Notes under the pieces: generated by a model
Seen by the model: only the letters and a program-made list of their open reading frames with translations
Told to the model about the DNA's origin: nothing
Database searches by the model: none
Program-made: the position numbers and the translations under genes
Origin: Alphaproteobacteria bacterium
GTDB lineage: Bacteria > Pseudomonadota > Alphaproteobacteria > Paracaedibacterales > CAITNM01
Reading direction: 5' to 3'
Length of the DNA: 64,000 bases
NCBI GenBank assembly: GCA_947478955.1
Contig: CANJXJ010000002.1
Coordinates: forward strand, 1,926 to 65,925
Part shown: piece by piece, positions 1 to 64,000 of the stretch
Layout of the letters: each line of letters begins with the position of its first letter
Numbering within the stretch: position 1 is the first letter of the stretch

Positions 1-390
1 CGCGTTATTGATGTGCGGATTATTCGGGCAGAGTTACCAACTGAAAACCGTAATGCAGTATTTGCGAGAATGAATTCTGAACTTGTACGATTCGCTAAAG
101 AAAGCCGTGCAAAGGGAGAAGAGATAGCCATTGGAATTCGCGCCAAGGCCGATAAGGAAAAAACCATTATTTTGGCAGAGGCTAATAAAAAGTCAGAAGA
201 AGTTCGAGGCGGCGGTGACGCTAAAGCCATAGAAATTGCAGCAGAAGCATTCGGAGCTGATCCAGAATTTTATGAATTCTATCGTACTCTTGAATCATAC
301 CGCCAAAGTATAAAGCCCGGATCATCATTTTTACTTTCAACAAATAATGGGTATACTAAACACTTAACGGATTATTTACCAAATAAGTGA
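1..390 (+). CDS. hflC: HflC (SPFH/band-7 protease modulator), C-terminal fragment; 5' end lies outside the window
   Basis: The reading frame is open from base 1. The translation RVIDVRIIRAELPTENRNAVFARMN...GADPEFYEFYRTLESYRQSI matches the C-terminal half of HflC. An htrA-type protease follows, which is a common hflKC-degP arrangement. Confidence 0.8.
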   Translation, partial: RVIDVRIIRAELPTENRNAVFARMNSELVRFAKESRAKGEEIAIGIRAKADKEKTIILAEANKKSEEVRGGGDAKAIEIAAEAFGADPEFYEFYRTLESYRQSIKPGSSFLLSTNNGYTKHLTDYLPNK

Positions 391-437
391 ATAATTTTAT
401 TAAAATGATAACAAATTTTTAAAGAGCGAGAGGTTCT

Positions 438-2402
438 ATGCGCTTAGCTGTTTTATGCTTGTGTTTTTTCAGTGTGGCTTTGGTGGCAGAAAAGCCAGCC
501 GTACCTGCTACTATTTCTGAAAAAGCAGCATCCCAAAGTACTTTTGATGCCAGTAAAGGTTTTTCAAGTGTGGTGGATAAGCTTTTACCAGCTGTGGTTA
601 GTGTTCAGGCAACACAAGTTGTTGAACAACGGGCAACTGAAGGAGGAGCTATGGCAATGCCTGGTCTTCCTCCTATGGGGCGTATGGGGCCTGGTAATCC
701 TTTGGAAGAACTCTTCCGTGAATTTATGGGACAACAGGAACGTCCACGCAAAATGCAGGCAGTTGGTGCCGGTTTCATTGTCTATTGCGATGGTAAGGTG
801 GCATATGTGGTTAGTAACCATCACGTGGTTTTTGAAGCGAAAACTCTAACGGTTGTATTAGAAGACAAAACGGAAATTCCAGGAACATTATTAGCATCTG
901 ATGAGCGTAACGACGTTGCCGTAATTAAGCTTGATTTGAGCCATCTTCCAGCTGATAAGCGTAACCTTCCGACTGTTGATTGGGCTGATTCTGATAAAGT
1001 CAAAACGGGTGATTGGGTTATTGCGATTGGTAATCCGTTTAATTTTGGTGGAACGGTTACTGTTGGCGTAGTGTCTCACAAAGGACGCTATGTGCCATCA
1101 GGTATGCAGCAAGACTTTGAGTTTATTCAACATAGCGCGCAAATTAACGTGGGTAGCTCGGGTGGAGCGCTGTTTGATATAAACGGAAAAGTAATTGGTA
1201 TTAACAATGCTATTATCACTAACACAGGTGGAAATATTGGTATTGGGTTTGCTATTCCTTCCAATATTGCGCGTCAAACAGTTGATCAACTTGTTAAATA
1301 TGGTAAAACACGTCGCGGTCATTTAGGAATTCGTATTCAAGGATTAAATGAAGATATGGCCGAAAGCCAAGGTCTAAAAGATACGGGCGTTATTGTAGGA
1401 AGTGTTATTGAAGGCGGTCCTTCGGTAGGAAAACTTGAAATTGGCGATATTATTCTTGAATTTGAAGGTAAAAAAGTTACCGAATCTTACGTTCTTTCCA
1501 GAATGGTTGGGGAAACTGAGATTGGTAAATCTATAATGTTGAAAGTTTGGCGTAAAGGTAAGGCCGTTGAAGTCAAAATTAAAGTTGAAGAAATGCCTGA
1601 GACCAAAAAGAATGAGGGCAAAGCAAAAATTGCATCTGAAAGTATTTCAGAATCTGTAAATATTGCTGGTCTTGAAATCAGTAAAATTCCAGAAGACCTT
1701 AAGGAAGCTTTAAAGGAAACAAATAAAGAGATTCGTGGTGTTATGATTGTGAAGGTTGATCCAAACAGTACGGCTGGGGATCAAGGCTTGTTAAGGAAGG
1801 GTGATATTATTGAAGAGGCAAATCATAAGGCTCTTGAATCACCGGTTGATTTTGAATCAATTATTAAGCAGGCAAAAAAAGACAAGCGTAAGAATATTTT
1901 GTTACTTATTTCTCGTGATGGTAAACCATCCTACTTACCATTACGCATTGATGGTGATGAAATAGTTTCAAAACCTGTGGATAAATCAGCAGAAAAAAAG
2001 CCTGAAGAATCCAAAATAGAAGCTTCAAAGAGCGAAGAACAAAAATCAGAAAAGCCTGAAGCAACAAAGCTTGAAGCAGCAAAGCCTGAGGCGGGTAACC
2101 CAGAAGCTCAAAAAAATGAGGCCCCAAAACTTGCACAAAAGGCAGATCAAGTAGAGCGTGAGCAGCCAAAAACTTATCAGGTACCAGAAAATCTTGGGCA
2201 CCGGGAATTTGAAGAGCCAAAGCAAGATGAGGTTCACGATGTACAAGATGCTGATCATCATGCGGACAAGAAGCATGAAAAAGAAGAGGATTCAAGTGCT
2301 CCTCTTGCCACAGATAACAAAAATGCGCTAGAAATAAAAGATAATGATTCATGGACTTCACGTGTAGTGAATAAGTTAAGGTCAATATTTGGAAGAGGTT
2401 GA
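438..2402 (+). CDS. degP: DegP/HtrA-family periplasmic serine protease with two PDZ-like regions and a 148-aa low-complexity C-terminal tail
   Basis: It has a signal peptide (MRLAVLCLCFFSVALVA). The trypsin-fold motifs are HHVV, DVAVIKL and the catalytic GSSGGALF. PDZ-like segments include GVIVGSVIEGGPS and GVMIVKVDPNSTAG. Confidence 0.9.
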   Translation: MRLAVLCLCFFSVALVAEKPAVPATISEKAASQSTFDASKGFSSVVDKLLPAVVSVQATQVVEQRATEGGAMAMPGLPPMGRMGPGNPLEELFREFMGQQERPRKMQAVGAGFIVYCDGKVAYVVSNHHVVFEAKTLTVVLEDKTEIPGTLLASDERNDVAVIKLDLSHLPADKRNLPTVDWADSDKVKTGDWVIAIGNPFNFGGTVTVGVVSHKGRYVPSGMQQDFEFIQHSAQINVGSSGGALFDINGKVIGINNAIITNTGGNIGIGFAIPSNIARQTVDQLVKYGKTRRGHLGIRIQGLNEDMAESQGLKDTGVIVGSVIEGGPSVGKLEIGDIILEFEGKKVTESYVLSRMVGETEIGKSIMLKVWRKGKAVEVKIKVEEMPETKKNEGKAKIASESISESVNIAGLEISKIPEDLKEALKETNKEIRGVMIVKVDPNSTAGDQGLLRKGDIIEEANHKALESPVDFESIIKQAKKDKRKNILLLISRDGKPSYLPLRIDGDEIVSKPVDKSAEKKPEESKIEASKSEEQKSEKPEATKLEAAKPEAGNPEAQKNEAPKLAQKADQVEREQPKTYQVPENLGHREFEEPKQDEVHDVQDADHHADKKHEKEEDSSAPLATDNKNALEIKDNDSWTSRVVNKLRSIFGRG

Positions 2403-2959
2403 TGTTTATTCAAACAGAAGAAACTCCAAATCCTCAGACTTTAAAGTTTATACCAGAAAAATTGGTATTACCTGAGGATTTAGGAATAAGATCCCTTGAA
2501 TTTAAAAGGAACCAGGACGCATCGGCATCACCGCTTGCTAAAAGGTTGCTTTTTGTCGAAGGAATCGAAGGCGTATTCTTTAGTGCTGAGTATGTATCAA
2601 TCACAAAGCATGAATCTTTTGATTGGTATGTTTTGAAGCCAGTAATTCTCGGCCTTTTAATGGAACATTTCATTAACGGCCTTCCAATTTATACAGGAAA
2701 TACTGTCGAGGTTGTGGAAGAATCCGACCCGATTATTAAACAGATTCGAGAAATTATTGACACTCGCGTGCGTCCCTCAGTGGCGATGGATGGCGGGGAT
2801 ATAACTTTTGAATCTTTTAAAGATGGCATTGTTTATCTAAAACTCCAAGGGGCATGCAGTGGTTGCCCAAGTTCAACAGCAACATTAAAATCAGGCATTG
2901 AAAATATGCTAAAATATTATGTTCCCGAAGTTCAAGAGGTGTGCAGTTATGCAGAATAG
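2402..2959 (+). CDS. NifU/Nfu-family Fe-S cluster scaffold protein (Nfu_N domain plus NifU C-terminal domain)
   Basis: The N-terminus MFIQTEETPNPQTLKF is typical of Nfu_N, and the C-terminal CSGCPSS is a CxxC motif. The ATG overlaps the degP stop codon (TGATG). Confidence 0.85.
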   Translation: MFIQTEETPNPQTLKFIPEKLVLPEDLGIRSLEFKRNQDASASPLAKRLLFVEGIEGVFFSAEYVSITKHESFDWYVLKPVILGLLMEHFINGLPIYTGNTVEVVEESDPIIKQIREIIDTRVRPSVAMDGGDITFESFKDGIVYLKLQGACSGCPSSTATLKSGIENMLKYYVPEVQEVCSYAE

Positions 2960-3569
2960 TTTTACGAGATTTTTTCTTCCCTTACTTGTTACTTTAGGCC
3001 ACTTGCAACCAGCAAGCGCAATGATTGCTCCAAGACTTAATAAGGCGCCTAAGCGGTCAACATTTTCCAAAAAAGATTGCAAGGCATTAATCAAACAACT
3101 TGAACAAGAACATGGTATCCCTGAAGGATTACTAGCTGCTATTGGTGCTGTGGAGTCTGAGCATACGCCCTATGCGGTGAATTGCAATGGAAAAGCGCGG
3201 ATGTTTACAAGTCATGATGCAGCAAAGGCATACGTGCGTGATCTTCGTAATCAGGGAATTATTGATATTAATATTGGCGTATTACAGATTAATTATGCAT
3301 ATCACCAAAAACGTTTTAAAGCGGAAGATCTTTTGAACCCTTATAATAATGTGCCTTACGCGGCTAAGTACTTGGCTTCTTTGCGTCGCCTTCATGGGTC
3401 ATGGACAAAGGCTGTAAAGTTCTATCATTCCCCGGTTGCGAAGTATCAAAATATGTACTTTGCAAAAGTTATGGGAAATTTGAAACGAACCAATGTGGAA
3501 AGCTATCAAATGGTTTCCGGGGTAAAAGCGTCGACACCAGCCAGCGGTATTACTAAAGTAGCAGCTTAA
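2949..3569 (+). CDS. Lytic transglycosylase (SLT domain), exported
   Basis: The catalytic region reads LLAAIGAVESEHTPYAV...GVLQINYAYH. There is a leader (FFLPLLVTLGHLQPASA). I chose the ATG at 2949 because the track start at 2919 overlaps the upstream gene. Confidence 0.8.
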   Translation: MQNSFTRFFLPLLVTLGHLQPASAMIAPRLNKAPKRSTFSKKDCKALIKQLEQEHGIPEGLLAAIGAVESEHTPYAVNCNGKARMFTSHDAAKAYVRDLRNQGIIDINIGVLQINYAYHQKRFKAEDLLNPYNNVPYAAKYLASLRRLHGSWTKAVKFYHSPVAKYQNMYFAKVMGNLKRTNVESYQMVSGVKASTPASGITKVAA

Positions 3570-3593
3570 TAATTAGATATATAAAAATTCTAG

Positions 3594-4460
3594 GTGAATA
3601 ATTTCAATAATCAAATAGCTAAATTTCTTTGGGGAACAACCCTAGCAGAGGCCCAGCAGGTGCTTATTGCACAAGCTGCAAAACAGGCTCAACAAACCAG
3701 AGGTAGGGCCCCGTGTCTTGCAGTTATACTGGTAGGTCAACACCCATCAAGTATTGTGTATGTAAGCGCCAAACAAAAAGCGTGTGAAAAAGTTGGTATT
3801 GAATCTCGGGTTTTGCGTCTTCCAGATACGATTACTCAACCCAAGCTTCTCGAGCATCTTCTTGAATTAAATAGTGATTCATCGGTTGATGGCATTCTTA
3901 TTCAATTGCCATTACCCAAGGGGTTGGATGCAAATGCTTTGTTAGATGCTTTAAATCCTGCTAAAGATGTCGATGGTCTCACCCCCTATAACCTTGGATT
4001 ATTATTCAGTCGGCGCCCAGCATTTATTCCTTGCACACCACTGGGCTGTATGGACCTTATTACACAGGTAATAAATCCCATGGGCAAAAGGGCAGTGGTG
4101 TTGGGGCGTTCTCTTTTAGTGGGAAGGACTATGGCTCTTTTGTTAGAACAAGCTAATGCTACGGTTACGATGATTCATTCTTATTCTACAAATGTAAAAG
4201 CTATCAGTTGTGAGGCTGATATTGTTGTTGCAGCTATTGGGCAACCTGGCCTTATTACGGCTGATTATATAAAACCAGGCGCGGTGGTTATTGATGTGGG
4301 GATTACCCGCCATGAAGATAAGCTTGTAGGCGATGTTCATGAATCCGTAAAAGGTGTGGCGGGCTGGTTAACCCCGGTTCCAGGGGGTGTGGGGCCGATG
4401 ACGATTACTAAGTTATTAAGTAATACGGTTTTGGCTGCGCAGTTGGGGAATGGTGAATAG
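3594..4460 (+). CDS. folD: Bifunctional methylenetetrahydrofolate dehydrogenase/cyclohydrolase
   Basis: Recognisable motifs are LAVILVGQHPSSIVYV, DGILIQLPLP, VVLGRSLLVGRTMA and PVPGGVGPMT. The start codon is GTG. Confidence 0.93.
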   Translation: MNNFNNQIAKFLWGTTLAEAQQVLIAQAAKQAQQTRGRAPCLAVILVGQHPSSIVYVSAKQKACEKVGIESRVLRLPDTITQPKLLEHLLELNSDSSVDGILIQLPLPKGLDANALLDALNPAKDVDGLTPYNLGLLFSRRPAFIPCTPLGCMDLITQVINPMGKRAVVLGRSLLVGRTMALLLEQANATVTMIHSYSTNVKAISCEADIVVAAIGQPGLITADYIKPGAVVIDVGITRHEDKLVGDVHESVKGVAGWLTPVPGGVGPMTITKLLSNTVLAAQLGNGE

Positions 4461-4465
4461 TTTCC

Positions 4466-5206
4466 ATGCAGACTAAAGCAATCAAAACTCACAAGGTAAG
4501 CGTTGGTGAATCTATAGAAGAGATCCTTGATCAACATCTTACTAGCCTTGAATCGGGTGATGTTATTGCTATTACCTCCAAAATCATTAGTCTTTGCCAG
4601 GGGCGGGTGGTGCAAAAGTCATCTATTTCCAAACAGGACCTTATAAAGCAAGAAGCTGATTCTGTTTTGTATACAGAGTCCAATCCCTATGATCTTTACC
4701 TAACTATTAAGGATAATATCCTTATTCCTTCTGCTGGTATTGATGAATCAAATAGTAATGGTGTTTATATTTTATATCCCCAAAACATACAGACTGTTGC
4801 ATATACCGTTTGGCAGTATTTGCGAGCAAAATTTTCTATTGAAAACCTAGGGGTTATAATTATTGATAGCCATACGACGCCGATGCGCCGGGGAGTGACT
4901 GGCATTACCCTTGGGTGGTGTGGATTTGAGCCGCTTTATTCTTATGTTAACAAGCCGGATATTTATGGGAACCTTATGCGTGTTACTCAAATTAATATTC
5001 TTGATGCTTTGGCAACTACTGCCGTTTTTGTGATGGGCGAGGGGAGTGAGCAAACGCCCATGGCTGTTATCAACAATGCGCCTAAAATATCTTTTGTGGC
5101 GCGTCCACCAAGTGTGCAGGAAGAAAGAAATGTAGCAATTTCGATAGCAGAAGATTTGTACGCCCCGTTATTAATGGGGGCTAAGTGGTTGGGTAAAACT
5201 GCTTAA
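4466..5206 (+). CDS. CofE-family gamma-glutamyl ligase homologue (F420-0:gamma-glutamyl ligase fold), possibly acting in folate metabolism
   Basis: CofE-like motifs are GDVIAITSKIISLCQGRVV, PSAGIDESNSNG and IIIDSHTTPMRRGVTGITLGWCGF. The gene starts 5 nt after folD on the same strand. Confidence 0.7.
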   Translation: MQTKAIKTHKVSVGESIEEILDQHLTSLESGDVIAITSKIISLCQGRVVQKSSISKQDLIKQEADSVLYTESNPYDLYLTIKDNILIPSAGIDESNSNGVYILYPQNIQTVAYTVWQYLRAKFSIENLGVIIIDSHTTPMRRGVTGITLGWCGFEPLYSYVNKPDIYGNLMRVTQINILDALATTAVFVMGEGSEQTPMAVINNAPKISFVARPPSVQEERNVAISIAEDLYAPLLMGAKWLGKTA

Positions 5207-5371
5207 ATATTTTAGTAATTGTCAGTGAGAAGATTATTTACACATATATTAAAATTTTATATTAAAAATTCCTTCAATCGTATAATATCGACTTATCCAT
5301 AATAAAACCTTGAATTCATTACTTGTTTTTTTCTATGATAGGAACATGGAATCGAGTAGGGATGAATTTAA

Positions 5372-6199
5372 ATGTCAGATAATCATAGTCCATATATTAT
5401 TGTTTTAGGTAATGAAAAAGGCGGAACAGGAAAATCTACTGCCGCTATGCATATTATTACATCGCTTTTACGTCAAGGGTATAAAGTTGGCAGTATTGAT
5501 GTGGATGCTCGCCAAGGAACTTTATCACGCTACGTAGAAAACCGTCGTTTGCGTTCTCAAGCGAATCCAGATGAGCATTTGCCATTGCCAGAACATTATC
5601 CGGTATTTCGCTCTGAAAAATCAGTTGTCGAAGAAGCGCAAGTGGAAGATGAAGAAAATTTGAAAGCGGCCTTGGAAAAATTAAAAGAGAATGACTATAT
5701 CGTTATTGATACCCCGGGAAGTGACATGTACTTATCACGCTTGGCTCATAGCTATGCTGATACATTGATTACGCCGTTGAATGATAGCTTTATTGATCTT
5801 GATATGTTGGCACGCTTGAATCCTGAAACCATGGAGATTGTACGCCCTAGTACATATTCAGAAATGGTGTGGGAACAAAAGAAGCAGCGTGCCATTCGGG
5901 GCGATCGCCGAGCGATTGACTGGATTGTGTTGCGTAATCGTTTAACTTCTGTGAATTCTCGCAATAAAGAAGAAATGCGCAAAGCGCTAGAAAGTCTTTC
6001 AAAGCGGATTGGGTTCCGCTTGGTTGCAGGGTTTGGTGAACGGGTGATTTTCCGTGAATTATTTTTAAATGGCATTACCTTGCTAGATTTACGTGAAACC
6101 AGAATTGCCATGAGCTTATCGCATATAGCGGCTCGCCAAGAATTAAATCAACTGCTAGAAATGATTCAAATACCGAAGCAAAAAAAGAAGGCTGCTTAA
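5372..6199 (+). CDS. mipZ: MipZ, a ParA-like ATPase that positions the division plane by inhibiting FtsZ
   Basis: It has a deviant Walker A motif (GNEKGGTGKST). DVDARQGTLSRYVENRR, IDTPGSD, PLNDSFIDLDML, WIVLRNRL and HIAARQEL follow the Caulobacter MipZ pattern along the whole length. Confidence 0.88.
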   Translation: MSDNHSPYIIVLGNEKGGTGKSTAAMHIITSLLRQGYKVGSIDVDARQGTLSRYVENRRLRSQANPDEHLPLPEHYPVFRSEKSVVEEAQVEDEENLKAALEKLKENDYIVIDTPGSDMYLSRLAHSYADTLITPLNDSFIDLDMLARLNPETMEIVRPSTYSEMVWEQKKQRAIRGDRRAIDWIVLRNRLTSVNSRNKEEMRKALESLSKRIGFRLVAGFGERVIFRELFLNGITLLDLRETRIAMSLSHIAARQELNQLLEMIQIPKQKKKAA

Positions 6200-7077
6200 T
6201 GATTAAAACCGCTGTTTTTCCCGTAGCAGGCCTTGGAAGTCGTTTTTTACCGGCTACAAAAGCTATTCCTAAGGAAATGTTGGTGGTTATAGATAAGCCA
6301 TTGATTCAGTATGCGGTTGAAGAAGCAAAAGCTGCAGGCATTGAGAAATTTATTTTTATAACGTCTCAAGGTAAAGAAGCAATTGAGGATCATTTCGATA
6401 GTCACAGTGGGCTTGAATCAATTTTAGAGGCGCGTGGAAAAGTTGAAGACTTAGAAAAAATTCGCTCTGTTCGTATTCCAGAAGGCCAAGCATTATTTAT
6501 ACGTCAACACGAACCACTGGGATTAGGGCATGCGGTATGGTGCGCACGTCATTATATTGGGGAAGATGCATTCGCTCTTTTATTAGCAGATGACCTTATT
6601 CAATCAACAACACCTTGTTTAAAACAAATGGTGAAGTCCTATTCTGAAGATGATGGCAACATGGTAGCAGTTATTGATGTGCCAAAAAATGAAGTAAGCC
6701 GTTATGGTGTATTGGATATCGCTTCCCAAAGTGGCTTAAAAGTACAAGCAAAGGCTGTAGTTGAAAAACCAGATGCGAAGAATGCCCCATCCTCTACAGC
6801 CATTATTGGCCGTTATATTTTGCGCACCTCAATTTTTGAACCATTAGGATTTAAAAAACAGGGCGCAGGCGGTGAAATTCAGCTAACTGACGGACTGCAA
6901 TCTATGTTAGGAGCAAATGTTTCATTAACAGGGTTTCGGTTTAATGGTGACCGCTATGATTGCGGTACCAAAATTGGTTGGCTCCAGGCGAATATGGCGT
7001 TGGCTGCTGCTGATCCAGAGTTGCGCCCCCATTTAGAATCAGTGTTAACAACTCTAAAAAGACCTTTGACGGCGTGA
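6199..7077 (+). CDS. galU: UTP--glucose-1-phosphate uridylyltransferase
   Basis: Motifs are AVFPVAGLGSRFLPATKAIPKEML, EPLGLGHAV and VEKP. The ATG overlaps the mipZ stop codon (TAATG). Confidence 0.92.
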   Translation: MIKTAVFPVAGLGSRFLPATKAIPKEMLVVIDKPLIQYAVEEAKAAGIEKFIFITSQGKEAIEDHFDSHSGLESILEARGKVEDLEKIRSVRIPEGQALFIRQHEPLGLGHAVWCARHYIGEDAFALLLADDLIQSTTPCLKQMVKSYSEDDGNMVAVIDVPKNEVSRYGVLDIASQSGLKVQAKAVVEKPDAKNAPSSTAIIGRYILRTSIFEPLGFKKQGAGGEIQLTDGLQSMLGANVSLTGFRFNGDRYDCGTKIGWLQANMALAAADPELRPHLESVLTTLKRPLTA

Positions 7078-8429
7078 CGCATACTCCTAACCCTGTTATT
7101 TTACGTGAATATGACATCAGGGGAACATATGGCGAAAACCTATGTGATGCTGACGCTACTTGGTTGGGTGAGAGGTTCGGGAGCCTTTTATATGAAAATG
7201 GAGGGCGTAAGGTTGTTGTCTGTCGTGATGGCCGAAAAAGCTCGCCAGCGCTTCATCAATTTTTATGCCAAGCTTTAATTAACTGTGGTCTCCAAGTTAT
7301 TGATATTGGCGTTGGCCCTACACCAATGAGCTATTTTGCTGGCTATGAATTGATAGCCGATGCAACATTGATGATTACTGGTTCCCATAACCCCAAAGAC
7401 GACAATGGCATTAAAATCACTATTGGCAATAGTCCTTTTTTTGGATCTCAAATCCAAGGGCTGCTGAATCAGGCTGTTGTGGAAAATCTGGGTGGTGGTC
7501 ACGAACACGTTGATATTATTTTTAAAAAATATATAAAAAGGTTGATGCAACGCCATACTTTCAAAAAATCCTTAAAAATTGCTTGGGATGCGGGTAATGG
7601 TGCGGCAGGACCTGTTGCAAAAGCACTTTCTTCAGCACTTCCTGACCATGAACATATTTTGTTATTTACAGTTATTGATTGTGATTTTCCTAACCATCAT
7701 CCTGATCCAAGTGTTCCCCAAAATATGACGCACCTTATTGAAGCTGTTAAAAAACATAACTGCGATATTGGCTTTGCGTTTGACGGGGACGGGGATCGTG
7801 TTGGGGTTGTTGATGCGTCTGGGCGTATACTTGCTGGTGATGAATTGGTTGCAATTTTAAGTGGGGCAATTTTGCTGGAATCGCCCGGTGGAACAATCAT
7901 TGCTGATGTTAAATGTAGTAATAATACTTTTAACGCAATTACTGCTGCAGGAGGAAAGCCCATTATGGGGCGTACGGGTCATTCGTGGATCAAACGAGCC
8001 ATGGCCGAACATCATGCAGTGTTTGCTGGCGAAATGAGTGGGCATATGTTTTTTAAACATAGTTACTACGGTTTTGATGATGGTTTATATGCTGCAATCT
8101 TTTTGATCGATTATATTCAAAAGTTAGAGGGTAATTTTTCTACTCTGGTTACTCAATTGCCAAAAATATATAGCACTCCTGAAATACGAATGCCTTGTGG
8201 AGAAGAGGAAAAAACTACAATCATTGATGATCTGAAGCAAAAGCTTGATGGGGCAGGGAAAACTTTTAATACTACCGATGGTGTGAGGGTTGAAGAACCT
8301 TATGGTTGGTGGCTGGTCCGTGCATCTAATACCCAAAGTGCTTTAATTATGAGAGCAGAAGGTAATACTGAAAAAGATTTAGAGTTTATCTTAAGTGAAA
8401 TGTATAATTTTGGTTTGAACATTTCCTAA
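7074..8429 (+). CDS. Phosphomannomutase/phosphoglucomutase (alpha-D-phosphohexomutase family)
   Basis: The active-site serine loop is TGSHNP, the metal loop is FDGDGDR, and GEMSGH is present. The GTG start overlaps the galU stop codon. Confidence 0.9.
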   Translation: MTHTPNPVILREYDIRGTYGENLCDADATWLGERFGSLLYENGGRKVVVCRDGRKSSPALHQFLCQALINCGLQVIDIGVGPTPMSYFAGYELIADATLMITGSHNPKDDNGIKITIGNSPFFGSQIQGLLNQAVVENLGGGHEHVDIIFKKYIKRLMQRHTFKKSLKIAWDAGNGAAGPVAKALSSALPDHEHILLFTVIDCDFPNHHPDPSVPQNMTHLIEAVKKHNCDIGFAFDGDGDRVGVVDASGRILAGDELVAILSGAILLESPGGTIIADVKCSNNTFNAITAAGGKPIMGRTGHSWIKRAMAEHHAVFAGEMSGHMFFKHSYYGFDDGLYAAIFLIDYIQKLEGNFSTLVTQLPKIYSTPEIRMPCGEEEKTTIIDDLKQKLDGAGKTFNTTDGVRVEEPYGWWLVRASNTQSALIMRAEGNTEKDLEFILSEMYNFGLNIS

Positions 8430-8493
8430 ATAAAAATATTTGTAATGTATTAGTTCTTAAAAAATTTATGGGGATTTAATGTATAATTTCATT

Positions 8494-8892
8494 TTATTGA
8501 GACGGAGAAGGGGTAAGCTCAGCCCAAAATTTTTCCATTGCTTCTAAATTTTTTATAATTTTTTCAAGTAAGGCCTTATTACGACTTATTACATATTGGT
8601 TAATTGTTTGATGAAGATGGTCAAAATGGCGCTGTAAACTTTTTAGTCCTTCTTTCGTGTCATCATTTTGAGGTTTGGTGAGGGACTGGTTAATGTACCC
8701 CTCCATGATATCAGAGAGTGCAATTGCTCTATAAATGCATTTTTCTCCAAGTTCTATACTTTCCGCAACCTTGTAGGTTCTAAATAAATGGTCGCTCTCT
8801 TGTAACTGTTGATTGATTTTTTTTAAAACAGCTGAAATTTGCTGGTTAACCGTTAAGCTTTGTGTGTGAGATTGCTTGTAGCGATTATACAT
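8494..8892 (-). CDS. fliS: Flagellar export chaperone FliS (probable)
   Basis: This is a 133-aa helical protein encoded immediately downstream of fliD. The C-terminal LEAMEKFWAEL resembles the FliS ...W motif. The internal ATG at 8892 avoids overlapping fliD. Confidence 0.6.
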   Translation of the reverse strand: MYNRYKQSHTQSLTVNQQISAVLKKINQQLQESDHLFRTYKVAESIELGEKCIYRAIALSDIMEGYINQSLTKPQNDDTKEGLKSLQRHFDHLHQTINQYVISRNKALLEKIIKNLEAMEKFWAELTPSPSQ

Positions 8893-8902
8893 AATGTATT
8901 TC

Positions 8903-10720
8903 CTAATGCTTATTGCTATTAAACATATTCTCAAGCTGCTGAGAGAACTGTTCATATTTTGTGCGTGCTGCATCTAAACGAGCAGCTTGCGCTGTCCATT
9001 TTTTTTCAATACGTTCAGCTTCTTTTTCTGCCTTTTCAACTTGTCCTTTTAATTTGTCATTTAATTGCCGCACTCGCCTTACTTCAGTAGCAAATTCTCC
9101 AGTAGTTTTGTCTAGGATTGAATCTAATTTTTTAGTAACCTTATCTGCTATACCTTGAGTTGCAACGAGTGTGAAAACTTTAGACTGCCCATCGGTTAAG
9201 GTGTTTCCTGAGTATCCTATAGAAATGTTTTGAAACACGCTATCAGCAGGGCCTTCAAGGCGGTAAGCACTTGTTTGTAAAACATCTCCCGTATCAACCG
9301 TTCCGCATACAAATTTTGCGTAGTACTCGTCACCGGTTCTTTTAAATGTAACTGTTATTGTTTCTCCGGCGATTGAGTCGGACAACGAAGGCCCCAGATC
9401 CCATACACGAAAATCAGTGTTAGAAACTACCGGATAGTTCCCAAACAATTTTTTGACTTTTTCAAAGTTATTAGTAATTGCGGACAAAAGCTTATTACTA
9501 TCAATTATCGCATATGTTCCAGCTTGAAAGCCGGTGGCGGCTTCATCATCTTCCAGGCCAATATCTTGCCATGAAAAATAATCTCCACTGGAGCCGCCTA
9601 CAAGGGTAGCGTTAAAAATTGTGTCCAATTGCTCACTGAGACGCTTAATTAAGGGCGAGCGTAGCATAGAAGCTTCTGGATCGAGGGGGTTTCCTTCATT
9701 GTCTACCATTAGGTTTCTATTTAAAACCTCACGAAGTTCATTATATTGTTTAAATAGTGAAACAATTTTATCAACTACGACTTTTGAATTTTCAGTAAGA
9801 CTAATATTTAAATTGTCATAGGTAGCGCCGCTATTTAATGTCGGGCACAATAGTTTTAAGGTAACCCCAGGAATTAAACCGGTGACAGTATTAGAGTCAA
9901 AATAATAGGTCTTAGTTACCAGCCCGTCTTCACCTGACTTTACATCATATTCAATTTTTGCCTTTATTTCGTTAAGATCTGCTAATGGTGCAACATTAAT
10001 TCCAAAATTTGTTGCTAAAAGTCCGTCAGTGTCAGTGAAAGTAAGAGCAGTGGCAAGCGTAGTTCCATTGATAATTAGGTTAAATTTTGAGGTTGAGCCA
10101 TCTTGGATAACCTGTGCTTGCACGCTTGCCTGGGCATTATTAATATTTGAAACGATATTGTTTAGGCTCTCAGTGGCTACCACTGTAATAGGTATGCCAT
10201 TAATTATAAAGGTACCAGCAAGGTTTAGAGCTGTAGTAGCATCAGTAATCTCAGTTGCGGCTTGGTCTTTAATATATTCGCTACTAATTCTGGAATCAAC
10301 CGTAGCAAGCTGCTTTATGCGAATTGCCATTGAGTTTGTTGTGGCTTTGGCAACTCTATTATCAATGGTTACATCCACATAATTTGATTGAGTATATTCT
10401 CCTGACTTTACTACTGTGGCTTGCAAATCTTTAAATGCATTAGGCGTAGTAGATATCACTCCAAGGTAATTACTAAGTGCTACTGCATCACTACGCAAGG
10501 TCTGGATTTTTGTTTGCAACTCAGAAATTGCAGGAATAACTACAGTTTTATTTTTTTCTATAGCGGCACTTTGCTTTTTGACACCTGCAAGTGTTGCTTC
10601 TTTGAGTTGTTCAGCAACTTCAAGTGGATCAAAACCATCAATTTTTCGTCCCATACGTACAGGTTTTTTACCCGAAGGGTCAATAATAGCCTTACCCATA
10701 GCGAATGTGGATCCGGACAT
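8903..10720 (-). CDS. fliD: Flagellar filament capping protein FliD (hook-associated protein 2)
   Basis: The protein is 605 aa with coiled-coil N- and C-terminal parts (...KTVVIPAISELQTKIQTLRSDAVAL... and ...RLDAARTKYEQFSQQLENMF) flanking a T/N/I-rich beta-type middle region. A fliS-like gene lies downstream. Confidence 0.75.
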   Translation of the reverse strand: MSGSTFAMGKAIIDPSGKKPVRMGRKIDGFDPLEVAEQLKEATLAGVKKQSAAIEKNKTVVIPAISELQTKIQTLRSDAVALSNYLGVISTTPNAFKDLQATVVKSGEYTQSNYVDVTIDNRVAKATTNSMAIRIKQLATVDSRISSEYIKDQAATEITDATTALNLAGTFIINGIPITVVATESLNNIVSNINNAQASVQAQVIQDGSTSKFNLIINGTTLATALTFTDTDGLLATNFGINVAPLADLNEIKAKIEYDVKSGEDGLVTKTYYFDSNTVTGLIPGVTLKLLCPTLNSGATYDNLNISLTENSKVVVDKIVSLFKQYNELREVLNRNLMVDNEGNPLDPEASMLRSPLIKRLSEQLDTIFNATLVGGSSGDYFSWQDIGLEDDEAATGFQAGTYAIIDSNKLLSAITNNFEKVKKLFGNYPVVSNTDFRVWDLGPSLSDSIAGETITVTFKRTGDEYYAKFVCGTVDTGDVLQTSAYRLEGPADSVFQNISIGYSGNTLTDGQSKVFTLVATQGIADKVTKKLDSILDKTTGEFATEVRRVRQLNDKLKGQVEKAEKEAERIEKKWTAQAARLDAARTKYEQFSQQLENMFNSNKH

Positions 10721-10754
10721 ATAGGATACCTAATATTTGTGTTGTATTTTTATA

Positions 10755-10770
10755 TACAAGAATCATGCCA
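10755..10770 (-). promoter_or_regulatory. Weak sigma-54-like -24/-12 element upstream of fliD
   Basis: The minus strand reads TGGCAT-gattc-TTGTA, against the consensus TGGCAC-N5-TTGCA, about 45 nt upstream of the fliD ATG. The -12 dinucleotide is GT rather than GC. Confidence 0.2.
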
Positions 10771-10848
10771 AGAGAAATTATGCTTTCAAGAGCAGATGAG
10801 AAATTTTAAAAGGAGCTGTTTCCTTTCTGTGAACCGGAAAAAGCGCTT

Positions 10849-11445
10849 TTAAGCAACCTTGTAGCGGTGAGTAAGGGCGGTAGCTAGGGTCCCGTCATCA
10901 AGGTAATCTAGCTCACCGCCGACTGGCACGCCGTGGGCTAGACTTGAAATATTATCTACATAAGGGGAAATACGTTCCCGTATATAGTGCATAGTAGTTT
11001 GTCCATCAAGGGTGGCGCTTAGGGCAAAAATTGCCTCTTGAAAGGGAGTGGTTTGAATTTTTGTCAGGAGGGGCTGCAGGTTTAATTGATCAGGGCCTAT
11101 GCCTTGTATGGCTGACAAATTACCTCCTAAAACAAAATATTGCCCGCGGTAGGTATTAGAGCGCTCCATCGCCCACAGGTCGCTCACTGATTCGACAATA
11201 CATAGGGTGTGGGAATCGCGTTTAGGATCACGGCATAAACTGCAGGTGGTATGAGTATCAAGATTAAAACAGCTTTGGCAAGTTTGAATGGTTTTGTAAG
11301 CATTGCCAATCGCTTCAATAAGCGGTGCCATGTGAGATTCTTTTTTTTGCAAAAGATGCAATGCTGCCCTTCGTCCTGATCGGGGGCCAAGGCCTGGAAG
11401 GCGGCTTAGAAGCTGGATCAGTCGTTGAATTTCAGCGCTGTTCAT
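10849..11445 (-). CDS. recR: Recombination protein RecR
   Basis: Motifs are LIQLLSRLPGLGPRSGRRAA (helix-hairpin-helix), the C4 zinc finger CQSC...CSLC, and a Toprim region. I preferred the ATG at 11445 over the TTG at 11460. Confidence 0.93.
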   Translation of the reverse strand: MNSAEIQRLIQLLSRLPGLGPRSGRRAALHLLQKKESHMAPLIEAIGNAYKTIQTCQSCFNLDTHTTCSLCRDPKRDSHTLCIVESVSDLWAMERSNTYRGQYFVLGGNLSAIQGIGPDQLNLQPLLTKIQTTPFQEAIFALSATLDGQTTMHYIRERISPYVDNISSLAHGVPVGGELDYLDDGTLATALTHRYKVA

Positions 11446-11481
11446 TGTAAAGTTTTGCAATACACATAGTATTTAAGTAGC

Positions 11482-12393
11482 ATGGTTTTAATGGTTGAGA
11501 CTAGTCCCATTCGTATTGGTACACGCAAGTCTGCTTTGGCTATGGTTCAAGCTCAACAGGTGATTGCTGCTTTAGCGGTGGCTTGTGAAATTATTCCTAT
11601 CATTAGTTCAGGTGATAAGGTTGCTGGGCCGTTACGTGACCATGGGGGAAAGTCTCTTTTTACGAAAGAGCTTGATTTAGCCTTGTTACAGGGCGAAATA
11701 GATTTGGCTGTCCATTCAATGAAAGATGTGGAAACTCCTTTGCCAGAAGCTCTTGAAATAGCCGCCGTACCTGATCGAGAAGATCCGCGCGAGGTGCTGA
11801 TTACTAATCCCTGTTTGAAACAAGAAAATTTCGAAACAGGCATGACAATTGGCACATCATCTTTGCGTCGTGCGCATCAACTAACCTTGCATTATCCCAA
11901 TATTACGATTATGCCCTGTCGAGGTAATATTCAAACCCGTTTGCAAAAATATAGCAATAGAGACTTTGATGGAATTATTCTGGCCCTTGCCGGTTTAAAA
12001 CGGATGGAGATTTTTAATAATGGAATAATTGAGGGCATACAAGCGAATGTGCAAGTGCTGGATATTAATAAGTATATACCAGCGCCAGGGCAAGGGGCAT
12101 TGGTGGTGGTTAAACGAACCAATGATCATCGATTCAATGATATCTTAAAAATAGTCAATCACCCGGATAGTTTGCTGGCGATTCAAATTGAGCGTGCCGT
12201 GGTTGACGCTTTAAATCTTACTTGCCATGACCCCGTGGGAGTGTATTCAAAGGTTAGCGGCAATGAATTTTTTGTAAATTTTATATTATTTACAGCACAT
12301 GGTTTTGTGGAGCAAATGATTCAAGGACCCTTGGAAAATCAACAACAGTTGATTCAAGATTTTGTTGAGCGCGTATCCAAATTCAGAAGGTAA
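11482..12393 (+). CDS. hemC: Porphobilinogen deaminase (hydroxymethylbilane synthase)
   Basis: Motifs are IRIGTRKSALAMVQA, DLAVHSMKDV, GTSSLRR and APGQGAL. Confidence 0.92.
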   Translation: MVLMVETSPIRIGTRKSALAMVQAQQVIAALAVACEIIPIISSGDKVAGPLRDHGGKSLFTKELDLALLQGEIDLAVHSMKDVETPLPEALEIAAVPDREDPREVLITNPCLKQENFETGMTIGTSSLRRAHQLTLHYPNITIMPCRGNIQTRLQKYSNRDFDGIILALAGLKRMEIFNNGIIEGIQANVQVLDINKYIPAPGQGALVVVKRTNDHRFNDILKIVNHPDSLLAIQIERAVVDALNLTCHDPVGVYSKVSGNEFFVNFILFTAHGFVEQMIQGPLENQQQLIQDFVERVSKFRR

Positions 12394-12466
12394 ATCAACA
12401 CAGATGTAAAAATCTCTTGCGAGTTTGGAAAAAGCCTGTAATATTCTCCTATGTATTCACTATTGT

Positions 12467-12556
12467 GGATGGGTGGCCGAGCGGTTTAAGGCACCGGTCT
12501 TGAAAACCGGCGAGGGTGTGAGCTCTCCGTGAGTTCGAATCTCACCCCATCCGCCA
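12467..12556 (+). tRNA. tRNA-Ser (anticodon UGA), with CCA encoded
   Basis: The acceptor stem is GGATGGG/CCCATCC. The anticodon arm CCGGT-CTTGAAA-ACCGG gives anticodon TGA. There is a long variable arm, a T arm GAGTTCGAATCTC, and a 3' GCCA. Confidence 0.93.
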
Positions 12557-12765
12557 CCCTGCGCTAAGGCTTCGGGTGGTAAGTTATGGATTTGTTATAT
12601 TTTTCTCGAAGTAATTCTGCGGGAAGTTTTTACAAAGCTTCTAGTACAGGAGTATCGACCGAAGTGTTTATCAAAGCCTTGCGCAAAGATAAACTAATTT
12701 CATGTTTCAAATAGTTGAGTTTAATGATTGTATCGTTACATCGACAGTTATTCAGAATAAGAAGC

Positions 12766-13992
12766 ATGATTCGTTTTTACCGAAATCCTGTATTTTTATG
12801 CCTAATGGCCATGGGTTTTACCAGTGGAATACCATTCTTACTTACCCTTTCAACTTTAAGTATTTGGCTTTCCGAATGTGGATTTGACACCAAAGCGATT
12901 GGTATATTTACCGCCGTAAGCTTGCCCTATGCCTTTAAATTTTTATGGGCACCGTTAATTGATAAAGTGAAACTTCCAATTTTTTTAAGTTTGCATCCCA
13001 TTAAGCGATTTGGGTTGTTAGCAGTGCTATGCCTTATTGCTAGTTTGGTTTTGCTAGCTCAGCTTGATCCTGTTGAAAATCTTATGGGAGTTGTCTTTGC
13101 TGCTACCTCTGTAAGTTTTTTTGCAGCAACCCACGATATCGTGCTGGATGCATTGCGTATTTATGCATCTGACCCTAGGCAAGTCGGCGGAGGAGCTGCG
13201 TCAGAATCAATTGGTTTTCGTATAGGCATGATCACATCGGGCGCAGGGGCTGTGTATTTATCTTTGTGGGTAGGATGGCAGGGGGCATATATCGCTATGG
13301 CAATGTGTTGCGCTGCTGGAATTTTTGGGTTGCTCCATATGCCTGATCCACCTTCCCAAAACCACAAAAGCAAAAGCAATAATTTTTGGCAAGAAACCTT
13401 TCTCAATCCTCTGATGGACTTATTAAAAGCTCCGGTTTTTGTACCACTTATTGGGTTTATTTTAACCATTAAAATCGCGGGAACGGTAATGAATGCTCTA
13501 GGAGCACCATTTTTATTTTCCTTGGGGTTTTCTAAGCTTGAATATGCATCTATTACAAAAATTTATGGTGTTGGAATGATGTTGTTTGGCAGTTTTGCAG
13601 GTGGATTAATTGTGCATCGCCGGGGTACTGTATTTTGCTTAAAGCTATCCACCGTATTGCAAATGCTGGCGTGCACATTCTTTGCTGTATTGGCATCACT
13701 GGGGCAGCATCATGTTGATTTACTTATCTTAACGCTAAGCATTGAAAGTTTTTCTTCAGGGCTTTTGGCCACCGGGTTCATTAGTTATTTGTCGTTATTT
13801 TGCAAAAGCCCCTATGTGGCTAGCCATTTTACGTTGTTGTATTCTTTGGGATCATTATCACGCGTGCTTGCATCGATTGGGGCCGGCTATGTGGCAGCAC
13901 ACTTTGGCTGGGTAGTATTGTTTTTGGCATCCTCAGCAACCTTATTGCCGGCATTGTGGTATTTGCAAAGGATGTTGGAACGAGAGAGTTAG
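12766..13992 (+). CDS. ampG: AmpG-family MFS muropeptide permease
   Basis: It is a multi-TM protein with an N-terminal FLCLMAMGFTSGIPFLLTLSTLSIWL and then LPYAFKFLWAPLIDK, which is the AmpG pattern. The start is uncertain: in-frame candidates are TTG at 12715 and ATG at 12724 or 12766. Confidence 0.8.
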   Translation: MIRFYRNPVFLCLMAMGFTSGIPFLLTLSTLSIWLSECGFDTKAIGIFTAVSLPYAFKFLWAPLIDKVKLPIFLSLHPIKRFGLLAVLCLIASLVLLAQLDPVENLMGVVFAATSVSFFAATHDIVLDALRIYASDPRQVGGGAASESIGFRIGMITSGAGAVYLSLWVGWQGAYIAMAMCCAAGIFGLLHMPDPPSQNHKSKSNNFWQETFLNPLMDLLKAPVFVPLIGFILTIKIAGTVMNALGAPFLFSLGFSKLEYASITKIYGVGMMLFGSFAGGLIVHRRGTVFCLKLSTVLQMLACTFFAVLASLGQHHVDLLILTLSIESFSSGLLATGFISYLSLFCKSPYVASHFTLLYSLGSLSRVLASIGAGYVAAHFGWVVLFLASSATLLPALWYLQRMLERES

Positions 13993-14184
13993 CCATTGCT
14001 TTGCATTGTCTGGACTTAAGTCTATCAACACCTTCAATAGATATTTTTACAGCTTCTTATTTTTAGTGTCTGGCAACTTTGCCATTGGAGAAATTTTTAA
14101 AGCGCGCCTACATATTTAAATTCAGACTTGTTTAAACTTAGCGCTGCTTATGTTAAGGTGTTAATCATTTGAACTTTATTTGCG

Positions 14185-16479
14185 ATGCGTATTTTTCCTC
14201 AAAATTTTATCCAAGGCGTATTTTTAAGCCTTAAGGATTTGTATATTGTTGTTATGGCAGGGGGCGCATTATTATCCTTTTTAGCAATTAAAAGCTATTC
14301 AATTTTCGATAATTCCATTAATGCCTCGGCGCCTCAGGTAACTAAAAACTGGTTAGGGTGGGGAGGAGCATATTTTGCTGACGTGTGTTGGCAATTCCTT
14401 GGAATTTTTGCGTACGCAGTCCCTTTTATTTTAGGGTTGCTTGCTCTGCGAGCAGCGACGAGTTATTTTAGTCGATCTTTTTCCTGTTCCTTTGGGCTTC
14501 TTACATTTGGAATTTTTCAATTTCTGATCGCCTTTACCTATTATCAAAATTTTGTAATGAGCGGATTTAAACCGGTGGGCGGGGCGTTAGGTTTAGTGAT
14601 TCTTAAAAGCTTGGAAAATTTTCTAGATACATATCAACTAAAAGAGTGGCTTGAAGAATTTGTGTTTGTGACAGGGCTGAGTGGATTCTTTTGCATGGTT
14701 TTTGGGCTGGGTATTACGGAAGCTCATATAAAAGGTATAAGGATAATTTTTAAAAAAATTATCACATGGGGGCAATCAAGATTTACGGCATCTGATGAAT
14801 ATATATTTCAACGACCTGCATTTTTTAATAAAAATATACAAGTTACTTCTGAACCAGCAATTGACCCTTCTACAAACCCCAATGACTCTATTGAAGATGG
14901 TTCTTCAGAAAATCTTATGCAGAAATACGGGGAGACTAAAAAACCTAAATCTCATGATTTTATAAAAAAACTTCATAAAGCAGCCAACGCTAGAGAGGAT
15001 GGTTATGTTTATCCCCCGGTTGAGTTGCTTGACGATACCCAACAGAAAAAGATCATAGTTGATTCTCAGGATCTTCAGCAACAGGCTGCAAAGCTTATGG
15101 AAGTTTTGCAGGAATTTGGAATTAACGGCGAAATCACAAGTATTCGTTCTGGACCAGTTGTGACCATGTATGAATTAAAGCCGGCGGCAGGCATTAAAAC
15201 TGCAAGGGTTATCGGTTTGGCAGATGATATTGCTCGGTCGATGAGTGCTATTTCTGCACGTATTGCAACAGTGCCTGGACAAAATGTAATTGGAATTGAG
15301 TTGCCAAATGCTAAGAAGCAGACTGTTTATATGCGTGACCTGTTGTTGCAAAGTGAATTTAAGAATGCAACGGCCATATTGCCTTTGGTATTGGGCCAAG
15401 ACATTGTTGGTGTGCCAATTATTGCTGACTTGGCTAAAATGCCCCACTTGTTGGTAGCGGGGACAACCGGATCAGGTAAGTCTGTTTCGGTTAATGCCAT
15501 GATTTTATCTATTTTGTTTAGGTTATCTCCCGATGAATGTCGTTTCATTATGATTGATCCTAAAATGCTCGAGCTTTCTGTTTACAACGATATTCCGCAT
15601 TTGTTAACGCCTGTGGTGACAGAACCTAAAAAAGCCATTGTTGCGCTGAAATGGGCAGTTAAGGAGATGGAAAACCGTTACCGAAACATGGCAAAGCTTG
15701 GGGTGCGTAACATTGACGGATATAATACGCGGCTCAAAGAAGCTAAGGAAAAAGGAGAAATTATTGCAAGACGTGTGCAAACTGGTTTTGATCCAGATAC
15801 GGGTCAGGCAATTTTTGAAAATCAGGTGCTTGATTTAAAACCATTGCCCTATATTATTATCGTGATTGATGAAATGGCTGATCTAATGATTGTGGCTGGC
15901 AAGGAAGTTGAAGCTGCGGTCCAACGTTTGGCACAGATGGCTCGTGCTGCAGGGCTTCATTTAATTATGGCAACTCAGCGTCCCTCAGTGGATGTGATTA
16001 CAGGTACTATTAAAGCAAACTTTCCCACCCGGATTAGTTTCCAAGTAACATCTAAAATTGATAGCCGAACAATTTTGGGTGAACAGGGGGCGGAACAGCT
16101 TTTAGGACAAGGTGATATGCTATATATGAGTGGGGTAGGGCGCACAATCCGTGTGCACGGACCATTCATGAAGGATACCGAAGTAGAAACAGTAGTGGCC
16201 TTTTTGAAGGAGCAAGGTGAACCAGCTTACGTGGATGATGTCACTGTTGATACGGAAGATATGTTTTCTTTGGCGGGCGACACAGGAGAGGGGGGTGACC
16301 CAATGTTTGCACAGGCTGTAGAATTAATTAAGCGAGAACAAAAAATTTCAACAAGCTTTATCCAGCGTCACTTTCAAATAGGATATAATAAGGCTGCGCG
16401 TATTGTTGAGCAGATGGAAAAACAGGGAATTGTAAGTGCTGCTAATCACCAAGGTAAGCGGGAAATACTTGTATCTTAA
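14185..16479 (+). CDS. ftsK: DNA translocase FtsK
   Basis: It has N-terminal TM helices and a linker. The motor domain carries Walker A (GTTGSGKS), VIDEMADL and ATQRPS. The C-terminal gamma domain reads ISTSFIQRHFQIGYNKAARIVEQME. Confidence 0.95.
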   Translation: MRIFPQNFIQGVFLSLKDLYIVVMAGGALLSFLAIKSYSIFDNSINASAPQVTKNWLGWGGAYFADVCWQFLGIFAYAVPFILGLLALRAATSYFSRSFSCSFGLLTFGIFQFLIAFTYYQNFVMSGFKPVGGALGLVILKSLENFLDTYQLKEWLEEFVFVTGLSGFFCMVFGLGITEAHIKGIRIIFKKIITWGQSRFTASDEYIFQRPAFFNKNIQVTSEPAIDPSTNPNDSIEDGSSENLMQKYGETKKPKSHDFIKKLHKAANAREDGYVYPPVELLDDTQQKKIIVDSQDLQQQAAKLMEVLQEFGINGEITSIRSGPVVTMYELKPAAGIKTARVIGLADDIARSMSAISARIATVPGQNVIGIELPNAKKQTVYMRDLLLQSEFKNATAILPLVLGQDIVGVPIIADLAKMPHLLVAGTTGSGKSVSVNAMILSILFRLSPDECRFIMIDPKMLELSVYNDIPHLLTPVVTEPKKAIVALKWAVKEMENRYRNMAKLGVRNIDGYNTRLKEAKEKGEIIARRVQTGFDPDTGQAIFENQVLDLKPLPYIIIVIDEMADLMIVAGKEVEAAVQRLAQMARAAGLHLIMATQRPSVDVITGTIKANFPTRISFQVTSKIDSRTILGEQGAEQLLGQGDMLYMSGVGRTIRVHGPFMKDTEVETVVAFLKEQGEPAYVDDVTVDTEDMFSLAGDTGEGGDPMFAQAVELIKREQKISTSFIQRHFQIGYNKAARIVEQMEKQGIVSAANHQGKREILVS

Positions 16480-16563
16480 AACTAGCTTCGGTATAATGCA
16501 TAGAAACCTTGCAAGGGTTTCAGCGGATTGTATTAATTTAAAAATAACGGTTATAGTAGGTTC

Positions 16564-17169
16564 ATGAGAGACGATTTTAGCCAAGCCAATCGCTCACAAA
16601 TGACAGTGAGTTTTATGCCCCCAAGAACAATTGTTTTGGTTGGGTTGATGGGTAGTGGAAAAACAAGCATCGGAAAGCGTTTAGCAAACAGGTTAGAGCT
16701 TTCTTTTTTTGATTCAGACCTTGAGGTTGAGCAGGCAGCTGGTTATCCGATTAAGGAAATTTATGAAATTTTTGGCGAGCAAGCTTTTCTCGATGGAGAA
16801 CAGCGCGTTATTAAACGTTTGCTTGATCAACCAACTCATGTGTTAGCAACAGGGGGCGGGTCTTTTACTTATGATCCCACAAGGAAAATTGTTAAAGAAA
16901 AAGCTATTTCTGTTTGGTTGAAAGCTGATATTAATACCTTGGTTGCAAGAGTATCTCGGCGCACGGATCGTCCTATGTTCAATGATTCTAATCATCAAGA
17001 GGTTTTAGAAAAGTTGATCGCTGAGCGGTATCCAATCTTTGAAGAAGCTGATGTTCATGTCCAAACTTTGGATGAGCCGACGAATGCTACGGTTGATCGT
17101 GTTATTCAGGCAATGAGTGATTTCATTCGGGCGAAATATCCAAACTACTATGTTTTAAAATCTGTATAA
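16564..17169 (+). CDS. aroK: Shikimate kinase
   Basis: IVLVGLMGSGKTSIGKRLA is the Walker A motif, followed by FFDSD and ATGGG. The true start may be the ATG at 16600. Confidence 0.9.
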   Translation: MRDDFSQANRSQMTVSFMPPRTIVLVGLMGSGKTSIGKRLANRLELSFFDSDLEVEQAAGYPIKEIYEIFGEQAFLDGEQRVIKRLLDQPTHVLATGGGSFTYDPTRKIVKEKAISVWLKADINTLVARVSRRTDRPMFNDSNHQEVLEKLIAERYPIFEEADVHVQTLDEPTNATVDRVIQAMSDFIRAKYPNYYVLKSV

Positions 17170-17200
17170 TTACATAGAAGTATTGGGTTAGGGGAAGGGC

Positions 17201-17731
17201 ATGTTTTTAAGAAACCTATCCTGTCTTGTTGTGCTAGTAGCTATGGCGTGCAATGCAGCAACATCACCTGCATCTAAGCCAAAAGACTATATTCTTGATA
17301 ATCTAAAACATTTACACAAGCTTGTCAGGAAGAAGAAGTCAGCAAAGCCAGTTCTCCCCTTGGGCATTTTATTTGACGAGTATGTAGATGACACGAAAGA
17401 ATTATTAAAGATTTTAGATGAACAAAGCCTAAACGAAAAACAGGACGCAAAAAAAGAAGAAGTCGTAAAACAAATTGCCCATTACATGGCGGTGCTACAA
17501 AAGCTTTTAACAATCATGAATAGTAATCAACCGGAACCCCTTAAAACTTATTGCCACGCTGAGCGAGGGGATGCTTTATGGGGAAGTTTGTGTGGTGATC
17601 GTCCTGCAAAACGTGTGTTACGTCCTGAAAGGCTTCTTAAAAAATATGAGAACGAGCAAGCGTCTGGTCTTGTCAAAATTCACTATGCCGATGAAGATGA
17701 TAATCTTCAATTAGATATGGGTAAGCAATAA
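17201..17731 (+). CDS. Hypothetical exported protein or lipoprotein
   Basis: It has a leader (MFLRNLSCLVVLVAMACNA) and I recognised no domain. The stop codon is 1 nt before the next gene's start, which suggests co-transcription. Confidence 0.55.
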   Translation: MFLRNLSCLVVLVAMACNAATSPASKPKDYILDNLKHLHKLVRKKKSAKPVLPLGILFDEYVDDTKELLKILDEQSLNEKQDAKKEEVVKQIAHYMAVLQKLLTIMNSNQPEPLKTYCHAERGDALWGSLCGDRPAKRVLRPERLLKKYENEQASGLVKIHYADEDDNLQLDMGKQ

Positions 17732-17732
17732 C

Positions 17733-19013
17733 ATGCTAACCCTTTTTATTATCTTCTTTGTTTTGCTCTTAAGTTCTTCTTTTTTTTCAGCATCTGAAAC
17801 AGCAATTACGTTTGCGTCCAGAGCTAAGTTGCATCAACTTGCAAAAGCTGGAAATAAATCAGCAAAAATTATTCGTGATTTACAGCAACGCCTCAGCATG
17901 GTAATTAGCGCTCTTTTGGCGTATAACACATTGTTAAACGCTGCAATTGCATCAGTAGGTGCCAGTCTAACCTTTGATTTTTTTGGCGAAAACTCAACTA
18001 TGGTAGCTTTTGGTGCATCAATTTTTGCAGGAACAATTGTGTTAGTATTTGCAGAAATGCTTCCAAAAACTTTAGCTGTGCATGATACCATTCGCTTTTT
18101 AATGTTTGCAGCGCCTGGGATTCGTTTTTTTTATAATTTATTTTTGCCTTTCAATAAGGCTTTATCTTTATTTGTTACTTGTTTGCTGAGACTTTTTGGA
18201 TCAAAAGCTACGCAGGAAGATCAACATGCTAGTATGGATGAGCTTCGTGGTGCCATTGATATGCACGATGGGCCGGGCCAAGATACGCCCCATGAAAAAG
18301 CCATGTTAAAAAGTATTTTAGATTTAGGTACTGTGCAGGTTTCTGAAATTATGGTGCATCGACAAAATGTGACTATGGTTAATGCGGATGATTCTCCAAC
18401 AGAAATTGTTGATCAGGTGTTGGCGTGTCCTTATACACGTCTGCCTGTGTGGCAGGGAAATTCCGATAATATTGTGGGGGTTATCAACACAAAAGCATTG
18501 TTGCGTGCGGTGCGTGCACATTCTGGAACATTGGATGATTTAAACATTGTTGATATTGCCCATAAGCCCTGGTTTACTCCTGAGAGCACTGACCTTTTAG
18601 AACAGCTTCATGCTTTTCGTCAGCGACGGGAGCATTTTTCTTTGGTTGTTGATGAGTATGGTGCCCTGATGGGAATCGTAACACTTGAAGATGTTTTAGA
18701 AGAAATTGTCGGTGATATTGCTGACGAACACGATGTTAACGTGCGTGGCGTTCGCCCCCAGCCTGATGGTAGCTTTGTTATCTACGGGAATGTCACTATT
18801 CGTGACTTAAACCGTCAGTTTGATTGGGAGTTGCCAGATGATGCAGCTGCTACTATAGCAGGATTATTGATTACTCAATTTCGCGTGTTGCCGACAGTTG
18901 GCCAAATATTTAATTGGCGTGGGTTCAGATTTGAAATTTTGAGACGTCAACGTAACCAAATTACGTTGGTTAAGGTGACGCCCCCCTTATCCCCTCAGTT
19001 AGTTCGTAAGTAG
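17733..19013 (+). CDS. CNNM/HlyC-CorC family transporter (DUF21, CBS pair and CorC_HlyC domains; TlyC-like)
   Basis: It has N-terminal TM helices with ASETAI, a CBS region (VSEIMVHRQNV...VGVINTKALL), and a C-terminal part with REHFSLVVDEYGALMGIVTLEDVLEEIVG. Confidence 0.9.
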   Translation: MLTLFIIFFVLLLSSSFFSASETAITFASRAKLHQLAKAGNKSAKIIRDLQQRLSMVISALLAYNTLLNAAIASVGASLTFDFFGENSTMVAFGASIFAGTIVLVFAEMLPKTLAVHDTIRFLMFAAPGIRFFYNLFLPFNKALSLFVTCLLRLFGSKATQEDQHASMDELRGAIDMHDGPGQDTPHEKAMLKSILDLGTVQVSEIMVHRQNVTMVNADDSPTEIVDQVLACPYTRLPVWQGNSDNIVGVINTKALLRAVRAHSGTLDDLNIVDIAHKPWFTPESTDLLEQLHAFRQRREHFSLVVDEYGALMGIVTLEDVLEEIVGDIADEHDVNVRGVRPQPDGSFVIYGNVTIRDLNRQFDWELPDDAAATIAGLLITQFRVLPTVGQIFNWRGFRFEILRRQRNQITLVKVTPPLSPQLVRK

Positions 19014-19168
19014 CTTATTGCAGTTAATCCTGCAGAATTGCTGAATGTTGTATCCAGCTTGTTGTGAGCTGTTAATATATGCTTTCCTTGTATTTCTTCA
19101 TGCTGCATCTTGTACGCTACAACTGATAAAAGAGTTGAGATACCTAGAATAGCCATAAATTGCAGCAT
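18995..19168 (-). CDS. Possible 57-aa small membrane protein (below the ORF-track size cutoff)
   Basis: The ATG at 19168 is preceded by GAGGA (aacGAGGAtttcATG). The translation is MLQFMAILGISTLLSVVAYKMQHEEIQGKHILTAHNKLDTTFSNSAGLTAISYLRTN, with one N-terminal hydrophobic helix. Its 3' end overlaps the convergent upstream gene by 19 nt. Confidence 0.25.
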   Translation of the reverse strand: MLQFMAILGISTLLSVVAYKMQHEEIQGKHILTAHNKLDTTFSNSAGLTAISYLRTN

Positions 19169-19311
19169 GAAATCCTCGTTGGTTGTTTTGTCTATAACTC
19201 AACTGTGCCATGTAAATTATTAATGGATAGTTAACCGATATTCACTTATAAAGTGATATTGGTAAGAAAGTTTTTTGGTGGTTTTTCAGGCTTCGCAATG
19301 GACCAAATATC

Positions 19312-19857
19312 TTACTTGCGGCGAAATGTGTCCAAGGTCACAACGTTTGAGCCATCCTTAGAATCTTCAGCTTTTTTGTCAGACTTTTTATCTGCAACAG
19401 CCTTATCACCTATGATGGTTTTGCCAATAACTTCGGGAGTTTCTTCAAGCAGTGGACTAAATTGCAGGCCAAATTTTACAGAAGGATCCACAAAGCTTAA
19501 TAGTGCTCCATAAGGTACATACAGCTTTTCATGGGCATCATCAAAGCATAAGGTAACTGTAAAGCCATTTTCATCGGCGCCTAGATCCCAAAATTCGTAC
19601 TGCAAAACAATAGTGACTTCATCACCGTATTGATCACGCAGATAATCAGGAATTTCAACGCCAGGATGTTCTGTTGCAAAGGTAATATAATAGTGATGAT
19701 TGCCGGGTAAACCATTTTTTACAGTGTAGGATATGGTTTTGTAAACAACATCACGCAAGGCTGTTTGTACCATTGCCTCGTAATCTAATGGGTCTTTTGC
19801 CACGGTAATGCTCTCCTTAAATTCCACTTTATAATAGCGGGGGATATTCTGTTGCAA
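19312..19857 (-). CDS. sspB: ClpXP adaptor SspB (stringent starvation protein B)
   Basis: The pattern ALRDVVYKT...GLPGNHHYYITFATEHPGVEIPDYLRDQYGDEVTIVLQYEFWDL...FVDPSVKFGLQF is typical of SspB. There is an acidic/basic C-terminal tail. The start codon is TTG. Confidence 0.85.
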   Translation of the reverse strand: MQQNIPRYYKVEFKESITVAKDPLDYEAMVQTALRDVVYKTISYTVKNGLPGNHHYYITFATEHPGVEIPDYLRDQYGDEVTIVLQYEFWDLGADENGFTVTLCFDDAHEKLYVPYGALLSFVDPSVKFGLQFSPLLEETPEVIGKTIIGDKAVADKKSDKKAEDSKDGSNVVTLDTFRRK

Positions 19858-19861
19858 GGCT

Positions 19862-20200
19862 ACCCCCCAAGCCCCTAAGAGGCTACCGCTTCAACAAACA
19901 GAGTTTGTTTTAGGCAGCAGCTGCAACAACAACCATAGGGTTATTGCTGTTATGAGCAGTAGGAACGAAGAAATTGCTATTCGCAGTTTCTTTTGTTGCT
20001 ACAACTTCATCCTCTTTACGAGTGATCATATATCTGACACTTGTAAAAGTTAGTCCGATAACGACGGTACCATGCCGAGCGAAAGATCCATCTTTACCAC
20101 GCGTGTCGATCCTATGTCGCCCCCATAAAAATGGTGGAGGCGCCGGGTACCGCCCCCGGGTCCACTACGCCTATTCCATAAACCGTTTATCGCTATAGAT
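19862..20200 (-). ncRNA. ssrA: tmRNA (ssrA), circularly permuted two-piece type; outer boundaries are approximate
   Basis: The minus strand reads ...GGACCCGGGGGCGGTACCCGGCGCCTCCACCA (T arm, 3' acceptor strand and CCA, ending at 20132). Then comes TTTTTAT, then GGGGGCGACATAGGATCGACACGCG (5' acceptor strand starting at 20124). GGGGGCG pairs with CGCCUCC and includes a G3:U pair. The tag ORF ends ...AAC CCT ATG GTT GTT GTT GCA GCT GCT GCC TAA (stop at 19910-19912). Confidence 0.8.
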
Positions 20201-20256
20201 GCAAGCATCAGTTTAAATATAGTAGCTTCTGGGAATATTTCAAGGTTTTGATTGCA

Positions 20257-20646
20257 TTACTTTTTGATAAGCTGGTGAGCTGTCACTGAACTTAGCAATA
20301 TATTGCCGTAGTAATGAGGATATTCCTCACCACCGGGACGGTTTGCCTCAATTTTTAAGAAGTCAGGCCTTAAGGTACCACCGTCAATTTCTAACAAGTA
20401 GCATTCATCACCATTAAAGAATTTTTGCCAAATTTGTTTCCATTGATGATGAAAACTCAAATGAATAAATCCATCTTGCTGATCAAGTTCAGAACCTAAA
20501 AAGACTCTTTCTTTTTCGAAACACTGCCATTGGATTGGCGTTAGAATTTTGAAAAATCTATTTTCCATATGTTTATTCTCTTTAAATGTAGTGCTGCACG
20601 CATTTAATAGAATACCAATCAGAAAAATTAAAAATTTCTGTTTCAT
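20257..20646 (-). CDS. DUF952-family protein, with a possible lipoprotein-type N-terminal extension
   Basis: The DUF952 pattern is FFKILTPIQW...DGFIHLSFHHQ...YLLEID...PGGEEYPHYYGNI. The full ORF adds MKQKFLIFLIGILLNAC at the N-terminus. An alternative start is the ATG at 20568 (MENRFF). Confidence 0.7.
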   Translation of the reverse strand: MKQKFLIFLIGILLNACSTTFKENKHMENRFFKILTPIQWQCFEKERVFLGSELDQQDGFIHLSFHHQWKQIWQKFFNGDECYLLEIDGGTLRPDFLKIEANRPGGEEYPHYYGNILLSSVTAHQLIKK

Positions 20647-20812
20647 GGTATTCTACTTTAAATATTTCCAATTTGTTAATGCTAGCCTATGAAGCTTTAT
20701 AGGGCTAGGGGCATTATTTTAGAAAAATACTGCTTGAATGTTGAAGCATATCTACTGCATATGCATTATGCTAACCCAGGTTATCTAATATAATAACCTG
20801 GGGGAGCATGTT

Positions 20813-22099
20813 TTAAAAACGCCACTCAGCTTTGAAGCCAAAGTTATGTTTTGTTCGATAACGTTTAAGGGTTAAGATGTAGCTTGCTAATAATTTTAGC
20901 TGGTTGTATTGCATCGAGCCATAAACAGTAAAGTAATGTGAAATTTTTCCTGGATTGGGGCTTGTGCTTTTACTTTCCATGCCAGTGCTTATCATTTTCT
21001 GGCGAACCTGAGGTGACTTCGAGATAACTTCATTACCTATTTCATAAACTCCTGTCAGTTTATAGACAAATTGATCTTTCTGACCTTCACCTTTCCATTT
21101 ATGGCGAAACCCTATCCCTCCATATACTTCACATGTTTTTGAGTTACTTTCATAATAGTGATTGCTTTGATAGCTTCCGCCTGTTTCATCGTATGCTTTA
21201 ATTTTGTCAAGAGACATAGAAAGGCCTAAATTTGGCCTTACGGATAACCCTTGTATAAGCTTCATTCGGTAAGATGTTTCCGCATTGTAATGGAATGCTG
21301 CTGATTTTTTTTTACCGTTTGTAACGTCGCCCGCTGTCGTGAGACGGTCAATATTTTGCACACTCGGCTTGTACTGGGCAACAAGGTCATATCGAAAACC
21401 ATTTTTCAAAGATAAAGAATGATATAGGCTCATAAATTTGTGAGCTTGTTTAGTTTTATTACGTTTATCATTATCCATCTGGATTGCACCTGTACTTGAG
21501 CCTACGTATGCGCCAAGGACCCAGCCTTCCGTTTCTGATGCAACCTGTGCTCCTAACAAAACACCAATATTTTGATCTGCTAATCCAGAAACGTCTCCTA
21601 TCTTTTTAGTTTTTCCCGTAATATAAAATGCTTCCATCCAAATACGTGTCTGCTCATTAACAACCTCAACTGGCCCATCCTCGCTAAGTTTTTGTGCTAG
21701 ATTTTGCAGTTCATTTTGTTTAGGAGCTTCCTTTGTATTTGTAAGTTTGTTATGTACTTTTAAAGGAGAAGCTACCAATCCCTTATATCGATTTTCTACC
21801 ATACGTGCCAATTGCAATAGCCTAGATCTCAACGAATCTGAGGGCCCTCTGGATGTAAAATCAGATGATTCTTTTGCATTTAAATTCGCGTTATTATTTG
21901 CTAGAGGCATAATGATCTCATTAGGGGTGCCACCTGATGGGTCACCTGGTATATCAGGTGCTTCATCATCCTCCACTGGAACAAACTGCGCCCCCCCAGC
22001 TGGATTTCCTGGTGCTGGTATAAAGGCCCCTGGTGCAGCAGCAAATATATTTGAATGGTATAGCCATAAGCACAAGGCTCCATAAGTTAGTAAACGCAT
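20813..22099 (-). CDS. Outer-membrane autotransporter-type beta-barrel protein with a short P/G-rich passenger
   Basis: I chose the start at 22099 because it gives the leader MRLLTYGALCLWLYHSNIFAAA. The C-terminal ~280 aa have alternating beta-strand character and end FGFKAEWRF, with a terminal aromatic residue. Confidence 0.7.
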   Translation of the reverse strand: MRLLTYGALCLWLYHSNIFAAAPGAFIPAPGNPAGGAQFVPVEDDEAPDIPGDPSGGTPNEIIMPLANNNANLNAKESSDFTSRGPSDSLRSRLLQLARMVENRYKGLVASPLKVHNKLTNTKEAPKQNELQNLAQKLSEDGPVEVVNEQTRIWMEAFYITGKTKKIGDVSGLADQNIGVLLGAQVASETEGWVLGAYVGSSTGAIQMDNDKRNKTKQAHKFMSLYHSLSLKNGFRYDLVAQYKPSVQNIDRLTTAGDVTNGKKKSAAFHYNAETSYRMKLIQGLSVRPNLGLSMSLDKIKAYDETGGSYQSNHYYESNSKTCEVYGGIGFRHKWKGEGQKDQFVYKLTGVYEIGNEVISKSPQVRQKMISTGMESKSTSPNPGKISHYFTVYGSMQYNQLKLLASYILTLKRYRTKHNFGFKAEWRF

Positions 22100-22438
22100 A
22101 AAAACTCCTTCTTTTATGTTGTGCTCAAAGATTTTAAAAAACTTCAAACTCACACATTTATTTCCCCCTATGTGTTTCCAGTGCGATACTAGAAAATAAT
22201 TTATTAAAATATGATTAAAGGGCGACATAAAAAATAAGTATTTTTATGAAAAATTATTGAAATGGCTCTGAATAAGGCTAAGGCGATGGTTGTGATTATT
22301 GTTAAAATTATGAAAAAACTAATAAAAAGCTATATTAATTAATTTTTAAGATTTATATGGATATATTCCAAACATAAAATTGATATGAAGGATTTTTTTG
22401 TGAGATTAAAAACTCAACTCAAGCTACTGCTAGTGAAC

Positions 22439-23419
22439 TTAATCATTAATTTGCGAAAGTTGATATCCTGTTTTGTTTAAGGAATTTAAAAGTTTTTCAG
22501 CGTTTAAGTATTGTAGATTCTCACTTAAATTTGCTGATTCATTAACCATTGCTATTGGAACCTCTGATGTCCATGCCAAGCGTATAGGCAAACTCCAAGA
22601 ACCCGCTACATCTATTTTGCTTAAAATAATATGACGCACGCCAAACTTCTTAATAAATTTTGCGTAATCGGGTGCTAAGCTTACGCAACCATCGCAAGGC
22701 ACAATCAGAACGGGATCAAAAACAAATTTTTGCGCATAGGAAATTAGCCAATTTAAATCCTCTGAATTTCTGAAATTCACACCAGGCGTGTCAATCAACT
22801 TTACTGCTTCCGATTGAGTTTTAATGCTTTCTTGAAGCGTGCCCCATGCTTCTTTTCCAAAGTAATAGGGCACATCAAGTTTGTGGGCATAGGCCTGCAG
22901 TAACCCTTGGCCAGACGTTTTTAAAGTATCAAGATTGTAAATTTCAACAGCACGATCGCTTGCCTTTAAAAGGGCCGCAACCTTTGCCAGAATCTGCGTT
23001 TTTCCTACTCCAAAAGATCCTAAAAAAACTACCGGTTTTAAACTGAGAATTTTTCGTATCCATTGAGGCTCAAAATTTAAACATTCCGATAAAGACTCGG
23101 CAATATCGATACCTGTAAGGGTTAGGTATGGGGACAAGCACTTCAACCAAAAGTCTTTAAAATCTGTCCCTAGATAGTGTTCTTGGCAAATTTCTTCAAC
23201 TAATCTAATGGCGGATAACGGATTATCTATACGGTTTTTTGTCGTATTCCTAAGGGATGGAACCAAAATAGGTTCTTCCCCATCAAAAAGAGTTACAGTA
23301 ATTCGTATTTGATTATTAATTTCTTCTGTACGTTCGATGACAACATCTTCACCAAAGCGCCTTTTGACTTCTTGCAGAGCCTCATTTAGTGTGGGGGCGG
23401 TAATTGTAATTTTTTGCAT
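22439..23419 (-). CDS. flhF: Flagellar biosynthesis GTPase FlhF (SRP-type), short form
   Basis: G1 is GSFGVGKT, G3 is IDTPG, and the G4-like motif is LSKIDV. The N-terminus MQKITITAPTLNEALQEVKRRFGEDVVI is typical of FlhF. Confidence 0.8.
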   Translation of the reverse strand: MQKITITAPTLNEALQEVKRRFGEDVVIERTEEINNQIRITVTLFDGEEPILVPSLRNTTKNRIDNPLSAIRLVEEICQEHYLGTDFKDFWLKCLSPYLTLTGIDIAESLSECLNFEPQWIRKILSLKPVVFLGSFGVGKTQILAKVAALLKASDRAVEIYNLDTLKTSGQGLLQAYAHKLDVPYYFGKEAWGTLQESIKTQSEAVKLIDTPGVNFRNSEDLNWLISYAQKFVFDPVLIVPCDGCVSLAPDYAKFIKKFGVRHIILSKIDVAGSWSLPIRLAWTSEVPIAMVNESANLSENLQYLNAEKLLNSLNKTGYQLSQIND

Positions 23420-23484
23420 ATATAAACCAAATTTTTAACGATTGTGAGTTACCATAGTATTAGTTTTAGTGTAAGAGTTATCGT

Positions 23485-23847
23485 ATGAGTTTTACAATAC
23501 GCTTGATAATTTGGTTTAAGGGTCGATTTGTGGGGTGCGATGACTACAATAATCGCTACTACGAAGAGAAATCAAATAGCGCCTCAAGCGGAGCACACCC
23601 CAGGCGGTGGGTTATATACAACGGTAACCATGAAGCAAGTAAAGTCCCGCCCGAATGGCATGCTTGGTTACATTACCGGGCTGATCGCCCCCTCCAAGGG
23701 CAAGAACATGCATGGCAAAAACCTTATCAGCCTAATTTAACAGGTACATCAAAAGCCTATAAACCAGACACTATAGAAGGTGGTAAAGTCATCAGGTTAA
23801 CTACAAAAATGAAGCGTCCTTACGAGCCTTGGAAACCAAATGGATGA
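23485..23847 (+). CDS. NDUFA12-family protein (NADH:ubiquinone oxidoreductase 17.2-kDa subunit homologue)
   Basis: The pattern is GRFVGCDDYNNRYYEEK...RRWVIYNG...EASKVPPEWHAWLHY. Confidence 0.85.
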   Translation: MSFTIRLIIWFKGRFVGCDDYNNRYYEEKSNSASSGAHPRRWVIYNGNHEASKVPPEWHAWLHYRADRPLQGQEHAWQKPYQPNLTGTSKAYKPDTIEGGKVIRLTTKMKRPYEPWKPNG

Positions 23848-24802
23848 AAAATATTACGAAGTAGTGGTAGATGAGTATCACCATGATTTTCGTCTAGATA
23901 AGTTTTTAAGCCTTAGTACTCCTCTTAGTAGAACGCGTATCCAAGATTTACTGAAAAACGCCTCGATTACTGTTGAACCTGTAAAGCCCTTTGATGCGAA
24001 TACCAAGGTTAAAAGGGGTGAGTGTTACTTGGTACGCATACCCGAGGCGCTTGAAGCAATACCTAAGCCGCAAAATATTCCCTTAAATATTTTGTTTGAA
24101 GATGACCATCTTTTAGTGTTGAACAAGCCCGCTAATTTTGTTGTGCATCCTGCACCTGGTCATCATGATGGCACGTTAGTGAATGCTTTATTGCACCATT
24201 GTGGTGATAGTTTATCTGGTATTGGTGGGGTAAAACGGCCAGGGATTATTCATCGCTTAGATAAGGATACTAGCGGCATTTTGGTGGTCGCTAAAACTGA
24301 TGCAGCTCACCAAGGATTGTCACAGCAATTTCATGACCGAGAAGAACAATTAACAAAAATTTATTGGGCCATTGTCTGGGGCCGACCTTATCCAACCTCT
24401 GGAACAGTTGATGGACCGATTGGAAGACATCCAAAAGATCGGCAGAAAATGGCGATAATTCCAGGGGGGAAATCTGCTCAAACTGGTTATAAAATCTTAA
24501 AAAGTTTCGCTTCATCAAAAGATCCACAAAGTCATATTAGTTTAATAGAGTGTAGATTATACACTGGCCGCACCCATCAAATCCGTGTCCACTTGCAACA
24601 CCTTGGCATACCTATTGTTGGAGACGACTCTTATGGGAAAAAACCAAAGAAAGACCTATGGCCAAATGCTGTCTATACTTTTCCACGCCAGGCCTTGCAT
24701 GCATACTCGTTAGCGTTTATGCACCCAATAACTCAACAACAACTATTATTTCAAGCGCCTCTAGCAGAAGATATGCAGCAATTACTCAATGCTTTTGTAT
24801 AA
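23840..24802 (+). CDS. rluD: RluA-family 23S rRNA pseudouridine synthase (RluD-like)
   Basis: It has an S4-like N-terminus (RLDKFL). LVLNKPANFVVHP and the catalytic HRLDKDTSGILVVAK are present, as is GRTHQIRVH. Confidence 0.9.
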   Translation: MDEKYYEVVVDEYHHDFRLDKFLSLSTPLSRTRIQDLLKNASITVEPVKPFDANTKVKRGECYLVRIPEALEAIPKPQNIPLNILFEDDHLLVLNKPANFVVHPAPGHHDGTLVNALLHHCGDSLSGIGGVKRPGIIHRLDKDTSGILVVAKTDAAHQGLSQQFHDREEQLTKIYWAIVWGRPYPTSGTVDGPIGRHPKDRQKMAIIPGGKSAQTGYKILKSFASSKDPQSHISLIECRLYTGRTHQIRVHLQHLGIPIVGDDSYGKKPKKDLWPNAVYTFPRQALHAYSLAFMHPITQQQLLFQAPLAEDMQQLLNAFV

Positions 24803-24880
24803 TTCATTTTAATATATATTAACTATATATTTACATTTTTATTGTATATTAATTTTATAAATTAAAAATTTAATGCTTCA

Positions 24881-25615
24881 ATGAAAATACTAAGCATCAT
24901 AATTTTAAGTATCTTTTGTATAAATTCTTCCATGCTCGAGGCAAGAAAGAACCCCTTTAAAAGCATGGGTAGGGGCTTTAAAAAAATGGGCAGAGGCATA
25001 GGTGGCGTTGCAAAGAAGGGTGTTAATGGGGTTAAGAAAGGAATGCATAGTAAAGCATTTGGTGTTATCTCAAAAATAGGTGGTACTGCTCTTAGCTTCA
25101 CGCCTGCAGGAAATGCGATAAAAGCTGCAAAACTTGCAAGAGCGGGCGTAAAACTGGCACAGGCAGCAAAAAAAACTAAAGCATTACACCAAAGAGCAAC
25201 AGCTGCAGAACACCAAGCCCGTGCTATTCGTGACCAAGCAAACCAAGCAATTCAGATGGGACATGGCAGTGCAGCCTTTTTACATCACCATGCACTTGCT
25301 GCTGAAGCGCAAGCTACAGCTATGCGTGACCATGCAACCAAAGCAATGGTCACCCATCACAAGGCCGTGATGAACCATCATAACATAATGTTGAGTCATC
25401 ATGCAGACTTCATAGATGCCACCAGCGAAGATTCGAACCAAGATATGGGCGATGAAGATAGTGGTTTAGACATGGATGATAGTGAAAATATGAATGAGAT
25501 GTCTGATGATATGAGCATGGATGGTGACGAAATGTCGGATGATGGAATGTCAGATGATATGGGCAGTGATGATGATGGAATGTCAGATGATATGGGCGGT
25601 GATGATACCTATTAA
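24881..25615 (+). CDS. Hypothetical exported block-charged protein with basic K/G-rich, His/Met-rich and Met/Asp-rich acidic segments
   Basis: The leader is MKILSIIILSIFCINSSMLEA. It is followed by KKMGRGIGGVAKKGVNGVKKG, then LHHHALAAEAQATAMRDHATKAMVTHHKAVMNHHNIMLSHH, and then MDDSENMNEMSDDMSMDGDEMSDDGMSDDMGSDDDGMSDDMGGDD. Confidence 0.6.
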   Translation: MKILSIIILSIFCINSSMLEARKNPFKSMGRGFKKMGRGIGGVAKKGVNGVKKGMHSKAFGVISKIGGTALSFTPAGNAIKAAKLARAGVKLAQAAKKTKALHQRATAAEHQARAIRDQANQAIQMGHGSAAFLHHHALAAEAQATAMRDHATKAMVTHHKAVMNHHNIMLSHHADFIDATSEDSNQDMGDEDSGLDMDDSENMNEMSDDMSMDGDEMSDDGMSDDMGSDDDGMSDDMGGDDTY

Positions 25616-25717
25616 CCCCTTTTAAAAAGCTGCTTCCTAAAAGACGGTAGCTTTAAAGGTGTATTGCATTAATTCCCTGCTCATGAGAATGAGAGGTGGT
25701 GCTTAGATAAATTGGCT

Positions 25718-26614
25718 TTATTTTTTGATTTTTTTCTCTAGCTCTACCTTCATAAACTCATATAATGCACGAATGCGCCCCAAAGCATCTAATGAACTAG
25801 GATAAGTAAAATACATCGTCATGGTTGGTGTTTGTATATCAGTGAATAGCTCAATCAAATCATCATGATCGGAAGCGATAAAATCAGCTAAAATTGCGAT
25901 ACCAATACCTGCCTTAACGGCCTGAAGCATTCCATAAGCGTTATTAATTGATAAATAGGGTGCTCTCAATACCCCTGGTTTTGCTCCAAACCTGAGCAAC
26001 CAACTGACATTCGCTGCTGGTGCAGTTCCTGCTTCCCCAAATGCGACCAAGCGATGCTGATCAAGTTCTTCTGGTGTTTTAGGAATACCATGGGCTTGGA
26101 TATACTCTTTGCTAGCATAAACGCCCATACGAATCGTTGCTAACTCTTTTTGAATCACATCATCGGTAGACAAGGCGCCATGGTAGTTAATGGAAACATC
26201 TGCTTCACGCATTGTAAAATCAACATCTTCATCCGTCAGTTGAATATTTAGCCGCAACTTTGGATAGGTTTGCATAAACTTTTTTAGTCTTGATGCTAAC
26301 CATACAGATCCAATACCGACGGTTGTTGCTACTCTTAAACCTCCGGATAAGCCATCGCGTGATTCACTAATAATGGTACCAATTGCATTAACATGTGAAA
26401 AAATAATACGGGTAATTTTGAAAAGATGTTCACCTTGTTCAGTTAGAACTAATCCCCTTGCGTGGCGGTTAAATAAACTAACGCCAATGCTACTTTCCAG
26501 ACTGCTAATTTGTCGACTTACTGCGGATTGACTAACATTCAAAGCGTGCCCGGCGTCAGTTAGGCTTCCTGCTTGAGCAACGATATGGAAAATTCTTAAC
26601 CTATCCCAATCCAC
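25718..26614 (-). CDS. LysR-family transcriptional regulator
   Basis: The N-terminal wHTH is LRIFHIVAQAGSLTDAGHALNVSQSAVSRQISSLE, followed by a LysR substrate-binding domain. Confidence 0.92.
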   Translation of the reverse strand: MDWDRLRIFHIVAQAGSLTDAGHALNVSQSAVSRQISSLESSIGVSLFNRHARGLVLTEQGEHLFKITRIIFSHVNAIGTIISESRDGLSGGLRVATTVGIGSVWLASRLKKFMQTYPKLRLNIQLTDEDVDFTMREADVSINYHGALSTDDVIQKELATIRMGVYASKEYIQAHGIPKTPEELDQHRLVAFGEAGTAPAANVSWLLRFGAKPGVLRAPYLSINNAYGMLQAVKAGIGIAILADFIASDHDDLIELFTDIQTPTMTMYFTYPSSLDALGRIRALYEFMKVELEKKIKK

Positions 26615-26740
26615 GGCATGTCCTTATATTGAATCTGATATGCGCGTAATATCGCAGAGATTTCAGATGTTATCAAGGTTTTAAAATTGCAATAATGGCA
26701 GTTTGTATAGTGTTTTTATAGATGAGTTTATTATGAATTA

Positions 26741-27820
26741 CTATTTTTTAACTTTAAACAATTCTCCAGCAATTGTTGGTGCGCTCACACCAGTTGTTGT
26801 TGGAAAACTAGAAGGGAGGCCTTTAAAAAAGCGTGCTGCTAGATACCCCATTAGTTGCGCTTCTATGGCATCAGGGTCATAACCAATTTCAAAGGCACCT
26901 ATCAAATTTTTAAATTGCTGCTGTAATCCATTCATAAGGGTTGGGTTGTGACAACCACCACCGCAGACAACTAATTGGTAAGGTTGTTCTGGTAATATCT
27001 CGATCCCTTTCATAATAGTTTCAACCGTAAGTTGAGTAAGGGTTGCGGCGCCATCTTCTAAAGATAGTGGTGTGCAATCATCCAACACTTGATGAAAAGC
27101 CATGCGGTCTAAGGATTTAGGGAAGGGTTGGTCAAAAAATGGGAGGTGTAACCACTGAGTTAACAGCTGTTGGTTAATGCTTCCCTTGGCTGCATATTCC
27201 CCGTTAGTATCTTGGGGGGCACCTGTGTGCTTTGCAACCCAATCATCTATCAAAACATTTCCAGGTCCAGTGTCCCCTGCAATAAGGCTTTGATTAGAAC
27301 CTATAAATGTTATATTTGCAATGCCGCCGATGTTTAAAAATGCTATTGGTTTCTCAAGTTTTGATGCTAACGCCAAATGGTAAATAGGTACTAAGGGGGC
27401 GCCTTGACCGCCGTTTTTTACATCATTCTGCCTGAACTGACCAACCACTTGAATACCTGTTAAGTTTTCTAGGTGTTGGCAATCGCCTAGTTGAACCGTT
27501 AACTGGTTGGCAGGATCATGCCAAACTGATTGTCCGTGGAAGCCTATGGCATCAATGGTTAGCTGATTTTTGAGGATGAATTCTTTTATATGATAAGCGT
27601 GAAAAGTTGCAATGGTTTTTGATAGTTCGTCATCCATATAATGAACGGGCGCTTTCAAGCTTACGCGTTCTCGTAATGTGTTACGGTAACTTGGTTCAAA
27701 GGGAATAGTTTCAGATGGACCAAGCGTTAATGTATCAGCGCCATTGGTTTCAATGTATGCTAAATCTAGCCCATCACATGAAGTGCCAGTCATACAACCA
27801 ATGACGCGATATGTATTCAT
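26741..27820 (-). CDS. anmK: Anhydro-N-acetylmuramic acid kinase
   Basis: Motifs are GCMTGTSCDGLDLA, GFHGQSVWH, NIGGIANIT, DTGPGNVLID and GGGCHNPTLM. Confidence 0.92.
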   Translation of the reverse strand: MNTYRVIGCMTGTSCDGLDLAYIETNGADTLTLGPSETIPFEPSYRNTLRERVSLKAPVHYMDDELSKTIATFHAYHIKEFILKNQLTIDAIGFHGQSVWHDPANQLTVQLGDCQHLENLTGIQVVGQFRQNDVKNGGQGAPLVPIYHLALASKLEKPIAFLNIGGIANITFIGSNQSLIAGDTGPGNVLIDDWVAKHTGAPQDTNGEYAAKGSINQQLLTQWLHLPFFDQPFPKSLDRMAFHQVLDDCTPLSLEDGAATLTQLTVETIMKGIEILPEQPYQLVVCGGGCHNPTLMNGLQQQFKNLIGAFEIGYDPDAIEAQLMGYLAARFFKGLPSSFPTTTGVSAPTIAGELFKVKK

Positions 27821-27885
27821 TTTTTAAAGTAGCTACCACCAATTTTTGTAATCATAAATAAAAAAACTGGTGGTGGGTATTAGTT

Positions 27886-28620
27886 TTATCTTTTCTTTTT
27901 ACCACTAAAGCAAGGGAAGCACCCACAGCCGACTGTAAAGTCCTCAATTTCCTTAAATCCTGCAGAAATTTGATCAGCAACAACCGCAGAGCTAGTGTAT
28001 GAGGTATTTAATATGCCTGCAAACCATCGAACAAATGGGTCCTTTGGACTCGCAAGCATTTCAACGATACCGCGTTGAATATCAGCAGATAGGTGAGGTA
28101 AACCAGCTTCATCTGGTATTTTATCAAATAATAGAGGAAAGCCTTCTAAAATGGTGCCTCTTACAAATGTTTGACATCCCTCTAAAGTTGCTAGCGTGCT
28201 TAGGTCACTTTTAGCAATGTTAAAGCTACCTAAAACTTTTCCAAAGGCACCGTATACAGCATTCTCATTATTGAAGTACTTCCCGAACTCACCAAATTTA
28301 CCTGGATTTTTGCGTGCTCCTTCGGCAATGCCTTCAAATGTAAGGTATGCAATGTCTATGAGTTCTAACTTTCCACCACCAAATTTTTCGTTAAAAAGAA
28401 ATACGCCGATTTTTTTTGCGGTATCAAGGGGGTCACTAAAGTTAAGTATGCATTGTTTAAAGGGCATTACAGCGGGAGGTGCTGCATCTATAATATCTTC
28501 ACCTAGAGTGATCGCGCTTAATTCCGTTGCTGCAGTAGCGGAAAATACATTAGAGACGCATAAGAAAGCAAATACCAAAGCACTGGCCTTTGTTAAAAAT
28601 TTATTCATTTTTTTCTCCAT
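27886..28620 (-). CDS. Hypothetical exported protein with a Cys-rich polybasic C-terminus
   Basis: The leader is KFLTKASALVFAFLCVSNVFSATA. I recognised no domain. The protein ends ...FTVGCGCFPCFSGKKKR. Confidence 0.6.
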   Translation of the reverse strand: MEKKMNKFLTKASALVFAFLCVSNVFSATAATELSAITLGEDIIDAAPPAVMPFKQCILNFSDPLDTAKKIGVFLFNEKFGGGKLELIDIAYLTFEGIAEGARKNPGKFGEFGKYFNNENAVYGAFGKVLGSFNIAKSDLSTLATLEGCQTFVRGTILEGFPLLFDKIPDEAGLPHLSADIQRGIVEMLASPKDPFVRWFAGILNTSYTSSAVVADQISAGFKEIEDFTVGCGCFPCFSGKKKR

Positions 28621-28764
28621 GAAATAAGGTTTTAGAAAAATTGATCAACGCTGATCCAAGGAGAAGTATATTTGTTACATATTAATATTTCGTAAATAAG
28701 AAATAATTAATCACATTAATCTTTATTAAAGATATATTATTGCTAAGGGTGGCCCCAATATGTT

Positions 28765-29075
28765 GTCATGGCGAGCGAAGCGTGGCCATCCAATGTATGG
28801 TATCAATATTGTATGATAAGACTGGATTGCCGCGGGCTTGCAGCCTTCGCAATGACGGCTTTCTTTCTGGCATTCTCTCTCATCCTATTTTTACTCTTTG
28901 TCATTCCCGTGAAAACAGGAATCCATAATGATACGTTCCACTGGATCCCCGCTTTCGCGGGGATGAGGCTAAAGAGGCGCAGTTTTGCTCAATCAGAATT
29001 CTGCATGCACCTGTCCTCAACAGTCATAGTCTTTCTCCGGTCAAGCCGGAGGAAAACTATGGGAACAATGGAGGA
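28765..29075. repeat. Cluster of three short palindromic (REP/MITE-like) elements in a 627-bp intergenic region
   Basis: Element 1 (28765-28856) has arms GTCATGGCGAGCGAAGCGTGGCCATCCA / CTGGATTGCCGCGGGCTTGCAGCCTTCGCAATGAC. Element 2 (28900-28967) has arms GTCATTCCCGTGAAAACAGGAATCCA / TGGATCCCCGCTTTCGCGGGGATGAG. Element 3 (29014-29075) is a long imperfect hairpin centred on CTCCGG-tcaag-CCGGAG. Confidence 0.7.
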
Positions 29076-29178
29076 TATAGCGTAAAAAATAGATCCCTAA
29101 GCCAAAAGCTAGGAGTATCCAACCATGACCGACAAGAGAGGGGGGGCGGAGAGGGGGATAATACCCAATTTGTATTAA

Positions 29179-29199
29179 CCCCGCGAACATGTCGCGGGG
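29179..29199 (-). terminator. GC-rich hairpin about 50 nt downstream of ftsZ, possibly a terminator
   Basis: The hairpin is CCCCGCGA-acatg-TCGCGGGG. On the ftsZ strand it is followed by TTAATACAAATT, which is A/T-rich but not a clean U-tract. Confidence 0.35.
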
Positions 29200-29247
29200 G
29201 TGCGAGAGAATTTTTAAGCGTTTATAATGAATAAATACTAATTAAGT

Positions 29248-30723
29248 TTATCCACCGCGGCGCAAGAATGCCGGGATATCAATAAGATCATCCTTTTTTT
29301 CTGGCGTTTGGGGTTGTCCAAAATTTGTTTCAATCATTGGCCCTGTTTGAGAAGATTTACGGCTCACACCGGTAAAACGTTCAAAAAGACTGGGGCTTCG
29401 TTTCTTTTCTTGGGGATGATGATCAGCCGCCTGTGTAGGGTCATTATATCCCTTGGCTGGGTTGTCAATTGGGGTCAATTGTTCTGGTAAATTTTCATAA
29501 TCTTCTTGGGCATCATAACCTTCAAATGGCTCATCTGTTTGTTGTTGATGGTGGGAAAGTGATGTTTCAAAGCTAGGTTCTGAAAATGCAGTGATTGGCG
29601 CTTGGGTAGGAGATTGGTTGAACCCAGAAAACGTTGAGAAGATATTGCCGCTAGTGACTGGTCTTGTTACGCCTAAGGTTTCATTTACAGATGGAGCAGG
29701 GGCTACTGTGGCGCGATTGTGTTGAGTTGCCATTGTTGGCACCAATCCTCCAATACCTGTTGCCACAACTGATACGCGCATTCTTCCATTGAGGCGTTCA
29801 TCAAAAGTGGAGCCAAAAATAATATTTGCTTCTGAATCAACGTCTTCACGAATACGATTTGCTGCTTCATCGACCTCATATAACGTCATGTCATAGCCAC
29901 CTGTGATGTTAATTAATACACCTCGGGCACCCTTCATGGAGACATCATCTAATAATGGGTTAGAAATTGCTGCTTCTGCTGCATCTAGGGCACGACGTTC
30001 ACCTTCAGCTTCTCCGGTACCCATCATTGCTTTACCCATCTCTGCCATGACTGCGCGAATGTCTGCAAAGTCAAGGTTGATAAGTCCAGGCATAATCATG
30101 AGATCAGTTACACCACGTACACCTGAATACAAAACATCGTCTGCCATTTTGAATGCATCAGCAAATGTTGTGCGCTCATTAGCTAAGCGGAAGAGGTTTT
30201 GGTTGGGGATAATAATAAGGGTGTCAACATACTGTTGTAGTTCATCAATTGCACCTTCGGCGGTGCGGGAACGGTGTGACCCTTCAAAATTAAATGGTCG
30301 GGTTACCACGCCAACAGTTAGTACGCCCATTTCACGAGCTGCGCGTGCGATAACAGGAGCGGCACCACTGCCGGTTCCTCCACCCATACCTGCTGTTATG
30401 AATAGCATGTTGCTACCCTTAATGATTTCGAGTACCTCTTCGATTGATTCTTCTGCCGAAGCTCTGCCTACGTCAGGCTTTGAGCCTGCACCAAGTCCTT
30501 GAGTAACATGAAGGCCAAGTTGAATACGTCTCTCTTTAGGGACAAGAGATTGGGTAAGTGCCTGTGCATCGGTATTTGCGATTAAAAATTCAACACCTTC
30601 AAGCTTTGCTCGAATCATATTGTTAACGGCATTTCCGCCAGCACCACCAACACCAATAACACTAATGCGAGGGCGAAGTTCTAATTCATCATGGACGAGG
30701 TTTGTTTTTGGCATGCTATTCAA
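29248..30723 (-). CDS. ftsZ: Cell division protein FtsZ
   Basis: Motifs are [13 protein letters not shown], the tubulin signature [10 protein letters not shown] and NLDFADI. There is a long P/Q/S-rich linker and a C-terminal peptide [14 protein letters not shown]. Confidence 0.97.
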
Positions 30724-30851
30724 CTTTGCTTTTATCTACCAATTATTGTACCCCGTCTTGTAATTTCTACCAAGTGGGTTTTTTAAGTTTTCTTTATTTT
30801 TGTTCCTCACTGGTAAATATTATTGCCCAATACCGCCAGATTAAAGGCGAT

Positions 30852-31070
30852 TTATTGATTATGGCTTCCATCGCAATAGGGTGGATTTTTTGTTTGTTTG
30901 CATCCACACAAATATCGAGTTTGTGAAGTAGGCTCTGTAAAATGAAGGGATTTTTTCCCGATACCTTTGTGAGCGCCATCACAAAAAGGTTGATTGAGAC
31001 TTAATCCGCAAGTACACCAATAGTAAGTTTTTCCTGCTTCTAATTGTATTTCATAGGGGCTTTTTTTCAT
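30852..31070 (-). CDS. CDGSH iron-sulfur domain protein with two CDGSH motifs
   Basis: The two motifs are WCTCGLSLNQPFCDGAH and LCGCKQTKNPPYCDGSH. Confidence 0.88.
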   Translation of the reverse strand: MKKSPYEIQLEAGKTYYWCTCGLSLNQPFCDGAHKGIGKKSLHFTEPTSQTRYLCGCKQTKNPPYCDGSHNQ

Positions 31071-31144
31071 GGGGGTTGTAAACTATTTATTAACTACTTA
31101 AGCTATATACTATAGGTGCAACTTTAACGAAAGACTTTTAAAAT

Positions 31145-31321
31145 ATGAAATTAGCACAACTTTTTATGTTAGTAATGGTATTTTTGGCTGCATTTTTTGC
31201 CCCAATTAATGCAGACACATCTGCTGTGGCTCCTACTGCACCTGCTGCGGCTCCTGATGCTGATGCTGATGAAGAAGATGAAGAAGATGATGAGGAAGAA
31301 GACGAAGACGAGGACGAATAG
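31145..31321 (+). CDS. 58-aa exported polyanionic peptide (not in the ORF track)
   Basis: The ATG is at 31145. The translation is MKLAQLFMLVMVFLAAFFAPINA|DTSAVAPTAPAAAPDADADEEDEEDDEEEDEDEDE, ending in TAG. A rho-independent terminator follows about 37 nt downstream. Confidence 0.5.
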   Translation: MKLAQLFMLVMVFLAAFFAPINADTSAVAPTAPAAAPDADADEEDEEDDEEEDEDEDE

Positions 31322-31357
31322 TCGCATCTTTAATATCTAAAATACTTTAAGTCGCAC

Positions 31358-31394
31358 GCGAAACACCTAAGTAATTGGGTGGTTCGCTTTTTTT
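31358..31394 (+). terminator. Rho-independent terminator after the small acidic ORF
   Basis: The stem GCGAAACACC / GGTGGTTCGC has one mismatch and a 9-10 nt loop. It is followed by TTTTTTT. Confidence 0.6.
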
Positions 31395-31480
31395 ATGCGC
31401 CTTACAGGGGTTTTTTATCTTTTTATAAACCCTTTCTTAAGATTTTCCCATGTATAATGACGTTGAACATATAAAAAATA

Positions 31481-32206
31481 ATGTTGATGAGAATATTATG
31501 TATTTTATTGCTCAGTGGATTCGCGCTCTATGGTTCTGATTTGTATGACCAGGATAACAACGACGCGGATGAAGATACAGTAACCACTGGCGATAATAAA
31601 CCTGAAGCTGACGATGCTGTTGATTCTGCACCTAGTGACGAAGCAGATGCGGGTACCGAAGGTGCTAGCACGGATGGTAATGATGAAGGTGATGCTAGCG
31701 CGAGCGGGGATGATGATAGTGATGCTAATGCCAGTGGCGATGATGACAGCGATGCTAATGCCAGTGGCGATGATGACAGCGATGCAAGCACGAGTAACGA
31801 TAATGATGCTAGCGTAAAAGATACGATGGAAGGGGAGTTTGATAGTGTAAAGGATGCTACTGGTGGTCTGTTTGATAAGTTAGGTAAGGATGATGATAGC
31901 GACTCGAGTGACACAGAAAGTGGATCTTCAGGAGGCGATGATGGGTCAGATAGTAGTGAAGTTGATGATGCAAAGAACAAAGTTAAAGGCGTGGTAAAAA
32001 ACAAAATAGGTGACGCGAAAAATAAACTTGATGGTGCAAAGAACAAAGCTAAGGGCATGGTAAAAAACAAAATAGGTGATGTAAAAAGTAAACTCGACGG
32101 TGCAAAGAACAAAGCTAAAGGCATGGTAAAAAATAAAATAGGTGGTGCAAAAAATAAACTTTCTGGGTTGAAAAACAAATTGACTAAAAGAAAAAAGATG
32201 AAATAG
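31481..32206 (+). CDS. Hypothetical exported repeat protein with a D/S-rich acidic N-block and a K-rich C-block of 22-aa repeats
   Basis: The leader is MLMRILCILLLSGFALYGS. DANASGDDDS repeats are followed by three copies of DGAKNKAKGMVKNKIGDVKSKL and the tail LTKRKKMK. Confidence 0.6.
   Translation: MLMRILCILLLSGFALYGSDLYDQDNNDADEDTVTTGDNKPEADDAVDSAPSDEADAGTEGASTDGNDEGDASASGDDDSDANASGDDDSDANASGDDDSDASTSNDNDASVKDTMEGEFDSVKDATGGLFDKLGKDDDSDSSDTESGSSGGDDGSDSSEVDDAKNKVKGVVKNKIGDAKNKLDGAKNKAKGMVKNKIGDVKSKLDGAKNKAKGMVKNKIGGAKNKLSGLKNKLTKRKKMK
31691..31810 (+). repeat. 30-bp in-frame tandem repeat, about 4 copies (DA[NS]ASGDDDS)
   Basis: Units start at 31691, 31721, 31751 and 31781. Units 2 and 3 are identical (gatgctaatgccagtggcgatgatgacagc). 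Confidence 0.9.
31964..32203 (+). repeat. 66-bp in-frame tandem repeat, 3 copies plus a partial copy (22-aa K-rich unit)
   Basis: Units start at 31964, 32030 and 32096, and the remainder is degenerate. Confidence 0.9.
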
Positions 32207-32313
32207 ATGGAAAAAAGTGCGTTAGCTAATAAAATTGCCGATATTGTAAACATGTTTAGTTTATAGGTTGTTTAACTATTGTTTTTAAAGAAAGTACAAG
32301 AAGGTTGGGTTTT

Positions 32314-33093
32314 ATGAAAGTCATTTATTATTTTTTACTGGGGATCTTGCTTTACGGCAGCATTATCTACGCGTCAGATGACGATGATAGCTCAGGTGAT
32401 TTAAGCGTGAGTGATGACAATGCACCTTCAGACGATGCTGATGATATATCTCTAGAGGATTCTGGGGATACATCTTCAGACGATGCCGGGGATACTGAGG
32501 ATACATTCTCAGAGGATGCTGGGGATACATCTTCAGACGATGCCGGAGATACATCTTCAGATGATGCCGGGGATACATCTTCAGACGATGCTGGTGGTGA
32601 AGATGATGCAGGCGGCGGTGCTGGCGGTGATGAAGACGACGCAGCACAGAAAAAGGCTGATGCTGATGCCAAGAAGAAAGCAGCGGCAGATAAGAAGAAA
32701 AAAGCAGACGCGGCGAAGAAGAAAGCAGCAGCAGATAAGAAGAAAAAAGCAGACGCGGCGAAGAAGAAAGCAGCGGCAGATAAGAAGAAAAAAGCAGACG
32801 CAGCCAAGAAGAAGAAAGCAGCGGCAGATAAGAAGAAGAAAGCAGCGGCAGATAAGAAGAAAAAAGCAGACGCAGCCAAGAAGAAGAAAGCAGCGGCAGA
32901 TAAGAAGAAGAAAGCAGCAGCAGATAGGAAGAAGAAAGCAGCAGCAGATAGGAAGAAGAAAGCAGCAGCAGATAAGAAGAAGAAAGCAGCAGCAGCGAAG
33001 AAAAGTGCTGCGAAGAAAGGTGCAAAAGGAGCTGTGAAGAAAGGTGCAAAAGGAGCTGCAAAGAAGGGTGCCAAAAAAGCAATTAGACGTTAG
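32314..33093 (+). CDS. Hypothetical exported repeat protein with a GDTSSDDA-repeat acidic N-block and a K/A-rich basic C-block
   Basis: The ATG at 32314 lies after AGAAGG. The leader is MKVIYYFLLGILLYGSIIYAS. GDTSSDDA repeats are followed by AKKKAAADKKKKADA repeats and a KKGAKGAVKKGAKGAAKKGAKKAIRR tail. Confidence 0.6.
   Translation: MKVIYYFLLGILLYGSIIYASDDDDSSGDLSVSDDNAPSDDADDISLEDSGDTSSDDAGDTEDTFSEDAGDTSSDDAGDTSSDDAGDTSSDDAGGEDDAGGGAGGDEDDAAQKKADADAKKKAAADKKKKADAAKKKAAADKKKKADAAKKKAAADKKKKADAAKKKKAAADKKKKAAADKKKKADAAKKKKAAADKKKKAAADRKKKAAADRKKKAAADKKKKAAAAKKSAAKKGAKGAVKKGAKGAAKKGAKKAIRR
32464..32592 (+). repeat. 24-bp in-frame tandem repeat (GDTSSDDA), 4 copies plus one 33-bp variant
   Basis: Units are at 32464, 32521, 32545 and 32569. 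The variant is at 32488-32520. Confidence 0.9.
32668..32997 (+). repeat. Composite tandem repeats of about 45 bp encoding K/A/D-rich units
   Basis: The unit gccaagaagaaagcagcggcagataagaagaaaaaagcagacgcg recurs with small insertions and deletions. Confidence 0.85.
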
Positions 33094-33136
33094 AATTTGT
33101 TCTCAAAAATATCAACAATATAAAAAAGCCGTGTTT

Positions 33137-34324
33137 TTACTCGACCTTTTTATTGACGACCAATGTTACACAAGCATCAGACCAAATATTAATGGCGCTT
33201 TCTAGCATATCAAGCAGAGCGTAAAACGGTAAAATTACTCCCATCATGGTGATGGGGACGCCCATAGCTGTTAGCAGTGCACAACTTAAGAAGAAGCATC
33301 CCATGGGAACACCAGCGTTACCAATGGCTGCAATGCTTGCCATAAAAATCCATAAAATTCGTTCAAATGCTGAAAAATGTACTCCATAATTTTCAGCAAC
33401 AAATAATACGGTAATTAATATAAAAGCAGCGCATGCATTCATATTTATACTGGTGCACAATGGAAAGCTAAATTGGCTAATTTTGGTACTTACGCCGCAC
33501 CGGTGGCTGCATTGCATGGCAAGAGGCATGGCTGCTGCGGAAGATTTTGAAAAGAACGCCAACGATAACGCCGGAAACATCGTTTTAAAAGCTTGCATAG
33601 GTGGAATGCCATTTTTCTTAAGCATTAAAGGCAATGTAACGCAGGCTTGAATAAGATTAGCTGCAATGATAATGCCGAGATAAGAAGCGAGTTCTCCAAA
33701 CTTTAAGCCCTTTTGCACTTCTTGGGTAAATTCCACAATAAATGCCCAAACCGCAAAGGGCATAAGCGCTGTAATCCACCTAATAACCACCATGATGGCT
33801 GAAAAGAAGCAATCAAAAAGATTGTGCATAGATTCACGCTTTTCAGTGGGTAACTGCAATACGGCAAAACTTAAGAATATGGTAATGAACATAACGCCCA
33901 GGACGTTGTGTTCTAAAAAGGGTTGCAATAAATTGCTTGGGAAAATATTCATTAGGGCACTAAGGTATGATGCATCTTTGAGGCCTTCCATACTTTGAGT
34001 GGTGGTTATCTGCAGAGCGGCTTCCGGCTCAACAATAATATATAGTATCCAAGCGGTTATTGCGGATAATAGGGTGGTTATGACAGTGTAGCGAATGACA
34101 TGTTGACCGAGATTTTTTATTTCCGACCATTTTCCCATACCGGTTAGGGTTGCTAGTAAAGAAAAGCTGATGATTGGTAAGCTCACTAACTTTAGTAACC
34201 GCATAAAAATATCACTTAGGATCCGGGCAAATTCTAGTACAGCTGGTTGCTGCGTAACGCCAGCCAGTACACCGAGGGCTACCATTACCAATAAAAATTT
34301 AAAGGAACGGATAATTCTTACCAT
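33137..34324 (-). CDS. Dicarboxylate/amino acid:cation symporter (DAACS family, GltP/DctA-like)
   Basis: It is a multi-TM protein with SSAAAMPL and IAAIGNAGVPMG motifs characteristic of the family. Confidence 0.9.
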   Translation of the reverse strand: MVRIIRSFKFLLVMVALGVLAGVTQQPAVLEFARILSDIFMRLLKLVSLPIISFSLLATLTGMGKWSEIKNLGQHVIRYTVITTLLSAITAWILYIIVEPEAALQITTTQSMEGLKDASYLSALMNIFPSNLLQPFLEHNVLGVMFITIFLSFAVLQLPTEKRESMHNLFDCFFSAIMVVIRWITALMPFAVWAFIVEFTQEVQKGLKFGELASYLGIIIAANLIQACVTLPLMLKKNGIPPMQAFKTMFPALSLAFFSKSSAAAMPLAMQCSHRCGVSTKISQFSFPLCTSINMNACAAFILITVLFVAENYGVHFSAFERILWIFMASIAAIGNAGVPMGCFFLSCALLTAMGVPITMMGVILPFYALLDMLESAINIWSDACVTLVVNKKVE

Positions 34325-34443
34325 AAAGCTATGTATTTTATATAATCTAGGTATGTAATCTAGCTAATTAACGGGGGTTTGGCAAAGTCCATATTTTGAC
34401 CTAGACAAGGCCCCATATTTCGGGCTATAAACATCTTTGTGTT

Positions 34444-34519
34444 GCCCAGATAGCTCAGTTGGTAGAGCAAGGGATTGAAAATCCCTGTGTCGCTGGTTCG
34501 ATTCCGGCTCTGGGCACCA
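34444..34519 (+). tRNA. tRNA-Phe (anticodon GAA), with CCA encoded
   Basis: The sequence starts GCCCAGATAGCTCAGTTGGTAGAGC. The anticodon arm AGGGA-TTGAAAA-TCCCT gives GAA. The T arm is GCTGG-TTCGATT-CCGGC, the acceptor stem is TCTGGGC, and the 3' end is ACCA. Confidence 0.95.
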
Positions 34520-34626
34520 TTTTCTAATGATTCCCCAAAAAATTTAATATTCTATTAATTTTTCAGTTGAAATTTTTTAAAATCGTCCTATATATAGTTA
34601 TAGGGATTTGTGAATGGAGTTCGGGC

Positions 34627-34839
34627 ATGATGGTTTCAGGTGAAATAGGCAATCTACAAATGCAACTTCAAAAGCTGCACAAGCAACAAACAGATCTCGA
34701 TCACCAGCTAAATGACTCAGTCCGCAGTAAATCTGGCGTTTTGAATATGGACTTTTTTAGGATCAAAAAACAAAAAGCAGAAGTACGTGACCAAGTTGTT
34801 AAAATTCACGGAATGTTAAGACCGGATATTATTGCTTAA
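34627..34839 (+). CDS. Small coiled-coil protein, possibly DUF465/YdcH-like
   Basis: The translation is MMVSGEIGNLQMQLQKLHKQQTDLDHQL...FFRIKKQKAEVRDQVVKIHGMLRPDIIA, where the RIKKQK..D motif resembles DUF465. The track ORF begins at a TTG at 34567. Confidence 0.4.
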   Translation: MMVSGEIGNLQMQLQKLHKQQTDLDHQLNDSVRSKSGVLNMDFFRIKKQKAEVRDQVVKIHGMLRPDIIA

Positions 34840-34848
34840 TTTTGTTGC

Positions 34849-42367: not shown

Positions 42368-44980
42368 ATGAAGATGCTTTATAAATTTACCCCTCAATTG
42401 TTAGAAGATCAGCTGTACGCGGAATCGGAATCTTATTTTAAAGCTGATTTAAAAAATTCAGCATCTCCTTATACGGTGATGATGCCTCCCCCAAATGTTA
42501 CGGGATCGTTGCATTTAGGACACGCTTTAACCTATACATTGCAAGATATATTAATTCGTTTTAAGCGGTCCATGGGTTTTGATGCCCTTTGGCAACCCGG
42601 GACCGACCATGCGGGCATTGCAACACAAATGGTTGTTGAGCGTCAGCTGGCCGAGCAGGGGCAGTCTCGTCATGATCTAGGTCGGGCGGAATTTTTGAAA
42701 AAAATTTGGGAATGGAAAGAATATTCAGGAAACGCAATTGTGACCCAGCAACGGCGTTTACGTATTTCAGCAGATTGGGATCGTTCACGCTTTACCATGG
42801 ATGAAGGGTTATCAAAGGCTGTTGTTGAAGTGTTTGTAAGGCTTTATAAGGAAAAACTGATTTACCGAGACAAGCGCTTAGTAAATTGGGATACTAAAAT
42901 GTTAACAGCAGTTTCTGACTTAGAGGTAATAACCAAGGAAGAAAAAAAACCATTCTGGTATATAAAGTATCCTTTGGCTGATAATCCACAAGAACACATA
43001 GTGATTGCGACTACGCGACCAGAAACGATGTTTGGTGATACAGCCGTTGCGGTTAATCCTGAAGATGAACGTTATAAAAAATTAGTTGGGCGAAAAGTGC
43101 TTCAACCTTTAACGGGTCGTACCTTTCCGATTATTGCCGATGATTACTGTGATATGGAAAAAGGTTCTGGGGCTGTAAAAATCACGCCAGCTCATGATTT
43201 TAACGACTTTGAAATGGGAAAGCGTCATAATCTTGAACATATTAATGTGTTTGACGAGCGCGCCCACTTAAATGATATGGTGCCCGAAGCTTATCGAGGC
43301 ATGTACTATATTAAGGCAAGAGCTACAGTTGTGGCTGATCTTGAAGAACAAGGATTTCTTGATAAAGCCGATGAAATAACCGGTCCTACGCCGTATGGTG
43401 AACGTTCAGGGGTTGAGCTTCAACCCTATTTGACAGATCAGTGGTTTGTTGATGCGGCAGTTCTAGCAAAGCCTGCTCTTGATGCAGTAAAGACAGGTAA
43501 AATTAAATTTGTGCCCCAGCATTGGGAAAACACCTATTTTGAATGGTTAAACAATATTCAGCCTTGGTGTATCTCCCGTCAAATTTGGTGGGGGCACCAG
43601 ATTCCTGCTTGGTTTGGGCCAGGTGCAGAAATCTTTGTTGAAAAAACCGAAGAAGAAGCTTATGCAGTAGCGCGCCAACAGTTAGGCAATGATGTGATAT
43701 TGCGTCGTGAAACCGATGTGCTTGATACGTGGTTTTCAAGTGCTCTTTGGCCATTTACAACCCTTGGATGGCCTGAGAAAACCGCTGAACTTAGCCGTTA
43801 CTATCCAACTGATACGCTAGTTACAGGTTTTGATATTATCTTTTTCTGGGTAGCTCGCATGATTATGATGGGTATACATTTCATGGGCGATATTCCCTTT
43901 AGGACTGTGTATATACATGCTTTGGTGCGCGATGAAAAAGGCCAAAAAATGTCCAAGAGTAAAGGGAATGTAATTGATCCTTTAATATTGATGGATAAAT
44001 ATGGTTCCGATGTTGTGCGTTATACACTGGCAGCATTAGCAGCGCCTGGACGCGATATTAAGCTTGGCGAAAACCGGATTGAAGGATACCGAAATTTCTG
44101 TACTAAAATTTGGAACGCGGCACGCTTTTTAGAAATGAATGGTTGTCAGTTTGATAAAAGTTTTAGCCCCCATTCTGATATTCATCCCATTAACCAGTGG
44201 ATAGCAGCGCATCTTCTTGACCTTAAAGATGCAACTATCGTCCACTTAAATGATCACCGGTTTGACCTGGCAGCACAGGGATTATACCAAAGCTTTTGGT
44301 ATGTCTTTTGTGATCAGTATCTAGAAGCATTAAAGGTGTTGTTGCAGGGGGATCAAGCTGATGCGTCAAAAAAGATGGCAATGTGGGCGTTGTTTGAGTA
44401 CTTAAGCTTGTTGCATCCGATTATGCCAAGCATTACCAGCTATTTGGCGAAGTATTTTGGGATGCATGAATGCTTGACAAATTATAAGGTGTGCATAGCC
44501 ACATCTAGCTTTGCTCCTAACCAAACAAATACCCTATGGCGACTGATTGACGAGGTTCGTTCATTAAAAGGTCTATTAAACATTTCAGGGGGGGTATTGC
44601 TTAAGGCGTACATAAAAGCCGAACCTGCTTTGATCAGCGAATTCACTCCTTATATAAGTGTATTAAGTTCCATGGCACGTTTTTCTTCGATTGAAGAATG
44701 GAATCATGAACAGCCACCGGCAGGCAGTCTGCCATGTGTTGTGCAAGGATTTACGCTTTATATGGGCTTTGATACTGCACTTGATGTTGTCAGTGCTAAA
44801 AGTATTCTCTCTCAAAAGCAGGAATCACTTGAAAAAGAGGCGCAGCATTTGGAAAAAAAATTGCAAAACGAAGCGTATAAAAATGCAAAGCCTGACCAAT
44901 GGCAGGAAGATAAGGATATGTATTCTTTGAAAGTTCATGAAGGTGAGAGGTTAGCGGGGTTCTTGAAGTTATTAGTGTGA
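42368..44980 (+). CDS. valS: Valine--tRNA ligase
   Basis: It has PPPNVTGSLHLGHAL (HIGH motif), KMSKSKGN (KMSKS motif), an editing-domain insertion and a coiled-coil C-terminus. Confidence 0.97.
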   Translation: MKMLYKFTPQLLEDQLYAESESYFKADLKNSASPYTVMMPPPNVTGSLHLGHALTYTLQDILIRFKRSMGFDALWQPGTDHAGIATQMVVERQLAEQGQSRHDLGRAEFLKKIWEWKEYSGNAIVTQQRRLRISADWDRSRFTMDEGLSKAVVEVFVRLYKEKLIYRDKRLVNWDTKMLTAVSDLEVITKEEKKPFWYIKYPLADNPQEHIVIATTRPETMFGDTAVAVNPEDERYKKLVGRKVLQPLTGRTFPIIADDYCDMEKGSGAVKITPAHDFNDFEMGKRHNLEHINVFDERAHLNDMVPEAYRGMYYIKARATVVADLEEQGFLDKADEITGPTPYGERSGVELQPYLTDQWFVDAAVLAKPALDAVKTGKIKFVPQHWENTYFEWLNNIQPWCISRQIWWGHQIPAWFGPGAEIFVEKTEEEAYAVARQQLGNDVILRRETDVLDTWFSSALWPFTTLGWPEKTAELSRYYPTDTLVTGFDIIFFWVARMIMMGIHFMGDIPFRTVYIHALVRDEKGQKMSKSKGNVIDPLILMDKYGSDVVRYTLAALAAPGRDIKLGENRIEGYRNFCTKIWNAARFLEMNGCQFDKSFSPHSDIHPINQWIAAHLLDLKDATIVHLNDHRFDLAAQGLYQSFWYVFCDQYLEALKVLLQGDQADASKKMAMWALFEYLSLLHPIMPSITSYLAKYFGMHECLTNYKVCIATSSFAPNQTNTLWRLIDEVRSLKGLLNISGGVLLKAYIKAEPALISEFTPYISVLSSMARFSSIEEWNHEQPPAGSLPCVVQGFTLYMGFDTALDVVSAKSILSQKQESLEKEAQHLEKKLQNEAYKNAKPDQWQEDKDMYSLKVHEGERLAGFLKLLV

Positions 44981-45101
44981 TAGATGATTATATGCCATTG
45001 GATACTAGATTATCATACTAACTGAATCGATAGTTATAATTAACTAATTATTAATATAAAACATGCGACCATGAAGATGCCAAAAAAGTGTCTTATGTAT
45101 C

Positions 45102-45464
45102 ATGAAAAGTATATTATTTTATTTGGTTTTTATAACTAGTACTTTGTATGCAGGAGCAGACGAGCGTGATCCTGCTTCAAGAAAACGTGTTTTGGTGCAG
45201 TCTGTTTTTGATGAAGAGGCAGACAAGCGAGCGGAAGATAAAAAAAGAAAATATGGGCGGTCAACTACTCCTAAAAAAGGTGGGCAAAAAACCCAAAGAA
45301 CAGTAAATAAACACGTTATCATTACACAAGAAGATAGGGCTCGCTTAACCACAGACCCTAGCGTTTACAAAAGCCCACCTCAAGATGACGTGTTACAGGT
45401 AGCATTAAACAAGAAAGCTGAAGTTGCTAAACAAGTACGACATCCTGATTTTTTGCATCAATAA
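45102..45464 (+). CDS. Hypothetical exported basic protein
   Basis: The leader is MKSILFYLVFITSTLYAGA, and the mature part is K/R-rich. I recognised no domain. Confidence 0.45.
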   Translation: MKSILFYLVFITSTLYAGADERDPASRKRVLVQSVFDEEADKRAEDKKRKYGRSTTPKKGGQKTQRTVNKHVIITQEDRARLTTDPSVYKSPPQDDVLQVALNKKAEVAKQVRHPDFLHQ

Positions 45465-45573
45465 TAAAAATAATTTCGAAATTTTCCCAAAAACTCTATC
45501 ATTGACGGCCTTTATTAATAAAAAATTTAATAAAATTTGTAATAATTAGATAAAACTCTAACATAAATTTTTC

Positions 45574-47445
45574 GTGAGCTCCGCAAGCGCATTTAACAAG
45601 CTGGATTTTCTAAAGCCTCTCCAACGAGCGCGTCTTGCAACAGTTGCAGTTGAGCAGGTCATAGAGTCTGGAGATATGATTTTTAAAGAAGGCTCTTCTT
45701 CAGATTTTTTTTATGTGCTGCTGTCCGGCAAAGTTGAGATTTTCAATAAAATTCGCAGGGAAGTTATTTCTAAAGATAATTTTTTTGGGACGGAAGTTCC
45801 TTGTGGGATTGAGCAATATCTTTTTACCGCGACAGCTAAAAGTAAATGTAAACTTTTAAAAATTAAAAAAGACGTTTTGTACGACACCATCGATGCCTAT
45901 GATTTGCAGAAATTTCAGAAGCGATTCTTGCAAAGTTTTGTGGGCGCCTTTTATCCAAAAAATTTTTTGGTCTTTAAAAAAGATTATGTAGAGCGTTTGT
46001 TTGCTCAGGCAAACCGGTTTTGGGTTAACGGTGTGGGGTGGATCTTAGCGGCGATTGTTCCCTTTATTGTGTATTGGTTGCTCAATAAAACTAGTATCAA
46101 TTATCAAAGCCAGGTTTTTTTAGCGATTCTTTCTGCTTGGTCAATTATTGCCTCCTTTAGGTTGATGTCTGATTACGTTGCAACAATGGCTACCATCTTT
46201 CTTTTAATTGCAGGGGGGGTCGTTAAAACAAAAGTTATTTTGGCTGGATTTAGTTCAAGTAATTTTATTGTAGCCTTAAGCCTATTGGGGCTTGCAAGTG
46301 TGTTGGTTTCGTCGGGTGTTGTATATCGTATTATGCTCCATATTTTAAAACGTTGCCGTCCCAGTCACTTAGGTGACAATCTTATTATGCTAGGGATCGG
46401 GGGATTGCTGACGCTTGGCGTTCCATCCTTTATGTTGCGTACAGATATGATGAAAACTTTCTACCATGATACTCTTCATATTCGAGGCCTTGATGATGAA
46501 TCTCGTCAAGCCCAAGCACTAGGTTTTAGTGCATATTGTGGAGCAGGAATTTTTTCACAAAGTATCTTAAGCGCTTCGATGATGCATTTTGTGTTACTAG
46601 GGTTGTTCTGGGGGCAATATGCAAACCAATATGACTGGTGGGGGTGGTTGTTTGCATCCCTGGGGCCAATTGCTGTGCTTTTATGCGGATATTTTTTGAT
46701 ACTTCATTTTTCGTTTAGGAAAGAGACTGCTGATAAAGAACTCTCTTCTAGAGCGAAAAATAATCATACCCATAGTTCTCATCTGACAAAAATTCTTAAA
46801 ATCCTAGGCCCTGCTTCGTCAACAGAAAAAGCGTCATTCATTTGTATGTTTGGAGCAATCTTGAGTCTAGCGACGGTTAGTATACATGGAATTGCACCTG
46901 ATGTAATTTGTTTATTGATTTTATTATTCTTATTTACCTTTGAATTTATGAACGATAAAGGGTTTCAAAGCCGTATCAAGTGGGATTTTGTTGTCTTTAT
47001 GTGCGGATTATCCGGTATTGCTTTTGCCGCAAACGATGTAGGCCTTATCAGTTGGCTTGAAGATAATACTAAGTGGATGACTGAGTACTTGACCCATCAC
47101 TTTTTTGAACTCACAACGCTGATGATTGTTATCTCTCTTATTGCCCAGTTGATGCTTCCAAGGGATGTAAACCTTAATGTATTAAGTATCATGTTCATCC
47201 CGTTGTTTCAAAAAAATGGAGTAAGCCCATGGATAGCGGTTTTTATTATTAATACGGTTGGTAGAATTTGGTTTTTTGGGTATCAAGAGCCTGAGTATGG
47301 GGTGTTTATAAAATCCAGTAAGAATGCTTCCACAGGCCTTGCTAAAGCGTTGAAGGATGCACGTTTACGCTTGAACATATTCTATATTCTTTCGATTTAT
47401 ATTGGGGTTTTCTACTGGAAATGGATCGGTATTTTGCCATGGTAA
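45574..47445 (+). CDS. Fusion of an N-terminal cyclic-nucleotide-binding domain with a multi-TM anion permease (ArsB/NhaD/DASS-like superfamily)
   Basis: The cNMP-binding pattern is GDMIFKEGSSSDFFYVLLSGKVEIF...FFGTE...ATAKSKCKLLKI. It is followed by about 12 hydrophobic helices. The start codon is GTG. Confidence 0.7.
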   Translation: MSSASAFNKLDFLKPLQRARLATVAVEQVIESGDMIFKEGSSSDFFYVLLSGKVEIFNKIRREVISKDNFFGTEVPCGIEQYLFTATAKSKCKLLKIKKDVLYDTIDAYDLQKFQKRFLQSFVGAFYPKNFLVFKKDYVERLFAQANRFWVNGVGWILAAIVPFIVYWLLNKTSINYQSQVFLAILSAWSIIASFRLMSDYVATMATIFLLIAGGVVKTKVILAGFSSSNFIVALSLLGLASVLVSSGVVYRIMLHILKRCRPSHLGDNLIMLGIGGLLTLGVPSFMLRTDMMKTFYHDTLHIRGLDDESRQAQALGFSAYCGAGIFSQSILSASMMHFVLLGLFWGQYANQYDWWGWLFASLGPIAVLLCGYFLILHFSFRKETADKELSSRAKNNHTHSSHLTKILKILGPASSTEKASFICMFGAILSLATVSIHGIAPDVICLLILLFLFTFEFMNDKGFQSRIKWDFVVFMCGLSGIAFAANDVGLISWLEDNTKWMTEYLTHHFFELTTLMIVISLIAQLMLPRDVNLNVLSIMFIPLFQKNGVSPWIAVFIINTVGRIWFFGYQEPEYGVFIKSSKNASTGLAKALKDARLRLNIFYILSIYIGVFYWKWIGILPW

Positions 47446-48509
47446 ACACCCTTCATGCAGCAAAGCGTAAATCATTTATTATTAATGCGCTAAAGAGCTT
47501 GGTGTTTTCAAGCCTTTTAGGGCTTTTGTTTTTGTATAATATGCACAGGCCAAGGATCATGGTTGTCCATAGTTATGATCCAACCTTGGATATTGTTAAA
47601 GATTTTGACAATGGAACTAAAAAAGTTCTGGAAAATGAAATTGAACCAGTTATTCAAATTTACTATATGAACATGCTTAATAAAAGCACGATTCGGCAAA
47701 GAATTACCTCTGGCTATGAAGCAAAAGCTGCGATTAATCGCTTTCGGCCAAAAATTCTTATAGCAGTAGGCGATGAAGCGCAAGAATTTGCTGCAAAGTT
47801 TTATGTAGGTAAAAAGAAAATGCGGGTGTTATTTTCAGGGGTGAAAGGGGATATCCAAAAATTTGGATATGAGCCTGGGAAAAATGTTGGGGCGGTTATT
47901 GAAGAGCCTCAAATGCATGAACTTAATATTCTGATTAACGATATGTTTGAGGGGAAGAAAAATATTCGTCTTGCCCATTTAGGTGATACATCTACCATGG
48001 TGAATTTGACGGAAAAAATATTGATCCGGCACGCTTGGAAAAATGTTTCATTTACCGATTCAGTTAAAGTGAATAGTTATACTGACTTTAAAGAAGCTGC
48101 AACCATGCTAAGTAAGCAGTGCGATGTACTTTTGATTTCAAGCTATCGGGCATTAAAAAATGTCGAAAATGTCGAAGATGAAATTGTTTCAGATGAAATG
48201 ATGAAATGGGTGGTGAAGAATACGTCAATTCCTATTATTTCGACATTGGGATATACGGTTGAAGATGGGGCAGGGGCGGCAATTGTATCATCTGCCTATG
48301 ATCAGGGAATGATGGCGATGGGGTCGGCATTGACCATGTTAAATAATGAACATTTTTTACCAAATGTATTATCAAAAGTTTTTGCTGTATTTCTTAACGA
48401 GGATCATATAAGTGAACGGGGAGTTTGTATGCCATCCATATACAAGTCATTTGCTGTGGGCACCCAAAAATTATTTAACTACCACAAAGTCCACGGGGCA
48501 AGTTTATGA
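47421..48509 (+). CDS. Membrane-anchored periplasmic binding-protein-like protein (ABC_sub_bind/PF04392-like)
   Basis: An N-terminal TM helix is followed by RIMVVHSYDPTLDIVKDF, ILIAVGDEAQEFA, NVGAVIEEP, CDVLLISS and IPIISTLGYTVEDGAGAAIV, which follow the ABC_sub_bind pattern. The gene overlaps both neighbouring genes. Confidence 0.6.
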   Translation: MDRYFAMVNTLHAAKRKSFIINALKSLVFSSLLGLLFLYNMHRPRIMVVHSYDPTLDIVKDFDNGTKKVLENEIEPVIQIYYMNMLNKSTIRQRITSGYEAKAAINRFRPKILIAVGDEAQEFAAKFYVGKKKMRVLFSGVKGDIQKFGYEPGKNVGAVIEEPQMHELNILINDMFEGKKNIRLAHLGDTSTMVNLTEKILIRHAWKNVSFTDSVKVNSYTDFKEAATMLSKQCDVLLISSYRALKNVENVEDEIVSDEMMKWVVKNTSIPIISTLGYTVEDGAGAAIVSSAYDQGMMAMGSALTMLNNEHFLPNVLSKVFAVFLNEDHISERGVCMPSIYKSFAVGTQKLFNYHKVHGASL

Positions 48510-49438
48510 GAAGAATTTATTTTTTGATATGTATGTTCCTATATTTTTCAGTTGAGGGGCGAATTCAAATTCGTCAAACAGGGTCATCAACTGTATATCC
48601 TTTCGCCATGAAGGTAGCACAAGAATTTTCTAAAAAACCCACAAAGATTTGCCCATTAGTGGAAAGTACAAGGACAGGCAATGGTTTTAGGGATTTTACT
48701 CAAAATACGTTTGGGTGTGATGTCGTGGGGGCCTCAACGGTGATTACGCCTCAAGAGGTTGATTCTTGTAAAAAATTAGGTATCCAATCTCTTTTAGAAA
48801 TTTGCATAGGAATGGATGGGATTGCTCTAGCTATTAAAAAAAATTTGAAGGGCTTTGACAATTTAAAGTTAGTAGAGATTTTTCAAGCAATCGCTCTAAA
48901 AGTGCCCAACCAAAAAGGTGAGATGGTTGAAAACCCTTACAAAAAATGGAGCGATATTAACCCTAGCTACCCGGATATTCCTATTCGTATATTGATTCCA
49001 TCAAAGTCTCGCGGTACACGCGATACATTTGAAACTGTCGTTATGCAAGGCCATGACATTCGAAATGGGCAGGAGGTTCGTGAAATTAGTGATTACGAAG
49101 CTGCGGATAGCCATGACTTGCTTTTTGATTATTTGAAAAATAATGATAAGACGATGGCTTTTGTAGCGGATAGCCTCTTGAGTTCTCACCAAGATCATAT
49201 TAAGTCCTTAACTATAGATTCAATGGAACCGACCATTTTGAATATTCAAAATGGTACATACCCTATAACACGCAAGTTATTTATTTATGTGAATGAGGAT
49301 CGTTATAAGACAACCGAAGGGTTGCGCGAGTATGTGAATGAGTGGTTAAGCCCCGAGGCCATTGGTAAGGATGGCTACCTTACCAAAATGGGGCTGGTGC
49401 CACTTTTTGCAAGTGAAAAGAAGCAAAGGAAACTTTGA
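48506..49438 (+). CDS. PstS-family (PBP_like_2) periplasmic substrate-binding protein with no pstCAB partner genes
   Basis: A leader is followed by RQTGSSTVYPFA, the signature N-terminal strand of PstS-type binding proteins, and by SRGTRDTF. The 4-nt ATGA overlap with the upstream gene suggests translational coupling. Confidence 0.75.
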   Translation: MRRIYFLICMFLYFSVEGRIQIRQTGSSTVYPFAMKVAQEFSKKPTKICPLVESTRTGNGFRDFTQNTFGCDVVGASTVITPQEVDSCKKLGIQSLLEICIGMDGIALAIKKNLKGFDNLKLVEIFQAIALKVPNQKGEMVENPYKKWSDINPSYPDIPIRILIPSKSRGTRDTFETVVMQGHDIRNGQEVREISDYEAADSHDLLFDYLKNNDKTMAFVADSLLSSHQDHIKSLTIDSMEPTILNIQNGTYPITRKLFIYVNEDRYKTTEGLREYVNEWLSPEAIGKDGYLTKMGLVPLFASEKKQRKL

Positions 49439-49717
49439 CTATTGAGTGGCTGTTCAACTGAGCAGATAACATGTATTGTTCTGTATTTTAGTATTTAAAT
49501 TTAATTTGTTTTTTTAATAAGTATTAATGCGAATGTTTTTACATTTGTATTATTAAAATATTAATCATGGATTTAAGTTCGGGAATTAATTATTTTTTTG
49601 TATGGATTCTGCTATAGCTCTATAAAAATGCACCGTTGTGTTTGTAACTTTTCTTAACGCTTACTTTTTTCAAATCTATATGTTATTTTTTTGTACTTCT
49701 TTAAGATTTATTCCCTA

Positions 49718-50389
49718 ATGCGCGAAATTGCCCTAGATACCGAAACTACTGGCCTTAGTCATAAAGACGGTCACCGCATTACTGAAATTGGATGCGTTGA
49801 ACTTGTGCACCGTATACCAACTGGTCGTACGTTTCATTGCTACGTCAATCCTGAACGGGATGTATCACCAGGAGCATCAGCTATTTCGGGTTTAACCTAT
49901 GATTTTTTAAAAGATTTCCCAACCTTTGAAGCTATTGCTGCTGAGTTTCATGGATTTATTCAAGAAGCCACCTTGGTTATTCACAATGCCTCCTTTGACG
50001 TTGGTTTTATTAATGCAGAATTTGCCCGACTCGGTTTGCCGCTTCTTGAATTAAAAGATGCTATTGATACGGTGTACCTATCTCGAAAAAAATTCCCGGG
50101 GCAGCCAGCGAACCTTGATGCTTTATGTAAGCGTTTTAATATCGATCTTTCTAAGCGAACAAAACATGGTGCTTTAGTAGATGCGCAGCTTTTAACAGAA
50201 GTTTATATTGAACTTACTGGTGGAAGACAGGCTGAAATGTTTAAGCAAGAACAATCCGACCAACTGAATGTTATCACGTTGAATAAACCATTTCGGGAAC
50301 CTAGAGTGTTTGCCTCAAATGAAAACGAGGTGCAAGAACACGCAGAATTTTTAAAATTACTCAAAGATCCTTTATGGGGGAAGCTCTAG
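49718..50389 (+). CDS. dnaQ: DNA polymerase III epsilon subunit (3'-5' exonuclease)
   Basis: ExoI is IALDTETTG, ExoII is VIHNASFDVGFIN, and ExoIII is HGALVDAQLLTEVY. I chose the ATG at 49718; the track ORF starts at a TTG at 49691. Confidence 0.92.
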   Translation: MREIALDTETTGLSHKDGHRITEIGCVELVHRIPTGRTFHCYVNPERDVSPGASAISGLTYDFLKDFPTFEAIAAEFHGFIQEATLVIHNASFDVGFINAEFARLGLPLLELKDAIDTVYLSRKKFPGQPANLDALCKRFNIDLSKRTKHGALVDAQLLTEVYIELTGGRQAEMFKQEQSDQLNVITLNKPFREPRVFASNENEVQEHAEFLKLLKDPLWGKL

Positions 50390-50415
50390 TAAAATAAGAA
50401 GTAATTATTTTCCAA

Positions 50416-51396
50416 TTAGTCTGCAAAATTTAATAGATGAAAGGCCACTTGTGGCCAAATTTCTTTTGCTAATTTTCTTGTGGGATAATCTTGCACATGG
50501 CTTAAGATGCATAAACTAGCTTTTAATGCAGGACAACATATAAGCACGCTGCTAATGCCTGATGTTCCGCCAAAATGATAATATGCTGGGTGCTTTTTCG
50601 ATTCACCTATGCAAATACCATAACCAAAGCCTTGTCCATAATCATGAAGCATTGTAGATAATGCTTTAGGGTTCACAGCAATTTGACGAATTATTAACGT
50701 TTCCGCCCAATTTAGTAAATCTTGTGCGGTTGAGATGATAGCGCCAGATGCATGGCTTGTGGAAAAATCACGTGCTGATTGAAGAGGCAGTATTTTTCCT
50801 TCTTTCCAGCAATGAGTTTTTGGTAATGAAGGATATTGCTCCCGATTTTCATCCATTATCCCTTGAGGATAAAAAACCGTGTTATGCAAATCAAAAGGAG
50901 AGAAAATATTTTGAGTTAGCCACTGAGCACAAGATTGTTTTGTGTGTTCTTCCAAAATGGCTCCCAGCAATATATAACCTGGTGGACTATAGACACTGTT
51001 GGTTCCTGGGGCAAATTGTAAGGGTAGGGCGGAAGCCTGGTCAATTAACCACTCCAAGGATCTGGGACGCTCATGGAAAGGTTCGCTACGATCATCGGTT
51101 ATAAAGGCCGCCAGGCCAGAGCGGTGGCATAACAAATGCTGCACGGTTATTTGATGGGCGTGAGGGTGAGTAAAACTGGGTAATAGCTTATCGACAGTGG
51201 TGTTTAAATCAAAACCTTGTTCAGCGAGCTTAGAAAAAGCGGATCCAATGAATGTTTTTGTAACAGAAGCAATACGATATTGGGTTTCCAGGGTCGGCAG
51301 ATTTTTATTATCTGGCCCATACCCTTTCCAAAGAATCTGATCTTCTTGCTTAAAACCAATGATTCCATAAAAAGGTTGCGATGGATTTTGAAACAT
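50416..51396 (-). CDS. Serine hydrolase of the beta-lactamase/class C PBP-like family
   Basis: It carries the SxxK motif (RIASVTKTF), a YSxxGY-type motif (VYSPPGYILLG) and a C-terminal HFGGTSG. Confidence 0.88.
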   Translation of the reverse strand: MFQNPSQPFYGIIGFKQEDQILWKGYGPDNKNLPTLETQYRIASVTKTFIGSAFSKLAEQGFDLNTTVDKLLPSFTHPHAHQITVQHLLCHRSGLAAFITDDRSEPFHERPRSLEWLIDQASALPLQFAPGTNSVYSPPGYILLGAILEEHTKQSCAQWLTQNIFSPFDLHNTVFYPQGIMDENREQYPSLPKTHCWKEGKILPLQSARDFSTSHASGAIISTAQDLLNWAETLIIRQIAVNPKALSTMLHDYGQGFGYGICIGESKKHPAYYHFGGTSGISSVLICCPALKASLCILSHVQDYPTRKLAKEIWPQVAFHLLNFAD

Positions 51397-51511
51397 TATT
51401 TAAAATATTTAATTCGCCTGTAGCTGCGTAGCAGTTTAACCAATAAAAAAGACTTGCGTAAAGCATATAAAAAGTTATATGATTTTTGTAACAATAATCA
51501 AATTGGTATCT

Positions 51512-52099
51512 ATGACACGAGGTGGGCTCCGCAAAGGGGCAGGTCGAAAACCAAATTCTAGTAAATTTGGTGAACAGACTATTCCGGTGCGAATACCTAA
51601 ATCTCTGGTGCCAAAGGTGAAGGAGCTACTGATGAAAGCTGATAAAATTCAATTAGGGTCTACTCTTTCTAGTATTCGCGAAGCTTTTGATTGGCAAAGT
51701 CTAGATTTGCCATCAATGCCTCTTCCATTATTTTCTAATAAAGTATCAGCGGGGTTTCCATCACCGGCTGATGATCATTTGGAAACCAAACTTGATTTAA
51801 ATCAACATCTGGTGCAGCATCCCGCTGCAACATTTTTTGTACGGGTTAGCGGTGATTCAATGATTGGTGCCGGTATTCATGATGGGGATGTATTAGTAGT
51901 CGATCGTTCGCTTGTTTGTAAGGAGGGTTGTATTGTTATAGCGGTGGTTGATGGGGAGCTTACAGTGAAGCGATTTTTTCAACGGGGCAGCGAAGTTGTG
52001 CTAATGGCTGAAAATCCTAAATATCCTGATATTGTAGTGACTCAGGAAATGGACTTTCGGGTGTGGGGCGTGGTAACTACGGTGATTCATAAAGTTTAA
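51512..52099 (+). CDS. S24 (LexA/UmuD-type) self-cleaving peptidase with an N-terminal extension; no umuC gene is adjacent
   Basis: The UmuD-like core is VSAGFPSPADDHLETKLDLNQHLVQHPAATFFVRVSGDSMIGAGIHDGDVLVVDRS...AVVDGELTVKRF. It has the A-G cleavage site and the catalytic Ser and Lys. About 60 extra N-terminal residues include GGLRKGAGRKP...TIPVRIPKSLVPKVKELL. Confidence 0.85.
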   Translation: MTRGGLRKGAGRKPNSSKFGEQTIPVRIPKSLVPKVKELLMKADKIQLGSTLSSIREAFDWQSLDLPSMPLPLFSNKVSAGFPSPADDHLETKLDLNQHLVQHPAATFFVRVSGDSMIGAGIHDGDVLVVDRSLVCKEGCIVIAVVDGELTVKRFFQRGSEVVLMAENPKYPDIVVTQEMDFRVWGVVTTVIHKV

Positions 52100-52138
52100 T
52101 GAAATGCAGATGTATTGTAAAAAGTGTACTATATTTAG

Positions 52139-52169
52139 TTGAATTTTTCGTTGGGCCGTATTATATAAT
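52139..52169 (+). promoter_or_regulatory. Candidate sigma-70 promoter for the 959-aa ORF
   Basis: TTGAAT (52139-52144) is followed by a 17-nt spacer and TATATA, which overlaps TATAAT at 52164-52169. The element lies about 30 nt upstream of the ATG. Confidence 0.25.
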
Positions 52170-52198
52170 TAAAATTAATATGTTAATTTGTTCCTTCT

Positions 52199-55078
52199 AT
52201 GATAAATCTTCTTTTTTTTATAACATTTTCTATTTTTTCACTGCATGCGAGAAATTTAACACCTCTTACTCATGAAGAAGTTAAGCATTGTCGTGTATTA
52301 AATGCTTCCTTAATTCGCGCTTCTAAAGGTGCATCATCTTACGATGCTGTAGGTCTATTAGAATTATGCAGGCAAGAGCTTGAGTATAGAAACACAGGCT
52401 GTGTTTGCCCTCTAGGAGATCGTATTGAATATTTTTCAAGACTAAGCGCAGCAGTTAGTTTAGGTCTTGGTTTCGACGCGGGAATTCTTAAGACCCCTAT
52501 GAATGCAACTGAAGCTGGTATATTTAAAGCGGTGGCGAGATTACTAGGAAATCAGCTGCAGAGAGCAGTAGCCTTTGTTACTTTAGCTGATGCTTCCCGT
52601 AGTTTTGAGCGTACTCATTTGCAAGGATTTGATAATGCACTAAGGACAGGAACCCTAAGAGGGCAGCACACAATTGACTTAGGAAAAGCTGCAGCAGAAA
52701 AGGTTGACGCTTCATTAAGGGCCAAGTTGGCTAGGGAATATGCTGATCTTGGTAGGGTTAACACTTATGATCAACCTTTTGAGGTAGCGCTTTTAGTAAA
52801 AGTTATTGGAGCCGTTCCTGCATACTCTGCAAGATTAACTCGTTTTTTGGATGATACATTACCAGCGAATAGATCACGCCTCAGTTTGGTAACACAACAA
52901 TTTTTAAGGCTATTACCTACAATCGCAGCAGACTACATAACATCAGAAAATTTAGGGGACTGCTTAGATGTACTTAGGGATGTAGATCAGGAGCGCGTTC
53001 CCGTGTTATTGACTGCGCTTGGACGAATAGCAAATCTTGCAAGAACAGGCGGATTTATATTTAATACGGAAATGGTTTCAGGTGTACTGCGTAAATTAGA
53101 GGGAATGCGTGTAGATAATATAGTTGACGAACTAGATTCCATTGCTCGAAATTTTCCAAGGTTGCATCCCAATCGTTTCCCAGATTTTTCGAAGTACATA
53201 GCTACAGAACGAGATCCGGATCGAAAAGCGCAATTTCGGGAATCGCTTCGAGCTGCTGTTGCTGGAGATGCTTCTGACCAAATGATTGAAGCAATAACAA
53301 TGCTGTGTGGAAGACAGAATTTATTTAATCGAGTTCCTCTAAGGATTTTCAGTCGCTTTTTTGCAAAATCCATCACAATGGTAAAAGATGCTGTTCGGCC
53401 AACAGAAAAACTAGCCGTTGTTGACAGCTTACAGCGATTGGTGGGACGAAGGATATTGGAAATACTTCCTGAAGAGTACATTATGCCAGATGGAATGTTA
53501 GAAGTGCAGATGCGCCAGTTTGCTGGAATTTTGAGATGTGCTGAAACCTTAAGCGATGTAGAAGTTGCCGCTGCTAGAGTTGTTGATAGGGTTTCCCCAA
53601 AACAACGGTTTAAAGATAATCTATCTCTTTTGCTTGAGGCTCCTGAGGGTGATGGATATGATGATGAAACTGGTGAGCCTTTAGAGGCTGATGATCGACT
53701 CAAAGATGATCGGCCCGCACGTTTGCGATTAATTGCGAATTTATCACGACCAACTACAAGCCAATTTCCTGATGCATTAGTTATGGTTATAAACCAGGTG
53801 GTAGAGAGAGAGAATGTAACAGCTTATTCCATAAGTGAAGATAAATTAAATGGGATTGAAGCACTTTTATCGTTAGGACAAGATCCTTGTGACATAGCTA
53901 GTATGATAATGCAAGTATACCAATTGTCAGAAGAATTTGTGGGGCGTGAACCGGTAGCAAGACTTGCTGAAAGAGTGTATGATCGTATCTTTTTTAATGA
54001 TGCTCTTCCTGCTGATTTTCGTAATCATAGCCACTTAAATTTTGCGGTGGCTCGCTTGAATTATCCAGCTGCTGAACAGAATGCAATGCTTGAGGAGTAT
54101 GTTTATAATCATCGGGTGGTTCTAGAGGAATCCCGAAGAGAACAAGCTAGGCGCGCGGGCGTACAAATTGCTGAGGTTGCAGATGCAGGGCGGCGTGTGG
54201 AATTAAGAACAGTTGGCTGTATGGCAGTTCACCGAATTGGGGCATTAATTTGTAATCCTTTAGAGAATGCCTTAAATGCAGTATTAATAGCTAGAGGGCT
54301 GATACCTGCTGGAGTGCCAGCTGCTCAGGCTACATTGGCGCGATGGATCGAAGAATATGGTACTATTGATCGTATCGATCGTTCTGCTGCGGCTATAGCT
54401 CATGAAGAGGAAGATATTACGAATGCAAAGGTTCGTTATCGGGCCGTTTTGGCAAAGGCTTTAAACCCTGGATATGCCTATCGTGCTGATTTTGATAGGA
54501 TATTATCCAAGGTTGTTTCATACATAGGCGTGAAAGATAAGCAAGAACGAGATGCATGGCTTGTGAATAGTTTAGGCGAAGCGTCGCAGGCGTATGAGGG
54601 CACATCTGTCGCTGGGAATTTAAGTTGTGACAAAGGAATTTGGGAAAGACTGCTGCTTGGTCTTAAGAATCAAACTCAAAGAGAGTTTGATAATATTCTA
54701 GCTGTTATTGATTTGGGAGATTTGGTGACCAATTCCTTTAACACGATGCAAGTGCTCAGATCTCCAGGTATGGATGGACGTGGTGTGATGGTTCAAGCAA
54801 GTAAGCTTTGGGATTTGTGGGAACGTGCACGTCCTGCTACAGCTCCTGTGGCGGTAAGAATTTGGACAGAGGCTATTAACCAAATGCGTGCAGCAACAAC
54901 GGCAGAAGTTATGGAATTGTTGAGATCATCTCGCTATCTTGGTGATGCTGAAGCTCCTCTTAGACAGAATTTCTTGGAGCATACAAATAATACAGCTGAT
55001 CGTATAATAAGAGACTGGAGAGATGGAATTGAAGGTTTATTTGCGCAGTATCAGCGTATTAGAGCAGGCCGTTTTTAG
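52199..55078 (+). CDS. Hypothetical 959-aa protein with an N-terminal hydrophobic leader; R/A/L-rich and compositionally distinct
   Basis: It is a single long ORF starting MINLLFFITFSIFSLHA. I recognised no domain. The amino-acid usage is Arg-rich, whereas neighbouring proteins are Lys-rich. Confidence 0.7.
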   Translation: MINLLFFITFSIFSLHARNLTPLTHEEVKHCRVLNASLIRASKGASSYDAVGLLELCRQELEYRNTGCVCPLGDRIEYFSRLSAAVSLGLGFDAGILKTPMNATEAGIFKAVARLLGNQLQRAVAFVTLADASRSFERTHLQGFDNALRTGTLRGQHTIDLGKAAAEKVDASLRAKLAREYADLGRVNTYDQPFEVALLVKVIGAVPAYSARLTRFLDDTLPANRSRLSLVTQQFLRLLPTIAADYITSENLGDCLDVLRDVDQERVPVLLTALGRIANLARTGGFIFNTEMVSGVLRKLEGMRVDNIVDELDSIARNFPRLHPNRFPDFSKYIATERDPDRKAQFRESLRAAVAGDASDQMIEAITMLCGRQNLFNRVPLRIFSRFFAKSITMVKDAVRPTEKLAVVDSLQRLVGRRILEILPEEYIMPDGMLEVQMRQFAGILRCAETLSDVEVAAARVVDRVSPKQRFKDNLSLLLEAPEGDGYDDETGEPLEADDRLKDDRPARLRLIANLSRPTTSQFPDALVMVINQVVERENVTAYSISEDKLNGIEALLSLGQDPCDIASMIMQVYQLSEEFVGREPVARLAERVYDRIFFNDALPADFRNHSHLNFAVARLNYPAAEQNAMLEEYVYNHRVVLEESRREQARRAGVQIAEVADAGRRVELRTVGCMAVHRIGALICNPLENALNAVLIARGLIPAGVPAAQATLARWIEEYGTIDRIDRSAAAIAHEEEDITNAKVRYRAVLAKALNPGYAYRADFDRILSKVVSYIGVKDKQERDAWLVNSLGEASQAYEGTSVAGNLSCDKGIWERLLLGLKNQTQREFDNILAVIDLGDLVTNSFNTMQVLRSPGMDGRGVMVQASKLWDLWERARPATAPVAVRIWTEAINQMRAATTAEVMELLRSSRYLGDAEAPLRQNFLEHTNNTADRIIRDWRDGIEGLFAQYQRIRAGRF

Positions 55079-55161
55079 TGAGTCTGCACTTGCTGTTCAA
55101 GAAAATACTGTGAGGGGATTGTTAAAAACAAAATGTAACGAATTGTGGAATTATATGGGTG

Positions 55162-55177
55162 ATTCCGCTTGCGGAAT
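55162..55177. terminator. Hairpin between convergent genes, possibly a bidirectional terminator
   Basis: The hairpin is ATTCCG-cttg-CGGAAT, followed by AAATAA. There is no strong U-tract. Confidence 0.3.
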
Positions 55178-55205
55178 AAATAACAGTCTTTGTGGGTTAT
55201 AAGGT

Positions 55206-56036
55206 TTAGGTTTTTGTTAATACTTCGCCTTCATATGCGTAAATATGATAGGTGAAGATCTCACAAAAGCCTAATCGTTGATATACACTTAAGCCATTTG
55301 ATGAAGCATCAAGGAAGCAATGATTAAATCCTTTTGCGTGGGATAAGTTAACGCCAAACTGCACCATCTGTGAACCATAGCCTAATCGCTGATGGGTGGG
55401 GGCAGTGGCTACATTGTCAATACGAACACTATCATTTAAAAACGTTAAGGTAATCGCAGCTATAGGTTCGTCATCTAAAGTTCCAAGATAATGCTGCATA
55501 TCCACCCTACCTTTGGCCCTATCCAGGGCTTGTGCGCATTGAGCGTTGGTTGCATCAGTTCCTCCGAAAGAGCCTTGTAAAATTTGTAGCCAGGCTTTTT
55601 TGTTAACATCAGCAGATTGGATGATTAGCGGGGTTTCAGGCTCGATACTATTTTGTGCTGGCGTTCCCAAAGCGCAATACATAGCTGTAGAATCTTCATC
55701 GAAAATAAGATTGTGAGCTTGAAATGCATGGCGCAAATCTAGTGTATCAAGATAGCTTGGGACAACATAAATCCAGCTTAATATATTGTTCATCGCAAAA
55801 AACTGTTTAGCTTCATTAATTAGGTGCTCTGGTTGATGATGCGCTTTGCGCTGCAAAAATAAATTAAACTTAGCTTCATCAACTCCATCGATGTAGGCAA
55901 CTGCTTCATCAAATACATGGATCTTTAAGCTAATCCCTCTTGAGAAGTGGTGTTCGAGAGCATAGAAAGTATTTTGTAGATCAGACGTCATAATCGTCTT
56001 CGGGTTGCTGCCATAACCGTGCAGCTCGATGTTCAA
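55206..56036 (-). CDS. GNAT-family N-acetyltransferase (C-terminal GNAT fold plus an N-terminal domain of unknown function)
   Basis: The acetyl-CoA-binding region is VATAPTHQRLGYGSQMVQFGVNLSHAKGF...YQRLGF. The start may instead be the ATG at 55991. Confidence 0.75.
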   Translation of the reverse strand: MNIELHGYGSNPKTIMTSDLQNTFYALEHHFSRGISLKIHVFDEAVAYIDGVDEAKFNLFLQRKAHHQPEHLINEAKQFFAMNNILSWIYVVPSYLDTLDLRHAFQAHNLIFDEDSTAMYCALGTPAQNSIEPETPLIIQSADVNKKAWLQILQGSFGGTDATNAQCAQALDRAKGRVDMQHYLGTLDDEPIAAITLTFLNDSVRIDNVATAPTHQRLGYGSQMVQFGVNLSHAKGFNHCFLDASSNGLSVYQRLGFCEIFTYHIYAYEGEVLTKT

Positions 56037-56430
56037 ATGCTGCCATCATTGTTTGGGCGGCGCTATCTAAAAATTTTCCAACGGTAATTTGTAATAAGGT
56101 TGATTGCAATTTGAAATCAACGCAGAAATTAACCAAGCATCGATTATTTTCATAATTTGTAAAGTGCCAGCGGGACTCTAAAAACTTGAATGTATTATCT
56201 GGTTTAGCTTTTGCTTCAACTGCATCGCCAAAAATAAAGACTTCTGATCGATAGGTTTTTTCAAATGAACCCGCGCCTATGGTTAAATCTGCCTCAAAAA
56301 AATCATTAGTTTTAGGATAAATTGCTACCGCTTTTAACATGGGTAAAAATGATGGGTATTGTTCAACATCTGCTACAATCTCTTTTAAAAAATCAGCAGG
56401 GTAGGGCAGTACCTTAGATGTTTGAAACAT
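55981..56430 (-). CDS. SRPBCC/START-fold protein (COQ10/RatA family)
   Basis: It is 149 aa with [16 protein letters not shown]...WHF. It lies downstream of and overlaps lipA, which is the common alphaproteobacterial arrangement. Confidence 0.85.
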
Positions 56431-57322
56431 GGGATTTTACCATAGCATTGCGTGCAGCTTGAAGACGCATAAAATCATCCCCAGCATGGTAGGAGGAACG
56501 GGTGAGTGGGCTGGCCGCAATTAGCAAAAAACCTTTTGCCCGGCCTCGGCTTGCATATTCATTAAATTGTAAAGGTGTAACAAAATCCATTACTGGATGG
56601 TGTTTAGGGGTGGGCTGTAAGTATTGACCAATGGTCATGAAATCAACCTGAGCCGAACGTAAGTCATCCATGACTTGAAAAATTTCATGCTTTTGTTCTC
56701 CTAAGCCTACCATAACGCCCGATTTTGTAAAAATAGTTGGATCAAGTTTTTTAACTGTATCAAGTAAGCGTAAGGAATTGAAATATCTAGCACCTGGACG
56801 CACAGTTGCATATAACCGTGGTACGGTTTCAAGATTATGGTTAAACACATCTGGTTTGGCTTTAACCACAATTTCTATGGCATGTTCTTTACGCAAAAAA
56901 TCTGGAGTGAGAACTTCAATGGTTGTATGGGGAGATAATTCTCTGATTGCTTCAATAACTTGGGCAAAGTGGTTGGCCCCCCCATCTTCTAAGTCGTCTC
57001 GATCAACGGATGTAATCACTACATGGGATAAGTTCATCTTTGCAACAGCTTGACCAACCCGTTCCGGTTCGTGGGGGTCTAGAAGGTCAGGCAGTCCAGT
57101 TTTAACATTACAAAAGCGACAAGATCTAGTGCAGACATCCCCTAAAATCATAAAAGTTGCATGGCGTTTTGCCCAGCATTCACCAATATTAGGACACGCA
57201 GCTTCCTCGCACACCGTATGTAGTTTGTGTTCACTGACAATGGCCTTAGTCTCAAAATATTCTTTTGAGTTGGGTGCTTTAACCCTAATCCAATCAGGTT
57301 TTTTAAGCTGCGTGGATTCCAC
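56414..57322 (-). CDS. lipA: Lipoyl synthase
   Basis: It has a [12 protein letters not shown] cluster, the radical-SAM CTRSCRFC motif, and SGVMVGLGE. Confidence 0.96.
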
Positions 57323-57331
57323 CTGGTGTCC

Positions 57332-57835
57332 CTATTGTGTGTTTACGCGAATATCACGGGCTTTTAACAAAATAATATTTTCCAATTCTCTTGATGCATT
57401 CATATCAATACCAGCATCGTGCCATTGGTTATTTTGTTTAACCTGCTTATATACGCTAACCTCTAATGCATTAGAGCGCAACTCGCGGTCTTTAATGCGC
57501 ACCTGAATTTTAATGCGGTCTTTTGCATTAGGCGGTTGGTACCAATCAGTGACTAAAATTCCCCCTGCACCATCAGATGAAATAAGTGGCGCGAATTTTA
57601 AAGTATCAAGGCTAGCCTGCCATAAAATGCGATTAACAACTTGACCGCCAGCATCATTTGTACGACCACTAATTTTTTCAGAGCCCAAGGTAATACCTTC
57701 TGGACCTGCTAGAGATCCAAAACTAAGTTTTGTTTTATCTTCTCGAGATTTTGGGGCTTCGGCAGTTTGCTGGGTAGTCGAGCATGCGCTCAACACTAAC
57801 AAGAAGCCTACACTAACCGCTTTTTTAAAAAACAT
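57332..57835 (-). CDS. DUF3576-family lipoprotein
   Basis: I chose the ATG at 57835 because it gives MFFKKAVSVGFLLVLSAC with a lipobox. ILWQASLDTLKFAPLISSDGAGGILVTDWY matches the DUF3576 core. Confidence 0.8.
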   Translation of the reverse strand: MFFKKAVSVGFLLVLSACSTTQQTAEAPKSREDKTKLSFGSLAGPEGITLGSEKISGRTNDAGGQVVNRILWQASLDTLKFAPLISSDGAGGILVTDWYQPPNAKDRIKIQVRIKDRELRSNALEVSVYKQVKQNNQWHDAGIDMNASRELENIILLKARDIRVNTQ

Positions 57836-58152
57836 CTGAAATTGAAAATGCAAATAGTAATGCAACATAGCCAATTTCTTAAATTTTTTCGAGCGTTTCT
57901 ATTGAATTTATTTTTTTATTTTTCTAGGTACGCCTTAAATGAAGCGTAAAGCAAATTTAAACAGTGTTAATAGGTTTTTAATTTTTGTGATTCATACTGA
58001 AAATGAAACAACTGTTGAAGTAACGTAAGAAAATGAAAATTACAAACCAAAAACTCAAAATTAACGCTGGTTTGTGCGTCATGGTAATTCGCATTATGGC
58101 ATGATTTTCACGATTTAGCGTGACTTCACCAGCAAAGGTAGCGGAGGAAGTC

Positions 58153-59982
58153 ATGATACATAGGTTTTTTTTAATAATTCTTATTACGGTTGTTAACCTA
58201 ACGACGACCTTAAAAGCCACGGATATTTATCCAGATAACCTCCCTGATTTATTTTGGGAGCTGCGAGAACACTTTTATAAACAGCTAGCAAAACCTTCGG
58301 CTACAAAGGCAAACTTTCAAACTGAAATATGTCAATTTGTTAGAGTGTGTGATTATATTTCTTCTGAATCAATTTTGAGGTCTAATCTTCGTAATGATTT
58401 TGAGAAGTATGTGCCAATTCTGACTACTGCTTCTAAGGTTGATATTTTAAGCGCTCTAGACGGTCTAGAAGAAGGAGCTAGACTAGCTTGCGATGATTTT
58501 TACTCTACACGCCCTATACCTGGGTATATCCCAGCAGTAGCTTCAGACATACTGCATGAAGCGGCAAGCATGTATCCAAGCAATATTTCAAGTTATTTTT
58601 GGGTTGCGCGTGACTATTTTTATGATCTAGTCGGATTTGAAGAATCTACTCCAAAAGAACTTCGTAGTGCTTTATGTGAATTCATTAGTGTTGGTGACTA
58701 TGTAGCTTCAGAACCTTTCATGGTAACGACATTACGAGAAGATTTTAGGTTGTTTGCTACTAAAAAGGGGATTGAACAGAAAAGGAAAGAAGAAGTATTA
58801 GGCGTTTTATCAGAACTGGAAGCATTAAATGTTTATACGGTTAGGCCAATACCAGGATATAGCCCTCTTAAAACAGCTGCCGATGCAGCGCAAAGCAATC
58901 TTTTTTTGAAAACGCTTTTGGAACGTATTGTCAAACAGCAGGCTTTAATTGCTGAAGCTAAAGCTTTTATGGGAACTGCCTTTGGCGACCTTTTGACTCC
59001 CACAGAAATAGCCACTCGTCTTAAGGTAACCATCCGGGGGCAAGATGCAGCCATGGACGCCTTGGGACTTATTGGCCATAAAATTATGGCGCAAATTCGT
59101 TTAAAACAGGCGGACTCAGAATGGGAGTTTCGTCCACCTCACGCATTTTTGGTTGGAAGATCAGGTTGTGGTAAAACGCAATCAATTATTGAATTGTGCA
59201 AAATTATTGGGATTCCTTGGGTTAGGGTAAATGCGCCTGAAGTTGTTGGTGAAGGATTCAAAGGACCGACTTTATCTTATTATTATGAACAGTTAAAACA
59301 ATTAGGAAAAATCCCTCCCTACGCCATTGTGCTATTAGACGAAGCAGGAAAAATGGGCAAAACAGGTTCTGGAGATGATGCACCAAAATACGGGGGCAGT
59401 ATTATGAGAACATTGCTAGCTCATATGGACGGAGCACCGGTAAAATTGCCAGTAGGAGCATCAGGAGTCGAAGAAGCAATGTCTACCAGTTGCTTTACGT
59501 ATCTTGCAACTGATGCTTGTGCTCATGTACCTGATTCAGTGGAGTTAACTGCAGAAGCCTTAAGCCATCATACTGGAATGCCGCTAGAATTAGTCAATCG
59601 ATTTAGTCAAGGAATTATCAAATTACGTCCTCATACAACAGCTAGCTTGGTTGATATTTTGAAAAACAACCCTAAGGGACCTTATGCTCACGAAGTTAAG
59701 TTTTTCAAAAAGATGTACAGTATGGATTTAGTAATTGAAGATGAAGGGCTAAAAGCTATAGCTGCTAGATCAATTGAAGATTCAACAGGAGCGCGTAAAC
59801 TTGAAGAAATGCTGGTGCATATATTGGCACCACTGTATGATATAGATCACTTACCAGCCGGGGTACTTACAGATGTTGATGGTGTTCGAAAGATTACTAT
59901 AACGAAAAAATTTGTTGAAGCTCATTTGCCACCACCTGCTGAAAAGACAGATGATGGGCCACCTTTTGGTATGTACGTTTAG
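58153..59982 (+). CDS. ClpX/HslU-like AAA+ ATPase with an N-terminal hydrophobic leader and a duplicated novel N-terminal domain
   Basis: The ATG at 58153 follows GGAGGAAG. Walker A is GRSGCGKT (59155-59178) and Walker B is IVLLDEAGK. The pore-loop-like motif is GEGFKG and the sensor-2-like motif is STGARKLEE. Two repeats of about 100 aa precede the ATPase domain. Confidence 0.75.
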   Translation: MIHRFFLIILITVVNLTTTLKATDIYPDNLPDLFWELREHFYKQLAKPSATKANFQTEICQFVRVCDYISSESILRSNLRNDFEKYVPILTTASKVDILSALDGLEEGARLACDDFYSTRPIPGYIPAVASDILHEAASMYPSNISSYFWVARDYFYDLVGFEESTPKELRSALCEFISVGDYVASEPFMVTTLREDFRLFATKKGIEQKRKEEVLGVLSELEALNVYTVRPIPGYSPLKTAADAAQSNLFLKTLLERIVKQQALIAEAKAFMGTAFGDLLTPTEIATRLKVTIRGQDAAMDALGLIGHKIMAQIRLKQADSEWEFRPPHAFLVGRSGCGKTQSIIELCKIIGIPWVRVNAPEVVGEGFKGPTLSYYYEQLKQLGKIPPYAIVLLDEAGKMGKTGSGDDAPKYGGSIMRTLLAHMDGAPVKLPVGASGVEEAMSTSCFTYLATDACAHVPDSVELTAEALSHHTGMPLELVNRFSQGIIKLRPHTTASLVDILKNNPKGPYAHEVKFFKKMYSMDLVIEDEGLKAIAARSIEDSTGARKLEEMLVHILAPLYDIDHLPAGVLTDVDGVRKITITKKFVEAHLPPPAEKTDDGPPFGMYV

Positions 59983-60743
59983 TGTTCTAAAAACTGTTCG
60001 TGAAGGATGCGCTCTTCTAGGTGGTGATTAGGATCAAATAAAAGCGTATAGGGCATAGAGGAATCTAATCGGATGTTGACAGTATGAACCTTATGAATTA
60101 AGCGTTGATCAGCTGTTAGTTTTACCGGCCGCTGGTCAGGGTGTAATACTTCCAGTTCCACTTTAATAGAATTGGGTACTAAAGCACCTTTCCAGCGACG
60201 TGGCCTAAATGGACAAATAGGTGTTAAAGCAATTAACCCTGATTCTAGGGGAAGAATTGGCCCGCCCGCTGATAGGTTGTACGCTGTACTTCCTGCAGGG
60301 GTTGCAACAATTAACCCATCGCCAATTAATGAATTCAGCTGCGTTTTATCATTGAGCTTGATTGAAATTTTTGAGGTTTGTGCAGAACTTCTAAATAAAG
60401 AAATTTCATTAAATGCTTGCACTTCAGAAGATTGTCCAAAAATATCAGTTACTTCTGCTTTCAAGGGCAATAAAATCGTAGGTTTTGCGTTTGCAAGTTT
60501 TTCTTCAAGCGTTTCTAGCTGTTCAGCGTTGTTTAGTAAAAATCCGATGGTGCCTGTATTGATTCCATAAACAGGTATTTTGTGGTTTTTTAATTGGTGA
60601 AGGGTGTGCAGCATAAACCCATCACCACCTATGGCAATAATAATCTCCGCTTGTTCAACGGGGACTGTTTTCATAAAACCTTCAATTGATTGTGCTAGAT
60701 TTTTTGCCTTAAGCTTATGAGATGCCAGTACTGTAACTTTCAT
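59979..60743 (-). CDS. nadK: NAD kinase
   Basis: Motifs are IAIGGDGFML, GINTGTIGFL and ATPAGSTAYNLSAGGPI. Confidence 0.92.
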   Translation of the reverse strand: MKVTVLASHKLKAKNLAQSIEGFMKTVPVEQAEIIIAIGGDGFMLHTLHQLKNHKIPVYGINTGTIGFLLNNAEQLETLEEKLANAKPTILLPLKAEVTDIFGQSSEVQAFNEISLFRSSAQTSKISIKLNDKTQLNSLIGDGLIVATPAGSTAYNLSAGGPILPLESGLIALTPICPFRPRRWKGALVPNSIKVELEVLHPDQRPVKLTADQRLIHKVHTVNIRLDSSMPYTLLFDPNHHLEERILHEQFLEH

Positions 60744-61831
60744 TAGCCTAGTTCACCTACATAAATACCCATCGCTTTTGCAGTTTTTATTAAAATGCCT
60801 TTTGGATCGACTTCGTTATAGGTATCAATCGTTGACTCAATAGGTACAGCTTCAACCTGATTATTACGCCAGATAACCATTTTTCCAAAATTTTTTTCAA
60901 ATACCATATCAACGGCTTTGACTCCAAATGCTGTAGCTAAAATTCGATCTTGAGCGTTTGGCTGGCCCCCCCGCTGTACATGGCCTAAAACCGTAAAACG
61001 AGTATCAGCCTGAATACGCGCTTCTAGTTCAGCGCAAAGGTACTGAGAAATTCCTCCATAGCGTGGTCGATCATTGTAAGATGTCCCCCTTAAAACTGAA
61101 TCCCCCCCTTGGGTTTTTACAGCTTCTGACACAATAATTAATGAAAAATTTCGTCCCGAAGCGCTAATGTTTTGGACATGCTGACAGATTGATTCAAGAT
61201 TGTAAGGAATCTCTGGGATTAAAATGACATCTGCACCACCGGCAATTCCGGCTGATAGAGCTATATGGCCAGCATCACGCCCCATGACTTCCAAAATCAT
61301 GACGCGCTGGTGACTAGCAGCGGTCGGCTGTAGGCGATCAAGGGCTTCAGTTGCCACGCTTACGGCAGTACTATAACCAATAGAAAAATCTGTTTGAGCA
61401 AGGTCATTGTCAATGGTTTTAGGGATGCAGACTAGGTTCATGCCGCCTTTTTTCGCAAGCTTACTATTAATGCGCATGCTACCATCCCCACCAATGGCAA
61501 TAATGGCGTCAAGCTTAAGGTCATGATAACCAGCAATTGCATCATCCGAACGATCACTTTTTAAGCCATCATCTGATGGAAAAAAGAAGGGGTTTTCTTT
61601 TGTGGTACTTCCTAAAATTGTTCCAGCAGAACGCAACATGCTTTGGTCGCAATTTGAAAGGGTTAGCGGTATATATTCCATAGGTCTGCGAATTAATCCG
61701 CTTGTACCTTTTAAGATTCCAAAAACTTCACAATCATAATGCTGAATGGCATGCAGGGTAATTGCCCGAATTGCGGCATTTAAACCAGAGCAATCTCCAC
61801 CACTGGTTAAGACACCAATTCTTTTTATCAT
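60743..61831 (-). CDS. pfkA: 6-phosphofructokinase (ATP-type signature)
   Basis: Motifs are IGVLTSGGDCSGLNAAIR, IGGDGS, PKTIDND and MGRDAGHIAL. Confidence 0.93.
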   Translation of the reverse strand: MIKRIGVLTSGGDCSGLNAAIRAITLHAIQHYDCEVFGILKGTSGLIRRPMEYIPLTLSNCDQSMLRSAGTILGSTTKENPFFFPSDDGLKSDRSDDAIAGYHDLKLDAIIAIGGDGSMRINSKLAKKGGMNLVCIPKTIDNDLAQTDFSIGYSTAVSVATEALDRLQPTAASHQRVMILEVMGRDAGHIALSAGIAGGADVILIPEIPYNLESICQHVQNISASGRNFSLIIVSEAVKTQGGDSVLRGTSYNDRPRYGGISQYLCAELEARIQADTRFTVLGHVQRGGQPNAQDRILATAFGVKAVDMVFEKNFGKMVIWRNNQVEAVPIESTIDTYNEVDPKGILIKTAKAMGIYVGELG

Positions 61832-62583
61832 TTATTTACTCCTAGCTTCTTTTCTAATTTTTGCTGACGCTGGAAAATCATACTACGAATCGTAACATAA
61901 GGATCAGTAGATGTCTCGTAGATGTCATCCAGGCTGTCAAGCAATCCAGCCCGTATATTAATAATATCCAGAGCAGTAACGCCCCAAAGCCAATGTTTAA
62001 ATTGGTGATGGCTGTTATGATGGCTTTTGGAGTGATATGCAAAATATTTAAAGGGATCTGCAAACCAATCAAATCCATAACCAAACATTCCACGAAATGT
62101 TGTTGGTCCTAAAACGGGGAGCATAATGTAAGGCCCGGCTTCAACGCCCCAGGTGGTGAGGGTTTCATTGAAGCTGGTTGGTTCTTCTTTTATGCCGATG
62201 AAGTCTGCAAAATCGATTAGTCCAAAGAAGCCTAAGGTGGTATTTAAAATAAACCGAACGGTGGTAGTGGTAGCTTTTTCAATTCTGCCTTGAAGGGTGT
62301 AATTTACCAAATTAAGTGGACCATAGATGTTTTTGATAAAACTTCGGGTGCAATACTTGAAATTTTCTGGCGTGCCTAATTCATAAGCAATGGCAGCTGG
62401 TTTGATAATTGCTGCATCCAAAATACGGTTGAAGCCAAACATATAGCGGTTAAACAGTTCCAATGGATCAGGTTCATGAAGGGAGAACTCATCATCATCT
62501 GCATGTTCTGATTTTGTATTATTCGTTGTGGAGCAGCCACATAATATAAATAATACTAGAAAAATCCAGCCCCAGACCCTCAT
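61828..62583 (-). CDS. mlaA: MlaA/VacJ-family outer-membrane lipoprotein
   Basis: I chose the ATG at 62583 because it gives MRVWGWIFLVLFILCGC with a lipobox. DPLELFNRYMFGFNRILD and GPYIMLPVLGPTTFR are present. Confidence 0.85.
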   Translation of the reverse strand: MRVWGWIFLVLFILCGCSTTNNTKSEHADDDEFSLHEPDPLELFNRYMFGFNRILDAAIIKPAAIAYELGTPENFKYCTRSFIKNIYGPLNLVNYTLQGRIEKATTTTVRFILNTTLGFFGLIDFADFIGIKEEPTSFNETLTTWGVEAGPYIMLPVLGPTTFRGMFGYGFDWFADPFKYFAYHSKSHHNSHHQFKHWLWGVTALDIINIRAGLLDSLDDIYETSTDPYVTIRSMIFQRQQKLEKKLGVNK

Positions 62584-62689
62584 ACAACTCTTACTTGCTT
62601 TAATCCTTAAAAGTTTAACAAAATTTAAGGTATAACCCAAGATACATAGCGAATAAAATCATGCTAAATTTAAAGATTAGGGGGAGCAC

Positions 62690-63829
62690 ATGGATATTTC
62701 TAACTTTGACAAACGCGCAATGCTTGTATTACAAACTCTTCAACAGGCTGGGTTTGATAGCTGGTTTGTTGGTGGATGTGTGCGTGATGCCTTACTTGGC
62801 AAACCATTCATAGATTATGATATAGCAACCAGTACCTCTCCGATTGATGTTGTCTCCCTTTTTAAAGAAGAGTTTGAGCTTGATTTAATTGGTGAGCAAT
62901 TTGGTTGTGTGCGCGTTAACCATGCTGGGTTGTGGCTTGAAGTTACGACTCTTCGTAAAGATGTTAAGCCTGATGGTAGGCATACGAGCGTTGCATTTAC
63001 AACGGATGTGGCAGAAGATGCAAAGCGTCGGGATTTCACCATCAATGCGTTGTATTGGAATGAAGCTAAAATTGCTGATTTTTTTAATGGCCAGGGTGAC
63101 CTTAACCACCATATTGTACAGTTTATTGGGAACCCTAATGATCGAGTGCAAGAAGACTATTTACGCATATTACGATTTTTTCGCTTTTCAAGCATTTACG
63201 CAAAAGACCTAAATCAAGACGGTCTTCAGGCATGTATAACCTATCAAGAGGGATTACGGTATTTATCTGGGAATCGGGTGTGGCATGAATGGTCAAAAAT
63301 GGTATTTGGGCCCAACGCATTAAAGGTTTTACAAGCCATTGAAGCGTCAGATATTGATGTAACACTATTTGGGGGCAAGCTTGATATACAAATTTATGCC
63401 ACTTATAAGGGTAGGGATGCCCTTTTACTAACCAAGATTTTATTGCCATCTGTGCACGTGGAACATTTGGCACACCGGTTGAATCTTACAACAGCTCAAA
63501 AAGAGTGGTTGGAGGCTGCAGTTTCGCTTGGCCCTAATGATGATTTTCGAAACCTATATTTGCGTTATGGCCAACAAGCTAAAGAGCTTGTGCACTACTG
63601 GGCATGTAAATATATGAAAAGCTCTGACGAAATTTTAGCTGAAAGCTTTTGGGATATTCAAAACCCTGTTTTCCCGTTATCTGGGAAAGATATTTTAAAA
63701 CTTGGTTGCCAACCTGGACCAATTGTTGGAGACTATTTGCAATGCGCTCAAACGTGGTGGGTGCAACATAACTTTGGCCCGAATTATCAGGACTGTTTAC
63801 GGTATGTCGAATCCTTATTTAACAAATGA
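62690..63829 (+). CDS. cca: CCA-adding tRNA nucleotidyltransferase (poly(A) polymerase family)
   Basis: Motifs are FVGGCVRDALLGKPFIDYDIAT, RRDFTINALY and EDYLRILRFFRF. Confidence 0.9.
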   Translation: MDISNFDKRAMLVLQTLQQAGFDSWFVGGCVRDALLGKPFIDYDIATSTSPIDVVSLFKEEFELDLIGEQFGCVRVNHAGLWLEVTTLRKDVKPDGRHTSVAFTTDVAEDAKRRDFTINALYWNEAKIADFFNGQGDLNHHIVQFIGNPNDRVQEDYLRILRFFRFSSIYAKDLNQDGLQACITYQEGLRYLSGNRVWHEWSKMVFGPNALKVLQAIEASDIDVTLFGGKLDIQIYATYKGRDALLLTKILLPSVHVEHLAHRLNLTTAQKEWLEAAVSLGPNDDFRNLYLRYGQQAKELVHYWACKYMKSSDEILAESFWDIQNPVFPLSGKDILKLGCQPGPIVGDYLQCAQTWWVQHNFGPNYQDCLRYVESLFNK

Positions 63830-64000
63830 ATCAAAATTATTATATGCAAAAACCTTACATGATATAGCAGCTCCTTTGGGGGCTTTAACTTTATGTGTGG
63901 ACGATATTAAAAAAGCATTGCCTGAATCCGCAGGTTTAATTGAAGCCAGTATCGAAACCTTAGCGCAGCGAATTAGCTATTGGCGCCTGATGGTGACTGG
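63804..64000 (+). CDS. chpT: Histidine phosphotransferase ChpT-like protein, N-terminal fragment that runs off the window
   Basis: The frame is open from the ATG at 63804 to the window end. MSNPYLTNESKLLYAKTLHDIAAPLGALTLCVDDIKKALPESAGLIEASIETLAQRISYWRLMV carries the (L)xHDxxxPxGA phospho-His region typical of ChpT. It overlaps the cca 3' end by 26 nt. Confidence 0.45.
   Translation, partial: MSNPYLTNESKLLYAKTLHDIAAPLGALTLCVDDIKKALPESAGLIEASIETLAQRISYWRLMVT

Follow-up and report, generated by a model that had tools for sequence, protein, structure and literature searches.

Between ftsZ and a DAACS symporter gene, an uncultured Paracaedibacteraceae (Holosporales) bacterium of the protist-symbiont type carries three real, lineage-restricted genes (genes 1-3) that encode a polyanionic peptide and two proteins in which an acidic block precedes a basic one. 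We see an even chance that their products are orphan Sec-exported, largely disordered polyelectrolytes that are selected for leader, composition and block order and that act electrostatically at the envelope or host interface. The three plus-strand ORFs were found where the original prediction had placed them in the window (the whole 64-kb stretch of DNA that was analysed), as were the leaders, the blocks of charge and the in-frame repeats in the DNA. The flanks that it had named (the CDGSH gene, ftsZ and the DAACS symporter) were also confirmed, all on the minus strand. The features are listed below, with repeat arrays as delimited by Tandem Repeats Finder.

29248..30723, minus strand: ftsZ, probable start ATG 30714; conserved flank, divergent to gene 1
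30852..31070, minus strand: CDGSH iron-sulfur protein gene (zf-CDGSH Pfam, E 2.5e-18); flank outside the cluster
31145..31321, plus strand: gene 1 coding sequence, 58 aa; public gene callers place it on the same strand
31145-31213, plus strand: gene 1 leader, residues 1-23, (-3,-1) small-residue site INA↓D
31256-31318, plus strand: gene 1 D/E tail, 21 residues, after an A/P/T-rich spacer
31364..31381, plus strand: terminator-like hairpin followed by a T run, 43 nt past the gene 1 stop; consensus match only
31481..32206, plus strand: gene 2 coding sequence, 241 aa
31481-31537, plus strand: gene 2 leader, residues 1-19, (-3,-1) small-residue site LYG↓S or GFA↓L
31538-31969, plus strand: gene 2 acidic D/S/G/N block, residues 20-163, 144 aa, net charge -47
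31680-31785, plus strand: gene 2 30-bp repeats, DDDSDANASG, 3.5 copies
31962-32161, plus strand: gene 2 66-bp repeats, 3.0 copies
31970-32203, plus strand: gene 2 basic block, residues 164-241, 78 aa, net charge +24, ending KRKKMK
32314..33093, plus strand: gene 3 coding sequence, 259 aa counted from ATG; TTG upstream at 32305
32314-32373, plus strand: gene 3 leader, residues 1-20, (-3,-1) small-residue site IYA↓S
32374-32646, plus strand: gene 3 acidic block, residues 21-111, 91 aa, net charge -37
32491-32594, plus strand: gene 3 24-bp GDTSSDDA repeats, 4.3 copies
32647-33090, plus strand: gene 3 basic K/A/D block, residues 112-259, 148 aa, net charge +54
32671-33002, plus strand: gene 3 24-bp-period array, 14.1 copies
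33007-33076, plus strand: gene 3 KKGAKGA units, 24 bp, 2.9 copies
33137..34324, minus strand: DAACS/SDF symporter gene (E 1e-84); conserved flank, convergent with gene 3

Genes 2 and 3 have the lowest complexity among the real ORFs of the window, and the strong GC and AT skew at 31-33 kb is due to purine-rich codons; a replication origin or other non-coding cause of this skew was rejected, the cumulative skew climbing monotonically across the window. A sigma-70 promoter scan returned nothing convincing upstream of the three genes. The window also encodes other leader-bearing orphan low-complexity proteins, and one orphan near the cluster, at 24881-25615, has the reversed order, with the basic block first and the acidic block second.

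The synteny check suggested with the original prediction showed that all close relatives found ('Ca. Finniella'/'Odyssella'-type Paracaedibacteraceae) conserve the three-gene cluster and its place next to both flanks, with the ftsZ-cluster-symporter order kept in the window and in loci L001-L004, L081-L083 and L093-L098. The CDGSH gene is missing from the arrangement in L001-L003 and present in L004. When 80 ftsZ loci of other alphaproteobacteria were scanned for composition and leader, similar ORFs were seen in L001-L004 only, and by the composition filter none of the more distant Holosporales loci had the cluster near ftsZ. Only leader, block order and composition are kept between lineages: identity to L001 is 38% for gene 1, 16% for gene 2 and 27-39% for gene 3, compared with 79-90% for the neighbouring genes, and tblastn finds the gene 3 leader only. 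Because disordered regions evolve fast regardless of role, this divergence is by itself no pointer to a host interface. Positional orthologues of gene 1 (54-76 aa, in L001-L004, L081-L083 and L093) have the same plan of leader, spacer and poly-acid run, and their length range is set by the D/E run. Gene 2 is truncated at its N-terminus in L001, and its positional orthologue in the sister lineage is a 108-aa protein that is acidic only, with no basic block; gene 3 in that lineage has a short basic block and a neutral or negative net charge. VNTR-like length variation between strains, as had been proposed, was borne out by variants of genes 1 and 3. In the short-read metagenome assemblies from which copy numbers were taken, and which are prone to breaking or collapsing arrays (L003 and L094 have N gaps; L002, L082, L083, L095 and L096 terminate within an array), gene 3 encodes 259, 235 or 217 aa within one species, KKKADA units number from 2 to 12 in the sister lineage, and protein lengths differ up to twofold between assemblies. 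The 235-aa form is a clean in-frame loss of 24 aa, and all observed indels are in frame.

Sec-type leaders had been claimed for all three products, and a heuristic check agreed, with a hydrophobic core of about 7-15 or more residues taken as the mark of a Sec substrate. In each leader a K or R falls within the first 4 residues and one basic residue precedes the hydrophobic segment, the best 12-aa hydrophobic windows have a mean KD of 2.4-3.0, and small residues stand at -3 and -1 of the predicted type I cleavage site with no basic cluster after it; acidic residues follow the leader directly, and no further hydrophobic segment is present in any product. The hydrophobic core of gene 3 spans 18 residues and may instead be an uncleaved anchor. 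No lipobox ([LVI][ASTVI][GAS]C) was found, gene 2 reading RILC and its orthologues FLCC and ILLCGG, contrary to the rule of G, A or S at -1. For the proposed paralogy of genes 2 and 3 there is a 20-residue leader match in BLASTP (9/20 identical, E 0.002), but nothing beyond the leader aligns; the leader core given as LL.G..LYGS is indeed shared, but its ungapped form reads.L.G..LYGS.

Removal of the leaders would leave a 35-aa peptide with a net charge of -20 from gene 1 and mature products with net charges of -23 and +17 from genes 2 and 3, respectively. The acidic-then-basic order described for genes 2 and 3 held, whereas the block sizes measured were 144/78 aa rather than about 130/66 for gene 2, and 91/148 aa rather than about 95/130 for gene 3. 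Charge segregation (kappa 0.34-0.35) compares with 0.16-0.18 +/- 0.03 in shuffles. AlphaFold places the acidic half at a pLDDT of about 50 in both proteins (unstructured in gene 3, and in gene 2 without secondary structure save for a weakly predicted helix at residues 109-135) and predicts one helix for each basic part, of 83 residues in gene 2 (residues 158-240, pLDDT 85-95) and at residues 108-258 in gene 3 (pLDDT 86-92), these being single-sequence models in which K/A-rich helices are expected and are no proof of helicity in vivo. Gene 2 had been likened, as an inference, to the 11-mer lipid-surface type of helix. The predicted long helix has 3/11 and 5/11 periodicity, and on the KD scale the hydrophobic moment is highest at 98 degrees, or 3/11 (1.10 vs 0.56 +/- 0.12 in shuffles), but on the Eisenberg scale the 98-degree moment is insignificant (0.22 vs 0.19 +/- 0.04), so that significance is scale-dependent and holds for KD only. 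The K/A block of gene 3, helical in the AlphaFold model, was not amphipathic in a hydrophobic-moment scan. The summed net charge of the cluster in three genomes is -26, -53 and -44. With no conserved balance, the suggestion that the polyanion neutralises the adjacent polycations gains no support, and the unbalanced sums indicate that the conserved core of the cluster is a polyanion, exported as judged from its leaders.

The original prediction had named no family for these genes, and searches of Pfam, NCBIfam, PADLOC and PDB, together with phmmer, agree. Sub-threshold compositional matches were obtained to Ribosomal_60s and P1 for gene 1, to CsbD, xseA, Phasin and Apolipoprotein for gene 2, and to Mitofilin and RTF1 for gene 3. 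The best Pfam match, of CsbD-like (PF05532) to the gene 2 basic block, was rejected at 19.1 bits against a gathering threshold of 40 (E 1.2e-3), as were Apolipoprotein A1/A4/E (PF01442) for gene 2 at 12.3 bits against 90, and Mitofilin/Mic60 (PF09731) at 18.2 bits against 27.4, where the match covers profile positions 8-222 of 614 only, an anchor and a low-complexity part. When 1.84 billion representatives were searched exhaustively by phmmer with residues 111-241 of gene 2, 12 weak matches came up (best E 3e-6), all to unrelated repeats in LRR proteins, in low-complexity sequences and in a single CsbD-like protein. Genes 2 and 3 had no match in word-indexed protein searches; these negatives weigh little because the exact sequences of genes 1-3 are absent from that collection despite public gene calls, and protein-database searches are partly blind to such low-complexity sequences. 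Literature searches on charged-repeat, signal-peptide or disordered proteins of endosymbionts or Paracaedibacter yielded nothing on Paracaedibacteraceae.

In the reading that we prefer, the N-terminal leader would carry each product across the inner membrane. Since basic residues beside a signal peptide block Sec export, the acidic stretch right after the leader would permit it, with the long polycationic segments of genes 2 and 3 trailing behind. Outside the cytoplasm the acidic parts would be extended and disordered, and the lysine-rich parts, once neutralised, may become long helices that bind polyanionic surfaces: the 83-residue helix of gene 2 (~12 nm), with its 11-residue hydrophobic stripe, would rest on an anionic membrane or LPS surface, and the 151-residue, uniformly cationic rod of gene 3 (~22 nm) would lend itself to binding acidic proteins, nucleic acid or the phosphates of LPS. 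The basic blocks would be accessory, with expansion and contraction of the repeats adjusting their length. Action is probably charge-based, at the cell envelope or host interface, and the putative site would be the envelope surface or the host-cytosol interface, where the products would coat a naked cytoplasmic symbiont with charge or bind its host, rather than form a housekeeping periplasmic machine. At least one member of the Paracaedibacteraceae has been reported to lie in the cytoplasm of its host with no host-derived membrane around it, and an electron-lucent halo surrounds a relative (PMC11144129). Against a host-interface site stands the fact that a Sec leader reaches the periplasm only, with no outer-membrane route identified for the products of genes 1-3. 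Type VI is the secretion system conserved in Holosporales, and it uses no Sec leaders (PMC11909080).

Delivery to the periplasm only is also what would be expected if the products were periplasmic housekeeping polyelectrolytes, free or tethered through an uncleaved leader, that serve as fixed anions or spacers, a reading that we consider unlikely but that deserves real weight. Such proteins would contribute to the Donnan potential and buffer Mg2+, Ca2+ and K+ like the anionic periplasmic glucans of other proteobacteria, or would span the periplasm like TolA domain II or the TonB spacer, possibly tied to division through the ftsZ neighbour. The conserved feature, a net negative exported polypeptide, fits the periplasmic reading. 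The predicted 151-residue helix of gene 3 has a length (~22 nm by arithmetic) of the order of the periplasmic width, but length variation of up to twofold would be intolerable for a molecular ruler. The truncation of gene 2 in L001 also counts against a housekeeping role. The acidic-to-basic spacer of TonB and the K/A/E-rich helix of TolA are parallels, but TolA was rejected as an assignment: genes 1-3 gave no NCBIfam tolA_full match and no match to the Pfam TolA and TonB models, and the products end in a basic repeat with no globular C-terminal domain in the AlphaFold models of genes 2 and 3. The conserved position beside ftsZ and a Glu/Asp-type symporter would suit a housekeeping role, but the cluster is missing from the ftsZ neighbourhood of more distant Holosporales loci, as judged by the composition filter.

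It is highly improbable that the ORFs are spurious or decaying, that is, microsatellite-like intergenic DNA in which frames stay open through purine-rich repeats and no protein is selected. Their extreme composition and very low sequence conservation, the one truncated orthologue and the unstable copy number would all be in keeping with such DNA, and the antisense frames are open too, but antisense products are not conserved as proteins, whereas start codon, leader, block order and stop are preserved in at least three divergent lineages. The gene 3 leader differs from that of L001 by 11 synonymous and 6 non-synonymous codons, the acidic repeat units diverge solely at synonymous third positions, and no observed indel breaks the frame; this synonymous excess and the positional orthologues uphold the claim of coding on the plus strand.

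Less credible still is that the products are antimicrobial-peptide-like or bacteriocin-like precursors, from which proteolysis would free the cationic part against competitor or host-organelle membranes, with gene 1 as inhibitor or immunity factor. The three-part layout of leader, acidic part and cationic part, which had been likened to that of antimicrobial-peptide precursors, is found in genes 2 and 3 of the window only, and the likeness is one of layout, without homology, and no processing site, dibasic or other, is recognisable where the blocks meet (SSEVDDAKNK and DEDDAAQKKADA). What is conserved is not the succession of acidic pro-block and cationic block, because the sister lineage has a gene 2 with no basic block and a gene 3 that is neutral or negative; orthologues lose (gene 2) or shorten (gene 3) the basic block and retain the acidic parts. 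The cationic helix of gene 2 with its scale-dependent 11-residue hydrophobic stripe would fit this reading, but helices of 83 and 151 residues and cationic parts of 78 and 148 aa are far too long, the gene 3 block is not amphipathic, the charges of the cluster are unbalanced, and no protease, transporter or immunity gene was found close by. Membrane-tethered cytoplasmic nucleoid proteins, with an N-terminal anchor and with K/A repeats that bind DNA like Hc1/Hc2 or H1 tails, are the least credible of all, since the histone H1/Hc-type resemblance that had been raised is compositional only, with no homology (no Hc1 or linker-histone family at E<=1 in Pfam or NCBIfam), and, although the repeat number of Hc2 is also variable, the positive-inside rule is contrary (a single basic residue ahead of the hydrophobic segment, a run of acidic ones behind it), the orthologues are mostly acidic and gene 1 is wholly without a basic part.

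The preferred reading of exported polyelectrolytes has an extension that we rate as improbable, in which the free polyanion and the two block polyampholytes would self-assemble by complex coacervation into a charge-patterned layer or condensate on a naked cytosolic symbiont. If this were true, the layer would be held on LPS by its basic helices and turn its acidic brushes towards the host, with thickness and charge set by the number of repeats, giving a protein-only stand-in for a capsule or periplasmic glucans and a bacterial extracytoplasmic condensate. If the products are exported as predicted, they make up a compact linked polyelectrolyte set, a 35-residue polyanion and two diblock polyampholytes with block lengths altered by repeat slippage, and would offer a tractable case for the use of charge alone by an intracellular symbiont at its envelope or host interface, for the handling of a 150-residue polycation by Sec and for the tuning of function by repeat number. 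Standard clustered protein databases and HMM searches either lack charged repeat proteins of this kind or fail to see them, and the exported low-complexity proteins of uncultured symbionts are therefore systematically missed. If the products are ordinary periplasmic fillers or non-functional, the cluster would be a mere curiosity of one small clade.

Several known systems share parts of this design. CsbD, LEA group 3, apolipoprotein and synuclein resemble gene 2 in the 22-residue unit, the 11-residue hydrophobic periodicity and the K/G/N-rich turns, but the gene 2 unit is far more cationic (~+5 per 22 residues) and its amphipathic signal is scale-dependent. The TonB spacer is acidic and Glu-Pro-rich and then basic and Lys-Pro-rich, and TolA domain II is a K/A/E-rich helix; like genes 2 and 3, these proteins have an N-terminal hydrophobic segment and a long charged helical or rod-like part, with the acidic-to-basic order in TonB. 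TolA and TonB require conserved anchor motifs and a C-terminal globular domain, whereas genes 2 and 3 have neither anchor motifs nor a globular end and are confined to one small clade. Chlamydial Hc1/Hc2 and histone H1 tails share the repetitive K/A-rich composition, and the repeat number of Hc2 varies, but they bind DNA in the cytoplasm and have neither leaders nor acidic halves, whereas the proteins described here have a leader-like N-terminus with an acidic flank.

For the acidic parts, Ehrlichia TRP32/47/120 and Treponema pallidum Arp are comparable as sequence orphans of obligately host-associated bacteria with acidic Ser/Asp/Glu-rich tandem repeats of strain-variable copy number. Ehrlichia TRPs are exported by type I secretion without a Sec leader, and neither TRPs nor Arp are known to have a long polycationic second half or an adjoining separate polyanionic peptide; they share no homology with the cluster. 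Staphylococcal Clf/Sdr stalks are exported D/S-rich sequences of variable length that are encoded by short in-frame DNA repeats and act as extended charged spacers; the acidic blocks share the D/S richness, the in-frame repeats and the length variation, but the stalks are Gram-positive and LPXTG-anchored with folded ligand-binding domains, and the proteins of the cluster have neither a sorting motif nor any folded domain. In-frame tandem DNA repeats of strain-variable number, as in Arp, TRP and Sdr, are present in the cluster as read from short-read assemblies. Escherichia coli Asr, a periplasmic Lys/Ala/His-rich disordered acid-stress protein, matches the basic parts in having a basic, disordered polypeptide of low complexity behind its signal peptide, but it is enterobacterial, lacks an acidic block and tandem DNA repeats, and has no detected similarity to the cluster.

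A eukaryotic parallel, and one with experimental backing for the principle, is found in the exported lysine-rich repeats of Plasmodium (GARP, Hyp12 and KAHRP-type), which target the host cell periphery in a length-dependent manner (Davies et al. 2016, PMC5207086). Their export depends on PEXEL and a translocon, they have no sequence relationship to the genes described here, and targeting is known for Plasmodium only, but, as predicted for the cluster, they are exported low-complexity proteins of an intracellular organism with strain-variable tandem lysine-rich repeats. Hyp12 also has an acidic repeat next to the lysine-rich one, which it masks (PMC5207086).

Minus-strand genes, namely the CDGSH gene with ftsZ to one side and the SDF/DAACS symporter to the other, enclose three plus-strand ORFs that lie exactly where the original prediction had placed them:

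31145-31321, plus strand: gene 1, 58 aa
31481-32206, plus strand: gene 2, 241 aa
32314-33093, plus strand: gene 3, 259 aa counted from ATG

The N-terminus of each product carries a single basic residue and a strongly hydrophobic stretch, with small residues at the (-3,-1) site; no second hydrophobic segment was found in any of them beyond this leader. Net charge of the presumed mature product is -20 for gene 1, -23 for gene 2 (-47 in its acidic and +24 in its basic part) and +17 for gene 3 (-37 and +54, respectively), with charge segregation approximately twice that of shuffled sequence. Tandem Repeats Finder identified in-frame DNA repeats of 30 bp (x3.5), 66 bp (x3.0) and 24 bp (x4.3, x14 and x2.9), and no real ORF of the window is lower in complexity than genes 2 and 3; the non-repeat portion of the three products includes SVKDTMEGEFDSVKDATGGLFDK. 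The block lengths and shared leader motif described originally hold overall, with small corrections. The public gene call for gene 2 (window 31450-32206, equivalent to 2137-2893 of contig L084) spans 757 nt, which is inconsistent with its 239-aa product; the ATG at 31487 would yield 239 aa. Unlike in the usual division cluster, neither ftsQ nor ftsA precedes the neighbouring ftsZ (29248-31070 region), which has the CDGSH gene and the charged-protein cluster upstream. Both a convincing ORF and an Rfam match were absent from the ~630 bp downstream of ftsZ (28621-29247).

The antisense frames across the cluster are also open, as expected from purine-rich repeats, so the coding strand needed testing. 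Every close relative recovered has the three-gene arrangement (start, leader, block order and stop) in this position, and the antisense products show no conservation between lineages. In codons 1-26 of gene 3, the window departs from L001, a related locus in a 'Ca. Odyssella sp.' MAG, by 11 synonymous and 6 non-synonymous differences; the three 24-bp units encoding GDTSSDDA differ at synonymous third positions only, and the first and second 30-bp units of gene 2 are separated by two synonymous changes alone. Within the species, a clean 72-bp in-frame deletion is the one difference between alleles that was seen. These four results (positional orthologues, codon changes in the start of gene 3, changes between repeat units and the in-frame deletion) favour the plus strand as coding, in agreement with the original prediction, and the same strand is picked by public gene callers.

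The window DNA is an ENA metagenome scaffold (MEHR18-2, SAMN08331103, scaffold_3936). Its FtsZ shares 83% identity with MAGs that carry the labels 'Ca. Odyssella sp.' and 'Ca. Finniella', and 78% with one from Lac Pavin, with the next relatives at ≤66%; judged by FtsZ, the relatives of the window are Paracaedibacteraceae (Holosporales), which are known solely as protist symbionts (PMC11909080). When 80 ftsZ loci were scanned for composition and leader, the cluster appeared only in the window and the related loci L001-L004. The gene 2 orthologue of close relatives (the sister lineage) is an acidic protein of 108 aa without a basic part; this least repetitive member matches just four near-identical clusters in a set of 5.8 billion proteins, all unnamed and without Pfam domains. 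Together, the scan and this narrow set confine the gene cluster to one small clade.

Nothing from the cluster reached the curated thresholds in Pfam, NCBIfam or PADLOC, and a meaningful match to its products was absent from PDB sequences, consistent with the earlier view that none belongs to a named family; an exhaustive profile-free search with the C-terminal half of gene 2 returned unrelated repeats only. A clustered collection of 15 billion proteins lacks the exact products of genes 1-3 and the 24881 ORF, although the contig index has gene calls for them, so the empty word-level protein searches carry little weight. Low-complexity proteins seem to drop out of the clustered collection, which would blind homology searches to them, and the putative orphan status of the products rests mainly on the profile libraries and the narrow DNA-level distribution.

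The window also contains the following RNA genes and orphans:

12467-12556: tRNA-Ser
19819-20247, minus strand: two-piece (permuted) alphaproteobacterial tmRNA gene, tag peptide ETANSNFFVPTAHNSNNPMVVVAAAA
24881-25615, plus strand: orphan, 244 aa, no Pfam/NCBIfam family
27886-28620, minus strand: leader-bearing orphan, 244 aa, directly downstream of ftsZ
34444-34519: tRNA-Phe
35705-36097, plus strand: leader-bearing orphan, 130 aa (MQRILLCLLYILPIHGAKFPGF...), no Pfam/NCBIfam family, adjoining rsfS/rlmH and a CreD-family gene
39040-42246, minus strand: leader-bearing orphan, 1068 aa, lying in GC-rich DNA (47%; AT skew -0.39)

The 24881-25615 product has an N-terminal hydrophobic segment (MKILSIIILSIFCINSSMLEA) with a basic block (RKNPFKSMGRGFKKMGRGIGGVAKKG...) directly behind it; its middle is rich in His/Ala and its C-terminus is made of acidic D/M/S/G repeats, a block order opposite to that of genes 2 and 3. 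Because basic residues adjoin the hydrophobic segment, an N-out anchor bearing a cytoplasmic body seems likelier than export. The 27886-28620 product has about 40% identity in loci L001-L003, L082 and L083, and its C-terminus carries a Cys cluster and polybasic tail (GCGCFPCFSGKKKR) reminiscent of eukaryotic lipidation/polybasic membrane-targeting ends. The 130-aa product is 58-64% conserved in L001, L003 and L081. The 1068-aa product comprises P/M/G/Q repeats, a DDDDDDLDDEDMD patch, S/T/P/A-rich segments, an E/K/A/Q coiled-coil-like region, QQAAAQQQ repeats and a basic end; it appears also to be length-variable, as a 1028-aa variant occurs in another assembly of the same species, and weak similarity was detected in L001 and L003 (E 1e-11).

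Neighbouring genes of the window and L001 share 79-90% identity, apart from an orphan 130-aa ORF at 61%. Global alignment gave identities of 38% for gene 1, 27-39% for gene 3 and 16% for gene 2, even these low values being inflated by composition, and the gene 3 leader was the only part of the cluster recovered by tblastn. The plan of gene 1 is constant (leader, A/P/G spacer and D/E run; 54-76 aa), with the run ranging from mixed D/E to 16-26 consecutive E, as is that of gene 3 (leader MK[VI][IF]YY..., acidic block and K/A/D repeats). On these alignments, the plan, not the sequence, is what evolution keeps in the cluster. As sister-lineage gene 2 lacks a basic part, the 22-residue K-rich repeats of window gene 2 are a lineage-specific addition. 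Among assemblies sharing an identical symporter, gene 3 is 259, 235 or 217 aa long, and sister-lineage gene 3 carries 2, about 11 and 12 KKKADA units (2 in L001 versus 12 in the near-identical L093), exact repeat numbers being provisional because many contigs break or have N gaps inside the arrays. Length variation of the predicted VNTR-like kind was abundant in these assemblies, and the suggested comparison with relatives found position kept and repeat number differing. The gene 2 orthologue in L001 (9190-9530, minus strand) is N-terminally truncated, without start and leader, its reading frame opening mid-protein; the state of genes 2 and 3 in L001 reflects either real decay or contraction, or assembly collapse.

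Single-sequence AlphaFold models render the leader as a helix and the long acidic region as unstructured (pLDDT about 50), and predict that each basic block forms a single continuous helix, spanning residues 158-240 in gene 2 (pLDDT 85-95, about 12 nm) and 108-258 in gene 3 (pLDDT 86-92, about 22 nm). In the gene 2 helix the hydrophobic moment peaks at 98 and 164 degrees, angles that correspond to the harmonics (3/11 and 5/11) of an 11-residue repeat; these peaks reach significance on the Kyte-Doolittle scale and not on Eisenberg's. No amphipathic signal was found by hydrophobic moment in the gene 3 basic block, which would make it a uniformly cationic rod; the proposed 2 x 11 amphipathic helix thus survives partly for gene 2 and not for gene 3.

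We see about an even chance that these are Sec-exported polyelectrolyte proteins, with predicted leaders, acting by charge outside the cytoplasm. Basic residues immediately behind a signal peptide block translocation, so the order leader, acidic block, basic block would fit Sec export. Once outside, the acidic parts would be extended polyanions, and the basic parts would bind polyanionic surfaces, probably turning helical once neutralised. The summed net charge of the three products is -26 in the window, -53 in the related locus L081 and -44 in L001, suggesting that the conserved feature is an exported polyanion and the basic tails variable add-ons.

We favour the cell surface, or the boundary with the host cytosol, as the site of action. 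Four observations point there: the genes occur in one clade, vary in length and are dispensable, L001 having one truncated copy; the window encodes other low-complexity orphans with leaders; a host-derived membrane is reportedly absent around at least one Paracaedibacteraceae member that has been described (PMC11144129); and in Plasmodium, exported lysine-rich repeats were shown by experiment to reach the host cell periphery depending on their length and to be masked by acidic repeats next to them (PMC5207086). Counting against it, a Sec leader delivers only to the periplasm, and the secretion system conserved in Holosporales is type VI (PMC11909080); no outer-membrane route was identified for the cluster's products.

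A periplasmic housekeeping polyanion or spacer, located where the Sec leader delivers and resembling TonB/TolA spacers in layout, is judged unlikely beside the clade restriction and dispensability of the genes. Repeat expansion without function, weighed against the constant plan, is improbable even with such variable arrays. An antimicrobial-type precursor plus neutraliser, with which the likeness is one of layout, is slightly less probable again; the charge sums show no conserved balance and lend no support to the idea that the small peptide neutralises the polycations. A nucleoid protein tethered to the membrane is very improbable, the likeness to H1/Hc tails being one of composition.

The cluster is real, clean and odd, limited to a small uncultured clade, and its function is putative. 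Membership in the sequence families compared was rejected, as every defining feature tested failed. For bacteria, the fusion of a long, disordered acidic half with a very long polycationic helix appears undescribed, as does such a diblock beside a separately encoded exported 35-residue polyanion. Read as exported polyelectrolytes, the products would act most like the exported, charge-biased, variable-number tandem-repeat proteins of host-associated organisms, among them the Plasmodium K-rich repeat proteins, Ehrlichia TRPs, T. pallidum Arp and staphylococcal SD repeats.

Follow-up and report, generated by a model that had tools for sequence, protein, structure and literature searches.

AAA+ unfoldases are viewed as cytoplasmic machines. 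Among the systems closest to the protein described here, HslU docks on its peptidase ring through a free C-terminal tail, and the proteasome activators PAN, Rpt2/3/5, Mpa and Cdc48 bear a C-terminal HbYX motif. Torsins, which are Clp-related AAA+ proteins of the eukaryotic ER lumen, carry a cleavable signal sequence and reside in a non-cytosolic compartment that contains ATP. To our knowledge there is no precedent for an exported bacterial AAA+ unfoldase. A literature search found no paper describing a family of this kind. Here we describe a gene, located in a window of 64,000 nucleotides (the whole stretch of DNA analysed), that belongs to a paralogous family found across its bacterial order. 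All full-length members inspected carry a Sec-type leader, and the family has a C-terminal tail matching the HbYX motif. Read from their sequences, the leader and the proteasome-activator-like tail suggest that these ClpX-derived motors of a protist endosymbiont work outside the bacterial cytoplasm.

The open reading frame at 58153-59982 (+) is free of stops and encodes 609 aa (P0001). Translation starts at ATG 58153, behind a Shine-Dalgarno site; the longer frame opens at GTG 58120, which, unlike ATG 58153, has no site of this type. GGAGG or GAGG stands at the same spacing upstream of the leader ATG in paralogues and orthologues too, and a Shine-Dalgarno site lies immediately 5' of that ATG in 22 of the 23 gene copies examined. 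Around the gene, a promoter and terminator scan gave signals no better than those of shuffled sequences. Short metatranscriptome contigs from four libraries match 59226-59794 at at least 99% identity, a weak hint of transcription: coverage is confined to 58783-58821 and 59226-59794 with none on the flanks, the runs were picked through this very gene and consist of contigs, so they inform on neither the level of expression nor the ends of transcripts. A PADLOC search with P0001 returned no defence-system match. The features of the gene are collected in Table 1.

Table 1. Layout of the gene for P0001 and its protein domains (window coordinates).
Feature	Position	Strand	Basis
Shine-Dalgarno site GGAGG	58143-58147	+	5 nt upstream of ATG 58153
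Leader, residues 1-22 (MIHR / FFLIILITVVNLTTTL / KA, then TD)	58153-58218	+	Sec-type n/h/c layout
N-domain repeat 1, residues 24-129, predicted four-helix unit	58222-58539	+	hhalign; AF2 N-domain model
N-domain repeat 2, residues 140-239, predicted four-helix unit	58570-58869	+	hhalign; AF2 N-domain model
Linker with predicted long helix, residues 240-278	58870-58986	+	AF2 full-length model (helix 242-275, low confidence)
AAA+ large domain, residues 279-493	58987-59631	+	Profile and PDB matches; alignment
Walker A (AAA+ large domain)	59155-59178	+	Motif read
Pore-1 loop GEGFKG (AAA+ large domain)	59248-59265	+	Motif read
Walker B (AAA+ large domain)	59329-59352	+	Motif read
Arg-finger position R483 (AAA+ large domain)	within 59596-59604	+	Alignment
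AAA+ small (lid) domain, residues 494-590	59632-59922	+	NCBIfam and PDB matches; alignment
Sensor-2 motif TGARKLEE (lid domain)	59785-59808	+	Motif read
Proline-rich C-terminal tail HLPPPAEKTDDGPPFGMYV, HbYX-like end M-Y-V (59971-59979)	59923-59979	+	Family alignment; tail count

The initial annotation had recognized a ClpX/HslU-like AAA+ core that lacks the zinc finger and the IGF loop, and both parts of this description hold. Every motif it named is present in the translation: RGQDAAMDAL (295-304), GRSGCGKT (335-342), GEGFKG (366-371), VLLDEAGK (393-400) and TGARKLEE (545-552). Pfam matches the AAA family at residues 332-431 (E 1.9e-9), and the best PDB matches are ClpX chains (E 1.3e-9). 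The best NCBIfam matches are ClpX and HslU, both far below cut-off (ClpX models NF003745, 56 bits vs 359, and TIGR00382, 40.4 bits vs 370.75; HslU model TIGR00390, 32 bits vs 362.45). The losses become visible when P0001 is aligned with the ClpX and HslU of this genome. The C4 zinc-binding domain of the own ClpX is missing from P0001 and its paralogues, and none of the 64 tail-bearing sequences has a CxxC...CxxC pattern. At the IGF loop (GSGIGFG in the own ClpX) P0001 has a deletion of about 20 residues, the RKH loop (GGRKHPQQE in the own ClpX) has no counterpart in it, and neither does the I-domain insertion of about 130 residues in the own HslU. As judged by alignment, the core retains Walker A and B, an aromatic pore-1 loop (G-F-K-G), the Arg-finger position and sensor-2. 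The columns of these elements align with the own ClpX and are invariant among 11 divergent members (alignment A2); the pore loop reads GFKG, GYKG or GIKG in the Finniella clade and GYVG or GYIG in remoter members.

ClpX gives P0001 its best PDB and NCBIfam matches. The two have in common the box that precedes Walker A, both AAA+ domains (large and small), an Arg finger and the GAR of sensor-2. In the tree, the leader-bearing proteins fall in a clade nested among zinc-finger ClpX, with HslU outside (SH-aLRT 85-95). P0001 differs from ClpX in the absent C4 domain, RKH loop and IGF loop, in having G-F-K-G rather than G-Y-V-G at pore-1, and in its added leader, new N-domain and C-terminal M-Y-x tail; furthermore, a true ClpX coexists in the genome. 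With HslU it has in common the N-terminal box, the missing IGF loop and a free C-terminal tail. However, it has no I-domain, scores far below the TIGR00390 cut-off and falls in a family that the tree separates from HslU; moreover, the own HslU ends in SRFIL, whereas in the leader-bearing family a longer proline-rich linker precedes a terminal M-Y-x.

The extreme C-terminus of P0001, M-Y-V, follows the hydrophobic-Tyr-any pattern that defines HbYX (bioRxiv 10.1101/2025.05.27.656411). In all tail-bearing members a proline-rich stretch leads to a terminal [M/L]-[Y/F/W]-x, matching this motif, and the penultimate Tyr is invariant in the 11 rows of alignment A2. Among distinct sequences matching the family profile, an [MLIVF][YFW]x end occurs in 64 of 224 ClpX-like sequences, in none of 47 zinc-finger sequences and in none of 17 multi-AAA proteins. 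Position -2 is M in 55 of the 64 and M, L, I or F in all; position -1 is Y in 57, F in 5 and W in 2; the last residue varies (L, T, I, V, S, M, N). As genome background, [MLIV]Yx ends 9 of 1403 ORFs, three of which are the leader-bearing ClpX-like family itself. Residues 601-609 are disordered in the full-length AF2 model, a poor one (pLDDT 60.3, 10 sequences) that we used for secondary structure and tail disorder only. Like the HbYX activators, P0001 is a predicted AAA+ unfoldase with a flexible tail ending hydrophobic-Tyr-any; the activators are hexamers, and for P0001 we propose a ring. The activators belong to the classic AAA clade and have an OB/coiled-coil N-ring, whereas P0001 is of ClpX/HslU type and has no such N-ring. 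They also differ in setting, as this bacterium has HslV but no 20S proteasome, so that any 20S partner would be the host's. The orthologous loci show no conserved neighbour gene serving as tail partner, and in the loci examined the tail-bearing genes never adjoin hslV.

At the other end of the protein, the signal-like leader reported previously, MIHRFFLIILITVVNLTTTLKA, is present and is conserved in orthologues whose gene call extends to the N-terminus. In P0001 the n-region carries +1 and residues 5-20 are uncharged, a span of only 16 residues whose final six are polar; small residues and the conserved mature start TDIYP follow, with a net charge of -2 over the 20 aa after the leader. Parsing of 35 distinct members, together with 10 more proteins from other families of the order read by eye, where the layout is the same, revealed the features of Sec signal peptides: a positive n-region, a short h-region, small residues at -3/-1 (LKA, VAA and IIA in leaders read by eye) and a non-positive mature N-terminus. 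These calls come from our own n/h/c inspection. The n-region is +1 or +2 in 31 of the 35 and 0 in four, where our crude parser assigned the entire N-terminus to the h-region; three of these four nevertheless have K or R close to the N-terminus. Beyond the leader core, the net charge over 20 residues ranges from 0 to -5 (negative in 33 of 35, 0 in two), and the core itself measures 10-24 residues, with polar residues inside, in all 35. Hydrophobic N-termini are common in this genome, a crude leader rule flagging 451 of 1403 ORFs. The Kyte-Doolittle mean over residues 2-20 (19-residue window, hand calculation) is about 1.75, which leaves room for an uncleaved anchor. Tat export was considered, given R-K/H-R before F-F-L, and rejected, since, by eye, the leader lacks a twin arginine and its n-region is very short; likewise P0001 has no L-x-x-C lipobox, and a lipoprotein was discarded. 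Like the Torsins, P0001 is a Clp-related AAA+ protein behind a putative signal sequence; Torsins differ in being eukaryotic and in having neither an Arg finger nor an HbYX-like tail.

Between leader and motor lies the duplicated N-domain. The two repeats that the initial annotation placed in the stretches listed in Table 1 are real: hhalign of residues 23-139 against 140-258 (alignment columns) gives a probability of 99.8%, E 1.1e-29 and 32% identity over 102 columns, indicating homologous helical repeats of about 105 aa each. In the AF2 model of the N-domain (pLDDT 82.8, pTM 0.83) each repeat is a four-helix unit. The domain had also been called novel, and our searches brought up no known relative. 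Pfam matched nothing in the N-region of any of 11 family members; Foldseek of the model against PDB returned nothing at E <=0.001 (best TMq 0.29); the ESM Atlas held no neighbour with TM >0.32; a wide VIA-align search reached a best Z of 6.4, with generic helical bundles only and under the tool's stated noise for helical models. Among shorter proteins, the domain gave three matches, all fragments or a split orthologue. This lack of structural matches to a predicted model does not prove a new fold. The N-region varies between paralogues, and mean pairwise identity is 60-62% in the repeats vs 85% in the AAA+ large domain. Between the alleles P0001 and P0002, identity is 100% over residues 1-30 and 211-609 but drops to 40-66% at 31-210, with a breakpoint of the N-domain cassette near nt 58783.

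The genome holds three paralogues, the P0001 gene and two others. Several families of the order contain relatives, in genomes with the title Candidatus Finniella or Odyssella (cytoplasmic endosymbionts of protists), and all 14 other genomes in its family-level group have kept the family; a metagenome contig scan matched only two loci, too small a number for population analysis. Every member examined combines a leader, a variable N-region, an AAA+ core and a flexible tail ending [M/L]-[Y/F/W]-x. Copy number differs within the genus, and one genome (G007) has three tandem copies. Synteny is conserved across 12 orthologous loci in the order lipA-DUF3576, gene, NAD kinase-PFK: NAD kinase and PFK are found at all 12, DUF3576 and lipA at 11, the remaining locus (L091) being one whose sequence stops short upstream of the gene. 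One relative carries the gene in two pieces, P0168 (240 aa) and P0012 (358 aa), probably on one contig (longest contig 14634 for both). dN/dS is 0.03-0.29 in the N-domain and the AAA+ part alike, with dS saturated for distant pairs, and no positive selection was seen (dN/dS <=0.29). Purifying selection and synteny indicate that the gene is real and constrained. Varying copy number, tandem copies, a paralogue-specific N-region, divergent repeats and the mosaic alleles P0001/P0002 lend the family, as far as sequence can tell, a host-facing flavour.

The initial annotation suggested looking for a canonical clpX, and the genome encodes one elsewhere (ClpX, 660 bits) together with hslU and a single hslV. 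P0001 is therefore an addition to the housekeeping unfoldases and not a replacement. HslV, the one match to PF00227, is the sole proteasome-family peptidase of the genome, and no 20S proteasome is encoded in the same cell. Neither these housekeeping genes nor the paralogous family and its conserved Hb-Y-x tail had been noted in the initial annotation. An ATPase behind a Sec-like leader had been called paradoxical on the ground that the periplasm has no ATP, a premise that fails here. A TLC-type ATP/ADP translocase (566.6 bits) is among the genes of this organism, whose relatives are endosymbionts of protist cytoplasm; therefore host ATP must cross the outer membrane into the periplasm, where we infer its presence from gene content. 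The two placements offered earlier, N-anchored in the cytoplasm or in the host cytosol, leave out a third, the periplasm. Two secretins and one GspE/MshE-type ATPase are encoded, but no assembled type II secretion system was identified in the genome, and no VirB4 was found. P0001 has eight cysteines, six of them invariant, and Walker A Cys339 is Ser in some orthologues. The genome also encodes DsbB. Taken together, this suits a reducing environment better than the oxidising one of a periplasm.

We consider it about an even chance (roughly 50%) that P0001 is a lineage-specific, ClpX-derived, Sec-exported unfoldase that acts outside the bacterial cytoplasm on host ATP, with a variable N-domain that picks the target and a tail that docks on a ring-shaped partner. 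On this view the leader would serve as a Sec signal peptide and be removed by cleavage after TLKA, and the mature protein would then fold and assemble into a ring where host ATP is available: in the periplasm of a bacterium that inhabits host cytoplasm or, through a further secretion step, in the host cytosol. The duplicated four-helix N-domain would select a target to be threaded through the ring pore, and the C-terminal tails may dock the ring on a ring-shaped partner, by analogy with HslU tails on HslV and HbYX tails on 20S proteasomes. A bolder and quite improbable version makes the family secreted effector unfoldases: a hexamer in host cytoplasm would dock by its HbYX-type tails on the host 20S, open the gate and feed in host proteins picked by the exchangeable N-domain. 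If true, this would be a bacterial stand-in for the 19S cap leading to ubiquitin-independent destruction of selected host targets, and paralogues with differing N-regions would aim one machine at separate targets.

A strictly periplasmic unfoldase or chaperone appears rather doubtful. Such a ring would run on host ATP entering by porins, remodel or extract envelope or imported host proteins, and perhaps bind a periplasmic protease or PDZ-type domain with its tail. The Sec-type leader, the ATP that the translocase implies for the periplasm, and the failure to identify a complete outer-membrane secretion route in the genome all favour it, but the cysteines and DsbB speak against it; variable N-domains, tandem expansion and mosaic alleles are more suggestive of dealings with the host. 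PDZ ligands require a fixed hydrophobic final residue, to which the variable last tail residue is a poor fit. We regard as unlikely an unfoldase tethered to the inner membrane by an uncleaved N-out/C-in anchor, facing the cytoplasm and docking its tails on HslV as an FtsH-like two-component protease with interchangeable N-domains. HslV being the only proteasome-family peptidase of the genome would suit it, as would the HslU-like combination of a missing IGF loop and a free tail; conserved cysteines suit the reducing cytoplasm, and N-terminally anchored AAA+ proteins are known in eukaryotes (Msp1, Bcs1). Yet the charge pattern of the leaders is the reverse of that of an N-out anchor, the uncharged span of P0001 is short and partly polar, the own HslU does not end in M-Y-x, hslV is never adjacent to tail-bearing genes, and the tree groups the family with ClpX. 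Very low ClpX and HslU scores and the split gene in one relative could point to a ClpX paralogue that is decaying or non-catalytic and has no role of its own, which is highly improbable given purifying selection on both halves, invariant motor motifs across divergent members, conserved synteny and retention throughout the family-level group.

With an intact ClpX-type motor behind a Sec-type leader, bacteria living on host ATP would have taken ATP-driven unfolding into the envelope or the host cell. The Hb-Y-x tail provides a concrete docking hypothesis, with HslV, a periplasmic ring and the host 20S proteasome as candidates; if the partner is the host proteasome, the family would be a new effector class. 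Even on a conservative reading, it marks the Holosporales-type intracellular lifestyle and offers a clear case of a ClpX that has shed its contacts with adaptors and ClpP and gained new ends.

By profile search, the C-terminal 330 residues of P0001, the ClpX-like protein, belong to the AAA+ superfamily, nearest to ClpX and then to HslU. Pfam AAA matches at E 1.9e-9, and 32 PDB sequences match at E <=0.01, headed by ClpX chains (1.3e-9); the NCBIfam ClpX and HslU models give 56 and 32 bits against cut-offs of 359 and 362. The ClpX/HslU-like assignment of the initial annotation is thus backed by Pfam, NCBIfam and PDB, and all the AAA+ motifs that it named are present. In a tree of AAA+ cores (tails trimmed, quick search, SH-aLRT 85-97, one HslU as outgroup), the leader-bearing family, comprising P0001, its own-genome paralogues and their relatives in the order, forms a clade nested among zinc-finger ClpX, with HslU outside.

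We aligned P0001 and two paralogues with the ClpX and HslU of the same genome. ClpX carries a zinc-binding domain and an RKH loop, and HslU an I-domain, whereas P0001 and both paralogues have none of these. A gap of ~20 residues stands at the position of the ClpX IGF loop, confirming the earlier claim that zinc finger and IGF loop are missing. The genome also encodes a canonical clpX (660 bits), an hslU, and hslV as its single proteasome-family gene, indicating that P0001 is an extra and not a replacement. Two genomes of the genus (G004 and G006) hold two hslV copies each.

Features on the analyzed stretch
Feature	Position	Strand	Remarks
P0001 ORF	58153-59982	+	open frame, 609 residues
Shine-Dalgarno-type GGAGG	58143-58147	+	5 nt ahead of P0001 ATG
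Mosaic stretch, P0001 vs its allele P0002	58243-58782 (residues 31-210)	+	40-66% identity inside, 100% outside

A like-spaced Shine-Dalgarno arrangement precedes the leader start codon in 22 of 23 paralogue and orthologue gene copies examined. Because this spacing recurs, we conclude that the P0001 leader is translated; judged from the sequence, a longer frame starting at GTG is unlikely. Among 35 distinct family members parsed, the n-region carries +1 or +2 in 31 and 0 in four, for which the crude parser assigned the entire N-terminus to the h-region (K or R lies near the start in three). The hydrophobic core is broken by polar residues in all 35, and the 20 residues after it have a net charge of 0 to -5, negative in 33. 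Inspection by eye of 10 further proteins from other family-level groups revealed a similar layout. Such a predicted layout matches a Sec signal peptide; an N-out anchor would require the reverse. A crude leader rule picks out one ORF in three, so it is the conserved n/h/c-type layout that carries the weight and upholds the signal-like leader proposed initially. Elsewhere in the window (52199-55078, +), an ORF of 959 aa whose leader, MINLLFFITFSIFSLHA, is signal-like matches nothing in Pfam or PADLOC and may be another exported protein of uncharacterised function.

The two N-terminal repeats noted initially are indeed homologous: residues 23-139 and 140-258 align by hhalign with 99.8% probability (E 1.1e-29, 32% identity over 102 columns, orthologue alignment). 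Modelled on its own, the N-domain is confidently predicted to form two four-helix units (pLDDT 82.8, pTM 0.83). Searches of Pfam, the ESM Atlas, the PDB by Foldseek, and structural representatives (top Z 6.4, generic bundles) yielded no convincing relative. Type III secretion gatekeepers (YopN/TyeA, SepL, InvE, CopN, MxiC, BopN) occupy 6 of the 50 best structural rows for model m136f4de94b4e, at Z 5.0-5.9, which is within helical-bundle noise. A search for shorter proteins bearing the N-domain gave only fragments and one split orthologue. In the latter, P0168 (240 aa, N-domain) and P0012 (358 aa, AAA+ part), probably on one contig (their rows share the longest contig, 14634), represent one relative's protein called as two; the split reflects a frameshift, pseudogenisation or faulty assembly.

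The N-domain changes faster than the large AAA+ domain (mean pairwise identity 60-62% vs 85%). P0001 matches P0002 at every position of residues 1-30 and 211-609; the two diverge in between. Furthermore, the point at which an RNA-library contig parts from the window, nt 58783, coincides exactly with the mosaic boundary. Together, the mosaic and the contig break point to exchange of an N-domain cassette. Freshwater and lake metagenomes of 14 studies contain the gene, and short contigs of four metatranscriptome libraries map to its 3' half, a faint hint that it is expressed.

Of the 13 other genomes in the genus, 7 encode a full-length orthologue (60-71% identity) and all 13 encode paralogue-type copies. 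The two own-genome paralogues (543 and 549 aa) share 31-32% identity with P0001, in the AAA+ half only. G007 carries three family members in tandem on one strand (L040, C40:19500-26500), with differing N-regions and tails GMYM, HMYI and GMYI. At 12 orthologous loci the gene lies between lipA-DUF3576 and NAD kinase-PFK; NAD kinase and PFK are present in 12/12, and DUF3576 and lipA in 11/12, the sequence of locus L091 not extending to that flank. The gene itself is less well conserved (61-70% identity) than most of these neighbours (lipA 91-95%, NAD kinase 75-84%, PFK 75-87%). In the sister genus, the same position is held by a 399-aa member (L022, G014:C28) with a leader, short linker, AAA+ core and tail IYS, in which the repeats are absent; either the duplicated N-domain arose later, therefore, or this lineage has lost it. 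Run against 1.84 billion representatives, the profile of the AAA+ half gave just 10 proteins above 350 bits; scores below this grade without a break into those of ClpX. Among 62 genomes of the order, the high-scoring clade is restricted to a single family-level group (14/14 other genomes there), and at least two other such groups contain leader-bearing copies of a more distant kind. Records of relatives are named Candidatus Finniella, Candidatus Odyssella or uncultured Alphaproteobacteria; a section of a 2025 review describes Finniella spp. as cytoplasmic residents of cercozoan amoeboflagellates and ciliates (PMC11909080). No paper describing a family of this kind emerged from our literature search. 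Metagenomic ClpX-like proteins P0019 and P0025-P0033 lack the zinc finger and have two or three tandem AAA+ modules, some with long hydrophobic N-terminal segments and none with the tail.

Family members end in a proline-rich stretch followed by [M/L]-[Y/F/W]-x, and the penultimate Tyr is invariant in an 11-row alignment. The tail is present in 64 of 224 distinct sequences matched by the family profile, and in none of the 47 zinc-finger or 17 multi-AAA sequences among them. Within the 64, position -2 is Met in 55 and position -1 Tyr in 57; the last residue varies. By comparison, 9 of 1403 crude ORFs in the genome end in [MLIV]-Y-x, three of them family members. By sequence alone, this is the HbYX pattern (hydrophobic-Tyr-any residue) with which proteasomal ATPases enter alpha-ring pockets, as a portion of a preprint describes (bioRxiv 10.1101/2025.05.27.656411). 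The genome's own HslU, unlike the family, ends in SRFIL.

The initial annotation regarded an ATPase behind a Sec-like leader as a paradox. TLC-type ATP/ADP carriers are located in the inner membrane, and the genome encodes one (566.6 bits); the periplasm must therefore receive ATP from the host, and the paradox dissolves. A strictly periplasmic machine is nonetheless unlikely: P0001 has eight cysteines, six of them invariant (P-loop Cys339 is Ser in some orthologues), which together with the DsbB encoded in the genome argue against action there. An anchored protein facing the cytoplasm as a partner of HslV is a still weaker candidate, given a leader laid out contrary to an N-out anchor. A decaying paralogue is scarcely credible, as purifying selection acts on both halves (dN/dS 0.03-0.29).

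As for a route outward, the genome encodes two secretins plus a single ATPase of the GspE/MshE type; neither a recognisable type II operon nor VirB4 was found in it. Type VI systems are not known to use Sec leaders. Such a system is reported as typical of the group in part of the review (PMC11909080). Two adjoining ORFs near DsbB (L093:5887-7946, G000:C3), each matching part of an autotransporter beta-domain, look like a split autotransporter gene. The boldest reading, an effector capping the host 20S proteasome, is a long shot. We favour, at a probability of about 0.5, a ClpX-derived unfoldase that its Sec-type leader would direct to export and host ATP would power, with the N-domain selecting targets and the C-terminal tail docking onto a ring-shaped partner.
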